From the sequence record MZ189262.1: DNA of 64,000 nt; one strand, 5' to 3'. Shown one piece after another: positions 1 through 64,000 of the stretch. Positions within the stretch are counted from its first letter, which is position 1; the number at the start of each line of letters is the position of its first letter. The position numbers and the translations under genes were made by a program. This stretch comes from Escherichia phage W143. Under the pieces are notes generated by a model. That model was given only the letters and a program-made list of their open reading frames with translations, made no database searches and was not told where the DNA came from.

Positions 1-2178
1 TTAGGCCGCAAGGGCCTTCATAGTTTTAGCGATTTGGGAAACTTCATCATCACTTAAAGAGTTGCGATAACCGATGAAATCGGAAACAATACGGAATTTC
101 TTGGTAAACTCAGCAACCATTTTATCACTGTTTTTTGAAGCATTATTTGATAATACATCAAAAAGATTAGTTACTGTCCAGATGTCATGACCGATGGTAC
201 CTTTTCCACCGTTGAAATATATACCCTGCAATGAACTAACCATATTACCAAGGCGAGTATATTCTTCGGAAACTTCATCTACACTGAAGTACTTCATCAT
301 AAAATCTAACTCAGGATACTTGATAATTTTATCAATATATCGTTTAGCTGAACTTGAATAACCTACATACTTATCATAATCTACATCATCAAAAGCATCT
401 ACATATAAATCACGCAAAGTTTCAAAAATACATTGACACTGACCGAGTTCTTTTACCTTTTTCTGTAAAAGTGGACGAATAACATAAAATTCATTAATGC
501 CAATAAGATTAGCCATACGAATCAAAATATTCGTAGATGGATGACAAAGCGATGTAGTACCATCCATAGAGAAAATATCAGAACGATGCATGTATGCTAC
601 ATAACCAGTAATTTCATCTGCTTCTGATGTGAGCGTAAACAGTTCCTCTTTTTCCCAGCGCCCGTCTTTAATTTCAAACTTAAATGCAGTAGCAGTTTTA
701 GGACGAGGAGCTGTACTTTTTACTACCTTTGGAATATAACTTTTAACTAAAGCTTCGATTTCTGACAAATAATGAATGTTAACTTCATCACTTTCAAACA
801 TTGCCATAATATCAGGAAGCAAATCAATCTGCGATTCTACTTCTGGATTAATAAACAGAAGCCGCTCATTGTGATGAATATTTAAGGTGTTATTAAATTC
901 GCTATCATCTAATGCACGTGCTAATCCACGGACAATATTAACACGATTTTTAGTATTATCAATAACAATATTAATTTTTGTCGTATTAATACCAAACAGA
1001 CGATAACTTGATGCAACGGCTGAAGTTTCATGACTTTGCTTAATGCGTTTTAGTCGAGGGTCAAGATTTACTTCATACACAACCCCTGCATTGCATAACT
1101 TACTGTCAGGTTCAAACATGCTTTGCATCTTCTTATATGACAGATTTTTAGTCGTGAATTTGACCGAATTACTAATCATATAATCTCGAGCAGAATATCC
1201 CATCTTCATCAATTCACGGTATGTATGACGAGGAGATGTAGATTCTTTAAATCGTTTTACATCTTCATTAAATGCCTTCTCACTGAGCTCTTTAACACGC
1301 TCAATAATATTTTTACGAGTACGATCATCTAGTGAAAGAGCCTCACGCGATGGAGCAATATCAAGTGAACCCATTGGAAACTTAATATAATTCACTTCAT
1401 TGCGGATGCTTAACCAGTTACGGTCTCTAATAACACCATCAATAGGATAAACAATACCACCATAGATAGCATACAATCCACCACGATCTGGCCAGTATCT
1501 TTCTGGATTTACGCCGTAATAATCATCAAAATCCGGAAAATAATCAATTTCGCGGTCAAGACCATTAATGATAGCCAAATCTTTGAACGGTCGCATGATA
1601 TAAGAAACTTCATAAGCAAAGTTTCTAAAGTCTTTTTCTTCAACTGGAACTACGATTTCAATACCAGTTTTATCATCTGGACCCATTTCTTTTACGAATG
1701 TAGGTTTAATTTGTGGACCATCGCCATCCATGTAAGCTACATAACCACGAATTTCGCCTTTATGATATGAAGTAATACTAAATGTATCAGTATAACTAAA
1801 CGGAGATTTAGAACCTAAACCAAATCCACCAATGAAATCGTTAGATTCAGCCTTAGATGAACTGAAGTATGAATTATACAACCCAGGAGAATTATCATCA
1901 CCCTGAATATCAAAATCGCTCATACCCGGACCAAAATCTCGACACACAAATCGCGGATCTAATCGTCCTGGAACTTGAATGATAAATTTTTCAGGATTTC
2001 CATTGAGAGCATGGGCATCAATCATGTTGGTAATCAATTCACGAACTACTGCGCGAATCTTGTTTGTATACAAATCAGATGACAGAATTTTGAATACTTT
2101 AGGAGATGCTGTGATGCTAAATGCTTTTGATTTAGAACCATTACCAAGAATTGTTTCTTTTTCAGTGGTGATAATCAT
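1..2178 (-). CDS. rIIA: rIIA protein (rapid-lysis / exclusion-sensitivity locus)
   Basis: 725-aa ORF; length, position at window start and N-terminal ATPase-like motifs fit T-even rIIA; window begins at its stop codon. Confidence 0.9.
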
Positions 2179-2188
2179 AATTTCCTCA

Positions 2189-2392
2189 TTAATTCATATT
2201 GCGTTTAATAACTTCAGCAACTTCTAGTAGTTCATCTTTAGTTGCGGTGTCGGATTGAATTTTATCTCTAATATTCTTAAAGCGGTTTTTAAACTCTTCG
2301 GCTTCTCCCATATCGAAAAAGCGTTGAATGATTCTATATTCTCGATGAACTGCTTTATCAAAAAGTTCTAAATTTACTTTATATGATTTCAT
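2189..2392 (-). CDS. rIIA.1: small protein at the rIIA.1 position
   Basis: 67-aa ORF directly upstream of rIIA and downstream of an early promoter. Confidence 0.55.
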
Positions 2393-2417
2393 TTCAATAT
2401 CCTCATTTGCCCAATTA

Positions 2418-2447
2418 ATTATACCACATCCTTGTGGTAAAGTAAAC
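2418..2447 (-). promoter_or_regulatory. T4-type early promoter (GTTTAC, 18 bp, TATAAT)
   Basis: minus-strand GTTTAC at 2447-2442 and TATAAT at 2423-2418, upstream of rIIA.1/rIIA. Confidence 0.7.
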
Positions 2448-4264
2448 TACTGGCTCATCCATTCTTTACGAAGGTCAGCATTATCTCCCATGAGCATTTC
2501 AAAAAGCTCTTTCCAATTCTCAGGAAGTTTAACAACATCATATACTGGATTTTGAATCATCTCACGATATTCAGATTTTTCCAAAGAGCCAAGTCCCTTA
2601 ATATAACGGATGCTATGTTTAGGTAGAGCATCTTTAGCACTCTCATATTCAGCGACTGTATAAAACCATTCTTGTTTTTTACCGACCTGAGCGATGATTA
2701 CAGGAGTTTTGACAAAGCGAATTCTTCCTTGTTCAAACAGTTCTGGCCAATTACTAAAAAATCCGAGCAGAGAAGGATAAATGCTTCCTAGACCATCGTG
2801 GTCAGCATCGGTCATAATAGCAATATTATGATAATTCAAGTTTTCGGCTTTTTCACCAAGAACTAATCCAGTGATTGCGCAAATATCAAACAGTTCTTTG
2901 TTTTTAAGCATATCAGCATATGACATACCCCAACTGTTGAGAACTTTACCACGCAATGGATAACCGCCATGAAGTTCTTTATCACGAACATCAATAAGAT
3001 ATCCGATAGCAGAATCACCCTCAGTCAAGAAAAGAGTAGTATCAGCATCTTTACCACAAAGATTCGCTTTGATATGTTTATGAACCTTAGCTTTAGAGGC
3101 CTTTTTAGCTGCTTTAGTTTCTGCTGCTTTTTCTGCCGCCAATTTACGAGCCAAGGCAGCTTCAATAATTGGCATTAAAATTGCTTCATTATTTAAAATA
3201 GCACGTGAAATCTTTTTAGCATCAAGCTGAATATGACTACGGATTTCACCAAATGGAGAAGTCAGACGCTCTTTAGTTTGAGAGTCAAATCGCATGTTTT
3301 TCATATCACGAACAAACATAACGATAGTCAAACATTCTTTAACACGTGCTTTAGTTACGTCAATTTTAAATTTACGTTTGATTTGTGGAATAAGGTCTTC
3401 ACAAATATCATCCATAACACAGTCAATGTGATGGCCACCATTCTTAGTATGAATGTTATTGACGTATGTTAATTGACGAAAACCATCCGGTGAACGACCA
3501 ACCGCAATAGAACAGTTTTCTTGTTCTTGAACGATAGCATGCTCATCATATTGGCGTGCGTATTTCTTAAAATTACCCTGAACCTTTTTACCATTAAAGG
3601 TAAATTGAATATCAGGATAAACTACTGCAAGTGTCTGAAGACGATCTAGCGTAATGTCAAGATAAACTTGAGATAGCTCATTAGTTTCAAATGACATAAA
3701 ATCAGGAATGAAAGTAACGCGAGTTCCTTTCCATTTTCCAGGAATATCTTCCCACGATTTATTTTCCATGCCATTTGAACAACGAACTACAATATTATTT
3801 TGACCGTCGCCAGTTTCACCGACAAACATCACAGAAAAAATATTAGTTAAACTAGAACCAACACCGTTCATACCACCGGTGACGCGTTCTTTATCATCAC
3901 CAAAGTTACCACCTGCTTTTGGAATAGTCCAGGCAGCAACTGGACCAGGAATTTCTTCACCAGTAGGTGTTTTAACCATCGCTTGTGGAATACCACGACC
4001 GTTATCTTCAACTGTTACTTGATTGTTTTTAATAGTAACATTAATTTTATTCGCGAATTTAAACTTAGTACGAATACCTTCATCTACTGAGTTATCGATA
4101 ATTTCATCAATAAGCTTAACAAGACCAGGTACATACTGAACACTTTCCCATTTACCAAACAGAAAGCGCTCATGCATTTCATTAGCAGAAGAGCCAATAT
4201 ACATGCCGCTACGCTTTTTGATATGTTCAATATCGCTCAGAATTTTAATTTCATTCTTAATCAT
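2447..4264 (-). CDS. 39: DNA topoisomerase II large subunit, uninterrupted (covers what is split into genes 39 and 60 in T4)
   Basis: 605-aa ORF with GyrB-type ATPase motifs (EDNGRGIP, GGxNGVGSS) and toprim-like C-terminal part; no gene-60-type interruption. Confidence 0.9.
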   Translation of the reverse strand: MIKNEIKILSDIEHIKKRSGMYIGSSANEMHERFLFGKWESVQYVPGLVKLIDEIIDNSVDEGIRTKFKFANKINVTIKNNQVTVEDNGRGIPQAMVKTPTGEEIPGPVAAWTIPKAGGNFGDDKERVTGGMNGVGSSLTNIFSVMFVGETGDGQNNIVVRCSNGMENKSWEDIPGKWKGTRVTFIPDFMSFETNELSQVYLDITLDRLQTLAVVYPDIQFTFNGKKVQGNFKKYARQYDEHAIVQEQENCSIAVGRSPDGFRQLTYVNNIHTKNGGHHIDCVMDDICEDLIPQIKRKFKIDVTKARVKECLTIVMFVRDMKNMRFDSQTKERLTSPFGEIRSHIQLDAKKISRAILNNEAILMPIIEAALARKLAAEKAAETKAAKKASKAKVHKHIKANLCGKDADTTLFLTEGDSAIGYLIDVRDKELHGGYPLRGKVLNSWGMSYADMLKNKELFDICAITGLVLGEKAENLNYHNIAIMTDADHDGLGSIYPSLLGFFSNWPELFEQGRIRFVKTPVIIAQVGKKQEWFYTVAEYESAKDALPKHSIRYIKGLGSLEKSEYREMIQNPVYDVVKLPENWKELFEMLMGDNADLRKEWMSQ

Positions 4265-4291
4265 CACTTATCCTCGTTTGGTTTCGGGAAT

Positions 4292-4316
4292 ATTATACTC
4301 CGGTAATCATAAAGCT
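4292..4316 (-). promoter_or_regulatory. middle-promoter-like element (MotA-box variant AGCTTTA, 12 bp, TATAAT)
   Basis: minus-strand AGCTTTA then TATAAT upstream of gene 39; same module as at 33166-33190. Confidence 0.35.
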
Positions 4317-4334
4317 AAAGGCCCGAAGGCCTTT
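4317..4334 (-). other. RNA hairpin, 7-bp GC stem with UUCG tetraloop on the transcript
   Basis: AAAGGCC-CGAA-GGCCTTT palindrome between upstream ORF stop and gene 39 start. Confidence 0.6.
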
Positions 4335-4606
4335 TATTTAAAACGGATAGTCGAATCCTTGAAGAATAGACCAGAACATACTGTTCCTTCTACTTTCTGC
4401 CCGGTAGGTCCAATAGCACGAAATCCAGTATGCTGGAAATCATTTTCAGAGCAACCGAACCAATTATATCCAGTGATTTCAATATTAGTAAAACCACTTG
4501 AAGACAAAACTTTGGTTGCATTATCAACATCAGTACATCCTACTAAAGATACTGCTAATACTAATGCTGCGATAGAACGATTAACATATTTCATAATTTC
4601 ACTCAA
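4334..4606 (-). CDS. putative lipoprotein
   Basis: 90-aa ORF; N-terminal signal peptide ending in lipobox LVGC. Confidence 0.55.
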   Translation of the reverse strand: MSEIMKYVNRSIAALVLAVSLVGCTDVDNATKVLSSSGFTNIEITGYNWFGCSENDFQHTGFRAIGPTGQKVEGTVCSGLFFKDSTIRFK

Positions 4607-4970
4607 ATTTAATGGCTTGAAGAAGACTAATAATTCTCAAGCGGCTTCTTTCATCTTTAACTGTAAAAGAAAGAGGGTCGCCAGATTTCATAGTGATAGT
4701 GCATTCAAAATCAAAATCTTCAGGAACTTCTTCGAAGAAGTCAAATTCTTCATCATAAATTAGAACATTACTCTGAAAACTATGAAGAATTTTTCCATCA
4801 TTTCCAGATGCTGTACTAATCATTGTAACATTATGGCCTTTCATATCTTCAACGATAAATTCACTTGTAGATATTACGGCATTAATAGAACCATTCCTAT
4901 AAATAGAAGAAAGTAGATATTTCTTTTCTTCACCTTCGCGAACACGATATTTCTTACCAATTTTAAACAT
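4599..4970 (-). CDS. hypothetical protein
   Basis: 123-aa ORF in the 39.x/goF region; no motif recognised. Confidence 0.5.
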   Translation of the reverse strand: MFKIGKKYRVREGEEKKYLLSSIYRNGSINAVISTSEFIVEDMKGHNVTMISTASGNDGKILHSFQSNVLIYDEEFDFFEEVPEDFDFECTITMKSGDPLSFTVKDERSRLRIISLLQAIKFE

Positions 4971-4972
4971 AA

Positions 4973-5149
4973 TTACCCTTTAAGTAAGTCGTAAAATCCA
5001 CCATTCACATGCTTAGGAGCAGAAGGCCGACGAGTAGACAAACGATGACATTTAGGGCAAACATCATTTTCTCGTTCAGAAATCTTTTTAATTTTTTCAT
5101 ATTCATGCCCGCAATCTTCGGATTGGCATTTATAATCATACATTGGCAT
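4973..5149 (-). CDS. small zinc-ribbon protein
   Basis: 58-aa ORF read from reverse complement (MPMYDYKCQSEDCGHEYEK...CPKCHR), two CxxC pairs; below the track length cutoff. Confidence 0.45.
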   Translation of the reverse strand: MPMYDYKCQSEDCGHEYEKIKKISERENDVCPKCHRLSTRRPSAPKHVNGGFYDLLKG

Positions 5150-5151
5150 AA

Positions 5152-5571
5152 TTATTCCTTAAAGTGTGCTTTCAACATCTGATACAAGGACCATGCTTGT
5201 TCATTATTTTCAATAGTAACTTTCATTACCGGGAATTCTGTGAAATCTTCTATTTGTTCTTGCTCTTCCTGCTCTTGTTCTTCAGCTGCCTGGTATGGAT
5301 TTTCAACTTCATCAAAGAACCCAGCTTCACTTTTTGAAAGCCAAATAAAGTCTTCATCCAAAACATCTTTATCAGGAGATAGTACTAAATTTCCAGTAGA
5401 TGACAAAATTTTAATAGGACGCCCAAGAGCGTCCACATCTAAAATTTTAAAAGGATACATACCTAAACGGCGCGCATAAATTCCGTTATTAATATGGTCT
5501 TTAATAAAATTTTCTTGAGCTTGTTTATTTTTAAATTGATACCATTTATTAACTTCAAATCTAATAGCCAT
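5152..5571 (-). CDS. hypothetical acidic protein (goF position)
   Basis: 139-aa ORF with [10 protein letters not shown] tract; size and position resemble T4 goF but not verified. Confidence 0.5.
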
Positions 5572-5786
5572 TAATAAATTTCCTTCCAGTAAGTTGTACC
5601 GTCTTCAGTGATTTCACGGAATACACCATAAATCGGTTGTTTATCACCAACCTTTTCATACACATAAACCGAAGTCAAGTGAGTAAACTTAATGGTGTGT
5701 TCCTTTTGAACCACTACCAAATCTGGATCGAATAATACATCTTCAAATTCGTCATTAGTGCATTTCTGAACAGTTTTACGTTTCAT
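5571..5786 (-). CDS. hypothetical protein (cef position)
   Basis: 71-aa ORF, start overlapping the downstream gene. Confidence 0.5.
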
Positions 5787-5799
5787 TACAATTTCCTCA

Positions 5800-6081
5800 T
5801 TAATTGAACAGTGGAGCGATGCGTTTCAGAAGAGTAGCAGCACCTTTGGCAAATTTTACATCATGAAAAACAGTTTCTTCTTCCGTTACAACACGAACTT
5901 TAATGTTTTCACAATCCCAATTTTTGCGAACAATCTTCAAAAGCTGCAGTAAATCTTTACATTCAGCAATATCGATAACACATCCACGAGAATCTTCCAT
6001 TATCGCACGATAACCATAAGCCATACCATAATCGTTGAAAGATTGTTCGATGATAATTAAGTTTTCCATTTTATTCTCCAA
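5800..6081 (-). CDS. hypothetical protein
   Basis: 93-aa ORF. Confidence 0.5.
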   Translation of the reverse strand: MENKMENLIIIEQSFNDYGMAYGYRAIMEDSRGCVIDIAECKDLLQLLKIVRKNWDCENIKVRVVTEEETVFHDVKFAKGAATLLKRIAPLFN

Positions 6082-6166
6082 GTTGTTTTCTGTATCAGTA
6101 GTTGATATTGATATAGTACCATAATCAACTACTGATGTATATAGTTTTATGAAAAAATTTTAAATT

Positions 6167-6664
6167 TTATGCACAGCGAGCTTTGCTATAGTGTTTAATC
6201 CAACTTTCAGGAATGACTTTGTATGTTCCTAAAAATACCGCGTTGTACAACTTAACGCCATCTTCTACCCATTGATCGGTAATGTATGCACACATAGCAC
6301 GAGTACGATGTTTTTGAACAACCCCTTCCTCATCTTCGGTAAATTCGAATTCATAAGGAGCAATGAACTTAATAGCCTGACCGAGTTTCCACTTAAAGTC
6401 TACACCTACATGTGAAGTATCAATCGTTTCAATTCCTTTAGCAGGAACAGCTTTCAAAAACGCAGATTCAAGAAATTTCGCACGAACATAGCCAAACTGA
6501 GGTTTAGACTTTCCATCTTTAGGAATGATACGCACTTTTACTTCAGAATCTTCGTCTTTAACGCCATGTTTAAGCTGAATGCTTACAATTTCGACCAATT
6601 TTCCTGCTGCTTTAGAACGGGATTTATCAGATACACGAGCAATTTCACCAATATTAATAATCAT
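6167..6664 (-). CDS. motB: MotB-like protein
   Basis: 165-aa ORF at the motB position; C-terminal TDQWxEDGV motif shared with the neighbouring paralog. Confidence 0.55.
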   Translation of the reverse strand: MIINIGEIARVSDKSRSKAAGKLVEIVSIQLKHGVKDEDSEVKVRIIPKDGKSKPQFGYVRAKFLESAFLKAVPAKGIETIDTSHVGVDFKWKLGQAIKFIAPYEFEFTEDEEGVVQKHRTRAMCAYITDQWVEDGVKLYNAVFLGTYKVIPESWIKHYSKARCA

Positions 6665-6708
6665 AGTTATCTCTCACTTGTTAAAAAGATTTTATACTCC
6701 ACAGGACC

Positions 6709-6738
6709 ATTATACTCTGGTCCCAAGAGTTTGTAAAC
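6709..6738 (-). promoter_or_regulatory. T4-type early promoter
   Basis: minus-strand GTTTAC 6738-6733, 18 bp, TATAAT 6714-6709. Confidence 0.7.
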
Positions 6739-6740
6739 TA

Positions 6741-7280
6741 TTAATTCAAAATAGCTACCACTGCACTACGAGGTACTACGCTAAAATCACCTGCATGAAC
6801 AACGTTCAGAAGTTCAACGCCATCTTCAATCCATTGGTCTGTTACCCAACCACAGACCGAAATAAATGGAGTCTTGATAGCTACCGCACGAGTTAGAAGG
6901 TCAGTAGGATCGCATTCTTGAAAGAGGATAAGCTCTGCTTCAAAGACTATAGTTTTAATTACTTCATCATTATCTAAGCGATGTGCTCGAATCACATAAG
7001 CTTTATTCTTATCATGCCAATTACTTTTTGAAAAACTTTTAACCACGAACTCGCCTTCACCAAAAACGCTAGTCAATGCTTTATAACCCAAATCTAGTTC
7101 AGTAGTTTTAATTTCAGGTTCAACTAGTTTGTAGGTTTTGCCGATTTCAATAGCGGTAGTCATAGTAGGTTCCTTAATTTCCAGCGGTTTAACAGGGCAT
7201 ACATAAGTGCTTACAACATCAAAATCAATCAGTTTAGCTACCGGATTTGGTGTGTATTCAGGATTATAATTAAATTTCAT
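6741..7280 (-). CDS. MotB paralog
   Basis: 179-aa ORF; C-terminal block (GWVTDQWIEDGVELLNVV) paralogous to 6167-6664. Confidence 0.55.
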   Translation of the reverse strand: MKFNYNPEYTPNPVAKLIDFDVVSTYVCPVKPLEIKEPTMTTAIEIGKTYKLVEPEIKTTELDLGYKALTSVFGEGEFVVKSFSKSNWHDKNKAYVIRAHRLDNDEVIKTIVFEAELILFQECDPTDLLTRAVAIKTPFISVCGWVTDQWIEDGVELLNVVHAGDFSVVPRSAVVAILN

Positions 7281-7282
7281 AA

Positions 7283-7783
7283 TTATCTCATTTCAATAAA
7301 ATCTACGAGTTCAGCATGGGATTTGCGGAACATTACTTGGTGTCCGCCAATGATAACTTCATCTTCAGGAACTTCGTATACAGCAAGATAAAATCCTTTA
7401 GAAGATAATTCTTCCCGCTCTTCTCGTGTGAACCATCTCATCATATCATATTCACTAGCGAAAGCAAAATGATAAAGAGCTATAAACCATCCTGGAATAT
7501 GATATTCTACTCCAACATAATCTTTCTTGAACTTAGTATTAATTACTATATTAGCGTTTTTAACTAATAGTTTATCTTCATGTGGTAAAGGAATTCTTTT
7601 ATTATTATCGCTATGATGCATAAAATTAGGTCTGTCATAACCTACGTGTAATAGCCACTCTTCACTCCATGAATCTATTATACTCCTGTACGGCGTTATT
7701 TGAACACAAAGATTTCGACGTATTGTTATAGCATCTTCATAATCAAGAATACTAAACGATGATTCAACACGATAAATTTTCAT
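7283..7783 (-). CDS. hypothetical protein
   Basis: track ORF trimmed to the ATG at 7783 (MKIYRVESS) preceded by GAGGATAAT; longer track start lies inside the promoter. Confidence 0.5.
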   Translation of the reverse strand: MKIYRVESSFSILDYEDAITIRRNLCVQITPYRSIIDSWSEEWLLHVGYDRPNFMHHSDNNKRIPLPHEDKLLVKNANIVINTKFKKDYVGVEYHIPGWFIALYHFAFASEYDMMRWFTREEREELSSKGFYLAVYEVPEDEVIIGGHQVMFRKSHAELVDFIEMR

Positions 7784-7810
7784 TTTATTATCCTCAGTAG
7801 CTATGGTGTT

Positions 7811-7840
7811 ATAATACCACAACTAACCGAGGAAGTAAAC
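7811..7840 (-). promoter_or_regulatory. T4-type early promoter
   Basis: GTTTAC 7840-7835, 18 bp, TATTAT 7816-7811. Confidence 0.6.
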
Positions 7841-7846
7841 AACTTT

Positions 7847-8530
7847 TTATCGTTTTGTTGGAAGAGACAGAGGATCGCACTCTTCCTCTGATGGAGCATC
7901 TTCAAGACCCATAGCATATCGCAAAGCATACTTCATCATCAGGATGTCTTTCGCACAGTCATGAATAGAATCATGTGCAACGAATCCATCTAAAGTTCCC
8001 TTTGGAAGAGGACACGTGGTCATATCACGAACAAGGAGAAGTGCTTCAATTCTGGTACGAATATCACGCTGATTCCAGAATTTACATGGTTCTAACTTAA
8101 ATGTGTCAAGTTCATTCTCAGAAACGCCATTAAGACGTTGAATATCACGAATGAGATCGACTAAAATTGGAAAATCAAACGACATTCCACGGCACCAGCC
8201 TTGAGATTTCCAAGGATCGATGTTATGTGCATTGATGTAATCATTAAATTTTACAATACCATCGATAGTGCTTACATCTTCATCTGACGGTGCAATATTT
8301 TTTCGAGCTTCAGGAGACTGATTTTTCCACCATTCGATAGTGCTTTTAGTAAAAAGACGATGTCCTTTTTGGCTTTTTAAATCAAATTTGATTTTAATGC
8401 CGCGTGAAACTAATTCATCAAATGATTCAACTACTTCTGGATTAGGGTCAAAGGCAATAACAGCCAAATCAATAACAGCTGCTTTTTCACCGCTTCCCAT
8501 TGTTTCAAAATCTATAATAAAATCAAACAT
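7847..8530 (-). CDS. dexA: exonuclease A (DEDDh 3'-5' exonuclease)
   Basis: start set at MFDFIIDFETMG (Exo I motif D-x-E); about 227 aa as in T4 DexA. Confidence 0.85.
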   Translation of the reverse strand: MFDFIIDFETMGSGEKAAVIDLAVIAFDPNPEVVESFDELVSRGIKIKFDLKSQKGHRLFTKSTIEWWKNQSPEARKNIAPSDEDVSTIDGIVKFNDYINAHNIDPWKSQGWCRGMSFDFPILVDLIRDIQRLNGVSENELDTFKLEPCKFWNQRDIRTRIEALLLVRDMTTCPLPKGTLDGFVAHDSIHDCAKDILMMKYALRYAMGLEDAPSEEECDPLSLPTKR

Positions 8531-8783
8531 TAATAATCGCCTTATAAAGATGACTAATTTCACCTAAAATATAATCACTGATTGTAACAGTTTTCACTCT
8601 ACCACAAAAGAATTCTAGCGCAGTCAAATCTCGTTCAATTTCTTCCAATTGAAGCATTAACTTACTAGACTCAATTTTCGCAGTTTCATAATTTTTACTA
8701 TAAGATATTTCATAAATTTCGCTTACTTTATCTTGAAGCAGATAAAACTGGTCTTTAGTTATTTCCACGAATAGCTTCCTCAA
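8523..8783 (-). CDS. hypothetical protein
   Basis: 86-aa ORF between dexA and dda. Confidence 0.5.
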   Translation of the reverse strand: MRKLFVEITKDQFYLLQDKVSEIYEISYSKNYETAKIESSKLMLQLEEIERDLTALEFFCGRVKTVTISDYILGEISHLYKAIINV

Positions 8784-8789
8784 ATTTAA

Positions 8790-10109
8790 TCATACATAAA
8801 ACACATCATAACGACCACGTGTTACACCAACATAAAGAAGCTGCTGAGCTAGTTCAGCATCTGCATAATGAATACAAGGCGTATAGATGAAAGCACGGTC
8901 CACAGACATACCCTGAGCTTTATGGAATGTTGATGCAGGAAGTGCTTTCACTTTACTAAATTGTGATTTAGCATCCCAAAAATCACTCCATGGAGCTTTT
9001 CCACCTTTATTCCAATTTTTATAAGTTTCTGCAGTTTTACCTAAAAATAAGTTAAACTTATACAGCTCTTCATCAGATGAAATTATTTTAATCTTTTCGC
9101 GATAATATTCATCATCGCCGTAAGTTTCTACTGTTAAATCCCAATGACGAATTAGATATTCTCCAGAAACACCACGAGCTTTAACAAATGTTGATGTATA
9201 CTCTGCTTCTATAATACGAACTAATTGTCCATTATTGAAAATAATTTCTGACACAGGCTTTCCATCAATTTTATATGTTTTAATTAATGGTTCCTGCATT
9301 ACAATAATTTCACCGACAATAAAATCTTTATCAGTTTCAAAAATCTTTTTGCGAATAATGCTATTTAACTTATCAACAGATTTATTCGTAAATGCCATTA
9401 CACGATTTTCAAACAAATCATCTAGCGATTTGACGATTGAAAAATAATTTACCATAAAATCGCGTAAAGCGGTATCACCAGTAAATCCACGTACTCCATG
9501 CCCGTCAACAACTTTATCATAAATCCACTTACCGTTGCGAACATCAGTAGCTACATCAATAATAGGAGCATTACTGCGTTTAACTTCAGTGAGTTCACAC
9601 TGATAAAAATCTTTGTGTGTAAAGAATGGACTGATATAAGCAGTGTTTTCTCCTGGGTCAACAGGTCTAATTTGCTTATTATCGCCTATTCCAATTATAG
9701 TGCACCATGGCGGGATAGTTGAAAGCAAAATTTTAAATAGCTTTCTATCATACATTGACACTTCGTCGCAGATTAGTACTCTGCATTTAGCTAAATCTGG
9801 TACTTCTTTTTGTTCAAAAAGAACGTTTTCTTCATATGTTACTGGGTTAATTTTGAGAATACTGTGAATAGTACTCGCTTCTTTCCCTGACAGTTTTGAA
9901 AGAATCTTTTTAGCTGCATGTGTAGGAGCTGCTAAAATAATGCCAGTTTCGCCCGTAGATATTAAGGCTTCAATGATGAACTTAGTAAGAGTAGTCTTAC
10001 CAGTACCAGCAGGTCCATTAATAGTTACATGATGTTTCTTTTCTTTAATAGCCCTCATAACGATGTTAAAGGCATTTTTCTGGCCTTCTGTCAAATCATC
10101 AAATGTCAT
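8790..10109 (-). CDS. dda: Dda DNA helicase (SF1B)
   Basis: 439-aa ORF; Walker A GPAGTGKTT, Walker B LICDEVSM. Confidence 0.9.
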   Translation of the reverse strand: MTFDDLTEGQKNAFNIVMRAIKEKKHHVTINGPAGTGKTTLTKFIIEALISTGETGIILAAPTHAAKKILSKLSGKEASTIHSILKINPVTYEENVLFEQKEVPDLAKCRVLICDEVSMYDRKLFKILLSTIPPWCTIIGIGDNKQIRPVDPGENTAYISPFFTHKDFYQCELTEVKRSNAPIIDVATDVRNGKWIYDKVVDGHGVRGFTGDTALRDFMVNYFSIVKSLDDLFENRVMAFTNKSVDKLNSIIRKKIFETDKDFIVGEIIVMQEPLIKTYKIDGKPVSEIIFNNGQLVRIIEAEYTSTFVKARGVSGEYLIRHWDLTVETYGDDEYYREKIKIISSDEELYKFNLFLGKTAETYKNWNKGGKAPWSDFWDAKSQFSKVKALPASTFHKAQGMSVDRAFIYTPCIHYADAELAQQLLYVGVTRGRYDVFYV

Positions 10110-10417
10110 CGTAAATTCCCTGCAATTGGTATACTAACAATACGCCCAGTATCTAAAATTCGCCGATATAATCTTTGCGTGTCTACATCAGGCTTAACAT
10201 GTTTAACTTCTATTTTATTAAACCAAAACTTGCGTGGAGTCTCAACTAATCTCGGAATTCCCATACCTAAAGCTAGTCGATACTGCTCTTTAAGAGTTGT
10301 AAATACTTTATCAGCAATCTCCCTTTCAAAAAATACAGCAGGACGATGTTCATCAAGAGGAACAGGCACCGCAAATCCATCTTTATCTCTATACACTATC
10401 GCATATACATGAAACAT
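10106..10417 (-). CDS. hypothetical protein (dda.1 position)
   Basis: 103-aa ORF, start overlapping dda. Confidence 0.55.
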   Translation of the reverse strand: MFHVYAIVYRDKDGFAVPVPLDEHRPAVFFEREIADKVFTTLKEQYRLALGMGIPRLVETPRKFWFNKIEVKHVKPDVDTQRLYRRILDTGRIVSIPIAGNLR

Positions 10418-10418
10418 A

Positions 10419-11165
10419 TTATCCTCGGATAAGTTTAAAAATTGAACAATTTAGCGGGTATCCTCTTTTCAGTTTAAGTTTATCAATAAAAGACAAGTTT
10501 TGATACCGCTCTACACCTTGAATAATTTTATCACACATATCATATTGCATTTCTGCTTCTGACAACTTTTTCACAGTTTTCCAATCCGAGCCTTTAAGAA
10601 GAACGTTCAATTTAACAACTTCAGCGCCTTCTGCTATACGAGAACCATCAATACGAGCTTTGAGTGCTATAATCGTTAGCTTAACGTCAGAAGTTTGTTT
10701 TGATTTAGAAAGCTGAGAAATGTGTTCAATTCGGTTTTCACGTTTTTTCTGTATAGCTTTAATTTGATTATAAGTCTTTTTGATTTTAGCCCATTTCTTT
10801 TCATCTAAATTTAGTTTATGAACTTTTTTCGCAGATGAACGACCAATTCGTAAAGCAAACAAATCACGCTTTTCAATCAACTCTTCTAAAGTATAATCAG
10901 AACGAAATGTATTATACTTTTTCTTTACTGCAATAACATTCCCTTTAATATATCCAACGTTATTATCAAAACGTTCTAATGATAATTTCTCTCCTTCAAT
11001 ACGATTATCAAAAGGTTCTCCCGAGTAAGCGCAAACTTTCTGATCTAAAATGTTCTTAATGTAATTGAAGTCCAAGTTAAAATCTTTAGAGCGTCTTTTA
11101 GCTGATGCCTGAGTATTCTCTAGACGACGTGTAATTTTACGAATTTGATTTTTAGACAGTTTCAT
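10419..11165 (-). CDS. srd: Srd (sigma-factor-like host takeover protein)
   Basis: 248-aa basic ORF at the srd position upstream of modA. Confidence 0.7.
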   Translation of the reverse strand: MKLSKNQIRKITRRLENTQASAKRRSKDFNLDFNYIKNILDQKVCAYSGEPFDNRIEGEKLSLERFDNNVGYIKGNVIAVKKKYNTFRSDYTLEELIEKRDLFALRIGRSSAKKVHKLNLDEKKWAKIKKTYNQIKAIQKKRENRIEHISQLSKSKQTSDVKLTIIALKARIDGSRIAEGAEVVKLNVLLKGSDWKTVKKLSEAEMQYDMCDKIIQGVERYQNLSFIDKLKLKRGYPLNCSIFKLIRG

Positions 11166-11194
11166 ATTTTTCTCACGGACGGTTAACTACTTAT

Positions 11195-11224
11195 ACTATA
11201 TCATTTTTACTTCAGCTTGTAAAC
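11195..11224 (-). promoter_or_regulatory. T4-type early promoter
   Basis: GTTTAC 11224-11219, 18 bp, TATAGT 11200-11195. Confidence 0.6.
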
Positions 11225-11280
11225 AACTTTATGAAAAATGCTTTAAAACTTTCATGGTATAATGAATCTAAGTCCTTCCA

Positions 11281-11883
11281 TTATAGATTAAATCCTTCAA
11301 AATCAAGAGTATAGATAGTGTATGTTGAATGCTTTTTATACTCATATCTATCTACAATTCTAAATACACTTCCAGCTGGTATCATTACTTCTTGTTCATC
11401 TGAAACTAATTCCATATTACGATAGCGATGGCTATCCGGAAACTTAAAACTCGGACTATATTCTTTACAACGTAGAGCTTTTATAGCATACTCCTGAAAA
11501 TTAAATACCATAGGAGCTTTGAATTCAAAAATAACTTGTGTGTTGTATTCTAATCCAGAAGCAAAATGTAGAGCTATATTTTTATCATATGAAGCTGATA
11601 CTACTTTATCAAATGTAATAATATCAATTCCTTGATTTAACACCTGCTTAGTCTCAACTGGAACACCTCTCCAAAGAGGTTTATCGTTTGGTTCCAAACG
11701 AGATTTGATTATTTCATTTAACCAAGAATGATCGTCTGGCTTATTAGTAATACAATGAATTAAAAGTTCAATTTCAGATAAATTAAATCCTTCAGAAAGT
11801 AATTCTTCACGAATAGAAGCACGCACCGATGCATCCATTGATTTGATTTTAAAATCTTTTAATTGCATTGCTGAATATTTCAT
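11281..11883 (-). CDS. modA: ModA ADP-ribosyltransferase
   Basis: 200-aa ORF; R (LWRGVP), S-x-S (VVSASY), E-x-E (EQEVMIP) triad. Confidence 0.85.
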   Translation of the reverse strand: MKYSAMQLKDFKIKSMDASVRASIREELLSEGFNLSEIELLIHCITNKPDDHSWLNEIIKSRLEPNDKPLWRGVPVETKQVLNQGIDIITFDKVVSASYDKNIALHFASGLEYNTQVIFEFKAPMVFNFQEYAIKALRCKEYSPSFKFPDSHRYRNMELVSDEQEVMIPAGSVFRIVDRYEYKKHSTYTIYTLDFEGFNL

Positions 11884-12515
11884 TCAACTACCTCAATATC
11901 ATACACTTTAAATGTTCCAAACGAATCGTGTAATTTTTCTTTTGAAATAGAAGTTATTTTATACTTTCCAATTGGAATCATCCATTCTTGTTCACGCACA
12001 ATCATCATTAAGTTATCAGTACGTTCTGAATCTAATCCATCAGTATCTTCATATGTATACTTAAACTCAGTATTAGGAGAAGAAAGTATAATATCGCTGA
12101 TATGGTCAGAGTAATTAAAAGCTTTATCAGTTTTTAAGCGAAGTACTATTTCAGTGAAATATTCAGCATAAGAAAAAGAACACGCTGTATGCAAACTAGT
12201 AGTAAATGAATCTACTCTGTTCGTTGAAAACACTTCTCCAACTTGTAAATCTTTAATGAGTTCTTTTGTCGATTTTGATATACCACGATATAACTGATAA
12301 GGTGATTCAGTTAAATGCTTTTTAACGATTTTATTCAACTGCCGATGAAGAGCTTCATTCTTTTTGGCTTCCATACATTGCCAAAGAACTGACTGTTCAA
12401 AGTCAGTAAATTTTTCACAGACCTTTTTATACATATCATATTGAAAATCAACGCTTTCAGCTTTTATAGATAACCGTTCAACATCTGCAAGATTAATAAT
12501 CATGATAGCCTCCAT
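11880..12515 (-). CDS. modB: ModB ADP-ribosyltransferase
   Basis: 211-aa ORF paralogous to modA (LYRGIS, FSTN, EQEWMIP). Confidence 0.85.
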   Translation of the reverse strand: MEAIMIINLADVERLSIKAESVDFQYDMYKKVCEKFTDFEQSVLWQCMEAKKNEALHRQLNKIVKKHLTESPYQLYRGISKSTKELIKDLQVGEVFSTNRVDSFTTSLHTACSFSYAEYFTEIVLRLKTDKAFNYSDHISDIILSSPNTEFKYTYEDTDGLDSERTDNLMMIVREQEWMIPIGKYKITSISKEKLHDSFGTFKVYDIEVVE

Positions 12516-12529
12516 ATACTTCAGAAGCT

Positions 12530-12559
12530 ATCATATCATTGTTAGGAAGGAAAGTAAAC
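12530..12559 (-). promoter_or_regulatory. T4-type early promoter
   Basis: GTTTAC 12559-12554, 18 bp, TATGAT. Confidence 0.55.
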
Positions 12560-12570
12560 AACTTTTTGAA

Positions 12571-12753
12571 TTATTTTGCCCAGGGAGCCCAGGGCGGAGG
12601 GTCAAGATGGTATGAAGCTAGTTCTTCTAAAAGAGCATCTGGGGCTTCAATTCCATAATTCTGTAATACTATACGGTACTCTTTCTTATAATCACTAGAA
12701 TCATTCTGGATATTCGTAGAATGATTATCTTCTAACATCTCAAATAAATCCAT
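12571..12753 (-). CDS. hypothetical protein
   Basis: 60-aa ORF. Confidence 0.45.
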   Translation of the reverse strand: MDLFEMLEDNHSTNIQNDSSDYKKEYRIVLQNYGIEAPDALLEELASYHLDPPPWAPWAK

Positions 12754-12761
12754 ATTAATTC

Positions 12762-13232
12762 CTAGCGATAAAAACCAAAATAACGATTAGTTTCAATAAT
12801 CTTTCTTTCTTCTTCGGACATTCTCCAGCGTAGTCCAACATCAAAATGAGCCCAGACCATCTTAACAAATGCATTTATATCTTTAATATCTTCAATAATG
12901 AATGTTTTACTTTTAGAAGGTTGACTAACTAATTTAACTTTATCGTCTTCAAACAGGTCAAAAAGACCATATTCATGAGCTCTTTTATAGCCTTTGATAG
13001 TTAAAGCCTCAGAAGAAGAAAATGGTGAATCAGTATTCTGCAAAATATCTTCAGTATGCTTTATAATTAGAATAACATTTTCTGGATATTTTCTTTCTTT
13101 TATATCTTTAATTAAAATATCCGGATTTTCTGCTAAAGGAATAATTAATGAGCACTTTTTATCAAGTGTATTTACTGATTTACCTTCTTTAGACATAAAT
13201 TCTATTGAATAATGTTTTGCTACTTCAATCAT
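12762..13232 (-). CDS. hypothetical protein (mrh region)
   Basis: 156-aa ORF. Confidence 0.5.
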
Positions 13233-13389
13233 GTGATTTCCTCTTGCCTACTAACGGGCCGTCAGGAATTTTGTTTTCCTGGATATATTTCTCATTTTCT
13301 TCCATCATTTTACTGCCAATTTTAAGAAGCAAATCCAATGCTTCATTTGCTTTAGCCTTGGCCTCTTCTAGCGTCATATCTCTGTTCAT
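13228..13389 (-). CDS. small hypothetical protein
   Basis: 53-aa ORF read from reverse complement ([21 protein letters not shown]...); fills the gap between track ORFs. Confidence 0.3.
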
Positions 13390-13589
13390 GATTTATCCCC
13401 ATAGATGTCTCTCATCAATTTAAGCGCTGAGCGTTCTAATTTCTTTTCTTTCTCGGCACTAATCATTGATTTCATCCATTCTTCTGATTCGTTCTGCATT
13501 TCTTTATTTGCCTGTTCAACCCAACCATCATCAATGTACATTGAGTTTGGTCTATTGAACCATTCAAGAATCTTCTTCAGAACTTTCAT
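13386..13589 (-). CDS. hypothetical protein
   Basis: 67-aa ORF. Confidence 0.45.
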
Positions 13590-14049
13590 TTGTTTTACCT
13601 AAAACAATAGTAGGAGCATCGTCAAATTCATGAATTTTTAGCAAATTTGGATGTAAACTATTCCATACAGAAGAAATAAAGTATGATAAAGCATCTTCAC
13701 TTGCAATTATAAATTTATTTCCTTTATCTATTTTCCAACTATATAGTGAATCGTACGAATAAAAAGATAAAGGCTTATCATTATATTGTTCTGCGCTAAC
13801 ATTAATGTATTCGGATTTAGTAAATGCTTCAATTGCTCTAAACGGAATATTTGGTACAGTTTCAATGATACCAATCTTTTTAAGCTTTATTTCAGCATCT
13901 TCTGGAACTGGCATTGAAACGAAATTTTCTACGAGATACATTGGGTCACAATAACCCTTATCAATCATTACTGCTACTGTAATTGGAACATCTTTAGCAA
14001 ACGACATACTATTACTGCTAATATACATTTCAAACAAAATCGCTTCCAT
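13564..14049 (-). CDS. hypothetical protein
   Basis: track ORF trimmed to the ATG at 14049 (MEAILFEMY) with GAGGAAAAT Shine-Dalgarno. Confidence 0.5.
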
Positions 14050-14057
14050 AATTTTCC

Positions 14058-14399
14058 TCAATCGCAAGATGTAGATGAACAACTAGAATCACAAGAACTT
14101 CCACACGAATCGCCTGTCCATACATGAACAGGAACATTAGTGTCATATGAATCAGAACTAGACTGTGTATTCTGTGCATTAGATGATGCAGTAGGTGTTG
14201 ACCAGCGCCAAGGATTTTTATAATATTCTTGGGCTTCTTCATAAGTCATAGTAACTGCTTCTACTGTTCCATCTCCCATATAAACATATTCAACTACAGT
14301 TAAAGGAAGGTAGTCGTTTGAAATAGGAACTACACCTTCTCCGGGAGTTGTAGAGAAAAAATCCGTAAAGAAACTTTTAAACCAATTGAAGATAAACAT
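14058..14399 (-). CDS. hypothetical protein with Cys/Ser-rich C-terminal tail
   Basis: 113-aa ORF ending [15 protein letters not shown]. Confidence 0.5.
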
Positions 14400-14611
14400 T
14401 ACAAAAAGCCTCTTTGAAATTCGACTCTTTGAAATCCACCCCAGTCAGTGTATCGCATTTCAGCATTGAACTCGACTGAACCATCTGCATGCATCATGAA
14501 TGAATGCGTGACGATATCACAATCCCAGCTTTTCATACCCCATTTATCAGAGATAGCTTTATCAAGAACCTTCTGAAGGTCTTCATTTGGTTTAATCCAG
14601 CGATTTAACAT
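14399..14611 (-). CDS. hypothetical protein
   Basis: 70-aa ORF downstream of an early promoter. Confidence 0.5.
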   Translation of the reverse strand: MLNRWIKPNEDLQKVLDKAISDKWGMKSWDCDIVTHSFMMHADGSVEFNAEMRYTDWGGFQRVEFQRGFL

Positions 14612-14637
14612 AGTGATCTCCTCTATAAGATAGTTTT

Positions 14638-14667
14638 ATTATACCATACTCATTTTGGAAAGTAAAC
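14638..14667 (-). promoter_or_regulatory. T4-type early promoter
   Basis: GTTTAC 14667-14662, 18 bp, TATAAT 14643-14638. Confidence 0.7.
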
Positions 14668-14670
14668 TGG

Positions 14671-14703
14671 CAAAATGAAAAAAGGACCCCCGAAGGAGTC
14701 CTT
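14671..14703 (-). terminator. intrinsic terminator downstream of soc
   Basis: GC hairpin AAGGAC...GTCCTT with CGAA-type loop, followed on the minus strand by UUUUUCAUUUU. Confidence 0.6.
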
Positions 14704-14709
14704 GAATTA

Positions 14710-14955
14710 TTAACCACCAGTTACTTTCCACAGATCTTCGTTTGCAGCAATCCATGCATCACGTTGATTTTCTTCGTATACAGTAGTATATGCTGCTTTT
14801 TCTGAAGGGAATATCTGGTAATGAGCACCAGAAATTTTGTGAACGTCAGAATAAAGAGGGAAAGCTACAGAAATTTCTTTTCCTTCAATTTTCTTATTTC
14901 CATCTAATTTCTGCTCAAATGTTTTAATATTAACATAACCGCGAGTACTAGCCAT
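14710..14955 (-). CDS. soc: small outer capsid protein Soc
   Basis: 81-aa ORF MASTRGYVNIKTFEQKLDG..., recognisable as Soc; exact late promoter immediately upstream. Confidence 0.9.
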   Translation of the reverse strand: MASTRGYVNIKTFEQKLDGNKKIEGKEISVAFPLYSDVHKISGAHYQIFPSEKAAYTTVYEENQRDAWIAANEDLWKVTGG

Positions 14956-14985
14956 GTAATTCTCCTTTTATTTAAATTACATGAC

Positions 14986-14993
14986 TATTTATA
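14986..14993 (-). promoter_or_regulatory. late promoter TATAAATA
   Basis: exact TATAAATA on the minus strand about 30 nt upstream of the soc ATG. Confidence 0.7.
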
Positions 14994-15027
14994 ATAAATT
15001 CTCACAGCTTTTAAGCCGTCATTTATA

Positions 15028-15546
15028 TTAATAACCTCGGTCTTGACGAGCGAAGTTTTCAGCATTTTTCAGATAATAAAGTTTAAAGATTTCTTCAGCC
15101 GTAAGACCAAGACCTTGGAACATGTTCAGAACGAAATGAAGAATATCAATCATTTCGAATTTAATTTCCAACTGGTCTTGTGGAGACAAATCAGTAATTA
15201 GAGTTTCACGGCGTTCACCATGTTGAGCTTTCCAAGGCTTCCATACTGCAGATGCATCTTTTTCGCCATTGCTCATACCGCCAAGAGAAGTCAGAAGTTC
15301 ACGGAATTCATCGTCAATATAATCTTTCTGATTACGCAGCCAATCAACAACTTCACCAGCAGTAGCCAAATCATCAGGATGACGGTTATATTCAGGTTTA
15401 TCTTTAGCTAAACGAACCTGCAAAGATTTCTGCATATCAAGCATAACCTGCAGCGGGTCTTTTTCATCACCGAGAATATCCCAGTATTCATTTTGAGCTT
15501 TATCAGCGCCTTCGATCAGATGACTACATTCGTTGAAATGTGGCAT
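15028..15546 (-). CDS. 56: dCTP pyrophosphatase gp56
   Basis: 172-aa ORF, MazG-like, at the gene 56 position between soc and gene 61. Confidence 0.85.
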   Translation of the reverse strand: MPHFNECSHLIEGADKAQNEYWDILGDEKDPLQVMLDMQKSLQVRLAKDKPEYNRHPDDLATAGEVVDWLRNQKDYIDDEFRELLTSLGGMSNGEKDASAVWKPWKAQHGERRETLITDLSPQDQLEIKFEMIDILHFVLNMFQGLGLTAEEIFKLYYLKNAENFARQDRGY

Positions 15547-15582
15547 GTTATTTTTCCTTTCAATTCATGGGTTAGTAGATTA

Positions 15583-15607
15583 ATTATACAATAAATATAT
15601 AAAGCAA
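15583..15607 (-). promoter_or_regulatory. MotA-dependent middle promoter (TTGCTTTA, 11 bp, TATAAT)
   Basis: minus-strand MotA box at 15607-15600 and TATAAT at 15588-15583, upstream of gene 56. Confidence 0.55.
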
Positions 15608-15619
15608 TAAGGAGGACAT

Positions 15620-15820
15620 ATGGTACAAAAATTAATGGCACTTGTTAATGCCATCAAAGGTAATAAAAAACGTATAGCTTTTACTATTTCTGCTATGATA
15701 GGAATTTTACTTTGGAATTTTGTTTTATCGCCAGTTGCTATTGCTCATGGCGTTAATATTCCGGTAATTACTCTTGATACATTCGTAGATTTAGCATTTG
15801 CTTTGGTTGGGTTAATTTAA
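15620..15820 (+). CDS. small hydrophobic protein, plus strand
   Basis: 66-aa ORF with two predicted TM segments; strong AAGGAGG Shine-Dalgarno 4 nt before the ATG; convergent with gene 61. Confidence 0.4.
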   Translation: MVQKLMALVNAIKGNKKRIAFTISAMIGILLWNFVLSPVAIAHGVNIPVITLDTFVDLAFALVGLI

Positions 15821-16845
15821 ATCTTAGCATATTTAGATAGCCGCATTTTAGCCATCAACCCTTGGGCAATATTATTTTTCATATATTCCATAATTTGTTC
15901 AGGGGTTGCACCTTCCTTTCTAATCATATCATTAACATCTTTTGATTTCCAGGGAGATTTGTCCCAAAACATAACCCTTTCTCCTGCATCAACTAATTTA
16001 GTCATTCGTTTAATAGTGTCAGGGTGACGAGGTTCATTATCTAAAACCCATACACGTCTATCTTTAAATGGAACAATTTCTAGGTCTAATTGACCACCCG
16101 TAATAGCTATACCATTTTCAATAAAAAGTGAATCTATAGGTCCTTCTAGAACATATACATCACCATCTTTAACTCGTTCAACACCATAGATTTTTGTTGC
16201 CTCAGGATAAGCTTTGATAGTGATATATTTTTGAGGAGCATCTTTCTTTAATGCACGTCCTTGAAAAGACTCAGCTTTTCCATTAGCATTATAAATTGGA
16301 ATAACAAGACGAGGCTCAGGTATTTCCTTTTTATATGTTCCTGGTGCTATACTATTAACTAATTTAGGCCATTCAGTTGTAAACCAAAGATATTTCCATT
16401 TGTCCTTTGGAATACAGCGAGCTTTTACGTATTTTATAATTGGATGGTCTTCCGCCAGTTTATCCAATCTAATGCATGACGGAAGAGATTTAATTATTTT
16501 CTTCTCAGGTTGTTTAGGAAGTTCTTTAGGTTTTTCTACTGGACGACTTTTACCTTTTTCTTTTCTTATTTCAAAGATATACTCACGATATAAATCGGGT
16601 TCAAACTCCTTTAAATATATTCCGATTGGTGCATGATAGTTACAGTTATAACAATGAATATTCCCTTCATTATTATCGCCATAATACCATCCACGGGCTT
16701 TATTTTGGTCGGTTTTTGAATCTCCACAAACCGGGCATCTAAACCGTAATTTAAAAGTTGAACTATTATTTACTTGTGTGAATTTAGGTAAATGAGCTAG
16801 CGCACGATATGCAAACTCATTATCAATCCAAGGTATTGATGACAT
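15817..16845 (-). CDS. 61: DNA primase gp61
   Basis: 342-aa ORF; N-terminal zinc ribbon (CPVCGDS...HCYNC) and toprim motifs (EGPID, LDNEP). Confidence 0.9.
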   Translation of the reverse strand: MSSIPWIDNEFAYRALAHLPKFTQVNNSSTFKLRFRCPVCGDSKTDQNKARGWYYGDNNEGNIHCYNCNYHAPIGIYLKEFEPDLYREYIFEIRKEKGKSRPVEKPKELPKQPEKKIIKSLPSCIRLDKLAEDHPIIKYVKARCIPKDKWKYLWFTTEWPKLVNSIAPGTYKKEIPEPRLVIPIYNANGKAESFQGRALKKDAPQKYITIKAYPEATKIYGVERVKDGDVYVLEGPIDSLFIENGIAITGGQLDLEIVPFKDRRVWVLDNEPRHPDTIKRMTKLVDAGERVMFWDKSPWKSKDVNDMIRKEGATPEQIMEYMKNNIAQGLMAKMRLSKYAKI

Positions 16846-16848
16846 TTT

Positions 16849-17013
16849 TTACTCTTCTTTTTCTTTAGATTCCTCTTTTTTCTTTTTAGGAATCTGTTCA
16901 GGACCTTTATTTACTACAGCGCCTGACGTTGTTCCAGTAGAGATATTTTCAGGATTACCACCTGAATCTCCAGCTACCATATCTTCTTTAATAAATTCTT
17001 TAAACGTTTTCAT
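16849..17013 (-). CDS. small protein with CTS-like N-terminus
   Basis: 54-aa ORF read from reverse complement (MKTFKEFIKEDMVAGDSGG...); stop abuts the gene 61 start. Confidence 0.4.
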   Translation of the reverse strand: MKTFKEFIKEDMVAGDSGGNPENISTGTTSGAVVNKGPEQIPKKKKEESKEKEE

Positions 17014-17025
17014 ATTAGCCTCTAA

Positions 17026-17319
17026 TTATTCACCTACCACTTCAGCGATGATATTTTTATTATTGAAGTTTTTATCACAATACAGAACGTAATTATACTG
17101 CATTACACCACCAGACTTAAGCTGTTTTTGTACTTCAGCTTTCATTTCAGGGCGATCACGCTCAACGATATTCATAATATCTGCTTCAATCTGAGTTTCA
17201 ACCTCAGTCTGATCTGCAGTCATAGACCATTCGCACAAATCTTTATCATAACCCGCCATAGCAGGCTGAGCAGCACAAGAAGCCAAAGCAAAAATTGCAG
17301 CAAAAACAAATTTTTTCAT
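17026..17319 (-). CDS. sp: Sp (spackle) periplasmic superinfection-exclusion protein
   Basis: 97-aa ORF with cleavable signal peptide (MKKFVFAAIFALASCAAQPAMA); size and position fit T4 sp. Confidence 0.7.
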   Translation of the reverse strand: MKKFVFAAIFALASCAAQPAMAGYDKDLCEWSMTADQTEVETQIEADIMNIVERDRPEMKAEVQKQLKSGGVMQYNYVLYCDKNFNNKNIIAEVVGE

Positions 17320-17347
17320 GATAATCTCCTCAGTAGTTTATGTTTAT

Positions 17348-17377
17348 ATAGTATCTCAATTTCCAACAAAAGTAAAC
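17348..17377 (-). promoter_or_regulatory. T4-type early promoter
   Basis: GTTTAC 17377-17372, 18 bp, TACTAT. Confidence 0.6.
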
Positions 17378-17631
17378 TATTTTATTTCCTCAAGTTCGTT
17401 AATCAATAAAAGTTCTCTGACGCTAAAAACAAAGAAAAATGTGTTCCCATCAACCATAGCATGACCGCTAATAGAACACCCTCTGCGGAATTTAGAAACT
17501 TCACAATCTAGAACTGTAAAGGGTTTTAATCCTATGACTTTAGCTGTGCGTCTATTCAGTTCACAACCACTTGCGAATTTTTCCAAATCTTCTTCTGATT
17601 TAAACTGATATTCTCTATTAACTAGCATCAT
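17377..17631 (-). CDS. hypothetical protein
   Basis: 84-aa ORF. Confidence 0.5.
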   Translation of the reverse strand: MMLVNREYQFKSEEDLEKFASGCELNRRTAKVIGLKPFTVLDCEVSKFRRGCSISGHAMVDGNTFFFVFSVRELLLINELEEIK

Positions 17632-17662
17632 TTTCTTTTCTCCGCGATTAGCTGATAGAATT

Positions 17663-17692
17663 ACTATAACACAACTCTATCAGCTTGTAAAC
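17663..17692 (-). promoter_or_regulatory. T4-type early promoter
   Basis: GTTTAC 17692-17687, 18 bp, TATAGT. Confidence 0.6.
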
Positions 17693-17694
17693 TA

Positions 17695-17949
17695 CTATTT
17701 TACTAGCATCAATAACTGTTTCTCTAACTTGACTATTTTACGAAAGTATCTTTTGCATTGGCGAATCTGTCGCTTCGTAGGACGTACAACAAACTCAATA
17801 AATTCCACTCGACCGAATGGAGGGCTTTCTTCTGCTGGAATATCTAATACCAATTCCCATGCGGATGAAATAGGTAATTTAAATTTTGTATTTTTCCTAA
17901 CACAGTATGATTCACTGTATGGAGTAGGTTTAAATAAAACAATGTGCAT
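17695..17949 (-). CDS. hypothetical protein
   Basis: track ORF trimmed to the ATG at 17949 (MHIVLFK) with GAGGATAAT Shine-Dalgarno. Confidence 0.45.
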   Translation of the reverse strand: MHIVLFKPTPYSESYCVRKNTKFKLPISSAWELVLDIPAEESPPFGRVEFIEFVVRPTKRQIRQCKRYFRKIVKLEKQLLMLVK

Positions 17950-17950
17950 A

Positions 17951-18133
17951 TTATCCTCTGCAATCCACTTCACACACTTTCTTGTCATCAATGAAAGCTT
18001 TAACTAATGCTTTATTAACTTCAGCATATTGAGTAGTAGCCCATTGAACGTCATCTTTCATCATTGTGATTTCTTTAGTAAACATGCTTTCATTCTTAAA
18101 CCACCCCATAAAAACTACCTTTACCAATTCCAT
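17951..18133 (-). CDS. dmd: Dmd-like small protein (candidate RnlA/LsoA antitoxin mimic)
   Basis: 60-aa ORF directly downstream of gene 41; size and position fit T4 dmd (61.5); identity recalled, not searched. Confidence 0.45.
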   Translation of the reverse strand: MELVKVVFMGWFKNESMFTKEITMMKDDVQWATTQYAEVNKALVKAFIDDKKVCEVDCRG

Positions 18134-18162
18134 AACAATCTCCTCATTTAACCAACAAGACT

Positions 18163-18192
18163 ACTATACCATAGTCTTGTCAGCTTGTAAAC
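18163..18192 (-). promoter_or_regulatory. T4-type early promoter
   Basis: GTTTAC 18192-18187, 18 bp, TATAGT; overlaps the gene 41 stop. Confidence 0.6.
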
Positions 18193-19619
18193 TAAAATTT
18201 TAATTCGTTTGCTAAAGCATCTAACTGGGCTCGAGTAGATTCGTTTCTTTGATAGCGGTTCTGTTCAGCCTGAATCTGCTGTGAACCTGCTACTTCGTTC
18301 ACTTCAGTTGGAGTAGAATCTTGTTCAATTTCTACCCATTTCTGATTTCCTTTTTGAACACCCATCAAAAACTTATTCCATTTATTCTTATCACCATATC
18401 GTGATTTGATTTGCTTAATGAGTTGTTGTTCAGCAGCTGCTAACTCCTCGGTTTCAATGACCGCAAGCATAAAATCGGCTGTTGCTGGAAGACCGGCGGA
18501 TTCTGCAATATCGCTCATGTTAACATCGGAAGAATCCCAAGCTTGTTTACCAACCTGCGCTGCAGTCCAAAGAACAGTTTCTGTTTCAACAGCCAGAGCA
18601 CGCAATTCCTCTGCGATAGCTTTAACAGTTGTGTAACTATTTTCTGAGTAAACTCTGATGCGGCAAGATTTACAAATACCTAGATAGTCGACAATAATGA
18701 TTGTTGGAACAAAATTCTTCTTGAGCTTTAATTCGTTTAAAAGCGATCTAAATGTATTAGCGTCTGCTCCGCCAGTAGGATACTGTTTAACGATTAAACG
18801 GCCGAGAGTAGATTTCTCACGCCATTTTTCCATTTTTCCTTTATATTCAGCGTAAGAAATATGCCCATCATCAATGTCATCAAGAGAAACATCGAGCATA
18901 TTAGCGTCAATACGCTTAGCACAGACTTCTTCTGCCATTTCCATTGAAATGTAAAGAACATTATGACCGAGCTGCAAATAATCTGCTGCCAATGAACACA
19001 GACCTAATGACTTGCCAACGTTAACACCAGCCATTAAAACGTTCAGTGTTCCAGTTTCAGCTCCGCCTTTAGTAATTTTATTTAGAATTTTGAGTTTAAA
19101 TGGAACCTTACGAGCTTTATTCATATAAGATAGCCAACGTGCTTCATAGTCATCCATCCAATCATGACCAACGTAACTATCAAATGAAATTGATAATGCT
19201 TGGCGCATGATGTCAGGAATAGCACCAACATCTGGCATTTTCTTATTTCGTTTTTCTGGAGGAAGCTCAGCATTAGTTTGAATTTCAATTATTTTAGACG
19301 TAGCATTAAACATCGCCCTTTGCTGAACATATTTTTCTGTTTCTTTTACTAACCAGCTGTGGTCTTCCGGAGAATCGGTTAGTTTTGAAATAAGTGTTTT
19401 TACACCAGAATATTCTGTTTCAGTAAATGAACTATTTTCTAACGCAACATTTAACGCATTAATAGATGGAACGCTATGATACTCATTGACATGAGATTTA
19501 ATTAATTTGAATGTATTTTTAGCTGGACCACTTTCAAAATATTCTGAATCCATATATGGCCAAACTTTTGAAAAATAAGCTTGATCAAATATGAGATGAG
19601 AAAGAATAATTTCTACCAC
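18192..19619 (-). CDS. 41: replicative DNA helicase gp41 (DnaB-like)
   Basis: 475-aa ORF; Walker A GVNVGKS, DnaB-family architecture. Confidence 0.9.
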   Translation of the reverse strand: MVEIILSHLIFDQAYFSKVWPYMDSEYFESGPAKNTFKLIKSHVNEYHSVPSINALNVALENSSFTETEYSGVKTLISKLTDSPEDHSWLVKETEKYVQQRAMFNATSKIIEIQTNAELPPEKRNKKMPDVGAIPDIMRQALSISFDSYVGHDWMDDYEARWLSYMNKARKVPFKLKILNKITKGGAETGTLNVLMAGVNVGKSLGLCSLAADYLQLGHNVLYISMEMAEEVCAKRIDANMLDVSLDDIDDGHISYAEYKGKMEKWREKSTLGRLIVKQYPTGGADANTFRSLLNELKLKKNFVPTIIIVDYLGICKSCRIRVYSENSYTTVKAIAEELRALAVETETVLWTAAQVGKQAWDSSDVNMSDIAESAGLPATADFMLAVIETEELAAAEQQLIKQIKSRYGDKNKWNKFLMGVQKGNQKWVEIEQDSTPTEVNEVAGSQQIQAEQNRYQRNESTRAQLDALANELKF

Positions 19620-19628
19620 ACTTACTCC

Positions 19629-19973
19629 TTAAAAGAATTTAAATTTTTTCTTTGACCTTTTATTAAATGCATCTTGTAGTTGCATTGTAATACATTTTTC
19701 TACATGAGGAGCTAACTCAGCTTTTCTTTCTTGGTCAAGAACAGCAAAGTCCATTACGACTTTTCCATCAACCCAATCTAATTTTGTCACATACACAATG
19801 TGTGTAGAACCATCTTCTAGTTTAATGACAATCTCCTGGATAACATTTTCCATGGCAGATTTAATTATCTTAAGAGATTCATTAAAAAGACGTTCTTTTC
19901 TTTCTTCTTCCCCCTCCGAAGAGGGGGATTCATCGATAATTTCTAGATCTAAATCCAAATCATCTTTATTCAT
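19629..19973 (-). CDS. 40: gp40 head vertex assembly chaperone
   Basis: ORF between uvsX and 41; start set at MNKDDLDLDL; acidic N-terminus. Confidence 0.65.
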   Translation of the reverse strand: MNKDDLDLDLEIIDESPSSEGEEERKERLFNESLKIIKSAMENVIQEIVIKLEDGSTHIVYVTKLDWVDGKVVMDFAVLDQERKAELAPHVEKCITMQLQDAFNKRSKKKFKFF

Positions 19974-21147
19974 TAAATTCTTCCATATCACTTAACTGAT
20001 CTAGGTCAGTTTCTAAATCAGCTGCTGATTTACTTTTACTTTCTGGAGATTTAAATTTTTCAACCTTTGAGTTAATCAATTCATCAACTTCAGCTTCAAC
20101 AATTTCATTACTATCAATAGCACCTAACTGATAAGCGCGTTTAATAGCATCTCGGAATGGTTGATGCTTAAATAAAGGACCCCAGAATGTAGTGCAATTG
20201 GTATCTTTTGCACGCCAAGATTTTTCTTCGCGAATCATCTCACCGGTTTCTTCGTCAAGAAATTCACGAGCATACCAACCGTTTTTAGGTTTTACTACAA
20301 ATCCTAATTCAAGAGCCATATCTAACAATCCAGAATAAGGATCGATGCCACCGTCAAATTTAACATCAATAAAGAATTTACTTTTTTCTTTGACGGTACG
20401 AGATTTTTCTACATTTAGAACAAATTGATACCCCTGGAGATCAGAACCATCTTTAATCTGGCGCTTACCGATAATGAATACAGTATCAGCCGAATACATT
20501 ACGCCTGTACCACCTGTCATCACGGTTTTACTAAACATTTCAATTGTTTCAATTGTATGGTTAACCGCAACACATGGAATGTTTTTAATACTAAAATAAG
20601 GAGTAACAATACGGAATAATGACTTCAGTGATTTAGCACGAGTCATATCTGCCACAGATTTTTCATTCAAGGCATCTTCCGTTTCTTTCTTAGAAGCCAT
20701 ATTACCGATTGAGTCGATGAATACAATAACTTTTTCACCGCGCTCGATAGCTTCAAGCTGATTCACCATATCAATTTTCAGTTGTTCAACTGACTGAATT
20801 GGCGTATGAATTACTCGTTCCGGGTCAACTCCCATGGATCGCAAATAAGCTGGAGTAATACCAAATTCGCTATCATAAAATAGACATACCGCGTCAGGAT
20901 ATTTGTTCAAATACGCCGCAACCATAGTCAAAGACATATTTGATTTAAAGTGTTTAGAAGGACCTGCAAAAATGGTTAAACCAGACTGCATTCCACCATC
21001 AATCGCACCTGAAATAGCGATATTAAGCATTGGAATTTTTGTACGGATTACATCCTTTTCATTAAAGAATTTAGATGTAGTCAGTTCAGCAGTCATTTTA
21101 GAAGTGGAAGCTTTAATCAAACGGGATTTTAAATCTGCAATAGACAT
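19966..21147 (-). CDS. uvsX: UvsX recombinase (RecA-like)
   Basis: 393-aa ORF; Walker A GPSKHFKS, RecA fold; N-terminus differs slightly from T4. Confidence 0.9.
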   Translation of the reverse strand: MSIADLKSRLIKASTSKMTAELTTSKFFNEKDVIRTKIPMLNIAISGAIDGGMQSGLTIFAGPSKHFKSNMSLTMVAAYLNKYPDAVCLFYDSEFGITPAYLRSMGVDPERVIHTPIQSVEQLKIDMVNQLEAIERGEKVIVFIDSIGNMASKKETEDALNEKSVADMTRAKSLKSLFRIVTPYFSIKNIPCVAVNHTIETIEMFSKTVMTGGTGVMYSADTVFIIGKRQIKDGSDLQGYQFVLNVEKSRTVKEKSKFFIDVKFDGGIDPYSGLLDMALELGFVVKPKNGWYAREFLDEETGEMIREEKSWRAKDTNCTTFWGPLFKHQPFRDAIKRAYQLGAIDSNEIVEAEVDELINSKVEKFKSPESKSKSAADLETDLDQLSDMEEFNE

Positions 21148-21200
21148 TCATTTTTTCCATAGGCATCATTATATTTTCCTCACTGGTTAAAGATAGAGTA

Positions 21201-21224
21201 ATTATAACACAATAAATTTAGGCA
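21201..21224 (-). promoter_or_regulatory. middle-promoter-like element (TGCCTAA box, 11 bp, TATAAT)
   Basis: minus-strand MotA-box variant then TATAAT upstream of uvsX. Confidence 0.3.
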
Positions 21225-22073
21225 TTAATCAACCGCTATTGGATGAATAGCATTAAACTTATGAAACGCTTCTGATTTTTCTTTGCGTGAAACACACATG
21301 CGAAGAACCTTTAATGGCTCGTCTTCTTCACCTAATGATTTTCGTTTTTCAATATTAGAAGTTTTCCAACGAGCTTGCTCTGGAAACTCTCTATTGATTT
21401 GCTCAAGAGCTCTATTATGTTTTGAATTACTACGAATTGAACTACATCCACCGGGGGCTTGTGCTTTTCCAGATACAACTAGATATTTGAACAAGGCCAA
21501 ATGCGGATAACCTTGATTAATTAAATTGAGAAATGCATACATATCTTCGCATAAATCAATTTTTCCATACCCAATTTGTTCTGTTGTAAGTTTTCCGAGG
21601 TCATACCAGGTATTCGTGAATCCATATGAATTTTCACGATAATTACCCCAAGATGAAGTAATTTTAAAAATAGGTAGACGAGCATGACCGTGATAATACC
21701 CACAATCCATTGCATCTTCCACGTATTGAATCAATTCATAGAACTGTTCACGGGTTAACTGATTAATTTTATCTACGCAGCGACGATCATCTTTCTTTCG
21801 CATTGAACTCATACGAATAGTAGTATCATCGTCAATCATCCAAATTCGTTGACCTGCATACATATCAGTAATTGCTTTACGAGTACCAGCAATTCCATTG
21901 ACATCATCAGGAATAGTTATAATTTTAGCTCTAGACCCATAAGCGTCATAATAAGCTTTTTCTTCGTGTTTACGTACTACAATATGAGGTTCATAATCAG
22001 TCGGAAACATATCAAGGGCAGAAACTGCCCCTACGCGTTGATAGCTTGGAATTACGAATTGAATCATTTCCAC
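21225..22073 (-). CDS. DNA glycosyltransferase, GT-A/DXD type (candidate beta-glucosyl-HMC alpha-glucosyltransferase)
   Basis: 282-aa ORF at the beta-gt position but unlike T4 beta-gt; DXD motif IWMIDDDTTI. Confidence 0.5.
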   Translation of the reverse strand: MEMIQFVIPSYQRVGAVSALDMFPTDYEPHIVVRKHEEKAYYDAYGSRAKIITIPDDVNGIAGTRKAITDMYAGQRIWMIDDDTTIRMSSMRKKDDRRCVDKINQLTREQFYELIQYVEDAMDCGYYHGHARLPIFKITSSWGNYRENSYGFTNTWYDLGKLTTEQIGYGKIDLCEDMYAFLNLINQGYPHLALFKYLVVSGKAQAPGGCSSIRSNSKHNRALEQINREFPEQARWKTSNIEKRKSLGEEDEPLKVLRMCVSRKEKSEAFHKFNAIHPIAVD

Positions 22074-22804
22074 TCACCATTATAATCTTTTTTCGCAATA
22101 TGAGTTTCGCCAGTTTTCCACCAATGGTCAACCAAATAAAAATGACGGGAATACACATGAAGGCTTCCGACATTCCATATAATGGAACCTGCTTTATACT
22201 GACGAGTTGAATCGCCTGCATTCAAATCAGATACTAATTCATTTAGTACGTATTTTTGCCATGCATAATCATTACGGAATCCGAAGACCACGTCATTTGA
22301 ACGCATGCTTACTACTGCATTGACTTTCTTATCACGAATCAGGTACTGTACTGTATTCGTACACATGAAATCTGACATACCATCTTTGTTGTAGTCAAAC
22401 TGCATGGATGGACGAGTATAAATCATGATACCACGCCGAGAATCAGGATTTTGACCAAGTTCAGCTAAACACATATCATACTGAGCATAGTTATCTTCTG
22501 ACCAAATAGCCCAACCATAATTCGAGTTAATTTCGCCTTTAGAAGATGCTACCTGCTGCCAAATCTTTGGTGTTTCACCTGGAATATCTTTAACAAACAA
22601 ACTTTGAGACTTATACCATTCAAGTTCACGTTGAATGTATTCATCATTAAGAGCGCCAAAAATAAAAGGTTCATCTGCTACAAATGATGCACCAATAATT
22701 TCAATAGTTTTAACACCAGTTTTATCAACTACGAAATCTTTTTCTTTTAATGCAAGCCCCAAATGAAGACGGATTTCTTCAACTGTCATAGAGTCATTAA
22801 TCAT
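22064..22804 (-). CDS. 42: dCMP hydroxymethylase gp42
   Basis: 246-aa ORF, thymidylate-synthase-like. Confidence 0.9.
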   Translation of the reverse strand: MINDSMTVEEIRLHLGLALKEKDFVVDKTGVKTIEIIGASFVADEPFIFGALNDEYIQRELEWYKSQSLFVKDIPGETPKIWQQVASSKGEINSNYGWAIWSEDNYAQYDMCLAELGQNPDSRRGIMIYTRPSMQFDYNKDGMSDFMCTNTVQYLIRDKKVNAVVSMRSNDVVFGFRNDYAWQKYVLNELVSDLNAGDSTRQYKAGSIIWNVGSLHVYSRHFYLVDHWWKTGETHIAKKDYNGEWK

Positions 22805-22811
22805 TTAAACC

Positions 22812-22961
22812 TCAATTGATACATTCATATTTAACTTGTAACAGTAATAAACCCCAACCTATAATAAGTGGCGGAATCATAAGAGGAACTGTTACGCTAT
22901 AGTATATACTTATTATAATCATCAAGATTAAAAGCAATACTGCTAAAATTTTGCTTTTCAT
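22812..22961 (-). CDS. small membrane peptide
   Basis: 49-aa hydrophobic ORF (MKSKILAVLLLILMIIISIYY...); ATG overlaps the imm stop (ATGA). Confidence 0.35.
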   Translation of the reverse strand: MKSKILAVLLLILMIIISIYYSVTVPLMIPPLIIGWGLLLLQVKYECIN

Positions 22962-23209
22962 TCCTTCTCTCTGATGATAATTACTTGATTTTGCTGTGCA
23001 GATTTTTTAGTTTCACCCGCAATTGACCAAATAAATGTAATAAACCAACCAATAATTGACCAATTAAACAGTAAAGATGTGAAAAAGATTCCTACTGTCG
23101 ATTTTGACCCACGCATCAAGGCAATGAACCAAGGAAGCATGTATATAATAATAGCCAACATGCCTGAAACTAAAACCATAAAAATTGAACCTGCTACTAA
23201 AGTTTCCAT
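22958..23209 (-). CDS. imm: Imm superinfection immunity protein
   Basis: 83-aa ORF with two TM helices; size and position between 42 and 43. Confidence 0.8.
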   Translation of the reverse strand: METLVAGSIFMVLVSGMLAIIIYMLPWFIALMRGSKSTVGIFFTSLLFNWSIIGWFITFIWSIAGETKKSAQQNQVIIIREKE

Positions 23210-23216
23210 GTTTTCC

Positions 23217-23609
23217 TCACTTAGTCAAATTTTTTACACATGAATTATAAGAATTCACTACATACTCCATCGGAGCATTTTTACCAGTACGCCATTGATA
23301 ATTATTAGCCCAATTAGCCCAAAGTTCAGCACAGTAGTTTTCAATTTTTTCTTCACGCGTAATCACATCTGAATTACGATATGCTTGTGCAGATTCATCT
23401 GGACGAATAGCTTCATCAAAATTCGCCTGCATTTGTTCTACTGTCTGTTTTGGAGCTTCTTTATAACACTTAACATTAGGATTATAAAATTTGCTTGAAC
23501 AGTTTACAATTTTTCCTACATCAGATTGATTTACTACCGGTCCTTGAGCTACACAACCAGTAAGACCCAATGCAATAGCCAAAATAGCGATTTTCATTTC
23601 ATTCTCCAA
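23217..23609 (-). CDS. putative lipoprotein (imm.1 position)
   Basis: 130-aa ORF; signal peptide with lipobox LTGC. Confidence 0.55.
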   Translation of the reverse strand: MENEMKIAILAIALGLTGCVAQGPVVNQSDVGKIVNCSSKFYNPNVKCYKEAPKQTVEQMQANFDEAIRPDESAQAYRNSDVITREEKIENYCAELWANWANNYQWRTGKNAPMEYVVNSYNSCVKNLTK

Positions 23610-23631
23610 ATCCGTATCAGTTGATAGTTGT

Positions 23632-23661
23632 ATAGTACCATGGAAGAACAGTCTTGTAAAC
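23632..23661 (-). promoter_or_regulatory. T4-type early promoter
   Basis: GTTTAC 23661-23656, 18 bp, TACTAT. Confidence 0.65.
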
Positions 23662-23740
23662 AGTTTTGTGAAAAATTTTTTAGGGAATTCTAAAGGTCCA
23701 GAATCATCTGTTTTTCATAAGTATAGATTTATATTACTTG

Positions 23741-23765
23741 TATGAAAAAGGGACCCGGAGGTCCC
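23741..23765 (-). terminator. intrinsic terminator downstream of gene 43
   Basis: GGGACC-CGGA-GGTCCC hairpin followed on the minus strand by UUUUUCAUA. Confidence 0.7.
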
Positions 23766-23778
23766 TAGATTTATTCTA

Positions 23779-26475
23779 TCAGCCAAACAGGAAGTCTAAC
23801 GAAGCTTTTTCTTCATAGTCCATGCCAGCCGATTCACACATACCCGCAAGCGGTTTAACAAACGATTTTTGGAACAAAGTTGAGTGGTCAATCCAAGATA
23901 GCACATCAGAACGAATTTCTTTTGGAAGTTCTGTACCCGATGGCCAAGCAATGCACTTGTCACCAAATGGATTTCCTTCACGTAATGGAAGAACCATTAC
24001 TTTATTTCCATCCAAAATTGGAGCTACACCCAGACCACTAACAGCTCGACGATAAGTTAGCACACCACGAATATGGAACGGACATTTAAATCCTGGCCAA
24101 CCTTTATCATCATATTTCGCTATATCGTTCGCAGTTTTTACTTCAGCAATAACTTTATAGTCAAGTTGACGATATTCTTTCTCAAAGTTCTTATAGTATT
24201 CTTGGACAGACTCTTCGCCTTCCTGAAGAATGCGACGAATACTTTCTTCGAGAGCTTCTTGTACTGCTTTTGGTGTTGAACTCTGTTGAGTTTCCATACC
24301 CATGATTTTTAGATGCGGTTCAGCAAATCGCTTATCTTCCATATCATAAACGTTTAGAGCATAACGTTTTTTCGCTTTCCAAAATCCACCAACACCCTTT
24401 GAACCAAGCGGAGGGCAAGAAATAGCTTCACGGTCCATATGCATCAGATGCTCGCGGTTATTCATATAATCACATAACTCACGATATGCAACATCAATCA
24501 TAGGTTCCATCTTTTTCTTACCAAACTGATTCATGAATTCAACTAAATCATTTTGTTCTTTAAAGCGGTCAAGACCTACTTTTTCAATTACTTTATCTAC
24601 ACAAACATATACAGAATCAGTGTCACCCGCTGCAATGAAATCTTCACCATCAGTTCCACACACTTTATTCAGGTATTCATTAATTTTACGAGCAATCCAC
24701 TGAATACCGACTTGACCAAAAATTGTGATAGCAGTAGCATTTCGCAAATCATAATAACGGAAATGAATATTACCAAGAGCACCATAAAGACTGTTAATAA
24801 GAATTTTACGGTTTAGCTGATTTGTGTTAGCAAGTGTAGCTGCTTTTTCACATTCTTCGATCAGACTATTAAGAACAGATTCAGTGTAATTCGATAATTC
24901 ATTTAAGAAATCATCGTTGAACTTAACATATCGTTCAACTTCTGGTTTAGTTGAACAAGACCCTGCACCTTTCATAATAATCTTTTTAATAGCTTCGGCA
25001 TTCATTTCCTCGGCGAACATTTTCTTTTTCCAATCTTTACGCTGGAAAAATACTTTAGCGATTTCCTTTGGAATGATACCTTCTTGATGCTTATCATACA
25101 TCCATCCATTCGGAGAACAAGAATATTCATCACTCGGTTTAGGAGCTGTTCCTGCGATATATTCATGAATTGGATGAACTTTAAACTGACCACGAATAGT
25201 TTCAGGACTAATGTTAACCTGACGAATAATGCTAGGATACAGAGACGTCAAGTCAAAACTCATAATGTATCGACGGGCAATCGCTTTAGGTTCAAACACA
25301 AATGCACCTGGAAAACTTTGTTTAACGTGCGAACCTTGTTGAGGAATAACCTTGTGTTCACCTTTCAATGAGTTAAAAATAATAGCATCCCAAGTTTTAA
25401 TAGGACTCATTACACCAGAAAAAGGCATTTTAGCATAATAAGACATACTTAAAACTAGATCGATAAACCCACGAATTTTATCAATTGCTTGAACTGATTC
25501 TACGTCAATGATGTTATAACTAATGTATCGTTGATGATTAGTCTCACGAAGTTTATTAATAGGACCATCGTACGGCAATTTACCTTTTTTGGTTTCATGT
25601 TGAGCAACTGATTCCAAAGAGAACGATGGCAAATTAGTAAATGCGAACTTCTTGTATAAATCTAAATAATCAAGAATAGATACGCCATCAATAGAATAAA
25701 TTTCTTTGCTACCGTACATATTTTGAATTAGTTTAGATTTTACTCGACCGATTGGAGAGAAACGTTTCATACTACGTTCGCCGAGAACCATTTTAACACG
25801 ATTCATGATATACGGAACGTCAAATCCCTCAATATTCCAACCAGTAAAAATAGCAGGTCGTTTCTGTTCCCAGAGATTAATATATTCCATGAGCATATCA
25901 TGCTCATTATCAAATGGCATATAAATTACTCGGTCAAGAATTTCTTGAGGAACTTCATCACCACCTTCACAGTCAAGTTTAGCAGCTAACTTTGCATCCC
26001 ATTTTGATACTGAACCGTACATTGAATTCAACAAATCAAAGACGTAAAAACGGTCGTCAATTGAATCATAATGAGTGATAGCATCAATTTCATATTCTGC
26101 TTTCATTGGGTCAGGAAATTTATCGCCAGTAACCTCAATGTCACAGTTAGCTACACGAACAAATTTTCGGTCATAAACAATTTCTGAACCATATGTATCA
26201 CTGATATAAGCGAGTTTAAAATCGTTCATACCAAGAGCTTCGAGACCGATGTCTTCCATTCGTTTCATCCAATCTCGGGCATCTTTCATTGATGGAAATT
26301 TTTGAGGAGCACAGTTTTTACCGTAAATGTCTTTGTATTTTGACTCTTCCTTACAATGCCTAAACATAGTTGGAAGATATTCTACTTCACGAGTACGTTC
26401 CTTTCCATTTTCATCAATATAACGTTCAACAATATTATTTCCGACTGTTTCGATAGAGATATAAAATTCTTTCAT
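23779..26475 (-). CDS. 43: DNA polymerase gp43 (family B)
   Basis: 898-aa ORF with exonuclease and polymerase motifs (YGDTDS-type). Confidence 0.95.
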   Translation of the reverse strand: MKEFYISIETVGNNIVERYIDENGKERTREVEYLPTMFRHCKEESKYKDIYGKNCAPQKFPSMKDARDWMKRMEDIGLEALGMNDFKLAYISDTYGSEIVYDRKFVRVANCDIEVTGDKFPDPMKAEYEIDAITHYDSIDDRFYVFDLLNSMYGSVSKWDAKLAAKLDCEGGDEVPQEILDRVIYMPFDNEHDMLMEYINLWEQKRPAIFTGWNIEGFDVPYIMNRVKMVLGERSMKRFSPIGRVKSKLIQNMYGSKEIYSIDGVSILDYLDLYKKFAFTNLPSFSLESVAQHETKKGKLPYDGPINKLRETNHQRYISYNIIDVESVQAIDKIRGFIDLVLSMSYYAKMPFSGVMSPIKTWDAIIFNSLKGEHKVIPQQGSHVKQSFPGAFVFEPKAIARRYIMSFDLTSLYPSIIRQVNISPETIRGQFKVHPIHEYIAGTAPKPSDEYSCSPNGWMYDKHQEGIIPKEIAKVFFQRKDWKKKMFAEEMNAEAIKKIIMKGAGSCSTKPEVERYVKFNDDFLNELSNYTESVLNSLIEECEKAATLANTNQLNRKILINSLYGALGNIHFRYYDLRNATAITIFGQVGIQWIARKINEYLNKVCGTDGEDFIAAGDTDSVYVCVDKVIEKVGLDRFKEQNDLVEFMNQFGKKKMEPMIDVAYRELCDYMNNREHLMHMDREAISCPPLGSKGVGGFWKAKKRYALNVYDMEDKRFAEPHLKIMGMETQQSSTPKAVQEALEESIRRILQEGEESVQEYYKNFEKEYRQLDYKVIAEVKTANDIAKYDDKGWPGFKCPFHIRGVLTYRRAVSGLGVAPILDGNKVMVLPLREGNPFGDKCIAWPSGTELPKEIRSDVLSWIDHSTLFQKSFVKPLAGMCESAGMDYEEKASLDFLFG

Positions 26476-26525
26476 AGATATTCCTTAGTTTATAGCCCGA
26501 GTTATTAGGCTCTTGATATATTATA

Positions 26526-26549
26526 CTCCAAATAAGGGGCCGAAGCCCC
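26526..26549 (-). other. UUCG-tetraloop hairpin between regA and gene 43
   Basis: GGGGC-CGAA-GCCCC followed by UUAUUUGG and a TATAAT element. Confidence 0.5.
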
Positions 26550-26553
26550 TTGC

Positions 26554-26922
26554 TTAATTTCCAATCGTATATTTAGGAACGAGTTTCCATTCATGTTTTT
26601 GTTTAAAAGAAATAACTCGGAAGTTATTAGTTAAATCTTTCATAAAAGTTCTTTGACCGGGAGCGATTTCAATCAGTCCCCAATCTTCTAACAGCCATGC
26701 GATTGAATCACGACGAACTTCATCTTCTTCTGTCATTTCAACCTGGCGACCATCCATACGAAGCATTTCTTTAAAATGAACGATATAGTATAGTCCTTTT
26801 TTCTGGAGAATATGACAGGATTGATACAGAACTTTATCTTTATTATTAGCAATTCCCATACGAGTCAAAGTTTCTTTAACTTTCAGAAAATCTTCAGGTT
26901 TTTTAAGAGTAATTTCAATCAT
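26554..26922 (-). CDS. regA: RegA translational repressor
   Basis: 122-aa ORF directly downstream of gene 62. Confidence 0.85.
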   Translation of the reverse strand: MIEITLKKPEDFLKVKETLTRMGIANNKDKVLYQSCHILQKKGLYYIVHFKEMLRMDGRQVEMTEEDEVRRDSIAWLLEDWGLIEIAPGQRTFMKDLTNNFRVISFKQKHEWKLVPKYTIGN

Positions 26923-26923
26923 T

Positions 26924-27487
26924 TTACCATTCCAATGCTAGTTTTTTGAGTTGTTTCTGTTCTTTTACATTCTTAGTCACTTCTTTCAAAAAATCATCCG
27001 TGACTAAACCTTTTAGTTCTTTTAATACTAAAGGAAGTTTTCCATTTTTAGTAAGAATTGATTTATAGTTAATTGCATCATTTGTATTAACTTGATACCG
27101 CTTAGCAAGTAACTTAATAATCAATACTTCAGTAGAATCTTCAACCAGTTTTGCCCATTTACCATATCTTTTACCCCGAGGAACAGCAGCCATCAGATAA
27201 TTAAAATGGGCTTCATCGCTTAAACCTGATCCAATTAAATTCATAGCATATACAGCTGGCATGCACTCCGGAAATTGTGATAATGCATTCTCAACCATGT
27301 ATTTTGAATAATCTTTTTGAGCAATAGAGCATTTAGTTTTATTATTAATAGCTCCAATTATTTCAAAAAACTCATTTTCAGCTTTTTCTTTAAAAGAATC
27401 AGCAGCAGATTGGACCGCTGTCCAATCTTTTGAATACCAAGCAACTTGATGCTCGTTTAATTGAATATCATCTTCAAATAAGCTCAT
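26924..27487 (-). CDS. 62: clamp loader small subunit gp62
   Basis: start set at [10 protein letters not shown] (187 aa); track ORF has a 7-codon N-terminal extension. Confidence 0.85.
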
Positions 27488-27488
27488 A

Positions 27489-28448
27489 TCACTTCCACTG
27501 CATTTCACATGCCAATTGAATGAAAAGATATGCTAAATGTAATTCAGTATTAGCCGCAATTCCATGATACTGGTTATTTTCACCAACAATTTCATACATA
27601 CGAATAATACTTTGCGGAGTTACGCGTGTATAAATTTCTTCGGCAAGTTTACCTACGAACCACGAATAATCAGCTGCATATTTTGGTGCTAAAGCTCTGA
27701 GCTGTTTAACATCTTTATTTTTGAGAGATTCAAGAACATCATCAATAGCACCACGATCGTTAGTAACCAGTGATAAAATACCAGCATCCAAAACACCTTT
27801 AGATGAATAACTATCGAGCTCGCCAATAGTTTTACGAAAATCAGGAAAATTCTTTTTAACCAAAGCTGCTACAACTTTCATATCAGCTATAGCAATTCCT
27901 TCATGCTTACAGATTTCAGTCAATCGACGAATCATCTGCTTCATCATTTCAATTTTATCTTCATCGGTCGGTTGACCGAATGTAATAACTCGACAGCGTG
28001 ACTGAAGCGGTTTAATAATACCATCAATATTGTTAGCAGTAATAATAATACTACAGTTTGAACTATAAGCTTCCATAAAGGAACGAAGATGTCGCTGAGA
28101 CTCTGCTAACCCTGAACGGTCAAATTCATCAATAACGATTACTTTTTGACGACCATCAAATGAAGCTGCGCTAGCAAAATTAGTCAAAGGACCGCGAACG
28201 AAATCAATTTTACAATCTGACCCATTCACAAACATCATATCAGCATTTACGTCATGACACAATGCTTTTGCTACGGTTGTTTTACCTGTTCCTGGAGAAG
28301 GAGAATGAAGAATAATATGTGGAATCTTACCTTTACTTGTAATAGATTTAAAGGTTTCTTTATCAAAGGCGGGAAGAATACATTCATCGATAGTAGATGG
28401 ACGATATTTCTGTTCAAGAATGTGTTCTTTTTCATTTACAGTAATCAT
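27489..28448 (-). CDS. 44: clamp loader large subunit gp44 (AAA+)
   Basis: start set at MITVNEKEH (319 aa); Walker [14 protein letters not shown] motif. Confidence 0.9.
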
Positions 28449-28482
28449 AATTTCCTCATTCAAGTTTTAGTGTAAATTATAA

Positions 28483-28496
28483 AGGGCCGAAGCCCT
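28483..28496 (-). other. UUCG-tetraloop hairpin between genes 45 and 44
   Basis: AGGGC-CGAA-GCCCT palindrome. Confidence 0.5.
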
Positions 28497-28499
28497 CTA

Positions 28500-29186
28500 T
28501 TAAAAATCGTGGGTAGAATCAGCTTCAAGAGCTACTACATAATTCGCATGTTCACCTTCAAATTTAGCAGCGCCTTGTTTACCTTTTGCCCAGAGCAGAA
28601 GTTTATAATTTCCTGGTTGCATTTTCATATTTGCCATATTGATAATGAAATTAAATGTATTTTCACCATCATAATCACCAAGAGTCAAAGAATATTTAAC
28701 ACGGGTCAAAGCAGAATCTTCTACTTTATTAAAACCGTTAATTACGATTTTACCTTCTTTTACTGTGATAGCAATTGTATCAATCTGCAGACCACGAGAT
28801 ACACGCAACAGCTGTTGAAGGTCTTCAGCTTTAATTTCAGTAACAACAGATGCTACTGGGAATGGAATTGGTTTATTAGGAGCAACTACTGTACTCGGAT
28901 CGGCTGCTGGCCAAAAAATTGTTGAACGGGCATCAGCAATTTTAATATTTCCATCTTCTGACTGGGAAATTTCTGCATCATCATTAACCAGAGACAGAAT
29001 ACCGAGAAAACCGTTCAAATCGTAAATTGCTACATCAAAATCAATAGTGTCAGAAATATTTGCTTCCGCATAAGTGGTACCATTAACCGCGCGAGTCATA
29101 ATAAATTGACCGGATTTAAGCATAATACCAGAGTTAATAGTAGCGAAATTTTTGAGCAGAGCAGTAGTATCTTTAGACAGTTTCAT
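28500..29186 (-). CDS. 45: sliding clamp gp45
   Basis: 228-aa ORF upstream of 44/62. Confidence 0.9.
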   Translation of the reverse strand: MKLSKDTTALLKNFATINSGIMLKSGQFIMTRAVNGTTYAEANISDTIDFDVAIYDLNGFLGILSLVNDDAEISQSEDGNIKIADARSTIFWPAADPSTVVAPNKPIPFPVASVVTEIKAEDLQQLLRVSRGLQIDTIAITVKEGKIVINGFNKVEDSALTRVKYSLTLGDYDGENTFNFIINMANMKMQPGNYKLLLWAKGKQGAAKFEGEHANYVVALEADSTHDF

Positions 29187-29216
29187 GTAATTTCCTTCAA
29201 TTCAAATGAGATTTAA

Positions 29217-29241
29217 TTTTATAACTAATTTAATAAAGCAA
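29217..29241 (-). promoter_or_regulatory. MotA-dependent middle promoter (TTGCTTTA box) for gene 45
   Basis: minus-strand TTGCTTTA at 29241-29234 followed about 10-11 bp later by a TATAAA-type -10. Confidence 0.45.
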
Positions 29242-29631
29242 TTAACGATTAAAATCAGCAGCAATTGTTTCCGCAACAATTTGAGCAGCAACAATTAGAC
29301 GTTCATCTGCATTACCGCAATAATCATCTTCAAGGCGTTCACCGCATGAAGTCATAATAAATTTGGCACCAGCGTTTAGAGATTCTGCCGTATGTTTGCG
29401 CATCAGTTCAATCCATTTATCACTCACTTCACGATCGATAGCTTCATAATACGCATGACGAGCAGGTGCAGATTTAATTTTGCTCTGAATAACTTCCATT
29501 GCGTTATCAGAAAGAGACAAAACCCACGCTCGACGAATTTTATTTTGGTTTTGTGGATTTGATTCAGAACGCACGTGTTTTGGCTGAATATCTTTTACAT
29601 CAACAGTATAATTCACAGTAATTTTAGTCAT
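29242..29631 (-). CDS. rpbA: RpbA RNA polymerase-binding protein
   Basis: 129-aa ORF immediately upstream of gene 45. Confidence 0.8.
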
Positions 29632-29640
29632 AATACACCT

Positions 29641-29829
29641 TTAGTCATAATAATCAATAACAGTCCAAGCTTCATTTCTGTTGGACATTATTTTCGTATA
29701 TTCTGATTTAAATGCATTCTTAAGCATAGATTCAGTAACTATATGCTCTTCATTAGAAAAATTATTTCTCAGAATATATCGTTTTATTTCAGGAATAGTT
29801 AATAGATGCTGTCCAGTTGAATATTCCAT
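29641..29829 (-). CDS. hypothetical protein (45.2 position)
   Basis: 62-aa ORF. Confidence 0.5.
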   Translation of the reverse strand: MEYSTGQHLLTIPEIKRYILRNNFSNEEHIVTESMLKNAFKSEYTKIMSNRNEAWTVIDYYD

Positions 29830-29846
29830 GTTTTTCCTCCATAGAG

Positions 29847-29870
29847 ATTATACTCTAATAAATTAAAGCA
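29847..29870 (-). promoter_or_regulatory. MotA-dependent middle promoter (TGCTTTA, 11 bp, TATAAT)
   Basis: minus-strand MotA box 29870-29864 and TATAAT 29852-29847, within a palindromic intergenic region. Confidence 0.55.
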
Positions 29871-29884
29871 TAATCTCTTATAAA

Positions 29885-31567
29885 TTAAACCATTACAGTA
29901 AACCGACCAACTTTCTTCATTTGAAGATGCTGACCATATGCTTGTGGGTCGTGGTCTCTATGCGAAATAACAAAAACGTTAGTATTTTTTAAGCTATCTA
30001 AAATAGTTGAAATAGCTTTTACACCTTCAACATCAGTTGCTGAATCAAAAACTTCATCGAGAATTAGTGTGTTTATTTTAACACCTGAAACTTTTTCAGC
30101 AATATCGCGCCAAGTAAATAAAAGAGCAATATCAATTCGTGCTTTTTCACCTTGACTAAATGAAGCATAACTAAAATCTTCACGACCACGGGATTTAATT
30201 GTCTCATTAAATTCTTCATCTAATGTAAACACATAATCCGCTTCCATTATTTTAAGATAATGGTTAATCTGCTTATTAAATAATGGAATGTACTTTTTAA
30301 TAATAGCACCTTTAATACCAGAATCTTTGAGCATGTCAGTCAAAATTCCTCTGTGGTATTTTTCCATTACTAAATTAGTTTTTGTCTTAACAATTTTATC
30401 AAGTTCTTCTTGAAGCAGTGCTATTTCATCAGCATGGTCAATAAACTCAGATGATGCTTTTTCTATAGCCGCTTTAACCTTTTTAGCTTTATCTACCGTC
30501 GTGATTAGAGATTGCTTTTTATTGCGAATATCATTCGCCAACGTCTGCTGGGTTTTAATATTATCTCGGTATTCGTCAACAAGAACTTTTAAATTATCAC
30601 GATGTGTTGAAAGCTGTTCAAATGAATGCGTGCATTCAGAAACTTTATCTTTAATTTTAGAAACAACTTTATCACCGGAACTTAATTGTGACAAACAAGT
30701 TGGACATAATCCACCTTCGTGATACATATTAATGACTTTATTATACGAGTCAATTTTTGATTTAATTAAAAATGCTTCTTGACCGATTTTATTAAATGCA
30801 TCAGTCGGGTCTTCATCCAAAACAATATTAACTAATCTTTCATTAGCTTCTTCTATTTCCGATTTTAACGTTCTAGCTTCTTTTGCCAAATCATCATACA
30901 TATTCTGTAGACGAGTAAGGTTATCACCAGTTAATTTTTTCTGGCGTTCAACGTTATCATTATATATTTTAATTTGCTGGATAATACTATCTTTTTTAAC
31001 ATCAAGCACTTGGTTTTGTGAATTTAATTCACGTATTAGTGCTTTATTAAGCTTATCCATTTCAGCTAATGTTCCTACCTCGAGCAGGTCTTCCACAAGC
31101 TTTCTTCGCGCAGGGGTCGACAAACCCATGAAAGGGGTATACCCTGCTGTACCAAGGACAACAATCTGCTTGAAACTGGCATATGACATTCCGATAAGCT
31201 GTTCAAATTCTGCTTGGAAATCTTTACTGCTGGCAGATTCATTAAGACGTGTACCGTTAACGGTGATTTCGAAAACGTTCGGTTTTTGTCCTCTTTTGAT
31301 ATAGTACTTTTTCTCATCATATTCCATCCACAGTTCAACTAAAAGTTCTTTCTTATTTGTGCTGTTTATTAATTGACCTTTCTTTACATCACGAAATGGC
31401 TTGCCAAAAAGCCCAAATGTGATGGCTTCTAACATAGTAGACTTACCACCACCATTTCGTCCAGTAATAAGAGTTTTTTGAACCTTATCTAATTGAATGT
31501 CAATGGGATTTCCACCTACTGACATTATATTTTGATACCTAACTCGGTTTAGTTTAAAATTCTTCAC
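29885..31567 (-). CDS. 46: recombination nuclease subunit gp46 (Rad50/SbcC-like)
   Basis: 560-aa ORF; Walker A GRNGGGKST, central coiled coil with CPTC zinc hook, ABC signature. Confidence 0.9.
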   Translation of the reverse strand: MKNFKLNRVRYQNIMSVGGNPIDIQLDKVQKTLITGRNGGGKSTMLEAITFGLFGKPFRDVKKGQLINSTNKKELLVELWMEYDEKKYYIKRGQKPNVFEITVNGTRLNESASSKDFQAEFEQLIGMSYASFKQIVVLGTAGYTPFMGLSTPARRKLVEDLLEVGTLAEMDKLNKALIRELNSQNQVLDVKKDSIIQQIKIYNDNVERQKKLTGDNLTRLQNMYDDLAKEARTLKSEIEEANERLVNIVLDEDPTDAFNKIGQEAFLIKSKIDSYNKVINMYHEGGLCPTCLSQLSSGDKVVSKIKDKVSECTHSFEQLSTHRDNLKVLVDEYRDNIKTQQTLANDIRNKKQSLITTVDKAKKVKAAIEKASSEFIDHADEIALLQEELDKIVKTKTNLVMEKYHRGILTDMLKDSGIKGAIIKKYIPLFNKQINHYLKIMEADYVFTLDEEFNETIKSRGREDFSYASFSQGEKARIDIALLFTWRDIAEKVSGVKINTLILDEVFDSATDVEGVKAISTILDSLKNTNVFVISHRDHDPQAYGQHLQMKKVGRFTVMV

Positions 31568-31779
31568 AAAAGATTCCTTTTAATGTATCTTTTAGACCAT
31601 TCTATCATATCATCATAATCTAAAAAGTATTCATCAAATTCAGCCATACAAACAACACCTTGTGCTGCTTTTGATGTGATATAAATTATTCCAACATATC
31701 TAGAATCTTCTTCAGTGTAATCAATATTTGCTATGAATTCATCATTAATGTCAAATGTCGAAAACTTCACAGTATGCAT
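31564..31779 (-). CDS. hypothetical protein
   Basis: track ORF trimmed to the ATG at 31779 (MHTVKFSTFD) with AAGGA Shine-Dalgarno. Confidence 0.4.
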   Translation of the reverse strand: MHTVKFSTFDINDEFIANIDYTEEDSRYVGIIYITSKAAQGVVCMAEFDEYFLDYDDMIEWSKRYIKRNLL

Positions 31780-32014
31780 CCTTAATACAAGATACAGCCA
31801 TATCTTGTACTGATTTAGGTGTGTCATTATCTAAAATGTTGAAGTTAAAAGATACAGCCCAGTCAGTGCAGACCGTAACCTTTTTAATACAATTATCTTC
31901 AACTTCTAGCGGTTCAAACCAATATTCAATAATTTCTTTATGCCCAATATCATCTTTTACTTCGCATTCAAAATGCTGACACATCATAACATTTTTAAAT
32001 TCATCAAAAGTCAT
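31751..32014 (-). CDS. hypothetical protein
   Basis: 87-aa ORF between 47 and 46. Confidence 0.5.
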   Translation of the reverse strand: MTFDEFKNVMMCQHFECEVKDDIGHKEIIEYWFEPLEVEDNCIKKVTVCTDWAVSFNFNILDNDTPKSVQDMAVSCIKDAYCEVFDI

Positions 32015-33030
32015 TGTGTTGCCTCTACATATAACTGATTTGCATATTGAATAAGTGCTTCACGGTCAGAATCAGTGATGTCTGGAATTGCATTAATGTA
32101 TTCTTCCATCAATGTCTGAAGAGATTGAACTTCAACTTCTTCACTATCATCTGACTCGACAGAGTTATCAATCTTTGACACAACTCGCAATGAATGCACA
32201 ACTTTTTCTAGTTCAGATTCGAACTTCGTCAGATTTTTATCTACCTCAGTTACTATAACACGTACTGATAGATTTGTAAAATCTTTATAGTCAATTTTTC
32301 CCTTAAATGGGTATTGAATTCGACGATGCCAGGTAGTGTTGTTTGGAATAAATTCCATTCGTTCTGTTTCTGTATCAAACACCCAGAACCCACGAGGGTC
32401 ATTCTCGTCACCTGCAGTTAGTGTCCATGGTGTCCCAATATATTTGACGTTAGCAGCCTCAGAGATAGTATGGAAGTGACCAGACCACACTTCTTTATAA
32501 GTCTTAAGGAAATCAGGTTCAAGACCGTGAGATTTCATTCCTTTATAAAAATAAAATCCATTCAGTTCCCAGTGACCAACACAAAAAGAAGCAGATGAAG
32601 TTTTGATGTGTTCAAGAATTTCACCAGTATTTTCTTCACACATCCAAGGAATTAAATCAATTAAGCACCCGTCAAAATCTACTGTAGTAGGCTTATCATA
32701 TACTTTAACATTAGGGTATTTAGCCAAAAGCTCAGTAGAAGCATTTGGATGCATTACATTTTTATAGTGGAGATCGTGATTTCCTACAATAGTATGTAAT
32801 GTGATTCCAGCGTCATCAAGCATTTGAACTATTTCACGGGCGAACTCCATAGTTTTATGTGTGATTGCTTTTCGTACATCAAAAATATCACCGTATTGAA
32901 TCCATGTAGTAATTCCGTTTTTCTTAGAATATTCTATCGCTTGCTTAATTCCGTCAAGTTGAATACCGCGAATCCATTCATCGTCAGCTTTAACGCCTAA
33001 ATGCCAATCACCTAAATTTAAAATTTTCAT
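32011..33030 (-). CDS. 47: recombination nuclease subunit gp47 (Mre11/SbcD-like)
   Basis: 339-aa ORF; calcineurin-like phosphoesterase motifs (GDWH, GNHD, GHWE). Confidence 0.9.
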   Translation of the reverse strand: MKILNLGDWHLGVKADDEWIRGIQLDGIKQAIEYSKKNGITTWIQYGDIFDVRKAITHKTMEFAREIVQMLDDAGITLHTIVGNHDLHYKNVMHPNASTELLAKYPNVKVYDKPTTVDFDGCLIDLIPWMCEENTGEILEHIKTSSASFCVGHWELNGFYFYKGMKSHGLEPDFLKTYKEVWSGHFHTISEAANVKYIGTPWTLTAGDENDPRGFWVFDTETERMEFIPNNTTWHRRIQYPFKGKIDYKDFTNLSVRVIVTEVDKNLTKFESELEKVVHSLRVVSKIDNSVESDDSEEVEVQSLQTLMEEYINAIPDITDSDREALIQYANQLYVEATQ

Positions 33031-33167
33031 ATATCAAGAACCGTCATTGAAATGCAAAATAAAATTATTGAAATAAATCCATCTGGAGTACTAAAGAACC
33101 CAATCCAACATGCTCTAGTGAATAGATAAAATGCAAGAAAAAGTATCACATATCCAAGAAATATCAT
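33027..33167 (-). CDS. small hydrophobic peptide
   Basis: 46-aa ORF with stop overlapping the gene 47 ATG (ATGA); its ATG lies in the predicted -10, so it is doubtful. Confidence 0.25.
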   Translation of the reverse strand: MIFLGYVILFLAFYLFTRACWIGFFSTPDGFISIILFCISMTVLDI

Positions 33168-33190
33168 TATATCAAACTCCGTATAAAGCT
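33166..33190 (-). promoter_or_regulatory. middle-promoter-like element (AGCTTTA, 12 bp, TATAAT)
   Basis: same hairpin + AGCTTTA + TATAAT arrangement as upstream of gene 39. Confidence 0.4.
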
Positions 33191-33208
33191 AAAGGGCCGA
33201 AGCCCTTT
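33191..33208 (-). other. UUCG-tetraloop hairpin at the alpha-gt 3' end
   Basis: AAAGGGC-CGAA-GCCCTTT palindrome overlapping the alpha-gt stop. Confidence 0.55.
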
Positions 33209-34409
33209 ATTTTGTAATAATGTCAAACTGTTCTTTAAAGCAGAAGCTTGAATCTTGATGCTGATACAGAAATTCATAAGCTTTTTCACGTTCACGGTCA
33301 TAAAGAGCTCGATCAGATGACAGTTCTTTAATACGTTCAAATGTTGATTCCATGTCATTTTCATCAAACCAAACGATACCGCTATCGTGTGAAATTAATG
33401 GAGTATTATCAACACGGAATTTTAAATTTTCGCCAGTAGATTTCCAAAATACTGGAATTGTTCCACATGCACCAAGCTCGAGATGAGTGTATTCTAAAGA
33501 ACGCTGTAGATATTTTTTGTCCAACTTACTCAGCTGATAACCAAATCCGGATTTACTCATGCGTTCAAGCATTTCGCTATTTACATAACGGTCGAGAATT
33601 TGCGTTGGCAAATTAGGAGCAATTTTAATTTGGTCTACTTGATGAAGACGATAATACTCATATGGAATTCCTTTTTCTTTAATAGGAATGAATGCTGGAG
33701 AACGTTCCAGACCTTCCATAATAGTACTTAGTCCTGCAGGTTTAAGATGTTTTTCGTGAAAATCAAACATCTGGTAAAAACCTTTCCATGTAGTCGTACG
33801 ACCAATCCAACGGTTGATATTCATGTTAATTTCAGAAACATCTTTCCAGTAGGTTGATCGAACCTTCGCAATATCCATAGGAGGCTGAAAGTTGTATACG
33901 GTCGGCGCTTCTTCAATATCATCAAACAAAGAAACAGTTTCCGGATACCATTCTTTCATTAAAACTTTATTAAAATCACCATTATCAGAATGGCTAAAAA
34001 TAACATCAGCTCGACGAACAGTTTCTTCTAATCCCAAATTTCGGCGTAAAGAAAGAGAAGAATGGTCATGCTGATAAACTACAACACGAACCGAAGGTTT
34101 AATGTTATCAATAATTTTTTTATAGTTATTAATGGTGTCTTCTTCTACTGAAGTAGCAGGAACTGAATTGATAATTAGAATATCACAATCATTTACCAGC
34201 TTAAGTGTTTTATCGTATTCTTTTGCCAATAAAACTGGAATTGAAAATGATTTATAATCATGCGCGCAATTACGAGTAAATGATTTATCTTTAGCATAAA
34301 CCAAAGTTACTTCATGACCATTTTTAATAAACCAATCACGTTGCTCAAGAGAAAATTTAGTTACACCGCAACCTTCAAGACCTCGAGCCATAAAAATACA
34401 TACTTTCAT
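33207..34409 (-). CDS. a-gt: DNA alpha-glucosyltransferase
   Basis: 400-aa ORF (MKVCIFMARGLEGCGVTKFSLEQ...), GT-B-like; recognisable as T-even alpha-gt. Confidence 0.85.
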   Translation of the reverse strand: MKVCIFMARGLEGCGVTKFSLEQRDWFIKNGHEVTLVYAKDKSFTRNCAHDYKSFSIPVLLAKEYDKTLKLVNDCDILIINSVPATSVEEDTINNYKKIIDNIKPSVRVVVYQHDHSSLSLRRNLGLEETVRRADVIFSHSDNGDFNKVLMKEWYPETVSLFDDIEEAPTVYNFQPPMDIAKVRSTYWKDVSEINMNINRWIGRTTTWKGFYQMFDFHEKHLKPAGLSTIMEGLERSPAFIPIKEKGIPYEYYRLHQVDQIKIAPNLPTQILDRYVNSEMLERMSKSGFGYQLSKLDKKYLQRSLEYTHLELGACGTIPVFWKSTGENLKFRVDNTPLISHDSGIVWFDENDMESTFERIKELSSDRALYDREREKAYEFLYQHQDSSFCFKEQFDIITK

Positions 34410-34433
34410 TTAATATCCTCATTGTTTTGGTTT

Positions 34434-34458
34434 ATTTTACCAAAAATTTATAAAGCAA
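34434..34458 (-). promoter_or_regulatory. MotA-dependent middle promoter (TTGCTTTA, 11 bp, TAAAAT)
   Basis: minus-strand MotA box 34458-34451 and -10 at 34439-34434, upstream of alpha-gt. Confidence 0.5.
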
Positions 34459-34462
34459 TATA

Positions 34463-34477
34463 GGAGCCTCGGCTCCT
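34463..34477 (-). other. GC hairpin (GGAGCC...GGCTCC)
   Basis: palindrome immediately upstream of the MotA box on the transcript. Confidence 0.45.
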
Positions 34478-34649
34478 ATCCACATAATACACCATACAGA
34501 GGCTCATTAGAGCTTCTAAATTTTATGCGCTTATACGTTATAGTTCCTTCTGCTTTAGCTTTATCGTGAGCCTCTTTAAAGCGTCTCATCATTTCTACTT
34601 TAGAGGAACGAATTTTATTATAATCTATTTCAGAAGTCTGGGTGTTCAT
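34476..34649 (-). CDS. small hypothetical protein
   Basis: 57-aa ORF read from reverse complement (MNTQTSEIDYNKIRSSKVEMMRRFKEAHDKAKAEG...). Confidence 0.35.
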   Translation of the reverse strand: MNTQTSEIDYNKIRSSKVEMMRRFKEAHDKAKAEGTITYKRIKFRSSNEPLYGVLCG

Positions 34650-34652
34650 CTT

Positions 34653-34859
34653 TCACAGTTGCCACCATTTTTTGACTTGATAGGAATCAACCCACACTTT
34701 CATATTAGGGTCTGCTCTTACAATAGGAGGATTAACTTCTTTAATTGAACTATCATGGTATTCTTTTTCAGAAATTTTCACACAAAGATGGCCGTTCAAA
34801 GATTCAGTAAATCCTGCATTAATTTTAAGACGCTTGAATTTTACGTGTGTAAGCATCAA
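34653..34859 (-). CDS. hypothetical protein
   Basis: 68-aa ORF. Confidence 0.45.
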   Translation of the reverse strand: MMLTHVKFKRLKINAGFTESLNGHLCVKISEKEYHDSSIKEVNPPIVRADPNMKVWVDSYQVKKWWQL

Positions 34860-35142
34860 TCATATCCTCAATCTGTGATCTAGTAGTCTTCCAAAGAATA
34901 CTAATGAGTTCATCGTTATATGGCTGTTTTAGAATATCCCGACTTTTCTTGATAGCATATTCGTATTGAGCAAAATTATTGTTTTCAGCTGCAATTTGAG
35001 CGTGTTTATAAAGACGGTTCAGTTCGCGTTTATTTTTAGACAATAACTTATTTGCTTTTCTTTCTGCTTCAAGACGGTTCTTTTCTTCAATAGAAGAAAT
35101 AAGCTTTTCCACTTCATCATTAATTTCGGGTTTATCAGTCAT
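34825..35142 (-). CDS. hypothetical protein
   Basis: 105-aa ORF, coiled-coil-like. Confidence 0.5.
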   Translation of the reverse strand: MTDKPEINDEVEKLISSIEEKNRLEAERKANKLLSKNKRELNRLYKHAQIAAENNNFAQYEYAIKKSRDILKQPYNDELISILWKTTRSQIEDMIDAYTRKIQAS

Positions 35143-35143
35143 A

Positions 35144-35362
35144 TTATTTCTCTAATATAAAATAAAAATCATCATCTGTTAAATGATACCGATAGTTTAA
35201 TTCTACACCATTAGATTTAAAAGCGGTATCATACGGATTTTCTGGATCAATATCAATGTCAAGAGCTAAAACTTCCCTGAGATACATTTTAAGTAAATAG
35301 GGAATAGCTTCAACTTCAGGTATTTCTTCCAAGAATCCGGAGAGGTTAATCGTTAGCCTCAT
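35144..35362 (-). CDS. hypothetical protein
   Basis: 72-aa ORF. Confidence 0.5.
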
Positions 35363-35903
35363 ATAAAAAATCCAAACTAGGAGAATCGTCTACAACACTT
35401 TTCTTTTCAGCCCCTGGTGTTCTATAGGTTGATTCTTCGTAATGCGTCATTTTATCGTAGATGTCTTGAATAAAAGTTTCATCTACTAACGCAACCATAT
35501 CGTCGTCACGACTGTCATAGACATTGTGAACGAAGTAACTATATTTCTTTGCAACTTCCTTACGTTCTTTTTTAATACGTTGGACGAATGCATTAAAACA
35601 AGCTTGAGTTATATATGCATGTGGGTTTTTATATTTCGTTTCATCAAAATTATGAAGCCCCTTAATAGAAGCTTCTATACCATCTGCAATCATTTCTTGT
35701 TTCCAGGATTGGGTGTATCCTGAAAAGTTGAAACGTTTAGATAAGCCTTCTGCAATAAGCATAATGGCTAATCCGATAGTATCATTCTGACGAACTACTT
35801 TATTTGGGTCTTTATTATTTGCTAATTCTGTTTTCCAATCAATAATAGCTTGTAAAAGCTCTTTATTGTTTACGTAATTATATTTAGGCTTAGTTTCTGA
35901 CAT
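35346..35903 (-). CDS. 55: late-transcription sigma factor gp55
   Basis: start set at [20 protein letters not shown] (185 aa); recognisable as T4 gp55. Confidence 0.9.
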
Positions 35904-35933
35904 TTTCACCTCTTAGCTCAATTCATAGATCTA

Positions 35934-35942
35934 TTATATCAT
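35934..35942 (-). promoter_or_regulatory. extended -10 element TGATATAAT upstream of gene 55
   Basis: minus-strand TGnTATAAT; a TGCTTTA box lies further upstream at 35968-35962 but the spacing is too long for a canonical middle promoter. Confidence 0.3.
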
Positions 35943-35983
35943 AATATTTGAAGATCTATCTTAAAGCATAGAGGATAAATCAG

Positions 35984-36253
35984 CTATCTAAGTAAACAGT
36001 ATGCTTGGAATACTTTCTCCATCATCTTTTTAAATTCATGAATATCTATATAATGACTAGTTAAATCAGCATGATATAAAAAGTCTAAAAACTTTTCATG
36101 TGTGCTAACATATTCGCTTTCATTTAATTCAGAAACATGGCTTTCCCAATATCCAACACCAGTCTTATTTGGGAAAAATGAAATTTTCATATATTGGTCA
36201 ACATAGAAAATTCCATAATTTTCAATAGTAATAGAAATATTAATAAATTTCAT
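35984..36253 (-). CDS. hypothetical protein
   Basis: 89-aa ORF. Confidence 0.5.
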   Translation of the reverse strand: MKFINISITIENYGIFYVDQYMKISFFPNKTGVGYWESHVSELNESEYVSTHEKFLDFLYHADLTSHYIDIHEFKKMMEKVFQAYCLLR

Positions 36254-36465
36254 GCATTCATCAACTTAGCCGCTTCAAGAGCTGCATCTAGTGAATCAAA
36301 TTGATCGGCATATTCAATCAATTCGCCGTAATTAGCATATAACCACCATTGGCTAAATTCATACTCAAGGATAAATCCATTTCCTTCAATTTGAGTTAAA
36401 CCAATGCCATTTGTATTTACTTCATATCCGGCAAGACGCAAATCATTGATAAGAGATTCATTCAT
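36250..36465 (-). CDS. hypothetical protein
   Basis: 71-aa ORF. Confidence 0.5.
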   Translation of the reverse strand: MNESLINDLRLAGYEVNTNGIGLTQIEGNGFILEYEFSQWWLYANYGELIEYADQFDSLDAALEAAKLMNA

Positions 36466-36467
36466 AA

Positions 36468-36794
36468 TTATACCTTAGTAATTTTCAGATCAGCAAATTT
36501 TTTCTTGCGTTGATTTTTCATACGACGAATAGTTTTATCAGAAATTTCATGCTTTTGATAAGCTTTAGATTCTACACCAAAAGCTTTAACATCAAATTCT
36601 GACAAGATATATTGAACCAACAATTCACGAATAGTATTTCGTCCAATTTTCTGATCATTCTGTTTCATCATCTGATGAAGCTCTTTTTCCCATTTATCCA
36701 AAATTTGAGGAGTTACAATATCGCCTTTTTCTAGCAGAGAAACTACTTTATCATATGCATAAGAATTGATGGCGTTTTTAATTTGAATAGTCAT
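36468..36794 (-). CDS. hypothetical protein
   Basis: 108-aa basic ORF. Confidence 0.5.
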   Translation of the reverse strand: MTIQIKNAINSYAYDKVVSLLEKGDIVTPQILDKWEKELHQMMKQNDQKIGRNTIRELLVQYILSEFDVKAFGVESKAYQKHEISDKTIRRMKNQRKKKFADLKITKV

Positions 36795-36819
36795 ACATTA
36801 TCCTCAATTGCGTTAAAAT

Positions 36820-36848
36820 TTTATTATCCAAAAAGGGCCGAAGCCCTT
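36820..36848 (-). terminator. intrinsic terminator (UUCG hairpin + U tract)
   Basis: AAGGGC-CGAA-GCCCTT followed on the minus strand by UUUUGGAUAAUAA. Confidence 0.55.
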
Positions 36849-37047
36849 AGCTAAACTGTTTGGCACCCTTCCAGCCTTCATACATCATTGCGGCTGATAT
36901 TAATATTGCCCCTGAACAGCTTGAATATTTGTGATTCCAAAACCAGTTCAGAAAAACTTCGTCATCAATACCTTGGGCTATCATATTTTCAAAGAACTGA
37001 CGACGAGCTTCGGCAATTCGTTGTGATAATTTAGATTCAGGATTCAT
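36847..37047 (-). CDS. hypothetical protein
   Basis: 66-aa ORF. Confidence 0.45.
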   Translation of the reverse strand: MNPESKLSQRIAEARRQFFENMIAQGIDDEVFLNWFWNHKYSSCSGAILISAAMMYEGWKGAKQFS

Positions 37048-37179
37048 TTAAATTTTCCAATTGCCATTTTCATCAATGAATTTAATCCAGTCATTTACTG
37101 ACCACTTGGTCGTATCGCCTTTTGGAGCAACATTTAAAGTGTATAATCCTTGTTTAAAAAGCATACGTTTGATATTCAT
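37048..37179 (-). CDS. small hypothetical protein
   Basis: track ORF trimmed to the ATG at 37179 (MNIKRMLFKQG) with GAGGAAAAT Shine-Dalgarno. Confidence 0.35.
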   Translation of the reverse strand: MNIKRMLFKQGLYTLNVAPKGDTTKWSVNDWIKFIDENGNWKI

Positions 37180-37186
37180 ATTTTCC

Positions 37187-37480
37187 TCAGCTGTAACGAT
37201 AGCACTCGTTTGATTTACGTTTAGCAACTCGTTGAGAAGTATTATAATCAAAATCGTCATCAATGTAAACTGATTTTTTCAACTTTCTTACTTCACTACG
37301 TAATTGACGATTTAGCTCATCTTTAACTTCTGAATCAATGCCTTTCATTCTACGCCATTTATCAGAGCGAAAAATGTTTTCAACCATATCTTTATGACTT
37401 ACACCATCAGGAGCTTTACGCTTTCCGAAATAGTCATAATCACGTACTTTTAAATCTTTACGACGATACGTTTTACCCAT
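37187..37480 (-). CDS. hypothetical protein
   Basis: track ORF trimmed to MGKTYRRKDLK; ATG overlaps the upstream stop. Confidence 0.45.
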   Translation of the reverse strand: MGKTYRRKDLKVRDYDYFGKRKAPDGVSHKDMVENIFRSDKWRRMKGIDSEVKDELNRQLRSEVRKLKKSVYIDDDFDYNTSQRVAKRKSNECYRYS

Positions 37481-37649
37481 GGAGTTTAATTTCCTTAGCA
37501 ACTGAACTAAATACAGCACGGTCACAAATCATGTGTTTGTTCCATTTAAGTACAGTATAATGAACATCTAGATCATCTACTGCTGTAACAATAACAATAT
37601 GTCCGTTAACACGATAATACTGATCCCTTTTAATCTCTTTATCAACCAT
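37473..37649 (-). CDS. small hypothetical protein
   Basis: 58-aa ORF read from reverse complement (MVDKEIKRDQYYRVNGHIVIV...). Confidence 0.35.
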   Translation of the reverse strand: MVDKEIKRDQYYRVNGHIVIVTAVDDLDVHYTVLKWNKHMICDRAVFSSVAKEIKLHG

Positions 37650-37679
37650 ATCAAATCCTCAAAGGCAATTCATATGTTA

Positions 37680-37709
37680 ATAATACCACAGTTTGAACTT
37701 CTTGTAAAC
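37680..37709 (-). promoter_or_regulatory. T4-type early promoter
   Basis: GTTTAC 37709-37704, 18 bp, TATTAT. Confidence 0.55.
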
Positions 37710-37777
37710 AACTTTGTGAAAATTATTTTAGGGAATGATAAGAAGGGAACGATAGCTTAGAATGGTAATATACAGAA

Positions 37778-37803
37778 TGCGAGAAAGAAAGGCCCAGAGG
37801 GCC
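37778..37803 (-). terminator. terminator-like GC hairpin downstream of nrdH
   Basis: GGCCC-AGA-GGGCC followed on the minus strand by UUUCUUUCUC. Confidence 0.45.
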
Positions 37804-37807
37804 CGTC

Positions 37808-38131
37808 TTAATCTTCTATGATATCTCTATCATATCCAAGTGAAATGAGAGTTTCTTTGAAGTGTTTAATGTTCTTTTGTCTAGAATCATTGATGAAAAT
37901 GACTGGATAACGAATGTTAAGAGATGTGAATCCAGCACGTTTAGCAAGAGATACAATCAGTGGGCGATCATACTCGATCTTACCATTATTTGTAAGAACT
38001 TTATAGAAAGTAAAAGGAGCATTGAGCTCCTTTAGAAGTTTTGTAACTGATTGACATCCAGGACAACGACCTACTTCATCTGGAATTCCATAGACTTCAA
38101 TCTTATTCTTTAAGTTCGAGTTTTGTTCCAC
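37808..38131 (-). CDS. nrdH: NrdH-like glutaredoxin
   Basis: thioredoxin-fold CPGC active site (VYGIPDEVGRCPGCQSV); start uncertain, candidate GTG at 38131 after AAGGAA; track ORF extends to 38260 across the upstream gene. Confidence 0.6.
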   Translation of the reverse strand: MEQNSNLKNKIEVYGIPDEVGRCPGCQSVTKLLKELNAPFTFYKVLTNNGKIEYDRPLIVSLAKRAGFTSLNIRYPVIFINDSRQKNIKHFKETLISLGYDRDIIED

Positions 38132-38420
38132 GAGAAATAATTCCTTGATAAGCCCAGTATGGCGGGTTAACAGAATCATCGCCAGAATTTTCTTCAGGAA
38201 AATAAACCTGGATAACAAATCCAGATGCATCAAAGGTAAAATAAACCGTAGGTAATTCACCTAACAATTCAGCGCGGTTATTAATTTCTTCAAGTTCTCG
38301 TTCTCGTTCTCGTCCAGCCCAAAAACTAGGATTTAGACTACATTCATAGAAATAATAGTCATTACCGAACATATCAAAACCCTTCCAACTCTCTACCACA
38401 TACCGCTCAAAACTAATCAT
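38103..38420 (-). CDS. hypothetical protein
   Basis: 105-aa ORF with ERERELEE tract, between nrdG-proximal membrane ORF and nrdH. Confidence 0.5.
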   Translation of the reverse strand: MISFERYVVESWKGFDMFGNDYYFYECSLNPSFWAGRERERELEEINNRAELLGELPTVYFTFDASGFVIQVYFPEENSGDDSVNPPYWAYQGIISRGTKLELKE

Positions 38421-38422
38421 AA

Positions 38423-38662
38423 TTAAGCCTTTTTATCAAGAACAGCATTCAGTTTGTTAGTAATTTTATCCAGACGCTCATTGAACTCGCTAGAAGATAG
38501 TCCTTTTTCTGGAGAAATTAAGCTAATCACGAAAAATATAGCAATAAAAGGAATAAGAAAAATAGCACCAACTGCCATAAACAAAAAGAATGTTACAGTT
38601 GTAAGAAAATCAGCTAAACCTTTACGAAATTTATACATATTTACCCTTAATTGATTAACCAA
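38423..38662 (-). CDS. small membrane protein
   Basis: 79-aa ORF with one long TM segment. Confidence 0.5.
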   Translation of the reverse strand: MVNQLRVNMYKFRKGLADFLTTVTFFLFMAVGAIFLIPFIAIFFVISLISPEKGLSSSEFNERLDKITNKLNAVLDKKA

Positions 38663-38752
38663 GCATTGATAAGTACTAAACTATACTGCGAATAAAATTC
38701 TGGACCAAAATGAAAAATCATATCATTTATAGTATCAATAATATAATTCAGT

Positions 38753-39223
38753 TTAATCATGTTTCCACACCCCATCGGTATTTGACCAAAGTCGCTGATT
38801 ATCTGAACCTCGCCACAGCTTTTTGGTCGGAAGATTTTTCTCATACTTCCCATCAATAATAACATCAACATATTTAAGCATTTCTAGTTGTTTAATATCT
38901 TCAAACTTGTACCCTGTCCACAACCAAATGCTTTTATTCGGATAAAGATTTTTTACCGTTTGAACAATGCAATGAACAGCATCTCGGTTATCAGGATAAA
39001 GAGGGTCTCCTCCAGTTATAGTTAATCCTTCTATATAATCATTATTCAAACATTCAATTAATTGTTCTAGTGTTTCACCAGTGAATGGAACGCCATTTCT
39101 AGCATTCCATGTTGATTTATTATAACACCCTTCACATTTATGCAAACACCCCGTAACGAAAAGAACGACCCTGCATCCAGGGCCATTCACAAAATCGCAG
39201 GGATAAAATCTATCGTAATTCAT
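38753..39223 (-). CDS. nrdG: anaerobic ribonucleotide reductase activating protein NrdG (radical SAM)
   Basis: 156-aa ORF; Cys cluster CLHKCEGCYN; directly downstream of nrdD. Confidence 0.85.
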   Translation of the reverse strand: MNYDRFYPCDFVNGPGCRVVLFVTGCLHKCEGCYNKSTWNARNGVPFTGETLEQLIECLNNDYIEGLTITGGDPLYPDNRDAVHCIVQTVKNLYPNKSIWLWTGYKFEDIKQLEMLKYVDVIIDGKYEKNLPTKKLWRGSDNQRLWSNTDGVWKHD

Positions 39224-41037
39224 TGGTGTTTAATCCTATGCATGATTTCTTTATTTTTGCCAAGATTAAATCCGCGCTCGTTCGGATTTCCCAAATAGCC
39301 ACATGTTCTTCTTATTGTGTTCATCTTTTTAGGATCAGTTTCTCCACAAATAGAACAAACAAATCCGTTTTCAGTAGGAGTCATTTCATGGGTACTTCCA
39401 CATGTAAAACATTTATCTACTGGCATATTAACACCAAAATAATCTAAATGTTGTGCAGCATAATCCCATACAGCCTCAAGACCTTTTAGGTTATTTTTCA
39501 TATCAGGAAGTTCAACATAAGAAATGTGACCACCTGTCGCAATGAAATGATACGGAGCTTCGCGAGAAATCTTTTCAAACGGAGTAATATTTTCTTCTAC
39601 TGAAACGTGGAAACTATTAGTGTACCATCCTTTATCAGTAACATCTTTTACACTTCCATATTTTTCTGTATCAAGTTTACAGAAGCGATAACAAAGGTTT
39701 TCAGCAGGAGTAGAATACAAGCTAAAAGCAAAACCGGTTCTTTCAGTCCACTGCTTAAGACGAGCATTCATTTTAGTCAAAATTTCCTGTCCAATATCAC
39801 GTCCGACAAGAATATTCAATTCGTGAATACCAATGTATCCTAAAGACACCGAACTTCTACCGTTTTTAAATAACTCAATTATATCATCATCAGGTTTAAG
39901 ACGAACCCCAAATGCACCTTCTTGGTAAAGAATAGGAGCAACAGTAGCTTTAACTCCTTTTAAGGAACTAATTCTACACATCAAAGCTTCAAAACACAAA
40001 TCCATTCGCTCATTGAATAATTCAGTAAATTTCTGTTCATTGAACTGTGTTCCAATATAAGAATCTAGCGCAATACGAGGAAGATTCAGTGTTACAACGC
40101 CAAGATTATTACGTCCATCAAGAATTTCATTACCAGTCGAATCTTTCCATACACTTAAGAAACTGCGGCAACCCATTGGAGAAACAGGAATAGATGAACC
40201 TGTGATAGCTTTATTATTCTTAACTGAAATAATATCAGGATACATTCTTTTACTTGCACACTCTAGGGCAAGTTGCTTAATATCATAGTTCGGATCGTCT
40301 TTATAAAGATTGACACCCTCTTCAACGAACATAACAAGTTTAGGGAAAATAGGAGTTATCCCGTCACGACCGAGACCTTTAATGCGATTTTTCAGAATTG
40401 CTTTCTGAATCATTCGTTCAGTCCAGTCAGTTCCCGTACCAAATGTAATTGTTACAAAAGGCGTTTGTCCGTTTGAGCTAAAGAGAGTATTTACTTCGTA
40501 TTCATAAGCTTGGAATGCATCGTATACGTCTTTTTCTGTTTTAGATTGGGCATAATTCAATGCATCAGCGATTTGCCATTTTTCTGCGTCCTCAATATGT
40601 TTTGCGTAGGTGCGTTTAACATAAGGAGAAAGGACTTTATCTACATTCGCAAAAGTCGTTCCGCCATATTGATGGGAAGCAACCTGCGCAGTAATTTGTG
40701 CCATAATTGCAGTAGCAACGCCGATTGATTTAGGAGTTTCAATCTGCGCATTACCGAGCTTAAATCCGTTCTCAAGCATTCCTTTTAAATCTACTAAACA
40801 GCAATTAGTAAATGGAAGAGCGGGGGAATAATCAATATCATGGAAATGGATAATTCCGCTTTCATGCGCTTTCATAATAAAAGACGGGACCATATTTTTG
40901 GCAATGTGTTTAGACACAATACCAGCCATAAGGTCCCGTTGAGTTGGAAAAACACGAGAATCTTTATTAGCATTCTCGTTTAAAAGGTCTTTATTAGTTT
41001 TATGAATCAATCCTTCAATTTCTTTTTCAATTGTCAT
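39220..41037 (-). CDS. nrdD: anaerobic ribonucleoside-triphosphate reductase NrdD (glycyl radical enzyme), no intron
   Basis: 605-aa continuous ORF; C-terminal Zn ribbon (CFTCGSTHEM...CSICGE) and glycine-radical region (RRTCGYLG). Confidence 0.9.
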   Translation of the reverse strand: MTIEKEIEGLIHKTNKDLLNENANKDSRVFPTQRDLMAGIVSKHIAKNMVPSFIMKAHESGIIHFHDIDYSPALPFTNCCLVDLKGMLENGFKLGNAQIETPKSIGVATAIMAQITAQVASHQYGGTTFANVDKVLSPYVKRTYAKHIEDAEKWQIADALNYAQSKTEKDVYDAFQAYEYEVNTLFSSNGQTPFVTITFGTGTDWTERMIQKAILKNRIKGLGRDGITPIFPKLVMFVEEGVNLYKDDPNYDIKQLALECASKRMYPDIISVKNNKAITGSSIPVSPMGCRSFLSVWKDSTGNEILDGRNNLGVVTLNLPRIALDSYIGTQFNEQKFTELFNERMDLCFEALMCRISSLKGVKATVAPILYQEGAFGVRLKPDDDIIELFKNGRSSVSLGYIGIHELNILVGRDIGQEILTKMNARLKQWTERTGFAFSLYSTPAENLCYRFCKLDTEKYGSVKDVTDKGWYTNSFHVSVEENITPFEKISREAPYHFIATGGHISYVELPDMKNNLKGLEAVWDYAAQHLDYFGVNMPVDKCFTCGSTHEMTPTENGFVCSICGETDPKKMNTIRRTCGYLGNPNERGFNLGKNKEIMHRIKHQ

Positions 41038-41507
41038 TTTAAACTCTTTCTAAGCTGCTTCTTAAATGAAGCTATTAATTGTGTTTTAGTGTCAGATTCA
41101 TTATATTCAAATCCTCTTTGAAGCATCTCAGCCATCATTTCCTCTTTTCCTAAACGAGAAAATTCCTTTGATTTATCTCCAACGAAGTTAGGGTGAATAT
41201 TATTTTGGGTGTAATCGGATTTTAAATAAGTAAGTAAATTTTCTAACCATTCAAGATAATCAACACCTTGTCCCTTTAAGCCAGAACGATTAAATTTATG
41301 CTTCATTTGACCTTCCGCAGCATTGCAAAGATTACAGAGCAATCCACGCACCTTTCCAGCTTTCGGTCCATTTAATTCATGGTCATGGTCAAGGTGATTA
41401 GCTTGAACATCAGGATTTAGTTCTCGTTGGCAAATTAAGCATTTACCGTTTTGTGCATCATAAAATTTTTGTTTTTCTTCTTTGTACAATTTGCCAGTCA
41501 ATAACAT
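41034..41507 (-). CDS. 49: endonuclease VII gp49 (Holliday junction resolvase)
   Basis: 157-aa ORF; zinc-binding CLICQ...HLDHDHELNG...CNLCN. Confidence 0.85.
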   Translation of the reverse strand: MLLTGKLYKEEKQKFYDAQNGKCLICQRELNPDVQANHLDHDHELNGPKAGKVRGLLCNLCNAAEGQMKHKFNRSGLKGQGVDYLEWLENLLTYLKSDYTQNNIHPNFVGDKSKEFSRLGKEEMMAEMLQRGFEYNESDTKTQLIASFKKQLRKSLK

Positions 41508-41556
41508 AATAAAACCCTTACCTTGAATAGATAAGGGTATTTATTATTTTCAAGTA

Positions 41557-42003
41557 TTAAAACGCTCGGTCAGAAAAAGAAATTTGAGTTTCAAGCCATT
41601 CAATATATTCTGCCGCAGCTTGCATCAAATTTCCTTCATAACCATCGTTATTTTCTTGTGCAGCTAATTTAGCTAATGCATATGAAATACGTTCACCTTG
41701 AAAAGCGGCTTTAGGTTTATGAATAGCTTGATCAACTCGTTCTACGATTTCTTCAATTTCGCCATTTTCTACTGATTCAGTATTCCACAAGCACCAATAC
41801 GTAATTGGCTTATCGTAAATGTTAATAACCTTTCCGCCAGAAAGTTCAATTTCAATAATTCCAGTATCAGGTTCTATATCATCTTCACGTTCTTTTGCAA
41901 GTTCACGAACTTTAAAGACAGTACCTGCACTAAGTTCCGGCCAGTAATTACACAGCCCTTTATCAGCACGATTAATTCTAAACCACTTATCTACTGTAAT
42001 CAT
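41557..42003 (-). CDS. hypothetical protein (pin position)
   Basis: track ORF begins at a TTG; trimmed to ATG at 42003 (MITVDKWFRI). Confidence 0.5.
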   Translation of the reverse strand: MITVDKWFRINRADKGLCNYWPELSAGTVFKVRELAKEREDDIEPDTGIIEIELSGGKVINIYDKPITYWCLWNTESVENGEIEEIVERVDQAIHKPKAAFQGERISYALAKLAAQENNDGYEGNLMQAAAEYIEWLETQISFSDRAF

Positions 42004-42126
42004 GTCCCATCTCCATATCAATTAAGTCATTTATTGTTGGTTCATTATATACTGTTTCTTCATCAGTGTAAACCGGTTCTTCCGGCTCTGGCTCTACAGT
42101 TTCCCATCTAGCCGCTCACCAAGGTT

Positions 42127-42474
42127 TTATAGCGTAATCCATTCTCGTATTGTCTGAGTTACTACACGTTCACGAGGTTCGACTAATTCAACAGTCGGAA
42201 CTGCATAATACCAATCAGAATGGTAAGAACCTGAGCGAGATTCATTTACGGAAACATGCACATTATGTTTTGGACTAAAATAAACACACTGACGATATTG
42301 GCATTTGCCGTCTTGCACCCAGTCTTCTATTTCGGCAGGTTTAAGATAATCCGAAAAATCGAAATCATAGTTTTCTGAAAATGCATCATGGTCTTCGATG
42401 ATTTCACTCAGAACTGCATCAACATCGTAAATCATATTTACCCCAATTTGACCATACAATCGCCGTATTTCCAT
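42127..42474 (-). CDS. hypothetical protein
   Basis: 115-aa ORF. Confidence 0.5.
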   Translation of the reverse strand: MEIRRLYGQIGVNMIYDVDAVLSEIIEDHDAFSENYDFDFSDYLKPAEIEDWVQDGKCQYRQCVYFSPKHNVHVSVNESRSGSYHSDWYYAVPTVELVEPRERVVTQTIREWITL

Positions 42475-42653
42475 TTAGAAATAGACTTTTCACCATTAGA
42501 ATAATAAACTTCGAGTTTAGCGCGGCCATTTTTAATTTGAATAACCTTTGCTGTCATCAAAGTTCCATACCCATAATAAACTGCAACCTCATCACCCACA
42601 TATACCGCGCTTCCGCGGTAGTCATGGATATAATCAGTTCCTTCGAGCATCAT
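42438..42653 (-). CDS. hypothetical protein
   Basis: 71-aa ORF. Confidence 0.45.
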   Translation of the reverse strand: MMLEGTDYIHDYRGSAVYVGDEVAVYYGYGTLMTAKVIQIKNGRAKLEVYYSNGEKSISKWKYGDCMVKLG

Positions 42654-42913
42654 TTAAAGTATTCCCGCAATTGGTCAAATCCACCAATATGACTTCCATC
42701 AGGAGCAAATACTTGTGGCATCGTCAGTCCAATTTGAGTATCACGACCTAGTTTCGTCAGAAGCTCAGCGATTTTCTCATCATCAAAAACACCTTTTTCC
42801 GGCATAATGTTGATAAATTCAAACGGCTGTTTCTTAACAGTCAGCAATCGTTTCACATTATCGCAATACACGCATTTATGGATGTTGCTATCATAACCAT
42901 ATACTTTAAACAT
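42650..42913 (-). CDS. nrdC: thioredoxin NrdC
   Basis: 87-aa ORF MFKVYGYDSNIHKCVYCDN..., CxxC active site; recognisable as T4 NrdC. Confidence 0.85.
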   Translation of the reverse strand: MFKVYGYDSNIHKCVYCDNVKRLLTVKKQPFEFINIMPEKGVFDDEKIAELLTKLGRDTQIGLTMPQVFAPDGSHIGGFDQLREYFK

Positions 42914-42914
42914 A

Positions 42915-43157
42915 TTATTCCTTAATTCCTAGTACTTGTTTAAAAGTCTCGTCATAATCAAGACTTTGGCCCGTTTGTTCTTTATGTTTGTATATAATAT
43001 CACTTACTTCTGATAGCATATTTTTATATGAACGTGTTAAAGCAGATTTAAGCACGCTGTATCTATCAGGAAATTTACCATGTTCATTATAATACGCTAT
43101 TGCTAATTCACGGACTGCTTTTTCAGCAATCTCCATATATTCTTTACGCTTGGGCAT
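42915..43157 (-). CDS. hypothetical protein
   Basis: 80-aa ORF. Confidence 0.5.
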
Positions 43158-43461
43158 TTTCTTCTCGGTTAAATCTGTGTTTGCAATGACGGCATTTATA
43201 ACGAAGAATATTAGTCTGCCAATGAACTAATTGCACCTGTTCAGTACCACACTTTGGGCAGTTTGGAACATTCTTAGAAGCCCTTTCGCGACGTTCAACC
43301 ATAACCATAATGGCATCCCAGGCTGGAGGTTTAAAGTCTAAATCATCGCAACCATGAATCTTTCCACGCATTTCTAAATCGTCTTCTTCACCAGCCATAA
43401 TAATTTTAATTAGACTGGAATTACTTGAAGCTGCAATATCTTCTAATAGACGCTTTTTCAT
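43144..43461 (-). CDS. zinc-ribbon protein
   Basis: 105-aa ORF with CPKCG...CRHCKH. Confidence 0.5.
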
Positions 43462-44387
43462 TTCAGTACCTCAATAGCATTACGTAAACCATTTGCTTTT
43501 GCATTAAGAGCTTTTAACAATTTGGTGTGTTCAGCAATCTGGGCTTCAACTTCAACTAGTCGAGATTTGAGATATTCACGTTCTTCGCTCAGGTTATCAA
43601 CCTTTTCTACTTTAGGTTCTTTTACATTTGGCTTATATGTATTAGGGTTCTTCAGTTTAATTAGAATGCGTGAACTGCATAACATTGAACCATTATCTTC
43701 GGTTTCGTCATACATTTCCACTACGTCCATAATTTTTAACATCATGCGGAGTTTATAAGACAACGAACGAATAGTTTTGTTGTGCTTATTAATTTCTTTA
43801 GCTGTCATGGTGCCGAGATTACGTGAGTAATAATAAGGAACCTGGATATTAATTAATACTGATGAACCACCTGGCTTGTGTGTTACTTCATCAGCAATAA
43901 CCCAGTCCTTAACATGAACTGTATTTGTACGGTCATCACCCGCGGTAAATAGTTTACGAGCATGCTTAAAAAGCATATTCACTTGGTCATTGAATTGACA
44001 AGCAAATTTATCAGCAAATTTAGTTTCAGGAATGGTAGATAACCAATCAGCCAAATGGGTCTTTTTAACATCGTTAACAATAGTAAATTCAACCAAATCA
44101 GTTATAGATGTCTCAGATTTAATAAAGCTCGGCTTCATAAAGTTTTTAATGTTATCGCGAGCTACAGTAGAAGATAACATACGAGAACGTTTAAACCATT
44201 GAAGCAAATTGCCCAACGAATGAGAATAAGCGTTCTGTGTATCTTTACAGATATGATTTTCCTGGCCAACATATTGAAGGAAATCACGAAGAATATTATT
44301 GATTACTGCTCTGTGTCCGATCTGATAATTACGGTGTTTAGTAATAAGACTATCAAAATAATCAATATAATGTTTACGAGTTTTCAT
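43458..44387 (-). CDS. hypothetical protein with C-terminal coiled coil (array member 1)
   Basis: 309-aa ORF; last ~45 aa heptad-like ([42 protein letters not shown]). Confidence 0.55.
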   Translation of the reverse strand: MKTRKHYIDYFDSLITKHRNYQIGHRAVINNILRDFLQYVGQENHICKDTQNAYSHSLGNLLQWFKRSRMLSSTVARDNIKNFMKPSFIKSETSITDLVEFTIVNDVKKTHLADWLSTIPETKFADKFACQFNDQVNMLFKHARKLFTAGDDRTNTVHVKDWVIADEVTHKPGGSSVLINIQVPYYYSRNLGTMTAKEINKHNKTIRSLSYKLRMMLKIMDVVEMYDETEDNGSMLCSSRILIKLKNPNTYKPNVKEPKVEKVDNLSEEREYLKSRLVEVEAQIAEHTKLLKALNAKANGLRNAIEVLK

Positions 44388-44439
44388 GTTCTTCTCACTT
44401 GATTAATGATTTATACTCCGAGCCATCCTTGGCTTTAAA

Positions 44440-45441
44440 TTACTTAATTAACTGTAAAGCTTGTTCCAGACGATCAAGACGATTAACAGATTCTTCCCAA
44501 ATCCTTTTAGCCTGCTCATATTCTTTCTGCGCTTTATTAGAAATTTCTAGAGCTTCTTTATAAGCTTTTTCTAATGCAATAACTTCTGGACGAATTTCGA
44601 CAGGTTTAGGCGAATCATCAAGATTATCCATTAGTTCCTCAAGTGTAGTTTCTTCTTTAGGAGTATTCACAATTTCATCACATTTTTGTTGGTAAATTTC
44701 TTTATCAGTCGGTGAATAAGCACATTTCACTTCACGAAGACTAACTACAATTTTATATCCTTCCCAACCGCATATATTCTTAAAAGGATAAGTATGAATA
44801 TTTTCTACCGTTTCCATACAAAGTAATGCGGTTTCTAATTGACGAGTTATAGTGCTAGCAATTGAGAAAAATTTATTAATATTCTTTTGGTTAGTTTCTG
44901 GTGTAAAAAATCCATAATTCACAAAAATAGCTACTTTATTTTTATCAAGCTCATATTCTTTTACGATAATCATATCAGAAGCCAAAGGATGAATTTGACG
45001 ATAATCGCCATAACATAATTTAGAAGCTGATTTTAGAATCTGTCCTTTGAAAAGTCTGAAATTACTAATCCAACGACGAGTAAAAATATTCTCAGGGTCT
45101 TCTTTATTATTAAGATGATAAGAATTAACATCACCGAACCAATTATATCCTACTACATCTTTGGTTCGTTTAATTTCTTTCCCAAAATTACCAAGAATAT
45201 CCCGATTAACCAAATATGAAAGAAGACGAGACTCTTTAAAGGTTTTCTTGATAACATCTTTATCTACACGACTAGAAATTTTACGAATTTCATGAATAAA
45301 TTTAGTAGAAGAAACAATACTCGCGTCAACGCTATTGAGCCATTGATTGATAATAGAAATAACGCTATTTTGGCCAAACACCGGTATAGCTTTATCATCA
45401 ATAACACTATTGAATGATTTGATATATTCGTTACGAGTCAT
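44440..45441 (-). CDS. hypothetical protein with C-terminal coiled coil (array member 2)
   Basis: trimmed to MTRNEYIKSF (333 aa) because the track start lies in the promoter; coiled-coil C-terminus. Confidence 0.55.
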   Translation of the reverse strand: MTRNEYIKSFNSVIDDKAIPVFGQNSVISIINQWLNSVDASIVSSTKFIHEIRKISSRVDKDVIKKTFKESRLLSYLVNRDILGNFGKEIKRTKDVVGYNWFGDVNSYHLNNKEDPENIFTRRWISNFRLFKGQILKSASKLCYGDYRQIHPLASDMIIVKEYELDKNKVAIFVNYGFFTPETNQKNINKFFSIASTITRQLETALLCMETVENIHTYPFKNICGWEGYKIVVSLREVKCAYSPTDKEIYQQKCDEIVNTPKEETTLEELMDNLDDSPKPVEIRPEVIALEKAYKEALEISNKAQKEYEQAKRIWEESVNRLDRLEQALQLIK

Positions 45442-45469
45442 ATTAATCTCCTCAGTAGAAAGTAAGAAC

Positions 45470-45499
45470 ATTATACCACATCCTTGTGGCAAAGTAAAC
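45470..45499 (-). promoter_or_regulatory. T4-type early promoter
   Basis: GTTTAC 45499-45494, 18 bp, TATAAT 45475-45470; near-identical to the promoter at 2418-2447. Confidence 0.7.
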
Positions 45500-46515
45500 T
45501 AGTTCAGTGCATTTAGTGCATTGTTCAGTTTAGAACGTTGCTTCGTGAGATTTTTGACTTTTTCTTGAGCTTTTTCTAGCATCTTTTCAGCTTCTAGCAC
45601 TTCATTGGTCGCTTTAACGAGTTCATCATCTACTGCCTTAAGAGACTTCTCAATCGCGTCAGCGTGCCATTTTTCTACAGGTTTAAAATTTGAATTTTCA
45701 GTAGGAAGAAAACTCACTTTATTAAGTTTACATGCATCTATATTGCTTGAGCTATACATCCAAAATTTAGGATTGTTTGATAAGTAATTGGATAAATTTA
45801 AATTTAAGTTATCTTGCACTTCCTGCTTTTTCTCTTGCGTGACTTCGTCCTTTCTCAAAAAATCGTATTTAAATGAAACGATCATATCAAGTTCATATAT
45901 TGTTGTGTCTAATAAACGAGGTAAAATCTTAGACTGAACAGCGGCAACAACATCCATATACTTAAATGCTTCTGTCAACTGTGATTTAAGGCATTCGCAA
46001 ATTGAAAGAGAATTTTTTGTATTAGGTTTAAAGCTAATTCGTGCAGTTCTGTTATTTTCTTTTAATGGTCTTACTTCCATCTGAAGAGTATAACCATCAA
46101 ATTTCAGATTCTTTAAGTTAATATCAGAACCTTTTAATCGACTCGCAGTTGATAAAATTTGCTTTAATTGTCTACGGAACAGAGCAATAAATCTCCATTC
46201 AATACGATAATGATTTGGATTGAAAAATCCAGATGATAAATCGACCTTACTTTGACCAACGCCTTGAACAAATAAAGGATTTTTATAATCAATAGTTTTA
46301 CAGAAATCGGTGAGCTGCTCACGAGCCGTCATTTGTGTAATATATCCCGCTTTACTAAAATTACGCACCCATTCACTGCTATTCGTATACTTAAAGTGAT
46401 GAATAACACGATTAACTTTATCAGGGTCTAAATTATTTTCACACAAAAATGTCATAACATCACGAGTATAACTGGCATTACGAACCATATCTTCAATTTG
46501 AGAACGAGTTTTCAT
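45499..46515 (-). CDS. hypothetical protein with C-terminal coiled coil (array member 3)
   Basis: 338-aa ORF; C-terminal heptad-like region. Confidence 0.55.
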   Translation of the reverse strand: MKTRSQIEDMVRNASYTRDVMTFLCENNLDPDKVNRVIHHFKYTNSSEWVRNFSKAGYITQMTAREQLTDFCKTIDYKNPLFVQGVGQSKVDLSSGFFNPNHYRIEWRFIALFRRQLKQILSTASRLKGSDINLKNLKFDGYTLQMEVRPLKENNRTARISFKPNTKNSLSICECLKSQLTEAFKYMDVVAAVQSKILPRLLDTTIYELDMIVSFKYDFLRKDEVTQEKKQEVQDNLNLNLSNYLSNNPKFWMYSSSNIDACKLNKVSFLPTENSNFKPVEKWHADAIEKSLKAVDDELVKATNEVLEAEKMLEKAQEKVKNLTKQRSKLNNALNALN

Positions 46516-46523
46516 GGTATTCC

Positions 46524-47414
46524 TTAAGATTTAAGTAAATCAACAATTTTAATTAACTTTTCACGCTCAGATTTAGCTTTACTACTCAATCCAGATAGTC
46601 TGAAAATTTCATCGTCATATTGTTGAATAGAAATATTCAGCTCTTCAATCTGCTTATTAAAATAATCAATTTGTTCAGAATGTTTTTCATTACTACGAAC
46701 TGGTACAGGTTTTGCAGGCAATGTAGTTGAACTGGATTCATCCGGGCGATAAATTAAAATACAACTTGAACCAATAGGGCATTTTGCACCAGATGAATAT
46801 TCTAATGTTCCAGCTTCTTTTAAAACTTCAAAAGCTAAACAGAGATGATGTCCCATATTAACATAATCTGTAGAGCGAGCTCTGATGTAATAATCATCTC
46901 CGCGAATACTAAATTTAAAGCATTTAAGGTCTTCTGTATTATTGGTCTTAAAAATCATTTGTTTATCTAGACCTTTAGCTAATCGAGCGCCTAATGCTAA
47001 TAATCGTCGTTGATTTTCCCACAAATCCGCAATCATTTGGTCAAATGATAATTTCGGCATTAGTCGACCATAAAGGTCATATCCTTTATTATAATTACGA
47101 AGGATTTCACTCGCATTAATACGAGACAACGCTCCAATTTTATTAAGGGCTTTCATAATGCGATTAGATAAACTCATTCCAGACCCGTTTGTTCGCTGTA
47201 GATGTTTTTCTAATCCAAATCCAATATCAACTTTAAACTTATCTAAAATTTCGGCATGAACATCTCTGTCAATAACATTCAAATCCAAAGTTGGGTTAAA
47301 TCTATGAAAAAATTTATCTGGCTCTCCACGACGAAATACAGTCCATTCATTCATCATTTTTTTATTAACTAAAGATTTAATTACTGCATTGACATTATTA
47401 ATTACTACTGACAT
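46524..47414 (-). CDS. hypothetical protein with C-terminal coiled coil (array member 4)
   Basis: trimmed to MSVVINNVNAV with GAGGAAAAT Shine-Dalgarno; C-terminal heptad-like region. Confidence 0.55.
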   Translation of the reverse strand: MSVVINNVNAVIKSLVNKKMMNEWTVFRRGEPDKFFHRFNPTLDLNVIDRDVHAEILDKFKVDIGFGLEKHLQRTNGSGMSLSNRIMKALNKIGALSRINASEILRNYNKGYDLYGRLMPKLSFDQMIADLWENQRRLLALGARLAKGLDKQMIFKTNNTEDLKCFKFSIRGDDYYIRARSTDYVNMGHHLCLAFEVLKEAGTLEYSSGAKCPIGSSCILIYRPDESSSTTLPAKPVPVRSNEKHSEQIDYFNKQIEELNISIQQYDDEIFRLSGLSSKAKSEREKLIKIVDLLKS

Positions 47415-47421
47415 ATTTTCC

Positions 47422-47829
47422 TCACTCAATTTCAATTTTACTAAATACACAGAATATGATTGAACAGACTACATAAGCGCCACACACGGATTGAACTAAT
47501 ACCATCCCAAAGAACCAAACAATATTATCAAACAGTGTCTGTTTTACGTCGAAAGGACGTAAACTTACAGTAATATTATCACCTTTTTCTATTGAAGAAT
47601 ACATCTCTGGTGAAATATATTCACTAAATCTATAACCGTCTTTAAGTTCATATACGGCAATAAACGATAAACTAGACCCTTTTCCTTGTGTTCCTGTAAT
47701 GGTATTAACTACAGTAACATCATAATCTTTATAATGCATATAATCATTAATTGCGTAATAACCGTATGCAACTACTACACATAAACAACATATCAATAAA
47801 TTCAATCTTTTAATTATCAACTGTTTCAT
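47422..47829 (-). CDS. membrane protein
   Basis: 135-aa ORF with N- and C-terminal TM segments. Confidence 0.5.
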   Translation of the reverse strand: MKQLIIKRLNLLICCLCVVVAYGYYAINDYMHYKDYDVTVVNTITGTQGKGSSLSFIAVYELKDGYRFSEYISPEMYSSIEKGDNITVSLRPFDVKQTLFDNIVWFFGMVLVQSVCGAYVVCSIIFCVFSKIEIE

Positions 47830-47884
47830 AATAATCTCAATTAAAAGGGCTTAGAACCATTATACCATCCTTGGTATAAAGCGG

Positions 47885-48412
47885 TTATGCGAGTACCGTC
47901 TTTAACCGTTCTTCAAACTTCCGAAGAGTATTTTGGCGTTCAGCTCTTTGCTTTTTGTAAGTTTCAATACGCTCTGAAATGAGAGAGTATCGTTCATTTA
48001 CTGATTCTTTCATAAAATCAGGAATTTCACGAGAAGCTTTAATCTCATCAAATTTATCAATAACAGCTTGTTCTTCAGCAATTAAGTTATCATACATTAA
48101 AATATCTTTCTTGATAAACTCAATATCTTCTTGAGTTACACGAGATAATTTAGATGCTTTATCCTTTTTGTACTGTTCGTTAGTATCACGAGACCAGTGT
48201 AATGTACGATTTTTATTCGTATTCTTGTAAATTTCTACAATACCAATCTCATCGATAATAACGATCCAATTCCAACGGGATTTGTAAATTTGTCCTCCAT
48301 CAACAGTGATTTCACCTCCGATTGAGATGTCGTTAAAGAACTTACTTTGTGCTTCAGATTTAAATTTACCATCGTTGTAATTTACCAGGTTGAAAATATC
48401 TTTAGCGTTCAT
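47885..48412 (-). CDS. hypothetical protein with C-terminal coiled coil (array member 5)
   Basis: 175-aa ORF ending ...YKKQRAERQNTLRKFEERLKTVLA. Confidence 0.55.
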   Translation of the reverse strand: MNAKDIFNLVNYNDGKFKSEAQSKFFNDISIGGEITVDGGQIYKSRWNWIVIIDEIGIVEIYKNTNKNRTLHWSRDTNEQYKKDKASKLSRVTQEDIEFIKKDILMYDNLIAEEQAVIDKFDEIKASREIPDFMKESVNERYSLISERIETYKKQRAERQNTLRKFEERLKTVLA

Positions 48413-48440
48413 TTTGTGTTCCTCCGTAGTTGATAGTTGT

Positions 48441-48470
48441 ATAGTACCACAGAGGAGCAGTCTTGTAAAC
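48441..48470 (-). promoter_or_regulatory. T4-type early promoter
   Basis: GTTTAC 48470-48465, 18 bp, TACTAT. Confidence 0.65.
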
Positions 48471-48472
48471 CA

Positions 48473-48787
48473 CTAAAAGAAACTTCTTTCACAATTTTTT
48501 CCACTGAACCATGCGCTCACTGCTTTCTTAGTCTCAGGAGCAGTGTTATCCATAAACCATTCAAAGGCAGCCTTTTTATGATTCTGGAGGGCTTCTCGGG
48601 CTTTAATCTGCTCACGGTCTATTAACACTAACATATGAGCCTTTCTTGTCACCATGGGCTTCTTATGATTTTTTGAATACTCCCAGTCATTTGTCCATCG
48701 CATTGTTGTTGCGAACTGAAATACTGCTTCTTTAATCTTAGTTTCGTAAATTTCACGAGCCTTTGAGTATAACATCATTACCTCCAT
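48473..48787 (-). CDS. hypothetical protein
   Basis: 104-aa ORF. Confidence 0.5.
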   Translation of the reverse strand: MEVMMLYSKAREIYETKIKEAVFQFATTMRWTNDWEYSKNHKKPMVTRKAHMLVLIDREQIKAREALQNHKKAAFEWFMDNTAPETKKAVSAWFSGKNCERSFF

Positions 48788-48857
48788 TTACCAGTTTAAT
48801 TCTAGTCATCTTTTTGATGGCAGTCCATATAATCTATTTCTGAACTGCCTTTTTGTC

Positions 48858-49577
48858 TTAGGATTCTTTTAAATGTCTTTTCTGAAAAGTTGATACCATA
48901 CTACGATACGGTTCATTTGGATACCCGTGTTTTATAGCTTCCTTTGTAAATTTTCTCCATCCATATTTAGTTTCTTTCCAAAGCTCGAATAATTCATCTT
49001 CATACTGCCATATAGTTAAATGAGAACGCTTTGCAGCTTTAATTCCATTAATATGCTTTTCTTTTACTACAGGATTGCTTAGTTTCTTTTTAATAATATT
49101 ACTAACTTTTCTAACAAAAACTGGGTCCTTATATCGTTGCGAAGTTTTTATTGAAGTGTTTAATTTAGCTTCCGGTGTAGATGTGACCTCTTTCATCTTT
49201 TTCTTCATATGCTGTATATGATTAGGATTTTTCCATAAATTTATAGAATGCTTTTTGCATTTTATCCTAGTTTCATCTGCAACCTTTCCTCCTTCACCTC
49301 CGTATGACAGGTTAACACAGTTTTTTCCATATTTCAATTTACCTGCCATGATATATAATATTTCAGCTTGTACCATTTTATCATAATTATCAAAAACTTC
49401 TAAAACCGTTTTTGATAATATGTGGTCATTTGACACTTTTACACGTTCTATATAATTTCCACTACCAACATACGAATCATTGATGTTATTAGTTATATGT
49501 CGACCATAATAGTATTTCTTAATACCTGTCTTTAAATTTAATATTTCAGTTTTATAGATAGTAAAATATTTTTTCAT
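48858..49577 (-). CDS. putative degenerate GIY-YIG (Seg-like) endonuclease
   Basis: 239-aa ORF; N-terminal TIY...(12 aa)...YYG-R resembling GIY-YIG, lysine-rich C-terminal half; weak. Confidence 0.35.
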   Translation of the reverse strand: MKKYFTIYKTEILNLKTGIKKYYYGRHITNNINDSYVGSGNYIERVKVSNDHILSKTVLEVFDNYDKMVQAEILYIMAGKLKYGKNCVNLSYGGEGGKVADETRIKCKKHSINLWKNPNHIQHMKKKMKEVTSTPEAKLNTSIKTSQRYKDPVFVRKVSNIIKKKLSNPVVKEKHINGIKAAKRSHLTIWQYEDELFELWKETKYGWRKFTKEAIKHGYPNEPYRSMVSTFQKRHLKES

Positions 49578-50542
49578 TTTAATAATACCGTTTCAGCGAT
49601 TTCTTCCCAATGATTTTTGTCGGTCATAATAAAGTCAGCAAGATAAAGAGCAGTACGCAGTGAAACATTGCGTAAACGATTAACATTAACTTTCATCCAT
49701 GATAATGCTTTATAAGTTTCTTCATCAGAAAGACCGCGCTTTTGCATCATGTCAGTTGAAAGAATAACATCTTCAACCCTGACCATAATTTCTTCATTAG
49801 TGTGAACACCCAAATCTAAATAAACTGAGCGGGACACTAATGCTTGTAAATGTGGAGCAAGTTTAGTACCACGGTCTAATTCGCGGTCAATGTCAACGTT
49901 TGTGATAAAAACAATCGTTCCTTTAAATTCAAACTCACGGTCAATGCCTTTTTCTTCTAAGTAAGAAGATGCAGTGCTCCAGCAGACTTTACGGGTCTCT
50001 CCAGTGTCCAGAGCAGCTTTTAGAAGATTAAGAATGTCCATATCAGAGAAAACATCCACATCATCAATCAAAAGGACAGAATTCTCTTCACGATTATTCC
50101 AAAGCTGTTCATAAAGACCAATACCAGAGATTTTACCATTAATGCTTTTATATTCAATGTATCCATTATCATTTGCTTTATTTAAAGCTTTATCTAAAGA
50201 ATACGTTTTACCAATACCTGCTGCGCCAGAGATAATTAATGAACGAATATTTCCGTTAATAATACCATTCGTCATCATTCCCATAACATTAAATCTTTTA
50301 TTAATGCGGGTTTTCATATCTTCATATGATTCTTTAACTTCTTCAACTTTTACACCATCATATGAAATATCTGATTTGTAAACCCAAACACCGCGACGTT
50401 TACCGTCAATTTCAACAAAAACTTTACCATCTCCTTGTGCATCTACCGGAGCATTATCAGGGAACCACTCACCTAAGAGCTCAAAAGTTCCAGAGATTTC
50501 TTTACCGAAGTAGATACCCTTATTGATAGTTACAGTTTTCAT
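49574..50542 (-). CDS. P-loop NTPase
   Basis: track ORF trimmed to MKTVTINKG; Walker A GAAGIGKT and Walker B VLLIDDVD. Confidence 0.6.
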   Translation of the reverse strand: MKTVTINKGIYFGKEISGTFELLGEWFPDNAPVDAQGDGKVFVEIDGKRRGVWVYKSDISYDGVKVEEVKESYEDMKTRINKRFNVMGMMTNGIINGNIRSLIISGAAGIGKTYSLDKALNKANDNGYIEYKSINGKISGIGLYEQLWNNREENSVLLIDDVDVFSDMDILNLLKAALDTGETRKVCWSTASSYLEEKGIDREFEFKGTIVFITNVDIDRELDRGTKLAPHLQALVSRSVYLDLGVHTNEEIMVRVEDVILSTDMMQKRGLSDEETYKALSWMKVNVNRLRNVSLRTALYLADFIMTDKNHWEEIAETVLLK

Positions 50543-50579
50543 TTTATTCTCCAAATCTGTATCAGTAGTTGATAGTTGT

Positions 50580-50609
50580 ATAGTACCATAAAGCTTTATG
50601 CTTGTAAAC
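50580..50609 (-). promoter_or_regulatory. T4-type early promoter
   Basis: GTTTAC 50609-50604, 18 bp, TACTAT. Confidence 0.65.
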
Positions 50610-50620
50610 CGTTTTGTGAA

Positions 50621-50660
50621 AAAATTTTTGAAATAAAAAAGGGGGACCTCTAGGGCCCCC
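50621..50660 (-). terminator. intrinsic terminator
   Basis: GGGGGACC-TCTA-GGGCCCCC hairpin (one mismatch) followed on the minus strand by UUUUUUAUUU. Confidence 0.6.
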
Positions 50661-50671
50661 TTTGTGTTGAT

Positions 50672-51157
50672 TTATTCCATTTCTACTATATGCATGTTCT
50701 TTTTGCTATCAAAATATATGTTTTTAACTATTAACTCAGAATTAATTGGCAGTAAAAACTCTCTTTCATAATCTACCATACAAAGATTATCATAAAGCTT
50801 GTTAAGCTTATCATCGTCAGTTTGGCCAGATTCTTCAATTGCGATTAAATTTTCTAAAATGTCAATCATAGCAGTCGAATAGTCGAAAACGTTTGCATTT
50901 TTTAACACTACTAAAACATTAGTCATATAGCGTTCTGCCGCAAACGTTTCAGCTATATGAGACTCACTGCTAAAGGAAGTTATTCTTTTAAATTTGATTC
51001 TCCTATTAACTTCAAACTTATAAGATAACACTTCCTCTATTGTAAGTCCTCTAAAAAGTGTGTCTTTAATCTCAAGTTTGTCTTTAATGTAATCATTAAC
51101 ACGCTTATGATTAAAATCATTAATTTTGTTGCCAAGGCATTGCATTAAAATATGCAT
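50672..51157 (-). CDS. putative mini ADP-ribosyltransferase-like protein
   Basis: 161-aa ORF; R (LFRGLT), S-x-S (SFSSES) and E-x-E (YEREF) with spacing like ModA/ModB; inference only. Confidence 0.4.
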   Translation of the reverse strand: MHILMQCLGNKINDFNHKRVNDYIKDKLEIKDTLFRGLTIEEVLSYKFEVNRRIKFKRITSFSSESHIAETFAAERYMTNVLVVLKNANVFDYSTAMIDILENLIAIEESGQTDDDKLNKLYDNLCMVDYEREFLLPINSELIVKNIYFDSKKNMHIVEME

Positions 51158-51203
51158 TGTATTCTCCTCAATTTTTAAAGAGCAATTAATTAACTACACA
51201 TAT

Positions 51204-51233
51204 ATTATAATATGCTTTGCGATAGAAGTAAAC
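51204..51233 (-). promoter_or_regulatory. T4-type early promoter
   Basis: GTTTAC 51233-51228, 18 bp, TATAAT 51209-51204. Confidence 0.7.
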
Positions 51234-51250
51234 AACTTTGTGACGTCATT

Positions 51251-51279
51251 TTAAACAAAAAAAGGAGCCCGAAGGCTCC
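51251..51279 (-). terminator. intrinsic terminator
   Basis: GGAGCC-CGAA-GGCTCC hairpin followed on the minus strand by UUUUUUUGUUU. Confidence 0.7.
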
Positions 51280-51282
51280 CTA

Positions 51283-52296
51283 TCATTTATAATAACTTCG
51301 GTGGTTTTCAAGATAAACCCTCTCAAGGAAGTCATCCCAGAAACCCATGTCTACTTTTTGCTGCATACCGTTCTTAGAAGCTTCAATGGATGCTGCTTCT
51401 ACTTGATCGACCACATCTTCCAAAAACTCTTGAACAGTTTTAAATGGATGCTTACCCAACTTCACGTCGAGAATAAATGGAGCATCTTGGAGTGGATAAA
51501 CCAAGTCACCAGTTTTGTAAATTTCCAATAGTTGGAGTCCACCACGACAAGCATGACTCAGAGCTTTCCAGTCAATACCCTCATTAGCTTCAGCCTTACG
51601 AGCGCGTTCACCGTATTCGGCATCAAGTTTATTCAAAGACTGCTTAAGCTCAATAAGAGAAAGCGTTGTCTGATATTTACGACCCAACACAGTATAGAAC
51701 GTTTGCGGGCCTGTTTTCTCATGATTATGGAATACCCATTCACAGAACTCGTTTTCTGGAAGACGATGCTTAATATCTTCAACTTTAGTTCGACGCTGCT
51801 TAATGGAACCGTCTTCTTGGTAATCAACCCATTGCTCAGGGATTTGATTAACTACTTTCAATACATCACGTAATGCGGCCAAACGAGAACCCTTAACACC
51901 ATATTTAGAAGCTTGCTTGCGAACATATCCTAAATAGGATTTCATGTTAGTCGTATAAAAACGAGAACGATTGTCTTGGATAAATTTCCATACATCAGGC
52001 AAATCTGATTTAACCACTAGCTCAGGTGGAGTGTGAAGCATATCCAATGCTACAGTTTCACCATCTGCTGCTAATTTAAAGAAATACTTAAGACTGTATA
52101 GTTCATGGTCAATATCATCTTTAGTGTTTTTAGATGATGTGTTGTTAGTGTTTTTACTCATATGCTCTTTAACATTTCCGATAAGAATATCACGAGCAGG
52201 AGGAACAAAGATTTCTTTAAAATCTACATCAGATTCTGGAGTAGAAGTTCCATAAAGATGACTACCAAAATAGCTTTTCATTACTGTTTTCATCAT
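51283..52296 (-). CDS. nucleotidyltransferase-fold protein (Pol-beta superfamily)
   Basis: 337-aa ORF; N-terminal GS-x3-G-x5-SDVD signature (YFGSHLYGTSTPESDVDF). Confidence 0.5.
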   Translation of the reverse strand: MMKTVMKSYFGSHLYGTSTPESDVDFKEIFVPPARDILIGNVKEHMSKNTNNTSSKNTKDDIDHELYSLKYFFKLAADGETVALDMLHTPPELVVKSDLPDVWKFIQDNRSRFYTTNMKSYLGYVRKQASKYGVKGSRLAALRDVLKVVNQIPEQWVDYQEDGSIKQRRTKVEDIKHRLPENEFCEWVFHNHEKTGPQTFYTVLGRKYQTTLSLIELKQSLNKLDAEYGERARKAEANEGIDWKALSHACRGGLQLLEIYKTGDLVYPLQDAPFILDVKLGKHPFKTVQEFLEDVVDQVEAASIEASKNGMQQKVDMGFWDDFLERVYLENHRSYYK

Positions 52297-52754
52297 TCAG
52301 CCTTATATTCAATAACAGGACATACTTTAGCTTTACGGGCTTTTAAAAATTCGACGATAATAGATTTCTTGGGTTGAATAGGAGGTAAACCTTTATACGC
52401 CCTATCAATATTTTCTACATGTAAAGCATAATCCTTTTTCCATTTATAATCTTTATATTTTTCATGCAGTTGTGCAGGAATAACAAATGAACCGATAATA
52501 AGTAAAACAAGCAAAATGGCAAGTATAAATGCTGATGGAATAAGAGTCCATAAACTACCAAAAATAAGCCATTTCTGTATGATTTCTGCGCAGATAATAG
52601 TTAGACCTGCGAGTATAGTACATCCGAAAAAAGAAACGAAAAATGTAGGGATAACAATAGACCAAAAGTATGCACACAGTGTCTTAGGTCGTTTCCATTC
52701 ATCATTAAACATTTTGAATAATTTATAGTGCCAAGAGCTTTCATTAATAATCAT
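52293..52754 (-). CDS. membrane protein
   Basis: 153-aa ORF with about three TM helices. Confidence 0.5.
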   Translation of the reverse strand: MIINESSWHYKLFKMFNDEWKRPKTLCAYFWSIVIPTFFVSFFGCTILAGLTIICAEIIQKWLIFGSLWTLIPSAFILAILLVLLIIGSFVIPAQLHEKYKDYKWKKDYALHVENIDRAYKGLPPIQPKKSIIVEFLKARKAKVCPVIEYKAE

Positions 52755-52756
52755 AA

Positions 52757-53278
52757 TTATCCTTTCATTGAAGGTGTAACAGTTGTTAAATACTTAATCA
52801 TAGCTTCAGCTTCTGATTTTGATAATGAAATTTCTCCATTGTTTTGACGAATAGAAATAAAATCCGGATGACGGTCACCACCAGCTTTTAAAACACACAT
52901 ATAAGTATCAGTTTCATCTTCAATATTTGAAATGATTGAAGCAGTTCCACATGAATGCGGTTTTTGATAAATTAATACAGCTTTTCTTCCACCGTTTGAC
53001 TGTTCATAAACTTTTAACACATCAAACAAATCACTTCTTTTATCAATAGCTAAGATGTTGTTTTCATCTTCAATGTTAAATCCTTCGGATACTTCATAAA
53101 GTGTCACCCATAAATCACCTATATCGATAGTAGCATTTACTTTTCCACGGATTTCAAGAGCATGACAAATTTTCTTGATTTCGTCATAACTCATTTTAAT
53201 AATATCATCTCCTTGAATAAGGAAGATGTCATTTTTAAATTCAACACGAATTAAACCGCTTTCACTTGAAATAAACAT
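52757..53278 (-). CDS. hypothetical protein (tandem paralog A)
   Basis: 173-aa ORF; GFNIE and C-terminal ...MIKYLTTVTPSM shared with the adjacent gene. Confidence 0.5.
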   Translation of the reverse strand: MFISSESGLIRVEFKNDIFLIQGDDIIKMSYDEIKKICHALEIRGKVNATIDIGDLWVTLYEVSEGFNIEDENNILAIDKRSDLFDVLKVYEQSNGGRKAVLIYQKPHSCGTASIISNIEDETDTYMCVLKAGGDRHPDFISIRQNNGEISLSKSEAEAMIKYLTTVTPSMKG

Positions 53279-53284
53279 ATTTCC

Positions 53285-53827
53285 TCACTTTGAAATCATA
53301 GTTGGAATGACAGAATCAAGATAAGTCTTTAGCGCAATAGCTTCGTCTTTGGTAAATGTGACAATATGTGATCGAAAATCATCAATTTGACGAATAGTTA
53401 AGACATCTCCCTCTTCATAACATTTTGATACATTTAAAAGAGTTTCATCATTCTGATCGCACTGATCACAAGCGTTAGTAATAATAGCATTGCAATTTTT
53501 AAGCCATTTTAAACTATGTTTTCTTTCATTAGAATAATAAAAATATTTAACGTAAGTTATAAAATTATCCCAATTATTAATTGATAAGCATATTGACTCG
53601 CTTTCAATATTAAATCCTGGGCATAAAGAATAAAAATGAATTTTATGCTCATCATTAATGCTTACAATTTTATCAGTGTAAGGATTTTCAATTTGGGTTA
53701 AATGAATGATTTCACTGGGCGTAAAATACAGCATATCGTCTTCTTGCGTCAAACGATACATATTATTTACTTTTTCTATAGCCAATTCACCAAAAAGTGA
53801 ACTAACTTCTAGTACTAATCGTTTCAT
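53285..53827 (-). CDS. hypothetical protein (tandem paralog B)
   Basis: track ORF begins at GTG; trimmed to ATG (MKRLVLEV); C-terminal ...LKTYLDSVIPTM. Confidence 0.5.
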   Translation of the reverse strand: MKRLVLEVSSLFGELAIEKVNNMYRLTQEDDMLYFTPSEIIHLTQIENPYTDKIVSINDEHKIHFYSLCPGFNIESESICLSINNWDNFITYVKYFYYSNERKHSLKWLKNCNAIITNACDQCDQNDETLLNVSKCYEEGDVLTIRQIDDFRSHIVTFTKDEAIALKTYLDSVIPTMISK

Positions 53828-53986
53828 ATTGATTCTCTTCGACTCACTCACAATTACATACTCCTTTGAATAATATCAATAATGTTGTTCACAAGATTAT
53901 AAGTAAACATTGGGTAATTATATTGAATCATCACATACACAACAAACAAAACTTTCATTCTCTTCTCCTTGGCAGTTGACAAGATT

Positions 53987-54016
53987 ACTATACCATAACC
54001 TTGCCAACTTGTAAAC
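53987..54016 (-). promoter_or_regulatory. T4-type early promoter
   Basis: GTTTAC 54016-54011, 18 bp, TATAGT. Confidence 0.6.
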
Positions 54017-54181
54017 TGTTAAATGACGTTTTCAATAAAATTCTGGAGTTTTGTGTGAGCATCAACCATGATTTTCATTTCTTCCTTTGCGAAAGCTGTA
54101 CCTCTTTCCCGAGAAGAACACTCATAGTCAGAAACTGCATTAGCATATTCTTCAATTAGCTTCATTAAAAACATCTGCTTT

Positions 54182-54376
54182 TCAGTTTTCATTATTCCAC
54201 CTAATCATTTCAAGATATTGAACTAACTTAGCTTTGGATTTATCCAAATCCTTTTTAGCTGCTGCTATACCTTCGTATGAATATCCTTCACAGTGCTCAA
54301 CTGCTAATTGATATGAATCTATTTCAACATCACGTGCTAATTTAATGATTTTTTCAAACTGTTCGTGTGTCAGCAT
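54182..54376 (-). CDS. hypothetical protein
   Basis: 64-aa ORF. Confidence 0.45.
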   Translation of the reverse strand: MLTHEQFEKIIKLARDVEIDSYQLAVEHCEGYSYEGIAAAKKDLDKSKAKLVQYLEMIRWNNEN

Positions 54377-54378
54377 AC

Positions 54379-54618
54379 TTAAACTCTCGTATTGTGATCG
54401 ATAATTTCATCAAGAAACATATCTAAAGCTTCTACAGCATTATCAACTTTAGCTTCAAATTCTTCAATACCTTTATTTGCAATGCCTGACGAAAACCAAG
54501 CAAAGTCACTAAGTTCCTCATCTGCTTTGCGAATTAAAGCTACCAATTCTTTAATTTTATCTGCTTGTTCGATACTAATCATTATTCCACCACATATGAA
54601 AGAGAGAATATTGCACAC
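54379..54618 (-). CDS. hypothetical protein
   Basis: 79-aa ORF, start uncertain. Confidence 0.45.
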
Positions 54619-54770
54619 GCCATATGAGTTGCAGCTTCATCACACATATCATAACGTTTCTTAAGAAGTTCTACAAGTTCTTCACTAGTAACTTCATCCA
54701 TGTCGACGAAAAAATCACCATTAATGATGACGTAGATATTTCCTTCTTGATTAAGTGCTTCAATTTTCAT
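54582..54770 (-). CDS. hypothetical acidic protein
   Basis: track ORF trimmed to [10 protein letters not shown] because the longer start lies in the promoter. Confidence 0.45.
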
Positions 54771-54798
54771 GATGTTCTCCTCTTTATCCGATGGTTGT

Positions 54799-54828
54799 AT
54801 AGTATCACAGCTCAAATGGAAAGTAAAC
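54799..54828 (-). promoter_or_regulatory. T4-type early promoter
   Basis: GTTTAC 54828-54823, 18 bp, TACTAT. Confidence 0.6.
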
Positions 54829-54830
54829 CG

Positions 54831-54860
54831 GTAAAATGAAAAAAGTCTCCCGAAGGAGAC
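54831..54860 (-). terminator. intrinsic terminator
   Basis: GTCTCC-CGAA-GGAGAC hairpin followed on the minus strand by UUUUUUCAUUUU. Confidence 0.65.
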
Positions 54861-54865
54861 TAATG

Positions 54866-55252
54866 TTATTCGAGGGAAAGAAGATACTTACTCTGGTAAA
54901 ACATTCCAGTAATATCATCTATCGTGCTTTGAATGGCTGGAGGCATTTCTTTGTAAATGCTGTTAGATTGGTCTAGTATACGATCAATCATTTTAATTGT
55001 GTCGGTAGGAAGTTTACTAGCATCTGGAATTGAAGGTGTGTATTTTCTACCAGAATACCCCAAATACTGCTCACCAAATTTATCAATCAAATCTGGCAAC
55101 TCAGAGAAAATAAAATCGTATGCTTTGTGTCTAGCATAACTTTTAGTTTCAAAATGCGCAGAATGAAAATAAGCTTGCGCAGCCATTAATAAACCTAAGT
55201 ATTCATCTGCCTTTGAAGGTTTTCCACTTTGTGAAAAGTCGCTGAATTTCAT
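54866..55252 (-). CDS. hypothetical protein (rI.-1 position)
   Basis: 128-aa ORF immediately downstream of rI. Confidence 0.55.
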
Positions 55253-55542
55253 TCAGTCTCCAATTTAATGTTCATAATTCTAGCGTATGATTGTGCCATC
55301 TCCGCGCCTCGTTCTATACATTCAAAATCGGAAGAGCACGGGTCATTTTTATAGGTTGTTCGCATGAAACTATAGAACTGTTCAGATGATTCTACGCTTT
55401 TATTTTCAAAAAGCATATAAACATGTCTAATACCAGATTCCATAAATTTATCAAAATGAGGATCGACATTCGCTTCAATCGGCGGAGATAAAACAAACGC
55501 TAATCCTAGCATGGCGAATAATGCCGCTGCTTTTAAGGCCAT
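55249..55542 (-). CDS. rI: RI lysis-inhibition protein
   Basis: 97-aa ORF with N-terminal signal-anchor (MALKAAALFAMLGLAFVLS); size and position next to tk. Confidence 0.8.
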   Translation of the reverse strand: MALKAAALFAMLGLAFVLSPPIEANVDPHFDKFMESGIRHVYMLFENKSVESSEQFYSFMRTTYKNDPCSSDFECIERGAEMAQSYARIMNIKLETE

Positions 55543-55554
55543 AAAGGCCTCCTA

Positions 55555-55767
55555 TCATTTTTGTCCTGTATTTACTTTATGCCGATGCACGGCCTTAACT
55601 TTATCAAGGTATTTTTCAAAATTTCGCAATCTAGTATAGTCTGCCGGAGATTGGTTGAGTGATACTTCTCGACGCAAAGCTGAAATGATATTTCCAACTT
55701 CCCTACGAATTTCATCTAATTGAAGAACAGTAAGATTGCGAAGTTGCTTTTCAGTTAATTGTAGCAT
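55555..55767 (-). CDS. hypothetical protein (rI.1 position)
   Basis: 70-aa ORF. Confidence 0.5.
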
Positions 55768-55809
55768 ATATACCCCTTTAGTTAGATAAACCTATTTATA
55801 ACTTTTGCA

Positions 55810-56391
55810 CTAACCGAGCTTTTTAGTTAATTCATTCCAATGTTTTCTACACAAAGAAACATAAATTTCATCACCAATACAAATTTGATTACCTTCTTTA
55901 ACTGGTGTTCCATCTTCCATTAATCGAGCTGTCATAATCGCTTTTTTACCACAATGACAAACTGCCTTCAGTTCAATAAGTTTATCTGCAATCGCCAAAA
56001 GTTCTTTAGAACCTTCAAATAATTTTCCAGCGAAATCAGTCCTTAGTCCATAAGCCATAACAGGAACATTATATGTATCGACAATTCGGCTTAATTGATG
56101 TACCTGTTCAGTTTTTAAAAACTGAGCTTCATCTACAAATACACAATGAATATCTTTTTGCGCTTCAGCCCATTTATAGAACTCAAAAATATCCATATCA
56201 TCCGTAATAATATTCGCTTCCTGTTTAATTCCAATGCGAGAAACGACTTCGCAGACAGAATCGCGAGTATCAATAGCAGGCTTAAGAACTAATACACTCA
56301 TTCCACGTTCTTTATAATTATGTGCAGCAGTCAAAAGAGAAGCAGATTTTCCAGCATTCATTGCTGCATAAGTAAAAATTAAACTCGCCAT
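55810..56391 (-). CDS. tk: thymidine kinase
   Basis: 193-aa ORF; P-loop AAMNAGKS and C-terminal zinc-binding Cys pairs. Confidence 0.9.
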   Translation of the reverse strand: MASLIFTYAAMNAGKSASLLTAAHNYKERGMSVLVLKPAIDTRDSVCEVVSRIGIKQEANIITDDMDIFEFYKWAEAQKDIHCVFVDEAQFLKTEQVHQLSRIVDTYNVPVMAYGLRTDFAGKLFEGSKELLAIADKLIELKAVCHCGKKAIMTARLMEDGTPVKEGNQICIGDEIYVSLCRKHWNELTKKLG

Positions 56392-56392
56392 C

Positions 56393-56581
56393 TTAGTCCT
56401 TAGTTAAATTTTCTAAATATGTTTCTAAATCATTTTCAGCTTTATCGATAGATTTTACTAATTCGTAATATGTTTCGGCATCTCCATATTCAGAAGATAT
56501 TTCAAAAGACAAATCCTTTTCTAAACTAACAATTTCACTAACTAAAAATAATATTTCGTTCTTTTGTTCGCGAGTAATCAT
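56393..56581 (-). CDS. small acidic protein (tandem duplicate 1)
   Basis: 62-aa ORF paralogous to the next ORF. Confidence 0.5.
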   Translation of the reverse strand: MITREQKNEILFLVSEIVSLEKDLSFEISSEYGDAETYYELVKSIDKAENDLETYLENLTKD

Positions 56582-56763
56582 AATGAATTTATATAATCAA
56601 TGAGTTCTTGTTCTTTATTATCGAATTCTTTAGAAAGTTCTTCGTACTCGTTTGCACTAAAAGGACCGCATTCATTACAAACTTTTTCCAATTCGCTATT
56701 TTTATCCATAACTTCGTGGATAAGAGAAAAGAGTTTGTCTTTTTGTTCTTTACTCAGACTCAT
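56578..56763 (-). CDS. small acidic protein (tandem duplicate 2)
   Basis: 61-aa ORF (MSLSKEQKDKLFSLIHEV...) paralogous to 56393-56581. Confidence 0.5.
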   Translation of the reverse strand: MSLSKEQKDKLFSLIHEVMDKNSELEKVCNECGPFSANEYEELSKEFDNKEQELIDYINSL

Positions 56764-56929
56764 ATATTAAATCCCAGAAGTTTTAAGATAATTCGCTTTT
56801 GCTTAAATATTTCCATCGTTAAATGATCAATATCTTTTTGACCAATTCCAATAGCAAAACCCTTATTTACGGCAAGTTCAATTAAATTATCAATATTGCG
56901 TAAAACTTCATAACGTAACTCAAAATTAT

Positions 56930-57136
56930 TCATTTTGGTTCACCTTCTTTAACGAAATCCGGATAAGGATTAAATCCAGAATAAAATCCTTCACCTTTAT
57001 GATTGCTACAACCCTTGTTCGAGCAATAGCACCAATAATCAAAATCACAAGCCATTTCGTCATTGCATAAAGCAAAAACTACAGGCCATTCGCATTTTTC
57101 ACATTTAGCGCCTAGAAGAATTTTTGTTTGACTCAT
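56930..57136 (-). CDS. Cys-rich zinc-binding protein
   Basis: trimmed to MSQTKILLG; CEKCEW...CYCSNKGC. Confidence 0.45.
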   Translation of the reverse strand: MSQTKILLGAKCEKCEWPVVFALCNDEMACDFDYWCYCSNKGCSNHKGEGFYSGFNPYPDFVKEGEPK

Positions 57137-57360
57137 AACCACGTTACCTGCATACAATATTCTTCAACATGCTTTTTACGACCTTTCTTATCGATAAAGG
57201 TGTATTCCATAAAGCGACCAAGATATCGTCTTTCAACGTTATGAGGAGTATTAATAGGACACTTAGTCTGGCGAATTTCTTCCCATTCACGAATAATGAC
57301 TGCTTTATTCTTTGGGTCATACGGATGTGGATAATGTATATTCATAATAACGGTTCCCAA
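57133..57360 (-). CDS. hypothetical protein
   Basis: 75-aa ORF. Confidence 0.45.
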   Translation of the reverse strand: MGTVIMNIHYPHPYDPKNKAVIIREWEEIRQTKCPINTPHNVERRYLGRFMEYTFIDKKGRKKHVEEYCMQVTWL

Positions 57361-57809
57361 TTAACAATCACAATTTCTAATTTAGAGGAATATGTATCTA
57401 AAATCCCCTCAATAATATCCCAGTTCCCTTTACCTATGCCTGCACCAATCCTAGGCATATAGATTGTAGGTTTAATCAGTTTATTTTCACCAAACTCATT
57501 TAATTCTAACATACAATTCATTAAAGCGGAATACTCAAAATTTGGCCCTGGTTGAAATTGAGTATAAAGATTGAAGCAGTAAGCTTTATGAGTCCTAAAG
57601 TATTTTTCATAGACTGAGTAAAAACCGAGTTTAGTTACATCGCCCCATTCTGTCTGTAATTTATCAGCTTCCAAAATTTTAGGGAAAGCTTTGGTTAATT
57701 GACCCGCTACGCCTGAACCCATAGTATGAAAACAATTGCATCCATGCGCAATATTTTTACCTTCAGCGAAAAGGGCGACAATATCGCCCTTGATATATTT
57801 TACAATCAT
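57342..57809 (-). CDS. macro-domain-like protein (candidate ADP-ribose binding/hydrolase)
   Basis: 155-aa ORF; IKGDIV...HGCNCFHTMGSGVAGQL...PRIGAGIGKG resembles macro-domain motifs. Confidence 0.5.
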   Translation of the reverse strand: MIVKYIKGDIVALFAEGKNIAHGCNCFHTMGSGVAGQLTKAFPKILEADKLQTEWGDVTKLGFYSVYEKYFRTHKAYCFNLYTQFQPGPNFEYSALMNCMLELNEFGENKLIKPTIYMPRIGAGIGKGNWDIIEGILDTYSSKLEIVIVNWEPLL

Positions 57810-58147
57810 CTAGTACTCAATCCTCGATTATAAGAATCTACCAAACGGTCAACCATTGAATGACAAGCGGCTTTATCTTTCTCCTCCGCAACTGAACATT
57901 CTAAGGTATTCCACTTTTTAGCATATCGTTTTAACAATGTATCATTTTTATATCTGCTTGATTTATCTCTTTCTCCGTCTTTATATGCATATATTAATTT
58001 CTGCGCAAATTCAGCTTGGCATGCTTTATTTTTCCCGCAATAATCCGCGGCAGTACGGTTTACATACTCTCTAATTTCAGTATATGATGTATTTGCTAAC
58101 GCAGAAAATGAAATTAATCCTACACATAAAACCAAAATTTTAGTCAT
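57806..58147 (-). CDS. secreted Cys-containing protein (vs position)
   Basis: 113-aa ORF with signal peptide and four Cys. Confidence 0.5.
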   Translation of the reverse strand: MTKILVLCVGLISFSALANTSYTEIREYVNRTAADYCGKNKACQAEFAQKLIYAYKDGERDKSSRYKNDTLLKRYAKKWNTLECSVAEEKDKAACHSMVDRLVDSYNRGLSTR

Positions 58148-58685
58148 TTACTATTTCCAACAGTTTATTATTTTTAAGGTAGTTAGCCTTTTCTAGGACT
58201 TCAGAAGCATATTTAGAACCTGCTTTAACATTCCATCCCGAATTATAAGAGGATATTGCCTTTCTTATATCGCCCTTATGTATATTTAACCAATAAGAAA
58301 GTTCAATGTACGCCCAGGAAGCTGAATTGGACCGTTTATTCAACATTCTTTTTATTTCGGCATCGGTCATATTATAACCAAGTTCCTTAACTCTTGCTCG
58401 CATTGTCGGCAAATAATTTTGGAACATTCCATAGGCATGATGCTTTGGTTTAGATTTTAAATTAACTCCGGCAGAGCTTTCTTGCCATAAAATAGCAGCC
58501 ATTATATGACCTAATCCGCTCTTGTGGATATTTTTGTGTGTTTTATATTTTCCATCCTTAGAAAATTGTTCCCCGAATTGATACGCGTAACGCATGTTAT
58601 CGAGTTGGACATTACTGAAAGTATGCTCGGAGCTATGTGCCATCATAGAAATGGCCAATAGACCAGCGAGTAGTGCTTTTCTCAT
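58140..58685 (-). CDS. periplasmic lytic-transglycosylase-like protein
   Basis: 181-aa ORF with signal peptide; ES...AYGMFQ resembling Slt-family motifs. Confidence 0.5.
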   Translation of the reverse strand: MRKALLAGLLAISMMAHSSEHTFSNVQLDNMRYAYQFGEQFSKDGKYKTHKNIHKSGLGHIMAAILWQESSAGVNLKSKPKHHAYGMFQNYLPTMRARVKELGYNMTDAEIKRMLNKRSNSASWAYIELSYWLNIHKGDIRKAISSYNSGWNVKAGSKYASEVLEKANYLKNNKLLEIVND

Positions 58686-58692
58686 GCTTACC

Positions 58693-59154
58693 TCATTGAG
58701 TTTTAATTACTGCTTTAGAAGCCTTTCCTGGTAAACGACGACTGTTGATAATTGCCATCCTGCACTGAAGTGACGGGTCTTTGAACTTCGCATTAGGTTT
58801 ACAAACTGTAAATCCAAGCCAAAGATTTCCATCTGTGATTTCTAAACGTCCAGGACGATATTCAACCCCATCAATAAAATCCTCATCAATGTCAGGACGT
58901 GGAGGCATACTCAGGAATTCATTAACTTCTAAAACGTGGTCTTTTATTTTATGGAATAATTCAAAAACATATGTCTCATCAATCTCCCGTTGAATTGCAC
59001 GATCAAGAAGATGCTGAGAATATTTTAGATGAAACGATGAGACCCCTGCTGCTTTTGATGCCTCACGAATCTCATTGTTAATTTGGCGAAACTCCGACTC
59101 AAAGTGACGACGGAGCTTATTTCGACGGATAAAAACTTCTGTGTTGATAGTCAT
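58693..59154 (-). CDS. regB: RegB endoribonuclease
   Basis: 153-aa ORF MTINTEVFIRRNKLRRHFESEF...; recognisable as T4 RegB. Confidence 0.85.
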   Translation of the reverse strand: MTINTEVFIRRNKLRRHFESEFRQINNEIREASKAAGVSSFHLKYSQHLLDRAIQREIDETYVFELFHKIKDHVLEVNEFLSMPPRPDIDEDFIDGVEYRPGRLEITDGNLWLGFTVCKPNAKFKDPSLQCRMAIINSRRLPGKASKAVIKTQ

Positions 59155-59181
59155 GTTATTCTCCTCTTAACTGATAGAAAA

Positions 59182-59211
59182 ATTATACCATAGTCAAGAG
59201 GAAAAGTAAAC
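59182..59211 (-). promoter_or_regulatory. T4-type early promoter
   Basis: GTTTAC 59211-59206, 18 bp, TATAAT 59187-59182. Confidence 0.7.
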
Positions 59212-59213
59212 AG

Positions 59214-59534
59214 TTATTCTTTAAATCTAATCAATTTATTCATAGACTTTGTAACTTCTGCACGAACCTCATGTAGGTTTTTGAGCTGTTCAAGACGCTG
59301 CTCATAGTAAGCAATTTCATCTTCTTCGAGACAGTCCTGTGAATCTTCTTTAAGATAACGTGCGTAGTCCTGGAAAGCTTTACGGACTACTTCTTGGAAG
59401 TCATCAAGGCTTTGAATTTTCTTAGGAGCGACAGATACACGACGAGGGGCAGTATAATACTCATAACCAAACCCTGCGCTTAATTGGGCCATTAATATTT
59501 TTCCTCTGGTTGGAACACAGCACGACAAGCCCAC
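59214..59534 (-). CDS. hypothetical protein
   Basis: 106-aa ORF. Confidence 0.5.
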
Positions 59535-59758
59535 ATACTGGCTTCTTTGAGTTTCGTTTTAGCAATAGTTAACTGATCAAGACTTTCAGCATAATTCTTC
59601 GCGAATTCACAGTCTTCACAATTATCTAGTGCTTCCCAGAATTCATCATATAAAGCATCAAAGATAAGTCCTAAACGAACTTCAGCATCTTTGATAGCAT
59701 TCACTTTACCGATTTTCTCTTCAGTATGTGGCTTATAACCCTTAATATCTTCAATCAT
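59492..59758 (-). CDS. hypothetical protein
   Basis: 88-aa ORF. Confidence 0.5.
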
Positions 59759-59972
59759 ATTTTACTTCCTCACCAGTACCTAAATCATATTCAACTAAAC
59801 GAATAGGTTCATGAATGCCATATCCCTGAACAGAAATTTCTGTCGTAGGATAAATTCCATCAATATCACCCATATTCCATGCTTCATTAAATTGCTGTTC
59901 GCCTGAATTACTAAACCATTCGGCGAAAGCATTTAGCACATCTTCAGAACCTTCAATAATTATCTTTGCCAT
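59751..59972 (-). CDS. hypothetical protein
   Basis: 73-aa ORF. Confidence 0.5.
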   Translation of the reverse strand: MAKIIIEGSEDVLNAFAEWFSNSGEQQFNEAWNMGDIDGIYPTTEISVQGYGIHEPIRLVEYDLGTGEEVKYD

Positions 59973-60334
59973 TACAGACTCTCGGTAAAGGTACGAGCGA
60001 TAACGTCGCGCTGCTGTTCCGGAGTCAGAGAGTTAAAGCGAACTGCATAACCGGATACACGGATGGTCAGCTGCGGATATTTTTCCGGATGCTTAACTGC
60101 ATCTTCCAGAGTTTCACGACGCAGAACGTTTACGTTCAGGTGTTGACCACCTTCAATTTTAACTGTAGGTTGTGTTTCAATTTCAATTTCACGGGCATGT
60201 AAACCGTAGAAAATTTCTGGGTCTACAAAAGAGTCCTCTTTAAAGGTTTTAGAGACAATAATTCGTGCTTGAATACCGTCTTCAAAATAAATAGTACCTT
60301 TATGTGTGCCTTCAAGAATTTGATATGCTTTCAT
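59972..60334 (-). CDS. autonomous glycyl radical cofactor GrcA/YfiD-like protein
   Basis: trimmed to MKAYQILEG; C-terminal half carries the RVSGYAVRF glycine-radical motif and is, from memory, near-identical to enterobacterial GrcA; locally GC-richer DNA. Confidence 0.7.
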
Positions 60335-60342
60335 ATAACCTC

Positions 60343-60672
60343 TCAATTAGAAAATAAATTTATCCAAGATTGCTCTTTAATTAAAAATGGCTCAGAATCA
60401 TATGCCATTAAACTTTGGGTAATTAGTCCTTTAAAAGGCCCATCAATAAATTCCATGGTAAAATATGGAATTTTATTCATTAATCTTGCATTAGGAGCAG
60501 TGCACAAAACTCTGCATCCTTTGAATACGCCTTTTTGTAATTTGTATTGCTTAGGATAAAATTCGCTCAAGACGTTGTTATTTGCCAAAATTTCAAAATG
60601 ATTCACCAATTTATTTTTAATAGTTTTTGGCGAAAAATAAAGATATTCGAAAAGTTGCGTGTCTGTCATCAT
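60343..60672 (-). CDS. hypothetical protein
   Basis: track ORF trimmed to [10 protein letters not shown], abutting the upstream stop. Confidence 0.45.
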
Positions 60673-61208
60673 TGCATTCCGATTACGAAAAACTGCGGAC
60701 GAGTAATACCACCAATGCAACAATTACTATTGCAGCAGTGTTGTACAGTGTCAATATGGACGCTATAAATCTTATCCATATCAGGAGATTTAACAGGCTC
60801 ATCGATTATATACAAAATCCGCGAAAGCGATAAACCTCTGAACTTGCTTCCTTTATTACCGATAAAACTACGGACAGAATCGGTAAATAAACGAAAACGT
60901 ATATCATCATTAGAATAACGCGAAAATTCCTTTTTAATGTTATTTGCAGAAATTTTAGCGTAAGCTGAAGTATTAGAAAGAACAATAACTGTTCCACCGT
61001 CATACAACCAATTAGCGGCAAAATTAGTTACTGCAGTTGATTTACCGGATTGACGTCCACCATCTAGTCGAAGTGTGCAATACTGCTTAAGTAAGTCTTC
61101 AAATGGCGGGATATATTCGTTTTTACAAATTTCTTCTACTCTAGCATCAGAATGGTGTGTAAAAGCATTCATCAGGGATAGATAAGGACCAGTTAAAAAT
61201 GTTCTCAT
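60669..61208 (-). CDS. P-loop NTPase
   Basis: trimmed to MRTFLTGPY; Walker A GGRQSGKST, Walker B ILYIIDEP; track N-terminal extension lies in the repeat element. Confidence 0.5.
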   Translation of the reverse strand: MRTFLTGPYLSLMNAFTHHSDARVEEICKNEYIPPFEDLLKQYCTLRLDGGRQSGKSTAVTNFAANWLYDGGTVIVLSNTSAYAKISANNIKKEFSRYSNDDIRFRLFTDSVRSFIGNKGSKFRGLSLSRILYIIDEPVKSPDMDKIYSVHIDTVQHCCNSNCCIGGITRPQFFVIGMQ

Positions 61209-61224
61209 TTTATTCTCTCTAAAT

Positions 61225-61300
61225 TTGGGCCATTCCATGGCGCATGAATTGTCCATTTCTGTATTTACCCATTACCGCACTTGGGCTCGACCTTATTACA
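61225..61300 (-). repeat. about 75-bp intergenic repeat element, copy A
   Basis: about 80% identical to 61820-61895, including GGACAATTCATGCG and CGGTAAT blocks. Confidence 0.6.
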
Positions 61301-61448
61301 GGTTGGCGGGAATCCCTCACAGAATCATGAGGTCCAGCTTGTTCCCATGTTATTTGAATGTAAATATTTTTGCCTTAATACTTATACCAGTGTGGCTTCA
61401 TTAAAATTTTTTCATCGAGTCATTTTACCTCTCCAAGTAATTATGAAT

Positions 61449-61478
61449 ATACTATCACAATTTTAGGAGAAAGTAAAC
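61449..61478 (-). promoter_or_regulatory. T4-type early promoter
   Basis: GTTTAC 61478-61473, 18 bp, TAGTAT. Confidence 0.6.
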
Positions 61479-61480
61479 TA

Positions 61481-61783
61481 TTATTTACCTTTAATTACTT
61501 TAGCTGCTTCGATAGCCGCTTGCTGAAGGTCATCCATAGACATACCGAATTTAGAAGCAAAGTTATCAATTTTCTTTTCGACAGCATTCAAAGGCTTGGC
61601 CTGTTTACCTTCATTAGCGCCAGGAAGAGCGAGAATACGTTCTTTGTCAATATAAAGGCTTACAAGTTTCTTACGGTCTTTATCGGACAAATCATGAAAT
61701 GAATGGGCCTTTTTATTTATAGCGGCTTCTAATTTACCTGCACTCACTCGCGCTTCAGTAATAAATTCTTGATATGTTTTCAT
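61481..61783 (-). CDS. internal protein with capsid targeting sequence (IPII-like size)
   Basis: 100-aa ORF with N-terminal MKTYQEFITEA. Confidence 0.65.
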   Translation of the reverse strand: MKTYQEFITEARVSAGKLEAAINKKAHSFHDLSDKDRKKLVSLYIDKERILALPGANEGKQAKPLNAVEKKIDNFASKFGMSMDDLQQAAIEAAKVIKGK

Positions 61784-61819
61784 ATGTTTCCTTTAAATGT
61801 AAATAGTTTTATTCTTTAA

Positions 61820-61895
61820 GTTTGGGACAATTCGCACGCATGAATTGTCCGTTTCTATATTTATCTATTACCGGGTTCGAACTCGGCTTTATTAA
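61820..61895 (-). repeat. about 75-bp intergenic repeat element, copy B, with 9-bp perfect palindrome
   Basis: GGACAATTC-gcacgcat-GAATTGTCC hairpin; homologous to copy A. Confidence 0.6.
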
Positions 61896-62473
61896 GAATT
61901 ACCACGGGCTGCATTAGCAACGGCGTAAGCGTACTGAACATTAGCGTCTTTAAACGTACCTTTAGAGGTATCTAGTTCTGCCTTAAAGCCGCCTTTAGCC
62001 ATAACATCGGCAAATTCTTTACGGAAAGCCATTGCATCAAGACCTTTCCATGATGATTTGTGCTTAGCGAATTCAAGACCAGCGTAGTTGACAGCTTTAG
62101 CCAATTTATTATCAATGACCCATTTACCGGCTTTAGGCACAAACTTCGGGCCTTTTTGTTTAGAGAACAGTTTTAAATTCCAGCGACGAAGATCACTGTC
62201 GGCTTTAACAAAAGCTGCGTCTAAGTTACTAGCAACAACATCTTCAATATGAGCAAATTTAAGTCCGTCAACTTCAATATTTAAATCGGTACGCCAGCGA
62301 AGTCCTTCCCAAGCGAAAGCTTTAAAATCGGAAGCTTTTGTAGCTAAGTATCGTTCAATAGGGGCTGTTTTAGGGTCAAAGCCGTTTCCACCACGATAGT
62401 TCCACTCGTCCTTATTAATGCCTTTGGCCTTTACTACAGAAGCTTCAGCAATAAATTCTTGATACGTTTTCAT
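61892..62473 (-). CDS. internal protein with capsid targeting sequence (IPIII-like size)
   Basis: 193-aa ORF with N-terminal MKTYQEFIAEA. Confidence 0.65.
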   Translation of the reverse strand: MKTYQEFIAEASVVKAKGINKDEWNYRGGNGFDPKTAPIERYLATKASDFKAFAWEGLRWRTDLNIEVDGLKFAHIEDVVASNLDAAFVKADSDLRRWNLKLFSKQKGPKFVPKAGKWVIDNKLAKAVNYAGLEFAKHKSSWKGLDAMAFRKEFADVMAKGGFKAELDTSKGTFKDANVQYAYAVANAARGNS

Positions 62474-62499
62474 TTTTGTTCCTATTGTTTTAATTCATG

Positions 62500-62814
62500 T
62501 TATTCTTTAGGGAAGTTTTTAGAGTATGCGTCATAAAGTTTATTACCGATGCGTCGGAAAACTCTAGCTGCAAAACGGTTTTCAGGGTTTTTAATCATGA
62601 TTTGCATCATGTAAGTTCCTGCATCCGAAAGAGCTTCTTCATAGTACCCATTAATTTCTTTAAGAGTCCTACGTTTACCACCAGGACCATCAACAGTAAT
62701 TTTCCATTTACCTGTAGAAGTGCGGCTCGGTGGCTCAACTTGTTCAATCCAAATATAACCACCTTCAACGCGTTGGTTGGCGGATTCTGCAATAAATTCT
62801 TTATACGTTTTCAT
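62500..62814 (-). CDS. internal-protein-like gene with CTS
   Basis: 104-aa ORF with N-terminal MKTYKEFIAES. Confidence 0.6.
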   Translation of the reverse strand: MKTYKEFIAESANQRVEGGYIWIEQVEPPSRTSTGKWKITVDGPGGKRRTLKEINGYYEEALSDAGTYMMQIMIKNPENRFAARVFRRIGNKLYDAYSKNFPKE

Positions 62815-62844
62815 TTTTGTTTCCTTGTTTGTTTTGATAGAGTA

Positions 62845-62874
62845 ATTATACCATATTAATACTTAAGCGTAAAC
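62845..62874 (-). promoter_or_regulatory. T4-type early promoter
   Basis: GTTTAC 62874-62869, 18 bp, TATAAT 62850-62845. Confidence 0.7.
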
Positions 62875-62877
62875 CGT

Positions 62878-63138
62878 TTAAGCTTCACCGCCAGAAATAA
62901 TTCCGAAGTTGTTAAAATCGTATCCAATATCGTCAACATCTACTTTAGGACTTGCAGCAACATAAGCAATTTCACTACGTTTTGCATAGGTGTTGATTTC
63001 TTTACCATCACCACCTAAGAAAAAATACCCATTACGTTTTAATGAGCCAAAGTCTTCCGCATCACCAATGAAAGCTTTAACTTTAAATTTAGGACCTTTG
63101 GCATCTGCTTCAGCGATAAATTCTTGATACATTTTCAT
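62878..63138 (-). CDS. internal-protein-like gene with CTS
   Basis: 86-aa ORF with N-terminal MKMYQEFIAEA; directly downstream of denV. Confidence 0.6.
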   Translation of the reverse strand: MKMYQEFIAEADAKGPKFKVKAFIGDAEDFGSLKRNGYFFLGGDGKEINTYAKRSEIAYVAASPKVDVDDIGYDFNNFGIISGGEA

Positions 63139-63144
63139 TTTTCC

Positions 63145-63558
63145 TTAGTAAATTGATTTACCATAGTATTTGTACCAAGTAGGGCGTTGAGCAATTTTTT
63201 CATCTAAGCGAGCTTGACTTATCGCAATGGACGCTTCGGACGGGACATAATTATTACGAAATTCGACAGGGATGTCGGAAATATCCTGGACAGTCGTGTC
63301 CTTGATTTTGAAACCACGTTTCAAGCATTCAGCGATTAGCTCGATTTGACGTAAACGTAAAAATTCTAGTTTGTCGTAAAAGAATGTTACGTGACCTGTG
63401 CCTAAGATAAATGTTGGAGAGATTTTAAAATCCTTTACACGTTTACCGTTTTGAACATGTTTACGGACTGCACCAAATACGCGTGGTAATTCACGATACT
63501 CAGCCATAAGATGTTGGTCGGTCAGTTCAGAAACAAGTGTTAAATTGATACGAGTCAT
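63145..63558 (-). CDS. denV: endonuclease V (pyrimidine-dimer DNA glycosylase)
   Basis: start set at [12 protein letters not shown] (137 aa); recognisable as T4 DenV. Confidence 0.9.
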
Positions 63559-63585
63559 AATTTCCTCCAAGTAGTCGATGAATGT

Positions 63586-63615
63586 ATAGTATCAAAACCC
63601 TTGGAGGAAGTAAAC
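63586..63615 (-). promoter_or_regulatory. T4-type early promoter
   Basis: GTTTAC 63615-63610, 18 bp, TACTAT. Confidence 0.6.
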
Positions 63616-63617
63616 AA

Positions 63618-63899
63618 CTATTTTTCTGAAGCGCCTGAAATATATTTTTCAAGACGTTGTTTCATCAGCGAGCCGTTCTTAGCGATTTCTTCCGGTTTAT
63701 CGCACATACGCAACAAGGCTTCAAGCTTAACGATATCGCTGGTACGTTCAAATTTGCGAGTATCTATCTTACTAGCAAGTTCAGAAATACGTGCTAATAG
63801 ACTTTCGGCTTCAACCAAAGCTGCACCTAGCTTAGTTGCAAATGTGTCAGTAGCTTCGTTAAGAATAGATTCTGATAAAAATTCACTATATGTTTTCAT
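63618..63899 (-). CDS. internal protein with CTS (at the position ipII occupies after denV in T4)
   Basis: start set at [11 protein letters not shown] (93 aa). Confidence 0.6.
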
Positions 63900-64000
63900 A
63901 TATACGCTTTCCAAGTTCCTGTTTTAAATGTTGAGATTACGCGTTTCGCGCGATTAGGTGTCTGACGATACCATTTAGATTGGGCTAGATTTACTGCTGC

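What the first reader, a model, noticed from the sequence alone, without database searches (positions are those of the whole stretch)
57342..57809. Macro-domain-like protein downstream of tk
The 155-aa ORF carries GDIV...HGCNC...GSGVAGQL...IGAGIGKG, reminiscent of macro-domain ADP-ribose binding loops. A phage macro domain could bind or reverse ADP-ribosylation, relevant alongside the phage's own ModA/ModB and to host ADP-ribosylating defenses.
Basis: inference. Interest (0 to 1): 0.5.

Follow-up and report, generated by a model that had tools for sequence, protein, structure and literature searches.

The report
Phage T4 Tk.4/AdfM macrodomain gene

Summary
The 155-aa ORF at 57342-57809 is real and lies on the minus strand. 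It is 153/155 identical to phage T4 Tk.4. It passes the Pfam Macro threshold, and its AlphaFold2 model (pLDDT 95.7) matches the solved macrodomains TARG1, Poa1p, BT1257 and DarG. T4 RefSeq already annotates tk.4 as a phosphatase with an A1pp motif. A 2025 preprint (HIDEN-SEQ) found tk.4 as the only T4 gene depleted on DarTG2 hosts. A clean knockout became DarTG2-sensitive, and the authors renamed the gene adfM. So both the macro-domain call and the DarT link are supported and already known.

Two points refine the picture. First, this is not a DarG copy. The catalytic Lys of DarG and TARG1 is an invariant Gln84 here, as in Streptomyces SCO6735, a Gln-dependent thymidine-ADP-ribose DNA hydrolase. 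Second, its nearest biochemically characterised relative (34% identity) is phage Adpp, an ADPR-1''-phosphate phosphatase that counters aRES defence. The substrate of Tk.4 (DNA adduct, small molecule, or both) has not been shown biochemically.

The gene lies upstream of tk in transcription, not downstream. No evidence links it to ModA/ModB. Interest is low.

The parts
57342..57809 (-). tk.4 / adfM coding sequence: a 155-aa stand-alone macrodomain protein.
   Evidence: The ORF is listed. It is 153/155 identical to T4 Tk.4. Pfam Macro scores 26 bits against a 22-bit threshold. The AF2 model has pLDDT 95.7, and Foldseek top hits are TARG1, Poa1p, BT1257 and DarG.
57732..57746 (-). Codons for H22-G23-C24-N25-C26, the ribose-proximal loop.
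   Evidence: N25 aligns with DarG N22, PhiKZ AdfM N23 and SCO6735 N27. H22 aligns with SCO6735 H24 and Poa1p H23. These positions are 94-99% conserved in 107 homologues.
57558..57560 (-). Codon CAA for Gln84, at the position of the catalytic Lys of TARG1 (K84) and DarG (K80) and of the essential Gln85 of SCO6735.
   Evidence: Gln84 is invariant in 107/107 homologues. The equivalence comes from hmmalign and hhalign. The codon was read.
57426..57446 (-). Codons for G122-A-G-I-G-K-G128, the diphosphate-binding loop.
   Evidence: G124 is invariant and aligns with DarG G119 and SCO6735 G128.
57806..57809 (-). ATGA overlap between the vs stop codon (TGA) and the tk.4 start codon (ATG). This suggests translational coupling (inferred).
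   Evidence: ORF coordinates and sequence.
57342..57345 (-). ATGA overlap between the tk.4 stop codon and the ATG of the next small gene, the tk.3 homologue (57133-57345).
   Evidence: Sequence. The same 4-nt overlap is annotated in JK38 and T4.
57816..57825 (-). Possible Shine-Dalgarno elements: GAGGA 11 nt and GAG 6 nt before the ATG.
   Evidence: Read. Inferred only.
59182..59210 (-). Sigma-70-like promoter match (TTTACT-17-TATAAT with a TG) upstream of regB. It is a candidate early promoter for the regB-vs.1-vs-tk.4 run.
   Evidence: Consensus scan, 10 of 12 matches. The total number of such matches in the region was not above the shuffle expectation, so this is tentative.

Best explanation
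The ORF encodes the T4-type stand-alone macrodomain Tk.4/AdfM. It is made from the early leftward transcript. It binds the ADP-ribose moiety and hydrolyses the bond at C1'' of the distal ribose. Its biologically relevant substrate is most likely ADP-ribose attached by the host toxin DarT2 to thymidines in single-stranded phage DNA, so it acts as a phage-borne 'orphan antitoxin' against DarTG2. The chemistry is predicted to be of the SCO6735 type: Gln84, held by Asn25, positions the ribose, and a water molecule does the work. It is not the Lys-nucleophile type of DarG and TARG1.

What is shown: identity with T4 Tk.4, the macro fold, the active-site residue pattern, and (from the literature) the T4 knockout phenotype.

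What is inferred: hydrolysis of DNA-linked ADP-ribose by this protein, and the Gln-based mechanism.
For: The protein is 153/155 identical to T4 Tk.4, and the two differences (F63S, N150D) lie outside conserved positions. It sits in the same place as in T4, between vs and tk.3.

The macro fold is supported by Pfam above threshold, an AF2 model with pLDDT 95.7 and pTM 0.91, and Foldseek hits to TARG1 (E 2.5e-10), Poa1p, BT1257 and DarG with TM 0.7-0.8.

For T4, tk.4 was the single significant hit on DarTG2 hosts, and a clean knockout was sensitised.

Gln84 is invariant in 107 homologues. It aligns with DarG K80, TARG1 K84 and SCO6735 Q85 by two profile methods.

SCO6735 cleaves thymidine-linked ADP-ribose on DNA and protects against DarT. 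Its Q85A/E, N27S and G128E mutants lose activity (PMC9411070). The Tk.4 equivalents N25, Q84 and G124 are conserved.

An unrelated phage macrodomain, PhiKZ AdfM, removes DarT2 marks from DNA in vitro (PMC13309987).
Against: No biochemistry exists for Tk.4 itself, and the preprint says only that enzymatic removal 'seems likely'.

The closest biochemically characterised relative is not a DNA hydrolase. It is Adpp, an ADPR-1''-phosphate phosphatase, at 34% identity and E 1e-22. That is far closer than DarG, SCO6735 or PhiKZ AdfM (E 1e-3 to 1e-4; 0.005).

SCO6735's DNA-positioning lysines K34 and K89 are Ser32 and Gly88 here.

The genetic evidence comes from a preprint, and the passages I read describe no complementation and no catalytic-mutant test.
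Confidence: 0.72

Rival explanations
1. Tk.4 is mainly an ADPR-1''-phosphate phosphatase acting on a soluble metabolite, like Adpp or Poa1p. It would detoxify or recycle the product of RES-type NADases (aRES) or of tRNA-repair chemistry, and the DarTG2 phenotype would be secondary.
For: Tk.4 is 34% identical (E 1e-22) to Vibrio phage Gary Adpp, which converts ADPR-1P to ADPR in vitro. The two share the invariant residues H22, N25, D49, N80, Y82, Q84 and G124. Poa1p gives the highest query TM-score (0.80) among PDB hits. T4 RefSeq and PHROG 335 call the protein 'phosphatase'. Iyer et al. argued that phage macrodomains mostly target soluble ADPr derivatives.
Against: The window has no adps or namat partner, whereas Adpp works inside a NARP1 operon. 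The only phenotype reported for T4 tk.4 is DarTG2-specific, and I found no report that DarT2 makes ADPR-1P. T4-type proteins have an 8-residue loop after Gln84, whereas the NARP1-linked homologues I examined have longer loops. The two activities need not exclude each other.
Confidence: 0.15
2. Tk.4 neutralises DarT2 without catalysis, by binding the toxin or shielding ADP-ribosylated DNA.
For: Catalytically dead SCO6735 Q85A still inhibits DarT in vitro, and full-length DarG K80A does so too.
Against: The strict invariance of active-site residues across homologues down to 32% identity argues for catalysis. Tk.4 lacks DarG's C-terminal toxin-binding domain. The DarG macrodomain alone carrying K80A does not inhibit DarT.
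Confidence: 0.06
3. Tk.4 reverses or edits the phage's own Alt/ModA/ModB ADP-ribosylation of host proteins, or ModB RNAylation.
For: ModA and ModB are encoded in the same window, and all are early functions.
Against: No data support it. From my own knowledge of the field, Alt/ModA/ModB make arginine-linked ADP-ribose, and macrodomains of the TARG1/DarG class are known for ester-linked and thymidine-linked substrates. The genes are about 45 kb apart and not co-located.
Confidence: 0.03

Closest known systems
Phage T4 Tk.4 (NP_049723), renamed AdfM in bioRxiv 10.1101/2025.11.20.689424
   Same: It is 153/155 identical, has the same length, occupies the same position between vs and tk.3, and has the same 4-nt start/stop overlaps.
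   Different: There are two substitutions (F63S, N150D). This phage also has two extra small ORFs between tk.2 and tk.3.
Streptomyces coelicolor SCO6735 (PDB 5E3B) and Bacteroides BT1257 (2FG1)
   Same: They share the ALC1-like macro fold. Gln sits at the catalytic position (Q85 / Q82 / Q84), and the His, Asn and Gly equivalents are conserved. SCO6735 hydrolyses thymidine-ADPr on DNA.
   Different: Identity is only about 23-25%. SCO6735 K34 and K89 are not conserved. The loop after the Gln is shorter in Tk.4. Tk.4 has an invariant Asp49 where the others have Tyr.
DarG antitoxin macrodomain (PDB 5M31, 5M3I; NCBIfam NF048014)
   Same: It has the same fold and the same proposed job, undoing DarT2 marks on thymidine.
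   Different: Catalytic Lys80 is replaced by Gln. There is no C-terminal DarT-binding domain and no adjacent darT. The protein scores 28.9 bits against a cut-off of 250.
PhiKZ gp104 'AdfM' (PMC13309987)
   Same: It is a phage stand-alone macrodomain that counters DarTG2. Its de-ADP-ribosylation of DNA has been shown in vitro.
   Different: It belongs to a different clade. It is DarG-like with an FPTK lysine. BLASTP against Tk.4 aligns only 23 residues (E 0.005), and hhalign gives 96% probability. The two proteins share a name but not a subfamily.
Adpp of NARP1-AP (Vibrio phage Gary KNV71_gp137; bioRxiv 10.64898/2026.01.28.702374) and yeast Poa1p (6LFQ)
   Same: Adpp is the nearest characterised sequence relative (34% identity, E 1e-22) and shares the invariant residues, including the HxCNC motif and Gln84. 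Poa1p shares the HxCNC motif but has Ser at the Gln84 position. Poa1p is a top structural match.
   Different: Adpp sits between adps and namat and dephosphorylates ADPR-1P. Tk.4 has no such neighbours and has a shorter loop after the Gln.
Human TARG1/OARD1 (4J5R)
   Same: It is the best Foldseek match, and it also removes thymidine-linked ADPr.
   Different: The catalytic dyad K84/D125 corresponds to Q84/G126 in Tk.4.

Membership tests
Macro domain (Pfam PF01661) | Profile score above the curated gathering threshold. | tested here: met
   26 bits against 22, E 9.3e-6, covering residues 22-132 and profile positions 2-113 of 118.
Macro domain (Pfam PF01661) | Three-layer alpha/beta fold that superposes on solved macrodomains. 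| tested here: met
   AF2 pLDDT 95.7 and pTM 0.91. 146 PDB matches at E<=1e-3, and every natural protein among the 50 matches listed is a macrodomain (the rest are computationally designed hydrolases). TM-scores reach 0.7-0.8 to TARG1, Poa1p and DarG.
Macro domain (Pfam PF01661) | Conserved Asn plus the two Gly-rich ADP-ribose-binding loops. | tested here: met
   N25 is present in 106/107 homologues, G33 in 107/107 and G124 in 107/107.
Macro domain (Pfam PF01661) | Binds ADP-ribose. | not testable with these tools
   Needs ITC, a thermal-shift assay or a co-crystal structure.
T4 Tk.4 / AdfM orthologous group | Near-identity to T4 Tk.4 and conserved position between vs and tk.3. | tested here: met
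   153/155 identical. The gene order matches T4 and JK38.
T4 Tk.4 / AdfM orthologous group | Required for resistance to DarTG2. | not testable with these tools
   Reported for T4 only, in a preprint.
DarG antitoxin (NCBIfam NF048014) | Score at or above the equivalog cut-off. | tested here: not met
   28.9 bits against 250.
DarG antitoxin (NCBIfam NF048014) | Catalytic lysine (K80). | tested here: not met
   Gln84 occupies that column in hmmalign and hhalign.
DarG antitoxin (NCBIfam NF048014) | C-terminal DarT-binding domain and an adjacent darT gene. | tested here: not met
   The protein has 155 aa and matches only profile positions 2-148 of 338. Its neighbours are vs and the tk.3 homologue.
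SCO6735-type Gln-dependent macrodomain hydrolases | Gln at the catalytic position, supported by Asn, with the loop Gly conserved. | tested here: met
   Q84, N25 and G124 align with Q85, N27 and G128. Their functional roles in SCO6735 come from PMC9411070.
SCO6735-type Gln-dependent macrodomain hydrolases | DNA-positioning lysines K34 and K89. | tested here: not met
   The aligned residues are Ser32 and Gly88.
SCO6735-type Gln-dependent macrodomain hydrolases | Hydrolyses thymidine-linked ADP-ribose on ssDNA. | not testable with these tools
   Needs an enzyme assay.
Adpp / Poa1p ADPR-1''-phosphate phosphatases | Significant full-length similarity to a characterised member. | tested here: met
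   34% identity over 140 aa to Gary Adpp, E 1e-22. Poa1p scores E 3e-6 by sequence and TM 0.80 by structure.
Adpp / Poa1p ADPR-1''-phosphate phosphatases | Encoded within a NARP1 operon (adps-adpp-namat). | tested here: not met
   No adps or namat homologue in the 64-kb window. The neighbours are vs and tk.3.
Adpp / Poa1p ADPR-1''-phosphate phosphatases | Residues that were mutated in the deposited Poa1p structures (H23, S30, F152). | tested here: inconclusive
   H22 is conserved, T29 replaces S30, and G126 replaces F152. I did not read what those mutants showed.

The most novel reading that the evidence does not exclude
T4-type Tk.4/AdfM and the NARP1-linked phosphatase Adpp are one sequence family with one invariant Gln-type active site. 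A single chemistry, water attack at C1'' of the distal ribose, may therefore release either thymine-DNA (the DarT2 product) or phosphate (the aRES product). On that reading Tk.4 is a dual-purpose counter-defence enzyme. Alternatively, substrate choice is set by the loop after Gln84, which is 8 residues in the T4 type and 11-15 in others. Either way, the two phage proteins now both called 'AdfM' (T4 and PhiKZ) would be independent recruitments of different macrodomain clades.
Probability: 0.35. Interest if true: 0.5.

Novelty: already known. Interest (0 to 1): 0.15.

Why it matters
As a finding it adds little. The gene is the annotated T4 tk.4, its A1pp/macro motif has long been in RefSeq, and its anti-DarTG2 role was reported in 2025. 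The open question is mechanistic. The protein is not a DarG copy, because it has Gln where DarG has the catalytic Lys. It is closest to an ADPR-1''-phosphate phosphatase that defeats a different defence, aRES. A direct substrate test would show whether one small phage enzyme covers two ADP-ribose-based immune systems. It would also show what determines DNA versus small-molecule specificity in this macrodomain clade.

Tried and rejected
1. I considered whether the protein is a DarG orthologue captured by the phage. I rejected this because the catalytic Lys, the C-terminal domain, the NCBIfam cut-off and darT adjacency all fail.

2. I considered whether it belongs to the same family as PhiKZ AdfM. 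I rejected this at subfamily level, since BLASTP aligns only 23 residues and PhiKZ has the FPTK lysine.

3. I tried net charge and pI as a clue to DNA binding. It was uninformative: PhiKZ AdfM has pI 5.1 and the Mtb DarG macrodomain 6.7, against 6.3 for Tk.4.

4. A small MAFFT alignment of the reference proteins alone misplaced the SCO6735 and BT1257 Gln. I relied on the profile methods and on the published structural equivalence instead.

5. I could not superpose the model on 5E3B or 5M3E residue by residue, because model coordinates are not exposed. The Gln84 equivalence therefore rests on profile alignments.

6. The promoter and terminator scan gave nothing above background, apart from one good -10/-35 match upstream of regB.

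7. The + strand ORF 57169..57462 that overlaps the gene's 3' end was given no weight, because the minus-strand frame accounts for all the homology found.

8. The CmdTAC paper does not test any T4 macrodomain.

Full report
**The observation**

It is a real, widely conserved gene:
- tblastn finds it in 2,753 of 50,697 phage records, with at least 80% coverage in 2,421.
- 183 protein clusters match at E<=1e-5.
- The region is 95-96% identical at DNA level to many Tequatrovirus genomes.
- The protein is 153/155 identical to T4 Tk.4, differing only at F63S and N150D.

The gene order matches T4: regB, vs.1, vs, tk.4, small ORFs, tk, all on the minus strand. The gene is therefore upstream of tk in transcription. 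'Downstream' is true only of + strand coordinates. Its start overlaps the vs stop codon (ATGA), and its stop overlaps the next gene's start (ATGA), which is typical of T4 early gene runs. A good sigma-70-like match lies upstream of regB, but that scan as a whole was not above background.

**What the protein is**

- Pfam Macro is passed: 26 bits against a 22-bit threshold.
- PHROG 335 ('phosphatase') matches at 9e-64.
- PDB sequence matches are BT1257, Poa1p, SCO6735, DarG and TARG1.
- An AlphaFold2 model built on 107 homologues has pLDDT 95.7 and pTM 0.91.
- Foldseek against the PDB returns TARG1, Poa1p, BT1257 and DarG at E 1e-8 to 1e-10 and TM 0.7-0.8.

The macro fold is therefore confirmed, in the TARG1/DarG/ALC1-like class.

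**What is already known**

T4 RefSeq annotates tk.4 as 'phosphatase; contains A1pp phosphatase motif', and several records call the orthologue a macro domain protein. The HIDEN-SEQ preprint (bioRxiv 10.1101/2025.11.20.689424) reports three things:
- tk.4 was the only significant transposon hit when a T4 library infected a DarTG2 host.
- A clean knockout became DarTG2-sensitive.
- The authors renamed the gene adfM.

Enzymatic removal of ADP-ribose from DNA is described there only as likely.

**Mechanism, examined further**

I checked my recalled reference sequences against the PDB and took further ones from PDB alignments. I then aligned them to the family profile.

Gln84 of Tk.4 is invariant in 107/107 homologues. 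It falls in the column of TARG1 K84, DarG K80 and PhiKZ AdfM K78, and of BT1257 Q82 and SCO6735 Q85. hhalign agrees: 98.6% probability to SCO6735 with NLYTQ aligned to NMIGQ, and 98.0% to Taq DarG with NLYTQ aligned to NFPTK.

DarG K80A is inactive (PMC5179494). SCO6735 lacks the Lys and Asp. Its Gln85 is essential, its N27S and G128E mutants lose activity, and it still cleaves thymidine-linked ADP-ribose on DNA and protects against DarT (PMC9411070). Tk.4 conserves the equivalents H22, N25, Q84 and G124, but not the DNA-positioning K34 and K89.

Tk.4 is therefore not a captured DarG. Against the NCBIfam DarG model it scores 28.9 bits where the cut-off is 250. It also lacks the C-terminal domain and has no darT neighbour. 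A Gln-type mechanism like that of SCO6735 is the best-supported prediction.

PhiKZ gp104 is also called AdfM and has been shown to de-ADP-ribosylate DNA (PMC13309987). It belongs to the Lys-type DarG-like clade and is only remotely related to Tk.4.

**A complication**

In Vibrio phages Achelous and Gary and in Acinetobacter phage Liucustia, Tk.4 homologues sit beside genes annotated ribose-phosphate pyrophosphokinase and nicotinamide phosphoribosyltransferase. These are the NARP1 genes adps and namat.

The Gary protein KNV71_gp137 is Adpp. It has been shown to dephosphorylate ADPR-1''-phosphate and so overcome the aRES defence (bioRxiv 10.64898/2026.01.28.702374). Tk.4 is 34% identical to it, at E 1e-22, and shares the family's invariant residues, including Gln84. 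That is much closer than its similarity to any DNA-ADP-ribose hydrolase.

The window has no adps or namat. T4-type proteins also have a shorter loop after Gln84: 8 residues in 72 of 107 homologues and 11 in 28 of 107.

The substrate of Tk.4 has therefore not been established biochemically. DNA-linked ADP-ribose is favoured by the T4 genetics. ADPR-1P is favoured by sequence kinship. Both leaving groups sit on C1'' of the distal ribose, so a dual activity is plausible (inference).

**The ModA/ModB idea**

Both genes are in the window, about 45 kb away. Nothing links them to tk.4. From my own knowledge of the field, their arginine-linked products are not known substrates for this macrodomain class.

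**Verdict**

Novelty: already known. Interest is low. The remaining open points are the substrate and the Gln-based mechanism.

Noticed in passing
window 50672-51157 (-): A 161-aa ORF is 30% identical to T4 ModB (E 4e-12), making it a third Mod-like ADP-ribosyltransferase paralogue besides ModA and ModB. It has no Pfam hit. Only 43 phage records carry it at 90% identity or more, and it is 100% identical in Salmonella phage F13076, where it is annotated 'RNA polymerase ADP-ribosylase'.
   Followed up: partly
window 56760-57157 (-): Two small ORFs (56760-56933 and 56930-57157) lie between the tk.2 and tk.3 homologues and are absent from T4 at this spot. They are present in JK38. The second is a Cys-rich Phage_zn_bind domain protein (PF23895, E 1.5e-28).
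   Followed up: partly
L004 2632-5638; L005 401-3974; L006 1629-4659: Tk.4 homologues lie within NARP1 NAD+-reconstitution operons (adps-adpp-namat) in Vibrio Thalassavirus phages and in Acinetobacter phage Liucustia, next to RNA ligase genes. The Gary copy is the published ADPR-1P phosphatase Adpp.
   Followed up: yes
window 58140-58685 (-): The vs.1 homologue has an N-terminal hydrophobic leader and a weak SLT lytic-transglycosylase match (23.4 bits against 21.3). Several GenBank records, such as JK38, label it and other neighbours 'endoribonuclease RegB', which looks like annotation spill-over.
   Followed up: no
window 57771-57791 (+): A terminator-like hairpin (8-bp stem, 5 GC pairs, then a T-rich tail) lies on the strand antisense to the 5' end of tk.4. 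It may be a chance match. The region had 8 such sites where about 2.5 were expected.
   Followed up: no
literature: T2 tk.4 and T4 vs: A 2026 preprint reports the T2 tk.4 mRNA among the RIL-seq partners of the host sRNA ArcZ and describes the gene as a 'putative thymidine kinase', which is a mislabel for a macrodomain. HIDEN-SEQ also found the neighbouring vs gene to be the most depleted in minimal medium.
   Followed up: no

Follow-up and report, generated by a model that had tools for sequence, protein, structure and literature searches.

Gene vs.6 of Escherichia phage W143, a probable mosaic whose glycyl-radical core was repeatedly converted from host grcA

The locus described here lies in a 64,000-nucleotide stretch of the genome of Escherichia phage W143 (sequence record MZ189262.1), referred to below as the window, which is that of a Tequatrovirus. 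On the minus strand, an open reading frame of 363 nt, with the ATG at 60334-60332 and the stop codon at 59974-59972, encodes a protein of 120 amino acids ([120 protein letters not shown]) and corresponds to a phage T4 gene whose name is vs.6, not tk.4. The features of the locus, in the direction of transcription, are as follows.

60339..60344, minus strand: Shine-Dalgarno sequence GAGAGG of vs.6, read from the sequence, 4 nt before the ATG and overlapping the stop codon of vs.7.
59972..60334, minus strand: coding sequence of vs.6, the ortholog of T4 Y06I and a phage autonomous glycyl radical cofactor of the GrcA/YfiD type, assigned by open reading frame, T4 orthology and domain matches.
60157..60334, minus strand: 5' part of phage type (codons 1-59 plus the first nucleotide of codon 60), an AT-rich diverged GrcA N-half with about 49% nucleotide identity to grcA.
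59985..60156, minus strand: core of 172 nt identical to the host, spanning gene positions 179-350 and codons 60-117 and encoding the glycyl-radical domain; delimited by codon alignment, run length, megablast, and GC content and codons.
60050..60052, minus strand: codon of Gly95, the glycyl-radical residue predicted from the sequence within RVSGYAVRF, the counterpart of G102 in E. coli GrcA and of G734 in PflB.
59975..59984, minus strand: 3' tail of phage type, comprising the final 10 coding nucleotides (C GAG AGT CTG), 3 of which differ synonymously from E. coli.
59751..59972, minus strand: vs.5, whose ATG overlaps the stop codon of vs.6 (TAATG) and which marks the downstream limit of host homology.

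The gene stands alone, with a Shine-Dalgarno sequence and a start codon of its own, and the adjacent small phage genes are unrelated to it. It is 100% identical to its counterpart in Escherichia phage Pu-Krd-SF4, an independent isolate, and shares 97.2% of its nucleotides and 118/120 amino acids with vs.6 of T4; the flanking genes vs.7, vs.5 and vs.4 are 96-97% identical to their T4 counterparts at the nucleotide level. The block order denV-vs.8-vs.7-vs.6-vs.5-vs.4-vs.3-regB-vs.1 is that of T4, and the same order was found in Pu-Krd-SF4, JS09 and ST0. A scan for promoters and terminators around vs.6 returned nothing above the expectation from shuffled sequence.

The protein carries the motif RVSGYAVRF at residues 92-100 and was matched by the Pfam family Gly_radical (PF01228) with 67.2 bits, against a cut-off of 22.2. 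The NCBIfam model for GrcA (TIGR04365; InterPro IPR011140) aligned to residues 20-120 with 154.6 bits, and the equivalog cut-off of 170 bits was not reached by the whole protein; vs.6 of phage JD18 likewise remained under it, at 146.9 bits. The score falls short because the N-terminal half has diverged, and vs.6 is a diverged phage subfamily of GrcA, not a strict bacterial equivalog. The best match in the PDB was E. coli GrcA (6OWR, E=4.6e-42, residues 22-120), the Bowman/Drennan structure of GrcA/YfiD, the next being the C-terminal part of pyruvate formate-lyase (PflB, 1H16 and others). From the 7-residue offset in the alignment to 6OWR, the predicted radical residue was numbered as G102 in E. 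coli GrcA; its PflB equivalent is G734 according to PMC8683613.

The function of vs.6 is known, since the gene is an ortholog of that encoding T4 Y06I. Wagner et al. 2001 (Knappe's group), as related in PMC8683613, found that the activase of pyruvate formate-lyase radicalises T4 Y06I as well as E. coli YfiD, and that both proteins restore the activity of O2-cleaved pyruvate formate-lyase. A preliminary description of the window, made from its letters alone, had named Y06I as a spare radical domain for this enzyme, and the statement is borne out by the published function, as given there, together with the orthology that the nucleotide identity and the conserved neighbourhood indicate. For the W143 protein, the spare-part function, demonstrated in vitro for T4 Y06I, may be inferred from the 118 shared amino acids: the host activase PflA would put the radical on Gly95, and the radicalised protein would then substitute for the oxygen-cleaved C-terminal piece of the host pyruvate formate-lyase. 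Nolan et al. 2006 noted no more than the Pfam match of vs.6 and guessed at a role in nucleotide metabolism. As a hypothesis, the formate made by pyruvate formate-lyase might supply NrdD, the anaerobic ribonucleotide reductase of the phage.

The two parts of the gene differ greatly in their relation to the host. In a codon alignment, all 172 nucleotides of the core are identical to those of an E. coli grcA allele (L001); over the last 186 nt of the gene the identity to E. coli grcA is 97.8%, and 60 of the last 61 residues are those of E. coli GrcA, as expected from the earlier remark that the C-terminal 60 or so codons, which encode the motif, appear near-identical to enterobacterial GrcA. When the 185-nt 3' stretch was used as a BLAST query, a match of 98.4% identity was found in 5,426/5,426 complete E. 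coli genomes, and three megablast searches of these genomes showed that, across the 64 kb of the window, nothing except the core resembles any of them. We also compared the phage 3' stretch with 80 other grcA genes from Enterobacterales and Pasteurellaceae. The other Enterobacterales genes (mostly from Enterobacteriaceae) that have 95-98% amino acid identity in the 3' part share 83-90% of their nucleotides with the phage, and phages of the RB16 type, in which the 61 amino acids are identical, are nevertheless only 83% identical in nucleotides (dS about 1.8, dN 0). Because genes with such similar or identical proteins show far lower nucleotide identity, the near-identity of the core is not explained by protein conservation, and the nucleotide alignment that had been suggested as a check thus gave a value well above that level.

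The base composition changes together with the identity. In the core region the GC content reaches 0.492, whereas the window averages 0.346 (sd 0.039) and only 0.03% of all 185-nt segments are as rich; GC3 of the region is 0.44 compared with 0.25 in the long open reading frames of the window. All five leucine codons of the patch are CTG and all three proline codons are CCG, codons used at 8% and 16%, respectively, in those reading frames, so that the predicted host-like composition was found in GC content and codon choice alike. The change takes the form of a step at gene position 179, where the nucleotide identity to grcA rises from 49% to 100%, and where GC (0.33 before, 0.49 after) and GC3 (0.18 before, 0.44 after) rise as well. 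Taken together, the comparisons support the view that the 3' part is recently acquired Escherichia DNA, no other bacterium coming nearly as close to it as E. coli does.

Upstream of the step, the first 178 nt have a GC content of 0.33, about 49% nucleotide identity and 34% amino acid identity to E. coli. W143 vs.6 shares with T4 Y06I and E. coli GrcA/YfiD the form of a stand-alone protein bearing RVSGYAVRF, and it differs from bacterial GrcA in this diverged N-terminal half, in being 7 residues shorter and in its score under the equivalog cut-off. The N-terminus had been thought phage-specific. This is contradicted by the NCBIfam alignment beginning at residue 20, and by a profile built on the N-halves of 66 bacterial GrcA proteins, which gave 16.5 bits for the N-terminal 59 amino acids alone, whereas the best of 200 shuffled sequences reached 4.4; judged by these scores, the N-terminal half of vs.6 is a homolog of the N-terminal half of GrcA. 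Furthermore, full-length vs.6 genes occur in the CC31/Karamvirus, KP15, RB16/RB43 and ECD7 types, as well as in T5-like and jumbo phages, and the 3' halves of these patch-free genes show at most 75-84% identity to any bacterial grcA. Since the N-half is GrcA-homologous and patch-free full-length relatives exist, the core is best regarded as a segment that replaced, by gene conversion, the homologous part of a gene already present in the phage. Of the earlier proposal that host DNA was recently captured and fused to a phage N-terminus, the host origin and the recency can be retained; the fusion cannot.

The edges of the converted tract are informative as well. The left edge is identical in 11/11 Tequatrovirus and Mosigvirus sequences and in 10/10 Jiaodavirus sequences compared, and it lies directly 5' of GAAGG(T/C)GG (EGGQH) and immediately precedes [10 protein letters not shown], a conserved block; the position is fixed because upstream of gene position 179 phage and host have no homology that recombination could use. 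On the right, the edge varies by a few codons: T4 has ACT GAA, as in E. coli, and W143 has ACC GAG, its three differences from E. coli (at 59984, 59981 and 59978) being clustered in the last four codons. Host-type and phage-type tail alleles thus differ among phages, and in the Jiaodaviruses the phage-type tail is longer and encodes TEAL. The W143 tail contains GAGAG (59979-59983), a candidate Shine-Dalgarno sequence for the overlapping start of vs.5, and in the Klebsiella phage KLB8 a ribosome-binding site is annotated at the equivalent place. On this side the tract is probably limited both by selection on the ribosome-binding site of vs.5 and by the loss of homology at the stop codon. An apparent match of JS09 and ST0 to the 7 nt beyond the grcA stop codon was dismissed as a set of chance matches.

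A host-like core is carried by many phages of E. coli, some 750 deposited vs.6 genes matching the core of grcA. When the major E. coli allele of 173 nt was used as the query, 373 phage records were at least 99% identical to it, and the best 40 of these 373 were 100% identical over the 173 nt and included several T4 strains, RB14, RB51, RB59 and RB68; a further 269 records fell between 95 and 99%, 2 between 90 and 95% and 107 between 80 and 90%. A comparison of W143 with the Mosigvirus JS09 is particularly instructive: vs.7, vs.5 and vs.4 are 73% identical, the 5' part of vs.6 is 89% identical and the core 98.2%, and third positions differ at 12/60 sites in the 5' part but at 3/55 in the core (Fisher p=0.026). 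Moreover, E. coli grcA is polymorphic at positions 172 (A/G), 160 (A/T) and 145 (T/C), counted from the gene end, and the same bases are polymorphic in the phages. At position 160, W143 has A, the allele of about 589 of the 5,426 E. coli genomes, whereas T4 and most of its relatives have the majority T. The difference between W143 and most of its relatives here amounts to one site, which a point mutation might explain. The idea that T at this position is a mutation specific to phages was abandoned, as further E. coli alleles show T to be the majority base. Variants of the core that are private to phages do exist, for example R to H in T4, and spread of a converted core from phage to phage within one genus may mimic independent events of transfer from the host. 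A patch of the Salmonella type was sought in the deposited phages and none was found, the best match being 83.8%.

Phages of Klebsiella present a parallel case with other donors. A metagenome scan with a degenerate pattern for the Klebsiella-type sequence LLDAVEH (LEDAVKH in E. coli) gave 63 bacterial-type grcA genes representing 33 alleles, and also JD18-like contigs flanked on either side by phage sequence. For the three alleles examined (#1, #3 and #15) the chromosomal context was ung-grcA-srmB; eamB, looked for as a context marker on the Klebsiella-type contigs, gave no match. Each Jiaodavirus core has a bacterial allele to which it is 93.7-99.4% identical. Isolate GF agrees with allele #15 at 6/6 diagnostic sites, allele #1 (n=21) is the one matched by L182 and by isolate L108, and L177 is allele #3 at 13/13 sites from position 145 to 25 and allele-#1-like at 178 and 175; the core of JD18 is a hybrid of #15 and #1, and PSE-D1 has a different right edge, its tract extending further to the right. 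A classification of JD18 as patch-free, at 86-89% identity to the 80-species panel, was rejected, because that panel was without close Klebsiella alleles and the 63 added alleles match. Between T4 and JD18, dS is 0.67 in the 3' half, near the value for the host genes (0.81) and unlike that for the phage 5' half (2.1). These matches point to at least three different bacterial alleles as donors to the Jiaodaviruses, the donors being Klebsiella-type by label, which denotes type and not species. L177 and L182 are metagenome assemblies, in which a host-identical stretch could be mis-assembled; the cultured isolates GF, JD18, PSE-D1 and L108 alone give at least two donor alleles.

From these results, vs.6 is very probably a mosaic, that is, a known spare-part gene whose core has been converted repeatedly from host grcA by homologous recombination. 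The host origin of the core, the direction of its transfer, the edges of the tracts and the multiplicity of donors are established at the level of sequence comparison. In W143, an old AT-rich phage 5' part and a short phage 3' tail would flank a core copied from the chromosomal grcA of E. coli. Recombination of T4, dependent on UvsX and UvsY, readily swaps short stretches of homology with cytosine-containing DNA from outside the phage in the infected cell, as in the insertion/substitution between plasmid and phage, and T-even phages contain modified hydroxymethylcytosine in place of cytosine. During infection, fragments of host DNA may be available to phage recombination, and a strand invasion of the UvsX type is the probable pathway. 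The vs.6 gene would be the sole site similar enough to the host for the phage recombination system, and a host-like core, once gained, would ease further exchange with related alleles. Tequatrovirus, Mosigvirus and Jiaodavirus each bear cores that equal, or nearly equal, grcA alleles of the bacteria they infect. Conversion is not universal: several T4-like genera (Karamvirus and the KP15 and RB16/RB43 types) are without the patch, and so are the T5-like phages.

Several other explanations of the core were considered. A single ancient capture of grcA, whole or as its 3' half, by an ancestor of the T-even phages, followed by strong selection at the nucleotide level without later exchange, would account for the left edge common to all E. 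coli T-even phages and for the GAG AGT tail shared by most of them, and the radical domain is indeed under extreme amino acid constraint, with dN about 0. However, the RB16-type phages keep the same 61 amino acids at 83% nucleotide identity, which means that amino acid constraint does not hold synonymous sites; between Tequatrovirus and Mosigvirus the flanks are 73% identical, and yet the cores are 98-100% identical to extant E. coli alleles; the Jiaodavirus cores match several Klebsiella-type alleles site by site; and the polymorphisms of E. coli are found in the phages too. An ancient single capture is therefore largely refuted, and we consider it very unlikely. A single recent capture of host DNA, as in the preliminary description, is at odds with the patch-free full-length vs.6 of other T4-like genera and with the recurrence of the core with different host alleles. 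A contamination of assemblies by host reads, leading to a chimeric consensus, could be imagined, since host DNA is present in phage lysates and L177 and L182 come from metagenome assemblies. Nevertheless, about 640 independently sequenced isolates carry the patch, including the T4 reference AF158101 and T4 laboratory strains, the patch lies between phage-type flanks and contains private phage variants (the R to H change of T4), and the sequence of the window is 100% identical to that of an independent isolate, which leaves a negligible chance of an artefact. As to the direction, near-identity alone does not indicate one, and exchange of psbA in cyanophages was reported both ways (PMC1484495), so that the 3' half of enterobacterial grcA might have come from T-even phages. 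Against this, the patch has the GC content of the host (0.49, with 0.35 in the phage) and host codons, and the composition of E. coli grcA is E. coli-like along the whole gene. The two halves of E. coli grcA are equally diverged from those of relatives: dS of the 3' and 5' halves is 0.42 and 0.50 for Citrobacter, 0.90 and 0.99 for Salmonella, and 0.81 and 0.96 for Klebsiella. The allele is matched in 5,426/5,426 genomes and the gene was found at the same ung-grcA-eamB locus in 5/5 E. coli strains examined; the phage-type 3' tail is absent from E. coli, none of the 5,426 genomes being at least 99% identical to the 185 nt of the phage. Because the halves are equally diverged, the composition is E. 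coli-like and no E. coli genome has the phage-type tail, transfer appears clearly to have run from host to phage, and we regard the reverse as extremely improbable.

Repeated conversion by host grcA being the preferred reading, it may be asked whether the conversions are selected. They may be real and yet a selectively neutral by-product of the sole homology with the host, a variant of the preferred reading to which we would give an even chance. The core of vs.6 is the only host-similar stretch in the 64 kb, the differences transferred within one host species are nearly all synonymous, and the tract edges fall at the limits of homology, all of which fits neutrality; however, the host-type residues (LEDAVKH, LLDAVEH) are kept in the patch-free RB16 and KP15 types, which hints at host matching. 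We suggest, tentatively, that vs.6 could instead be a self-updating module, whose core would be overwritten by the grcA of the current host on each new host and whose conversions would be selected. If this were true, the spare part of the phage would stay an exact match to the pyruvate formate-lyase and PflA of the host, and the locus would provide direct natural evidence that T-even phages routinely recombine with the host chromosome. On the same supposition the core would record which natural host a lineage had recently used; examples are the E. coli-type cores in Tequatroviruses designated as phages of 'Yersinia', 'Serratia' and 'Pseudomonas', and the Klebsiella-type core in the 'Salmonella' phage PSE-D1.

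Intragenic recombination between host and phage was reportedly described by Zeidner et al. in 2005 for the photosynthesis genes of cyanophages. In the psbA and psbD genes of T4-like cyanophages, GC content is patchy and segments have been exchanged with the host copies (Sullivan et al. 2006, PMC1484495). These genes resemble W143 vs.6 in that a host-derived metabolic gene in T4-like phages has a step of identity and GC within the gene. In contrast to them, vs.6 has a single block, the edges of which are fixed by the limits of homology; it reaches up to 100% identity over 172-173 nt to living host alleles, so that donors can be assigned allele by allele; and the direction is clearly from host to phage, the carriers being virulent enterobacterial T-even phages. 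The insertion/substitution system, for its part, employs engineered plasmids with T4 DNA, whereas vs.6 would recombine with the chromosome of its natural host, and the outcome has gone to fixation in natural populations. Neither the protein nor its role is new; the recurrent conversion of the core from host to phage appears to be undescribed, as no report of the nucleotide identity between vs.6 and grcA or of recurrent conversion was found in the searchable literature, where the mentions of vs.6 concern its function or its Pfam match, although an earlier remark in the main review of the T4 genome (PMC150520) is possible.

In the best-studied group of virulent phages, the core of 172-173 nt thus offers a simple gauge, present in nature, of how host DNA recombines into such a phage, its allele is a possible marker of the recent natural host of a T-even phage, and vs.6 may serve as a test case of whether auxiliary metabolic genes are kept host-matched by selection. 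The core is also the one region that can confuse the removal of host reads, nucleotide-based host prediction, and PCR intended to distinguish a T-even phage from E. coli or Klebsiella. Finally, vs.6 is often mis-annotated in deposited phage genomes.

The E. coli-type core of vs.6 was found in Tequatroviruses deposited under other hosts: the Yersinia phages PYps32T, fPS-2 and fPS-90, the Serratia phage PhiZZ30, and the 'Pseudomonas' phage PsgM02F. The related phage records also include a 'Salmonella phage PSE-D1', a Jiaodavirus, whose vs.6 core is of the Klebsiella type and shares no more than 86% identity with grcA of Salmonella. Possibly the core reads out the natural host of a phage lineage rather than the host used for isolation.

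A host-type signature was also observed in phages that lack a recent host patch (L094-L100, of the RB16/RB43 and KP15 types, with L184 and L229). The RB16/RB43-type phages encode LEDAVKH, and the RB16-type protein is identical to E. coli GrcA at 61 of 61 amino acids; the KP15-type phages encode LLDAVEH. At the nucleotide level, these phages reach only about 80-84% identity with their hosts. We take the RB16/RB43-type phages to be E. coli phages and the KP15-type ones to be Klebsiella phages. Such signatures represent either older conversions that have since decayed, or selection for a match to the host.

Among the IMG/VR metagenomic phage contigs, one group (L101-L106, L113, L116) carries GrcA homologues with Pasteurellaceae-like C-termini. 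One of these contigs, L103, has an exact run of 56 nt in common with a Haemophilus grcA (L066), at an overall identity of 82%. Host-to-phage exchange of a similar kind may take place in this group, or the resemblance may come from a shared codon bias. A different case is the 'viral' contig IMGVR_UViG_2706794630_000006 (L111), in which grcA is of the bacterial type, with the N-terminus MITGIQIT and a nucleotide identity to Yersinia of 91% in the 3' half and 86% in the 5' half. This contig is probably bacterial or prophage-flanking DNA, not a source of a phage homologue.

Outside the core, the phage-type 5' part of vs.6 (60157-60334) is 89% identical between Tequatrovirus (the window) and Mosigvirus (JS09, L163), whereas the neighbouring vs.7, vs.5 and vs.4 reach only about 73% in the same pair. 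The higher identity of the 5' part could result from stronger constraint or from exchange between phages. In the T4 reference AF158101, vs.6 lies at L167:4558-4920, and its protein departs from that of the window at two residues, T54P and R72H (window residue first). The latter falls within the host-derived core, and this core change of the reference is absent in the other T4 strains among the matches listed at 100% identity to the E. coli allele.

The window has one further spot of note by composition:

18358-18696, inside the minus-strand ORF 18195-19553 (453 aa): the second-highest GC content in the window, up to 0.497

In contrast to the vs.6 core, this segment matched none of the E. coli genomes by megablast. 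From its map position, the ORF would be a candidate for the replicative helicase gene 41.

GenBank labels under the vs.6 match are discordant: 'HNH homing endonuclease' in ZCEC14 and, in further records, 'pyruvate formate-lyase', '2-ketobutyrate formate-lyase', 'ribonucleotide reductase subunit' and 'acetyltransferase-related'; in the T2 record AP018813, the match sits beneath 'tail sheath monomer | tail tube protein'. Evidently, such labels are annotation errors or offsets. Under the name grcA, the gene has served as a qPCR marker for E. coli Straboviridae in a 2026 paper (PMC12845203). The primers of that study map to the phage-type 5' part and the 3' tail of vs.6, so amplification of host grcA is not expected; any primer or probe that targets the 172-nt core would pick up the host gene.

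Follow-up and report, generated by a model that had tools for sequence, protein, structure and literature searches.

Organisation of the locus

Within the 64,000-nucleotide stretch of DNA analysed here (hereafter referred to as the window) an internal protein (Ip) locus extends from the lysozyme gene e (63896-64000) to vs.8 (60669-61208) and is syntenic with the corresponding region of T4 and nine other T-even phages. The five consecutive minus-strand open reading frames reported in the first-pass annotation are all present with the lengths given there (93, 86, 104, 193 and 100 aa), and each of them opens with a capsid targeting sequence (CTS) of the MKTYQEFIAE type. In window coordinates four of these ip genes lie lower than denV and one lies higher. 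From high to low coordinates, the features of the region are:

63896-64000, minus strand: 3' part of e (lysozyme), truncated by the end of the window (read from the sequence)
63618-63899, minus strand: ip93, 93 aa, Ip5 family (phrog_3499 'internal head protein', E=1e-46)
63586-63615, minus strand: upstream of denV, site resembling a T4 early-type promoter (GTTTAC, 18 nt, TACTAT; consensus match only)
63145-63558, minus strand: denV, intact, Mosigvirus-type allele (Pfam PF03013 and phrog_1183)
62878-63138, minus strand: ip86, 86 aa, RB69ORF125c family (phrog_2667 'internal head protein', E=1e-19)
62845-62873, minus strand: upstream of ip104, site resembling a sigma-70/early-type promoter (TTTACG, 17 nt, TG-TATAAT; consensus only, 10/12)
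62500-62814, minus strand: ip104, 104 aa, Ip10 family (phrog_3966, E=7e-34)
61892-62473, minus strand: ipIII orthologue, 193 aa (phrog_5341, E=2e-117)
61825-61850, no strand assigned: hairpin GGACAATTC-N8-GAATTGTCC in the ipIII-ipII spacer (MFE -17.6 kcal/mol, z -2.9)
61481-61783, minus strand: ipII orthologue, 100 aa (phrog_7857, E=5e-55)
61354-61486, minus strand: denV relic (repeat and alignment to denV)
60669-61208, minus strand: vs.8 orthologue, downstream boundary of the locus (phrog_1488)

The stop codon of e (TGA) overlaps the start codon of ip93 (ATGA), an e/ip overlap which is likewise annotated in the phages phi25-307, ST0 and slur03. This ATG is situated at 63899; the ORF lister prolongs the frame to a TTG at 63914. 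The portion of e contained in the window is 100% identical to that of slur03 and 97-98% identical to those of Mosigvirus loci, and at the opposite boundary vs.8 shares 95% nucleotide identity with vs.8 of T4 and of slur03. Since a GGA-type ribosome binding site (RBS) is present 6-9 nt upstream of each ip gene and all of these genes show pN/pS values of 0-0.38 against close relatives, we consider them to be real and maintained. Positive selection was rejected, as pN/pS, calculated from very few substitutions, does not exceed 0.38 for any gene. Pfam and NCBIfam hold no family for any of the Ips, weak Pfam matches to DUF7412 and CsgH were below the cut-offs and disregarded, and an Rfam search of the 3-kb region yielded nothing credible.

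The promoter-like site upstream of denV can be aligned with the ipII-denV spacer of T4, and the hairpin within the ipIII-ipII spacer belongs to a 58-nt element of which a second copy is present at 61241-61298. No late promoter is found directly upstream of any ip gene, the sole exact TATAAATA being located inside ipII and one 7/8 match to it after ipIII. Late expression is hence assumed to occur via read-through from upstream.

Capsid targeting sequences

The N-termini of the five proteins share, in each pair, 6-10 of their first 11 residues; one of them starts with MKTYQEFITE, while ip86 carries MKMYQEFIAE and ip104 carries MKTYKEFIAE. Tyr4 and Phe7 within MK[TM]Y.EF are present in all five, and so are Ile/Leu8 and Glu10. 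In IPIII, residues 4 and 7 have been experimentally identified as the determinants of targeting and residues 8 and 10 as those of processing, the protease gp21 cleaving after L/I-x-E (PMC9026906). As Tyr4, Phe7, Ile/Leu8 and Glu10 match these determinants, all five proteins are classed as putative CTS-targeted head cargo. The putative gp21 sites at residues 8-10 read LSE, IAE, IAE, IAE and ITE. A second putative site (LNE, residues 13-15) exists in ip93, which aligns with I-T-E of T2 Ip5 and where the cut may fall instead, namely at residue 15; in leaders of the IPI type such sites end at residues 15-19. Six matches to a loose CTS motif are present in the 64-kb window, five in the ip genes and one in a 54-aa ORF at 17013, against none in 200 shuffles. 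At the DNA level, the CTS-coding segment forms a 32-nt direct repeat whose five copies are 75-94% identical. Beyond the CTS the proteins diverge completely, as had been claimed from inspection: global alignment scores are negative beyond residue 11, and blastp among the five mature parts (after residue 11) gave no match at E<=1e-3.

Relationship to known internal proteins

Protein searches with the five products revealed relatives of IPII, IPIII, Ip5, RB69ORF125c and Ip10. The array can thus not be regarded as a set of five novel genes. The 100-aa ORF is an orthologue of T4 IPII (93/100 residues identical over the full length, seven substitutions) and the 193-aa ORF is an orthologue of T4 IPIII (183/193 identical, 10 substitutions). 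That all five might turn out to be known ipII/ipIII alleles applies to these two of the five, ip93, ip86 and ip104 belonging to other families. Judged by their sequences, these three are members of already catalogued families (Ip5-like, RB69ORF125c-like and Ip10-like, respectively) and do not establish a new one. Nor is the expansion peculiar to this genome: each of the three families is represented in about 190-500 phage records, and phi25-307 possesses all five genes plus one.

Homologues of ip93 (pI 6.3, pN/pS 0-0.09) are contained in 496 phage records, 238 of them at least 90% identical. Its mature part shows 47% identity over 74 aa to T2 Ip5 (E=9e-19), and it also matches bas37_0261, an Ip5 (E=3e-19). 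As the identity to T2 Ip5 amounts to only 47%, a shared specificity is not to be assumed. The mature part of ip86 comprises 76 aa and is acidic (pI 4.9). Homologues are present in 216 phage records, that of SP18 being annotated as 'similar to RB69ORF125c', and the identity to the SP18 and Salmonella-phage homologues is 63-70%. With 0.26-0.38 ip86 exhibits the highest pN/pS of the array. The mature part of ip104 (94 aa) is basic (pI 9.6), and its pN/pS is 0-0.04. Its homologues, found in 189 phage records, include 'ip10' of VR20/VR25 (71% identity) and Ip10 of Shigella phage SP18 (70% identity, 100% coverage, E=2e-38).

A homologue search among 5.8 billion proteins returned 12 clusters for ip86 and three for ip104, all of which are T-even-related; none connects the two to a family of cellular proteins. 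PDB sequence searches with ip93, ip86 and ip104 gave nothing below E=0.07. The AlphaFold2 models of ip86 (pLDDT 50.4, shallow alignment of 8 sequences) and ip104 (pLDDT 62.3, shallow alignment of 4 sequences) are of low confidence, and a Foldseek search of PDB and BFVD with the ip104 model retrieved noise and its own sequence family only. No alignment was obtained between ip86 and the mature part of IPI* (E=4.7), and none of the five proteins matches bas37_0260, the inhibitor of McrBC from Bas37, better than E=2.7. The assumption that this inhibitor is a member of the Ip5 family was rejected, as it is the product of a neighbouring 77-aa gene unrelated to the proteins of the window.

denV, its relic and the mosaic structure of the locus

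The intact denV encodes endonuclease V, a pyrimidine-dimer glycosylase (Pfam Pyr_excise, E=3e-14) which shares 125 of 137 residues with T4 DenV. Its nucleotide identity is 98% to phi25-307 and ST0 and 80% to T4; against slur03 it amounts to 81% over the 60% of the gene aligned by blastn and to 71% in an ungapped full-length comparison. In the relic, the early-promoter region of denV is present as a second copy (61448-61486), after which come the RBS and ATGACTCG with the ATG at 61423 and then the final 68 nt of denV (61421-61354). What separates it from an intact gene is an internal deletion of 347 nt bounded by two GACTCG microhomologies; in addition, a TAC>TAA change introduces a nonsense codon, and the stop codon is gone. 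In translation, 14 of 22 residues match the C-terminus of DenV (maximum of 8 in 5000 shuffles), and 65 of the 68 nucleotides are identical to the intact denV of the Tequatrovirus slur03. An addition of ip genes around a fixed denV, as the first-pass annotation implied, is not supported. The difference from T4 mainly concerns the position of denV: the functional, Mosigvirus-type gene is placed within the array, whereas at the T4 site there is a resident denV that has suffered the deletion. The claim that four ip genes lie before denV where T4 has none is correct insofar as T4 lacks ip genes at that place; however, two of the four are the ip genes that T4 itself has, ipII and ipIII.

Starting from e, seven of the nine other T-even phages examined, covering six genera, carry a small ip, denV, additional ip genes and vs.8 in this order, and T4 is the odd one out. 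Across ten phages the e-vs.8 locus accommodates between 0 (Bas37) and 6 (phi25-307) CTS genes with at least 13 unrelated mature families, which is why we consider it a hotspot. The original description of Ip polymorphism is said to be that of Repoila et al. in 1994.

Segment-wise comparison reveals, for the flanking genes on the vs.8 side, 95-97% identity to T4 and slur03 and 70-94% identity to Mosigvirus. For denV, ip86 and ip104, in contrast, the identity to Mosigvirus is 95-99%, while in T4 and slur03 they reach about 80% (denV) or are absent. By these identities the window is a mosaic composed of a Tequatrovirus backbone, a Mosigvirus-type denV-ip86-ip104 block and a gutted resident denV.

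Proposed origin and function of the array

The region corresponds to an Ip locus of T4-like phages whose variability is known, and the finding is hence real but ordinary. Very probably it represents the second Ip locus of a T4-like Tequatrovirus, which is a known recombination hotspot, whose CTS-tagged products are injected cargo and whose array was built by cassette exchange. As far as the sequences allow it to be deduced, the ten-residue N-terminal CTS would bind each protein to the scaffolding core of the prohead, where the prohead protease gp21 would cut after I/L-x-E at residues 8-10. The mature proteins of 8-20 kDa would stay in the head, be ejected into the cell together with the DNA and act before the expression of any phage gene. 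For IPI-III of T4 alone, all of these steps are established, including the presence of the cleaved form in the mature head and the ejection with the DNA (PMC9026906). The array itself was most likely assembled, without local duplication, by import of the Mosigvirus-type denV-ip86-ip104 block beside ipIII-ipII in the Tequatrovirus backbone, upon which the redundant resident denV would have been deleted through the 6-nt microhomology GACTCG.

The expectation that internal proteins are injected anti-restriction factors is well supported by published work. Each of the T4 proteins Ip1, Ip2 and Ip3 inhibits a GmrSD type IV restriction enzyme of its own, Ip2 targeting GmrSD/BrxU of ECOR21 and Ip3 targeting GmrS1/GmrSD2 of ECOR17 (PMC12373910), and growth on ECOR17 requires ipIII (PMC9391042). 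Outside the GmrSD family, the CTS protein bas37_0260 of Bas37 blocks McrBC (bioRxiv 10.1101/2025.11.20.689424). Given that 93-95% of their residues agree with those of the T4 proteins tested, the two orthologues would most likely block type IV restriction enzymes, that of IPII one of the BrxU/GmrSD-ECOR21 type and that of IPIII one of the GmrS1/GmrSD2-ECOR17 type. For the Ip5-like, RB69ORF125c-like and Ip10-like proteins, the most likely role is likewise that of specific inhibitors, directed against defences which act early and depend on modification. The idea of divergent Ips as injected effectors against host defence is, however, not a new hypothesis. The proteins of "the two Ip loci" have all been proposed to be inhibitors of GmrSD variants, and ip4-10 of T4-like phages were screened accordingly, none of them reproducibly inhibiting any of eight active GmrSD variants (PMC12373910). 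For this reason a GmrSD target is not a given for the orphan Ips. The non-basic character of ip86 and ip93, by which they differ from classical IPs, counts against our explanation. The same holds for the late promoters, none of which directly precedes an ip gene, and for the models and fold searches, which lend no structural backing to an inhibitor role.

It is possible, although we would not favour it, that the orphan Ips are injected but inhibit defences outside GmrSD, for instance type IV enzymes (McrBC-like or of another kind), glycosylases directed at hmC or further first-response systems. Besides the inactivity of ip4-10 in the cited screen, the Bas37 CTS protein points in this direction, as it inhibits McrBC and not GmrSD, and so does the denV-ip86-ip104 block, which at 95-99% identity is common to Mosigvirus and to the Tequatrovirus backbone of the window. 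The DNA of Mosigvirus carries arabinosyl-hmC and that of Tequatrovirus glucosyl-hmC (PMC8594841), and the occurrence of one block in genera with different hmC sugars argues against targets which read one particular sugar. On the other hand, each of the three T4 Ips whose target is known acts on the GmrSD family, the diversity of GmrSD is far above the 15 groups tested, and none of the five proteins is related to bas37_0260. That at least one orphan Ip neutralises a non-GmrSD first-response defence, perhaps in an unusual way, for example by mimicking nucleic acid, appears somewhat doubtful to us. The best candidate would be the acidic ip86, whose cassette has crossed genera with different hmC sugars and whose pN/pS is the highest of the array.

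A mainly structural role of the orphan Ips, as core, scaffold or DNA-packing components tuning head assembly or charge balance and devoid of any anti-defence function, is improbable. It would accord with the T4 IPs being present in about 300 copies each and binding DNA at low salt, with the slower head assembly of IPIII mutants (PMC9026906) and with the basic nature of ip104. Yet ip86 is acidic and ip93 near neutral, a range of 0-6 genes at the locus among viable phages is hard to square with a structural need, and all three T4 IPs proved to be anti-restriction factors. A tandem duplication of one ip gene in this genome followed by rapid divergence, as the five direct repeats of the CTS-coding DNA and the adjacent genes on the same strand might suggest, is effectively refuted by the lack of detectable similarity among the mature parts, by close orthologues at other positions or loci elsewhere (e.g. 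Ip5 at the ipI locus of T2), by the imported blocks which segment-wise identity reveals and by the history of recombination and deletion recorded in the denV relic.

Seen as an array of injected cargo built by cassette exchange, the Ips constitute a pre-loaded counter-defence of the phage, active before its genes are transcribed. With Ip1-3 directed against GmrSD variants and one Ip against McrBC, it is reasonable to expect that each orphan Ip family may lead to the host defence it is matched to. The window adds neither a new family nor a new principle. It supplies three named, conserved orphan candidates together in one phage, and it is a clear example of how an array is rebuilt, with the import of a block across genera and the subsequent loss of the resident denV via microhomology.

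Comparison with known systems

IPI* of T4, an inhibitor of GmrSD-CT596, and Bas37_0260 exemplify the delivery principle predicted here, i.e. a CTS leader, processing by gp21 and injection with the DNA. Their sequences are unlike any of the five proteins of the window, and their genes are located in the other Ip locus (57B-trna.4), beyond the end of the window. T2/T6 Ip5 and ip93 are both helical-looking proteins of about 75-83 aa; T2 Ip5, however, is encoded at the ipI locus with an IPI-type leader (MKTFKEF...ITE), whereas ip93 follows e and carries a different leader. The proteins ip104 and ip86 are allelic variants of the Ip10 family (phage Pol, SP18, VR20/VR25) and of the RB69ORF125c family, respectively, with which they share the position after denV. 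With respect to ipII and ipIII of T4, the CTS, the order (ipIII followed by ipII) and the e-vs.8 neighbourhood are all alike. In T4, however, both genes are located upstream of denV, while in the window the functional denV is upstream of both and only the relic is downstream. The gene order is shared with the Mosigvirus phages phi25-307 and ST0, which, like the window, show the arrangement e>ip93>denV>ip86>ip104>...>ipII>vs.8, with shared genes 95-100% identical at the nucleotide level. Unlike the window, ST0 lacks ipIII, whereas the Shigella phage phi25-307 harbours all five ip genes of the window and, at the place of the denV relic, a sixth CTS gene (109 aa). In contrast to both of them, the window carries these genes between flanks of a Tequatrovirus backbone which is 95-97% identical to T4.

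Five genes with a common leader

On the minus strand between 61481 and 63899, five ORFs of 93, 86, 104, 193 and 100 aa start with a capsid targeting sequence (CTS), as the first-pass annotation had claimed and the ORF listing bears out. The endonuclease V gene denV lies between the first and the second of them:

63618-63899, minus strand: ip93, internal-protein ORF (93 aa)
63145-63558, minus strand: denV
62878-63138, minus strand: ip86, internal-protein ORF (86 aa)
62500-62814, minus strand: ip104, internal-protein ORF (104 aa)
61892-62473, minus strand: ipIII orthologue (193 aa)
61481-61783, minus strand: ipII orthologue (100 aa)
61354-61486, minus strand: relic of a second denV

All five ORFs, one of which begins with MKTYQEFITE, possess Y4, F7, I/L8 and E10, and any two of them agree at 6-10 of their 11 N-terminal residues. 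Scanning with a loose CTS motif gives six matches in the window, against none in 200 shuffles. The leader DNA constitutes a direct repeat of 32 nt whose five copies are 75-94% identical. Past the CTS the ORFs diverge, also as initially described, since global alignment scores among them are negative and blastp yields no match at E<=1e-3. Each ip gene is preceded by a GGA-type ribosome-binding site and is, as judged from pN/pS values of 0-0.38 versus close relatives, under purifying selection. The ip93 start overlaps the stop codon of e (ATGA). No convincing late promoter is present directly upstream of the ip genes, and Rfam gives no credible match.

A 54-aa ORF directly upstream of the primase gene 61 (16849-17013, minus strand; MKTFKEFIKE/DMVAGDSGG...) shows the IPI-type CTS features F4, F7, I8 and E10. 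Its conservation sets it apart from the Ip genes: 1232 T4-like records have it, those of Acinetobacter and Aeromonas phages among them. The ORF belongs to phrog_1823 (unknown function), is called 'putative head morphogenesis protein' in one T6 record and may, by its sequence, encode a conserved, unrecognised head-targeted peptide.

Family identity

Sequence comparison identifies two of the proteins as T4's own internal proteins, namely IPII (93/100 identical; phrog_7857) and IPIII (183/193 identical; phrog_5341), while the other three belong to already catalogued families, the same gene set being present in published genomes. ip93 is a member of phrog_3499 ('internal head protein'). It has matches in 496 phage records, 238 of them with >=90% and 258 with less than 60% identity. 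Where a match of the latter, distant group bears a gene name, this is ip5, and the gene sits at the ipI locus (T2, PP01, fHoEco02); T2 Ip5 is 47% identical to the mature part of ip93 (E=9e-19). ip86 falls into phrog_2667 ('internal head protein'; 216 records), and the SP18 record describes its homologue as 'similar to RB69ORF125c'. ip104 (phrog_3966; 189 records) shares 70-71% identity with Ip10 of SP18, VR20 and VR25, a name which in the SP18 record goes back to 'Ip10 of Bacteriophage Pol'.

Pfam and NCBIfam contain no family for ip93, ip86 or ip104, and no relative of solved structure was found for them. Among 5.8 billion proteins the mature parts have relatives in only 12 clusters (ip86) and only 3 clusters (ip104), all from T-even phages. 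The AlphaFold2 models are poor (pLDDT 50 for ip86, 62 for ip104); that of ip104 suggests a beta-beta-beta-alpha-beta-alpha core, for which Foldseek reveals no match outside its own family.

Locus layout and mosaic origin

The array is the already known second Ip hotspot of T-even phages. Its order in the window is e>ip93>denV>ip86>ip104>ipIII>ipII>vs.8, that of T4 e>ipIII>ipII>denV>vs.8. The T4 layout is the outlier: a small ip gene overlapping e, followed by denV, further ip genes and vs.8, is the usual arrangement, shared by Mosigvirus phi25-307 and ST0, Tequatrovirus slur03, an Enterobacter phage, Gelderlandvirus, Marfavirus and Gaprivervirus VR25, whereas WG01 (Dhakavirus) carries two ip genes ahead of denV.

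CTS genes in the e-vs.8 interval
Bas37/KarlGJung: 0
T4, slur03: 2
Enterobacter phage MY742, Klebsiella phage F48, Salmonella phage CGG4-1: 3
ST0, WG01, VR25: 4
Window: 5
phi25-307 (the window's five plus a 109-aa sixth): 6

The surveyed loci comprise at least 13 mature families unrelated to each other. Coverage of the 2.8-kb stretch reaches >=80% in only 28 of 50,697 phage records, so the five-gene version is uncommon, yet not unique.

Over 21 kb the best matches are RB14-like phages (95-96%), no genome of the phage collection being identical over this comparison; by sequence, the backbone is that of a Tequatrovirus. Segment by segment, the identities show a mosaic.

Identity of window segments to T4/slur03 and to Mosigvirus (phi25-307, ST0)
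vs.8 to vs.4: 94-97%; 70-94%
denV: about 80%; 98%
ip86, ip104: absent; 95-99%

Downstream of ipII a second denV has left three pieces: a copy of the denV early-promoter region, the ribosome-binding site with the initial 8 nt of the gene (ATG at 61423) and, fused to the latter, the final 68 nt of denV. The junction, at which 347 nt are deleted, exhibits a 6-nt GACTCG microhomology. The 3' piece is identical to the intact denV of slur03 in 65 of 68 positions, contains a nonsense change (TAC>TAA) and has lost the stop codon; 14 of 22 residues match the denV C-terminus, whereas 5000 shuffles reach at most 8.

The simplest history would start from a genome of the T4 type (...ipIII-ipII-denV-vs.8) which gained an e-ip-denV-ip-ip block through recombination, would then have carried two denV genes for a short time and would finally have lost the resident one. 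The repeated CTS, promoter and hairpin sequences are, we infer, plausible crossover points. The relic and the cross-genus block illustrate hotspot evolution rather than a new phenomenon.

At least two diverged denV allele classes, about 77-80% identical in protein and nucleotide sequence, exist in Tequatrovirus and move independently of the backbone (window copy versus T4 and other loci). The functional window denV is of the Mosigvirus/T4-like class, the relic of the slur03 class.

A 58-nt intergenic element is present before vs.8 (61241-61298) and after ipIII (61837-61894), both copies sharing 79% identity. The latter copy has a 9-bp hairpin (61825-61850; MFE -17.6 kcal/mol, z -2.9), the former is degenerate, and a related sequence is found ahead of the sixth CTS gene in phi25-307. 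The element may mark the border of a cassette or affect RNA stability. The annotated T4 vs.8 N-terminus (MRDSRQPVIRSSPSAVMGKYRNGQFMCHGMAQTY...) spans this repeat. In the window (61208-61320, minus strand) the corresponding frame is a separate, stop-closed 33-aa ORF and vs.8 is annotated as 179 aa in phi25-307, ST0 and slur03; therefore, the probable start of vs.8 is MRTFLTG (ATG 61208), and the T4 gene model may reach too far upstream.

Expected packaging and probable anti-restriction function

In T4 IPIII the first 10 residues suffice for head targeting, residues 4 and 7 governing targeting, 8 and 10 processing; the prohead protease gp21 cleaves after L/I-x-E, and about 300 copies per IP are packaged and subsequently ejected with the DNA (PMC9026906, PMC3012670). 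Given the CTS residues, ribosome-binding sites and purifying selection, packaging and injection of all five window proteins are strongly expected. At residues 13-15 ip93 contains an extra site, LNE, aligned with ITE of T2 Ip5.

The proposal that such proteins are injected anti-defence effectors had already been published and partly tested, with hits for Ip1-3 and no reproducible GmrSD effect for ip4-10. The T4 proteins each have their own target among the GmrSD-family type IV restriction enzymes, Ip1 inhibiting that of CT596, Ip2 ECOR21/BrxU and Ip3 ECOR17 GmrS1+GmrSD2, without cross-protection, and ip4-10 showed no reproducible interaction with further GmrSD variants; the authors of the study consider every protein encoded at 'the two Ip loci' to be probably aimed at GmrSD variants (PMC12373910). 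Plating of T4 on ECOR17 needs ipIII (PMC9391042). From these targets, a function of the window's IPII and IPIII orthologues as GmrSD inhibitors is a well-supported prediction. For the Ip5-like ip93, the RB69ORF125c-like ip86 and the Ip10-like ip104 a role as anti-restriction cargo is plausible; with pI values of 4.9 (ip86) and 6.3 (ip93), two of them are not basic, which speaks against their acting simply as DNA counter-ions.

Phage Bas37 encodes, at its ipI locus, a CTS protein that inhibits McrBC (bioRxiv 10.1101/2025.11.20.689424). This 77-aa inhibitor is unrelated to all five window proteins, whereas its neighbour bas37_0261 is a T2-type Ip5. Two more CTS-like ORFs reside in the e.x/tRNA region of Bas37/KarlGJung (MZ501089 7529-8691), whose counterpart lies past the window end: bas37_0243 (187 aa, MKTYAEFLTEAAKL...; 'Essential' in the HIDEN-SEQ supplementary table) and bas37_0244 (157 aa, MKSYTQFLNEAVLNE...).

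Follow-up and report, generated by a model that had tools for sequence, protein, structure and literature searches.

Two related segments of the internal-protein locus of a T4-like phage: a probable structured RNA element and a probable decayed recombination copy of it

The internal-protein (ip) locus of Escherichia phage W143 (MZ189262.1) contains two related intergenic segments, and the explanation that we favor overall, and consider probable, is that they differ in kind: the segment in front of vs.8 (copy A) would be a conserved structured RNA, with its functional part deduced from sequence comparison, and the segment between ipIII and ipII (copy B) would be a decayed patch left by recombination. 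As a repeat, the pair is an ordinary recombination product of a locus well known for its plasticity; of more use is the finding that one of the copies appears to belong to a widely conserved structured RNA.

The window, by which we mean the whole stretch of 64,000 nucleotides that was analyzed, is of Tequatrovirus (T4-like) identity: a megablast search with 60600-62600 retrieved 908 phage records, with T4 at ~92% identity. The genes of the locus are all on the minus strand. Their sense order in the window is ip-like gene, denV, two small ip genes, ipIII, copy B, ipII, early promoter, denV remnant, copy A and vs.8; in T4 it is e, ipIII, ipII, denV and vs.8. The genes and landmarks around the two copies are as follows.

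63618-63899, minus strand: ip-like gene
63145-63561, minus strand: denV, intact and of T4 type, upstream of the ip genes
62878-63138 and 62500-62814, minus strand: two small ip genes
61892-62473, minus strand: ipIII (internal protein III), directly upstream of copy B, stop codon at 61892-61894
61481-61783, minus strand: ipII (T4-type, 100 aa), the cassette gene flanked by the two copies, start at 61783
61448-61486, minus strand: T4-type early promoter GTTTAC-N17-TAGTAT, after ipII, identified by comparison with T4
61350-61423, minus strand: denV-allele remnant, between ipII and the element
60669-61208, minus strand: vs.8 (P-loop protein, 179 aa), start at 61208, the gene directly downstream of the element

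Compared with phage JE01, the remnant at 61350-61423 carries a 347-bp deletion between GACTCG direct repeats, and the early promoter at 61448-61486 formerly served the deleted denV copy. What is left of this second denV allele, which is of JE01 type and stands where T4 has its denV, is its Shine-Dalgarno sequence, ATGACTCG and the last 66 nt, and the allele of the window also carries a TAC-to-TAA change; phage TB004 (locus L011) has a JE01-type denV allele with a different internal deletion. In Pfam, the sole match of the vs.8 product was a weak one to AAA_14. Repeated T4-type early promoter units of the PeSL kind discussed below, GTTTAC-N17-TAGTAT/TATAAT with AATTGTGA stem-loop arms, were seen on the minus strand after ipII (61448-61486), before the 104-aa ip gene (62835-62878), before denV (63585-63623) and further downstream (59172-59215). 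Five ip-type genes also have their first ~30 nt in common (MKTYQEFI..., a capsid-targeting leader), at 61752-61783, 62442-62473, 62783-62814, 63107-63138 and 63868-63899; these 5' ends are direct repeats of 24-32 nt that could mediate ip gene exchange unaided.

An earlier reading of the DNA by sequence only had described two segments of ~75 bp, 61225-61300 and 61820-61895, as ~80% identical. MAFFT alignment bore this out, with ~80% identity over ~90 nt; the segments had been placed correctly and the true homology is slightly longer, extending on the gene-sense (minus) strand over 61216-61302 (A) and 61807-61894 (B), from TAATAA to GAATAAAA. An ungapped 58-nt repeat family gave 79% identity between A and B at a spacing of 596 nt, a degenerate 36-nt core pattern matched exactly these two sites of the window, with 0 expected from 100 shuffles, and the A-B local alignment scored 43.5 compared to 8.8 ± 1.4 (maximum 18) in 2000 shuffles. 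The placement in 5' leaders was likewise correct: A lies directly 5' of vs.8, and B lies between the ipIII stop and the ipII start.

The segment first described as copy A is the 3' two-thirds of an element of ~110 nt, and ~150 nt before vs.8 are near-constant whichever gene precedes them, be it T4-type denV, the second denV allele, Ip4 or ipIII. The element has the following parts.

61227-61335, minus strand: whole element in its Tequatrovirus short form (5' hairpin, closed core, 3' domain), a block conserved before vs.8, with homologues in other genera and families
61315-61332, minus strand: 5' hairpin P1, CCUCAU-N6-GUGAGG, with compensatory changes among relatives
61262-61313, minus strand: closed core including the closing helix P2, from covariance model R1 and P2 covariation
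61305-61307 paired with 61267-61269, minus strand: closing helix P2, with pairs C-G, C-G and G·U in copy A
61290-61303, minus strand: small core hairpin ACCU-GUAAUA-AGGU, one of two possible pairings
61228-61254, minus strand: quasi-palindrome of the 3' domain, GGACAAUUCAUG-CGC-CAUGGAAUGGCC, complementary at 9 of 12 positions and including the two conserved GGA motifs

Among 47 distinct sequences, the core follows a nearly invariant consensus of ~32 nt, ACCUG-N4-AAGGUC-N-AGCC-N4-6-GCGGUAA (N5 in copy A), whereas its flanks differ. The 3-4 nt before the core pair with nt 3-6 after it, and two positions of this closing helix were paired in every sequence: one as C-G (39) or G-C (8), the other as C-G (30), G-C (8), A-U (4), U-A (4) or wobble pairs. 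A third position was G·U, A-U, U-A, C-G or G-C. The P2 covariation score was 0.29 compared to 0.09 in shuffles, none of which (0 of 500) reached 0.29, and when the P2 partners were slid as a control, pairing fell from 86% to 20-50%. The same covariation was seen equally on 81 model hits. Because G·U pairs with a 5' G fit only the gene-sense strand, we took that strand to be the RNA strand. Model R1, a covariance model of the core built here, was run on the 64-kb window with filters off and found copy A alone at E<=10 (71.2 bits, E 3e-23); altogether it made 81 hits in 77 loci, none of them at a copy B. No Rfam 15 family overlapped the element, whether in the window (E<=10), in six loci (E<=1) or in another eight (E<=0.1). 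From covariation and strand we infer an RNA function, and copy A would represent Tequatrovirus in a conserved family of structured RNAs.

Inside the core, the small hairpin has a variable loop and an invariant stem, with the exception of L063b, in which an A-U pair has become G-C. Two pairings of the interior fit the few variants, one consisting of ACCU:AGGU plus G-C and C-G, and the other, from RNAalifold, of CUGU:GCGG plus GGU:GCC; on full-length forms RNAalifold preferred the alternative interior, without covariation. Since the core bases are invariant and do not discriminate between interior pairings, our firm claim is limited to the closing helix. The variants did not uphold a proposed long-range pairing of GUCC with GGAC. 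Hairpin P1 changes from CCUCAU/AUGAGG to CCUUAU/AUAAGG in FL08 and L046 and is shortened to CCUCA/UGAGG in L035, and its Vequintavirus counterpart occurs as CACAU-GACG-AUGUG and CUACG-GACG-CGUAG, with the GACG loop kept. The 3' domain would form two GGA-bearing hairpins; in the T4 group the conserved GGA motifs are 18 nt apart, with one in a hairpin loop, and long forms of the element conserve AUGGA and A[AUC]GGAA. We presume a resemblance of the two T4-group GGA motifs to CsrA sites, which is an idea and not a result. The structures of P1 and of the 3' domain are predicted from few compensatory changes, and template switching can mimic compensation.

Copy A might alternatively be protein-coding, either extending Vs.8 at its N terminus, as the reference annotation of T4 has it, or encoding a 33-aa protein of its own, as annotated in G4498 and T2, but we regard this as the least probable of the readings considered, and highly improbable. 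It is true that the frame over the element is open in T4 and fused to vs.8, that ATG and GVG-type (GTG) starts alternate, that two substitutions are synonymous in that frame, and that the 33-aa ORF is annotated in two records. However, in the window (by TAG) and in most phages the frame is closed before vs.8, FL08 and L046 have ATA in place of the start codon, matched by a compensating change across the hairpin, PhiZZ6 carries frameshifting +1 insertions, and the putative ORF is without a Shine-Dalgarno sequence. Furthermore, the long forms and the members outside the T4 group have no ORF in common, whereas the RNA helix covaries. Annotated coding sequence on the RNA core comprises T4 NC_000866 64854-64905 (L001 2171-2222), within the first ~110 nt of vs.8, so that the annotated T4 start of vs.8 falls inside the core, and the 33-aa hypothetical ORFs of G4498 (L009 3621-3722) and T2 (L014 2479-2580). 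Since the element frame is closed, frameshifted or absent in relatives, the vs.8 protein most likely starts at MRTFL (61208), and we suggest a correction of the vs.8 start in the reference genomes.

Copy B differs from this picture in most of its parts, which are the following.

61807-61894, minus strand: copy B, a diverged version of the element and the vs.8 leader that is truncated at its 5' end, aligned from the ipIII double stop TAATAA to GAATAAAA
61871-61886, minus strand: hairpin 1 (CCGAGUUCGAACCCGG / CCGAGTTCGAACCCGG), formed where the invariant core is mutated
61825-61850, minus strand: hairpin 2, a perfect 9-bp palindrome with an 8-nt loop

R1 gave no hit at 61807-61894 (E<=10, filters off) and no second hit at seven other copy-B loci (L002, L008-L013; E<=0.01). 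Copy B has neither the 5' hairpin nor a 5' strand for P2, its core is mutated and reads UUCUUAAUAAAGCCGAGUUCGAACCCGGUAA (also rendered AAAGCCGAGUUCGAACCCGGUAA), and the second GGA hairpin of A is replaced. A copy-B query retrieved 424 phage records, with at least 90% identity in only 15 of them (~13 phages, including JE01, Shfl2, G4498, ECML-134, VEc74 and TB004); 14 records matched the query at two places, and all others only through copy A upstream of vs.8. Where present, B always directly follows the ipIII stop and is itself followed by either ipII or an unrelated 157-aa Ip4 gene. Copy B is thus best seen not as a second working element but as a truncated, decayed duplicate that we infer to derive from the A region.

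How B arose can be proposed from its edges. Its sequence follows the T4 ipIII-ipII spacer through TAATAAAGC, then A from CGAG to GAATAAAA, and then the ip leader CTATTTACATTTAAAGG, and because both edges switch between T4 spacer or ip leader and A sequence, we read B as a patch. A stretch of ~85 nt, from the TAATAA of the core hairpin loop to the GAATAAAA of the vs.8 leader, would have been copied from the A region and inserted in the ipIII-ipII spacer by recombination on two microhomologies, TAATAARG (also the ipIII double stop) and AGAATAA..AAAA (also the ip leader), so replacing the early-promoter/stem-loop spacer of T4. Having arrived with neither the 5' hairpin nor both halves of the closing helix, it would then have drifted by ~20% and its core decayed. 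The A-to-B direction and the microhomology junctions are deduced from present-day sequences, and an alternative source of B would be a variant of the element that is absent from the sampled genomes. In G4498 and ECML-134 the middle of B is identical to A at 34-35 of 36 positions, which suggests later gene conversion.

The sequence-only reading had also raised the idea of RNA processing or translational control common to both leaders; we found no evidence for it. That both would be working copies of one cis-element, a processing site or translational operator co-regulating vs.8 and ipII, is in our judgment quite unlikely. Both copies do stand in 5' leaders, ~20-40 nt before a start codon, and their 3' 60 nt are well conserved, with 4 mismatches in 36 nt and only 2 in ECML-134 and G4498. 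Yet among the parts missing or altered in B are the invariant core, both the 5' hairpin and the second GGA hairpin, and a strand of the closing helix; its carriers number ~13 against over 400 records of Tequatrovirus, the spacer from which T4 and the majority of its relatives express ipII is of quite another kind, and the same copy B is found before ipII and before Ip4, which are unrelated ip genes.

The perfect 9-bp inverted repeat claimed for copy B is present, as GGACAATTC-N8-GAATTGTCC at 61825-61850. In copy A the same stretch is the quasi-palindrome GGACAATTCATG-CGC-CATGGAATGGCC, and in copy A of FL08 it is the perfect GGACAATTCATG-GCG-CATGAATTGTCC, with the center flipped. The loop of hairpin 2 in B reads ATGCGTGC in the window versus GCACGCAT in TB004, and ATGCGTGT in G4498 versus ACACGCAT in VEc74, so that it is inverted in TB004 and VEc74 relative to their nearest relatives. 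Perfected palindromes and flipped loops are marks of DNA-level template switching or recombination within hairpins, processes known from quasi-palindrome mutagenesis in T4. We propose that template switching at quasi-palindromes would have turned two stretches of B into perfect hairpins, one of whose loops flips between phages. The T4 rII work of Ripley reportedly described both quasi-palindrome templated mutation and small hairpin inversions; as in that system, imperfect inverted repeats are perfected here (copy B; copy A of FL08) and loops occur in both orientations (TB004, VEc74), but unlike in that system, what we describe is natural variation between phage genomes and not measured mutation events. 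Microhomology-anchored patching, the perfecting of quasi-palindromes and the flipping of hairpin loops are clearly illustrated in nature by this repeat.

With its two stable hairpins, B has a predicted energy of -17.6 kcal/mol (z = -3.2 compared to shuffles). In a scan for intrinsic terminators, neither hairpin had a U-tract behind it on the gene strand; read from the antisense strand, each runs into a T-rich tail and fits the terminator pattern. B might have been retained as a protective or terminator hairpin pair that stabilizes the 3' end of the ipIII mRNA or stops antisense transcription, taking over the stem-loop half of the replaced spacer. We consider this unlikely, even though the hairpins are stable, their antisense tails fit a terminator and they are kept in 8 of 8 B copies compared despite up to 10% divergence: a sense-strand U-tract is missing, no antisense promoter is known at B, template switching can create and maintain perfect palindromes without selection, and the B loop flips freely. 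As the two hairpins are kept in all ~13 phages, B may have a function of its own. Hairpin 1 (CCGAGTTCGAACCCGG, preceded by TTAATAA) resembles a T-arm, that at the 3' end of T4 rnaC (TTAATAACCGGGTTCGAATCCCGG; L079 ~1415-1440).

The interval from e to vs.8 is hyperplastic: denV, ipIII, ipII, Ip4 and other ip genes occur in it in at least 8 arrangements. The copy A element is the constant right-hand boundary in all of them, and B lies at the ipIII/cassette boundary. In the ip loci of other phages, A marks a cassette junction, the right-hand one, throughout, and B marks one in only ~13 phages. The related idea that the repeats mediate cassette shuffling held up in part: the locus is plastic, A stands at a constant boundary and Klebsiella phage W15-2 carries a chimera, but A and B are not equivalent and ipII/Ip4 exchange can be explained without B. 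In W15-2, ipII and a T4-type promoter lie between the resident long-form element and a second element that joins a T4-type 5' half to a different 3' half, which indicates a crossover inside the conserved core, with the element acting as a homology anchor. An intact element with a core near-identical between diverged phages would thereby offer a crossover point for moving ip cassettes, a role that is a by-product of its conservation and not its function, and that accounts for the fixed right-hand boundary of ip/denV cassette exchange between phages. A crossover between A and B in the window would delete ipII plus the intact A core, and the exchange of ipII and Ip4 can be explained without B, by the common ip leader and 5' coding repeats.

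Polymorphism of T-even ip loci has been reported (Repoila 1994, as cited in PMC2839356 and PMC4122927), and T4-like phages carry promoter-early stem-loop (PeSL) cassettes (Arbiol 2010, PMC2839356; Comeau 2014, PMC4122927), defined by a sigma-70-like early promoter, TTTACW-N17-TAYWAT in T4/PST (PMC4122927). Like PeSLs, the repeats described here are short conserved intergenic sequences at boundaries within a hyperplastic region, where small cassettes including ip genes undergo homologous exchange, and copy B occupies the place of a PeSL-type spacer. A promoter scan of the gene strand, however, found no promoter in 61216-61335 or 61807-61894; the TTTACA of the ipII leader is not followed by a -10 box at a distance of 16-18 nt, and by eye the MotA box and the late TATAAATA motif are absent from both copies, B having GATAAATA only in some phages and A having GGTAAATA. 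As neither copy carries a promoter, neither is a PeSL cassette. PeSLs also have a stem-loop next to their promoter; copy B has two stem-loops without a promoter, and the hairpins of copy A are part of the RNA element. Unlike PeSLs, moreover, the element owes its conservation to a structured RNA core and not to promoter boxes, and it is single-copy in most genomes and common to unrelated phage families. That the repeats are nonetheless PeSL-type mobile regulatory cassettes, excising and inserting intervening genes as mini-circles, predicted at 596 bp here, is very unlikely in our estimation. The hyperplastic locus with PeSL-like promoter/stem-loop units nearby (PMC4122927, PMC2839356), the stem-loops of B in place of the T4 PeSL-type spacer and the two elements flanking the ipII cassette of W15-2 would agree with it, but there are just two copies in the window, neither with a sigma-70-type, MotA-box or late TATAAATA promoter, an A x B crossover would remove the intact RNA core, and that core is conserved beyond the needs of a promoter cassette and present in phages without PeSLs.

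The structured RNA that we favor for copy A extends well beyond the window. A blastn search with the A block retrieved 1118 phage records, and in several T4-like genera, including T4 itself, the element always stands before vs.8-like genes. It occurs in Dhaka-, Jiaoda-, Winkler- and Karam-type relatives of T4, and in Klebsiella Jiaodavirus, Dhakavirus and Erwinia Winklervirus it always lies between ip/denV genes and the vs.8 homologue. Outside the T4 group it was found in Vequintavirus, in Pylas-type N4-like Klebsiella phages, in ~150-kb phages and in a 45-kb group including phage Ivi, the Pylas-type and ~150-kb members by pattern scans; in the more distant phages, Jiaodavirus, Dhakavirus and Winklervirus among them, the similarity is confined to the middle part of the A block. 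No match to the element was found by blastn in 5,426 E. coli genomes, and the exact core pattern was absent from 185,579 species genomes. Co-stranded tRNA genes lie 45-720 nt from the element in Vequintavirus, the L029/Pylas group, L060 and L073, and the element is also on the same strand as its flanking genes. In L074 a promoter-like site stands ~60 nt upstream of the element and an intrinsic terminator ~60 nt downstream, and L073 has a terminator-like hairpin by eye, for which the terminator scan was negative. In Vequintavirus and Ivi a strong sigma-70-type promoter comes after the element; because this promoter intervenes, the element is not the leader of the next gene there. A comparison of adjacent proteins found no neighboring protein common to the element across lineages.

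The absence of a common neighbor protein, the tRNA-adjacent sites and the contexts with their own terminator or promoter point to a self-contained RNA whose partner is supplied by the host. The intact element is most likely a small stable or processed RNA that would engage a host factor common to enterobacterial hosts, and not a vs.8-specific leader; in the T4 group it would be cut from, or act within, an early polycistronic transcript. A cis-regulatory leader would also fit, the element always abutting the vs.8 start in T4-like phages. More specifically, and tentatively, at a little short of an even chance, we suggest that it represents an undescribed class of small structured RNA that has spread horizontally among unrelated virulent enterobacterial phages, namely T4-like, rV5-like, N4-like, ~150-kb and 45-kb ones, and acts on a host factor, for instance by serving as its decoy or sponge; engagement of a host factor is suggested because the element is conserved across phage families that share only hosts. 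The element is accordingly a testable candidate for a host-acting phage RNA, and were this true, T4 itself would carry such an RNA, hidden under the annotated start of vs.8.

Among known phage RNAs, T4 rnaC and rnaD (species 1 and 2) are likewise structured, ~120-140 nt long, of obscure function and co-oriented with tRNA genes, and the element too lies in tRNA clusters outside the T4 group; unlike rnaC/rnaD, it occupies a different site in T4, and by eye it has no core sequence similarity to them. As a conserved, covarying intergenic phage RNA, often near tRNA genes, it also resembles the unnamed candidates of a phage screen (PMC10690425) and Rfam ROOL/GOLLD, but unlike ROOL/GOLLD it is much smaller and has no Rfam 15 match. 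It could be one of the roughly 10,000 unnamed candidates of that large screen (PMC10690425). The literature search found no description of the element, its core strings were absent from full-text search, and literature on the T4 transcript map and vs.8 yielded nothing useful, so that the element is apparently undescribed and unannotated even in T4. Several likenesses to other RNAs were set aside: a hammerhead ribozyme agrees in junction strands of 1, 3 and 7 but differs in sequence and has them in the wrong order; for SRP Alu UGUAAU, rrn boxA and the 16S rRNA 3' end (GUAACAAGGU, CCUGCGGU), the positions that match either belong to the variable loop or are arranged differently; and ToxI, CRISPR repeats and GlmY/GlmZ have no real similarity.

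We also made several minor observations around the element. About 21 Vibrio phage records have weak core matches, and 18 "Campylobacter phage" records (e.g. MG065661.1) match the Vequintavirus form of the element across variable flanks, for which reason their host labels look doubtful. A short Vequintavirus repeat, CCCCTTAGAGGGCTTGATAGTGCACC, was seen at L021 ~1420-1450 and at L044 ~1100-1130 and 1230-1260, flanking the element on both sides in L044. Long inverted repeats, CACAACAGGTAAGAGCATTG ... CAGTGCTCTTTCCGTTGTG, bracket short segments in L029, L054, L056, L065, L070 and L072; these segments adjoin tRNA genes in Pylas-type and related contigs, and one has a tRNA-like T-arm. In phage Ivi (L023 1553-1700), TTGACA-N17-GATACT directly after the element would drive a transcript of ~70 nt that starts with AUCACCUCCU, which we take to be identical to the anti-Shine-Dalgarno end of 16S rRNA, and ends in a hairpin that is terminator-like by eye and was not called by the scan. 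Two intact tandem elements occur at L050 360-523, L063 5091-5253, L068 9018-9181 and L066 827-963, in some Karam/Winkler-type phages and one 45-kb contig, and the compensatory changes in the second copy indicate that duplication of the element recurs and can yield working paralogues.
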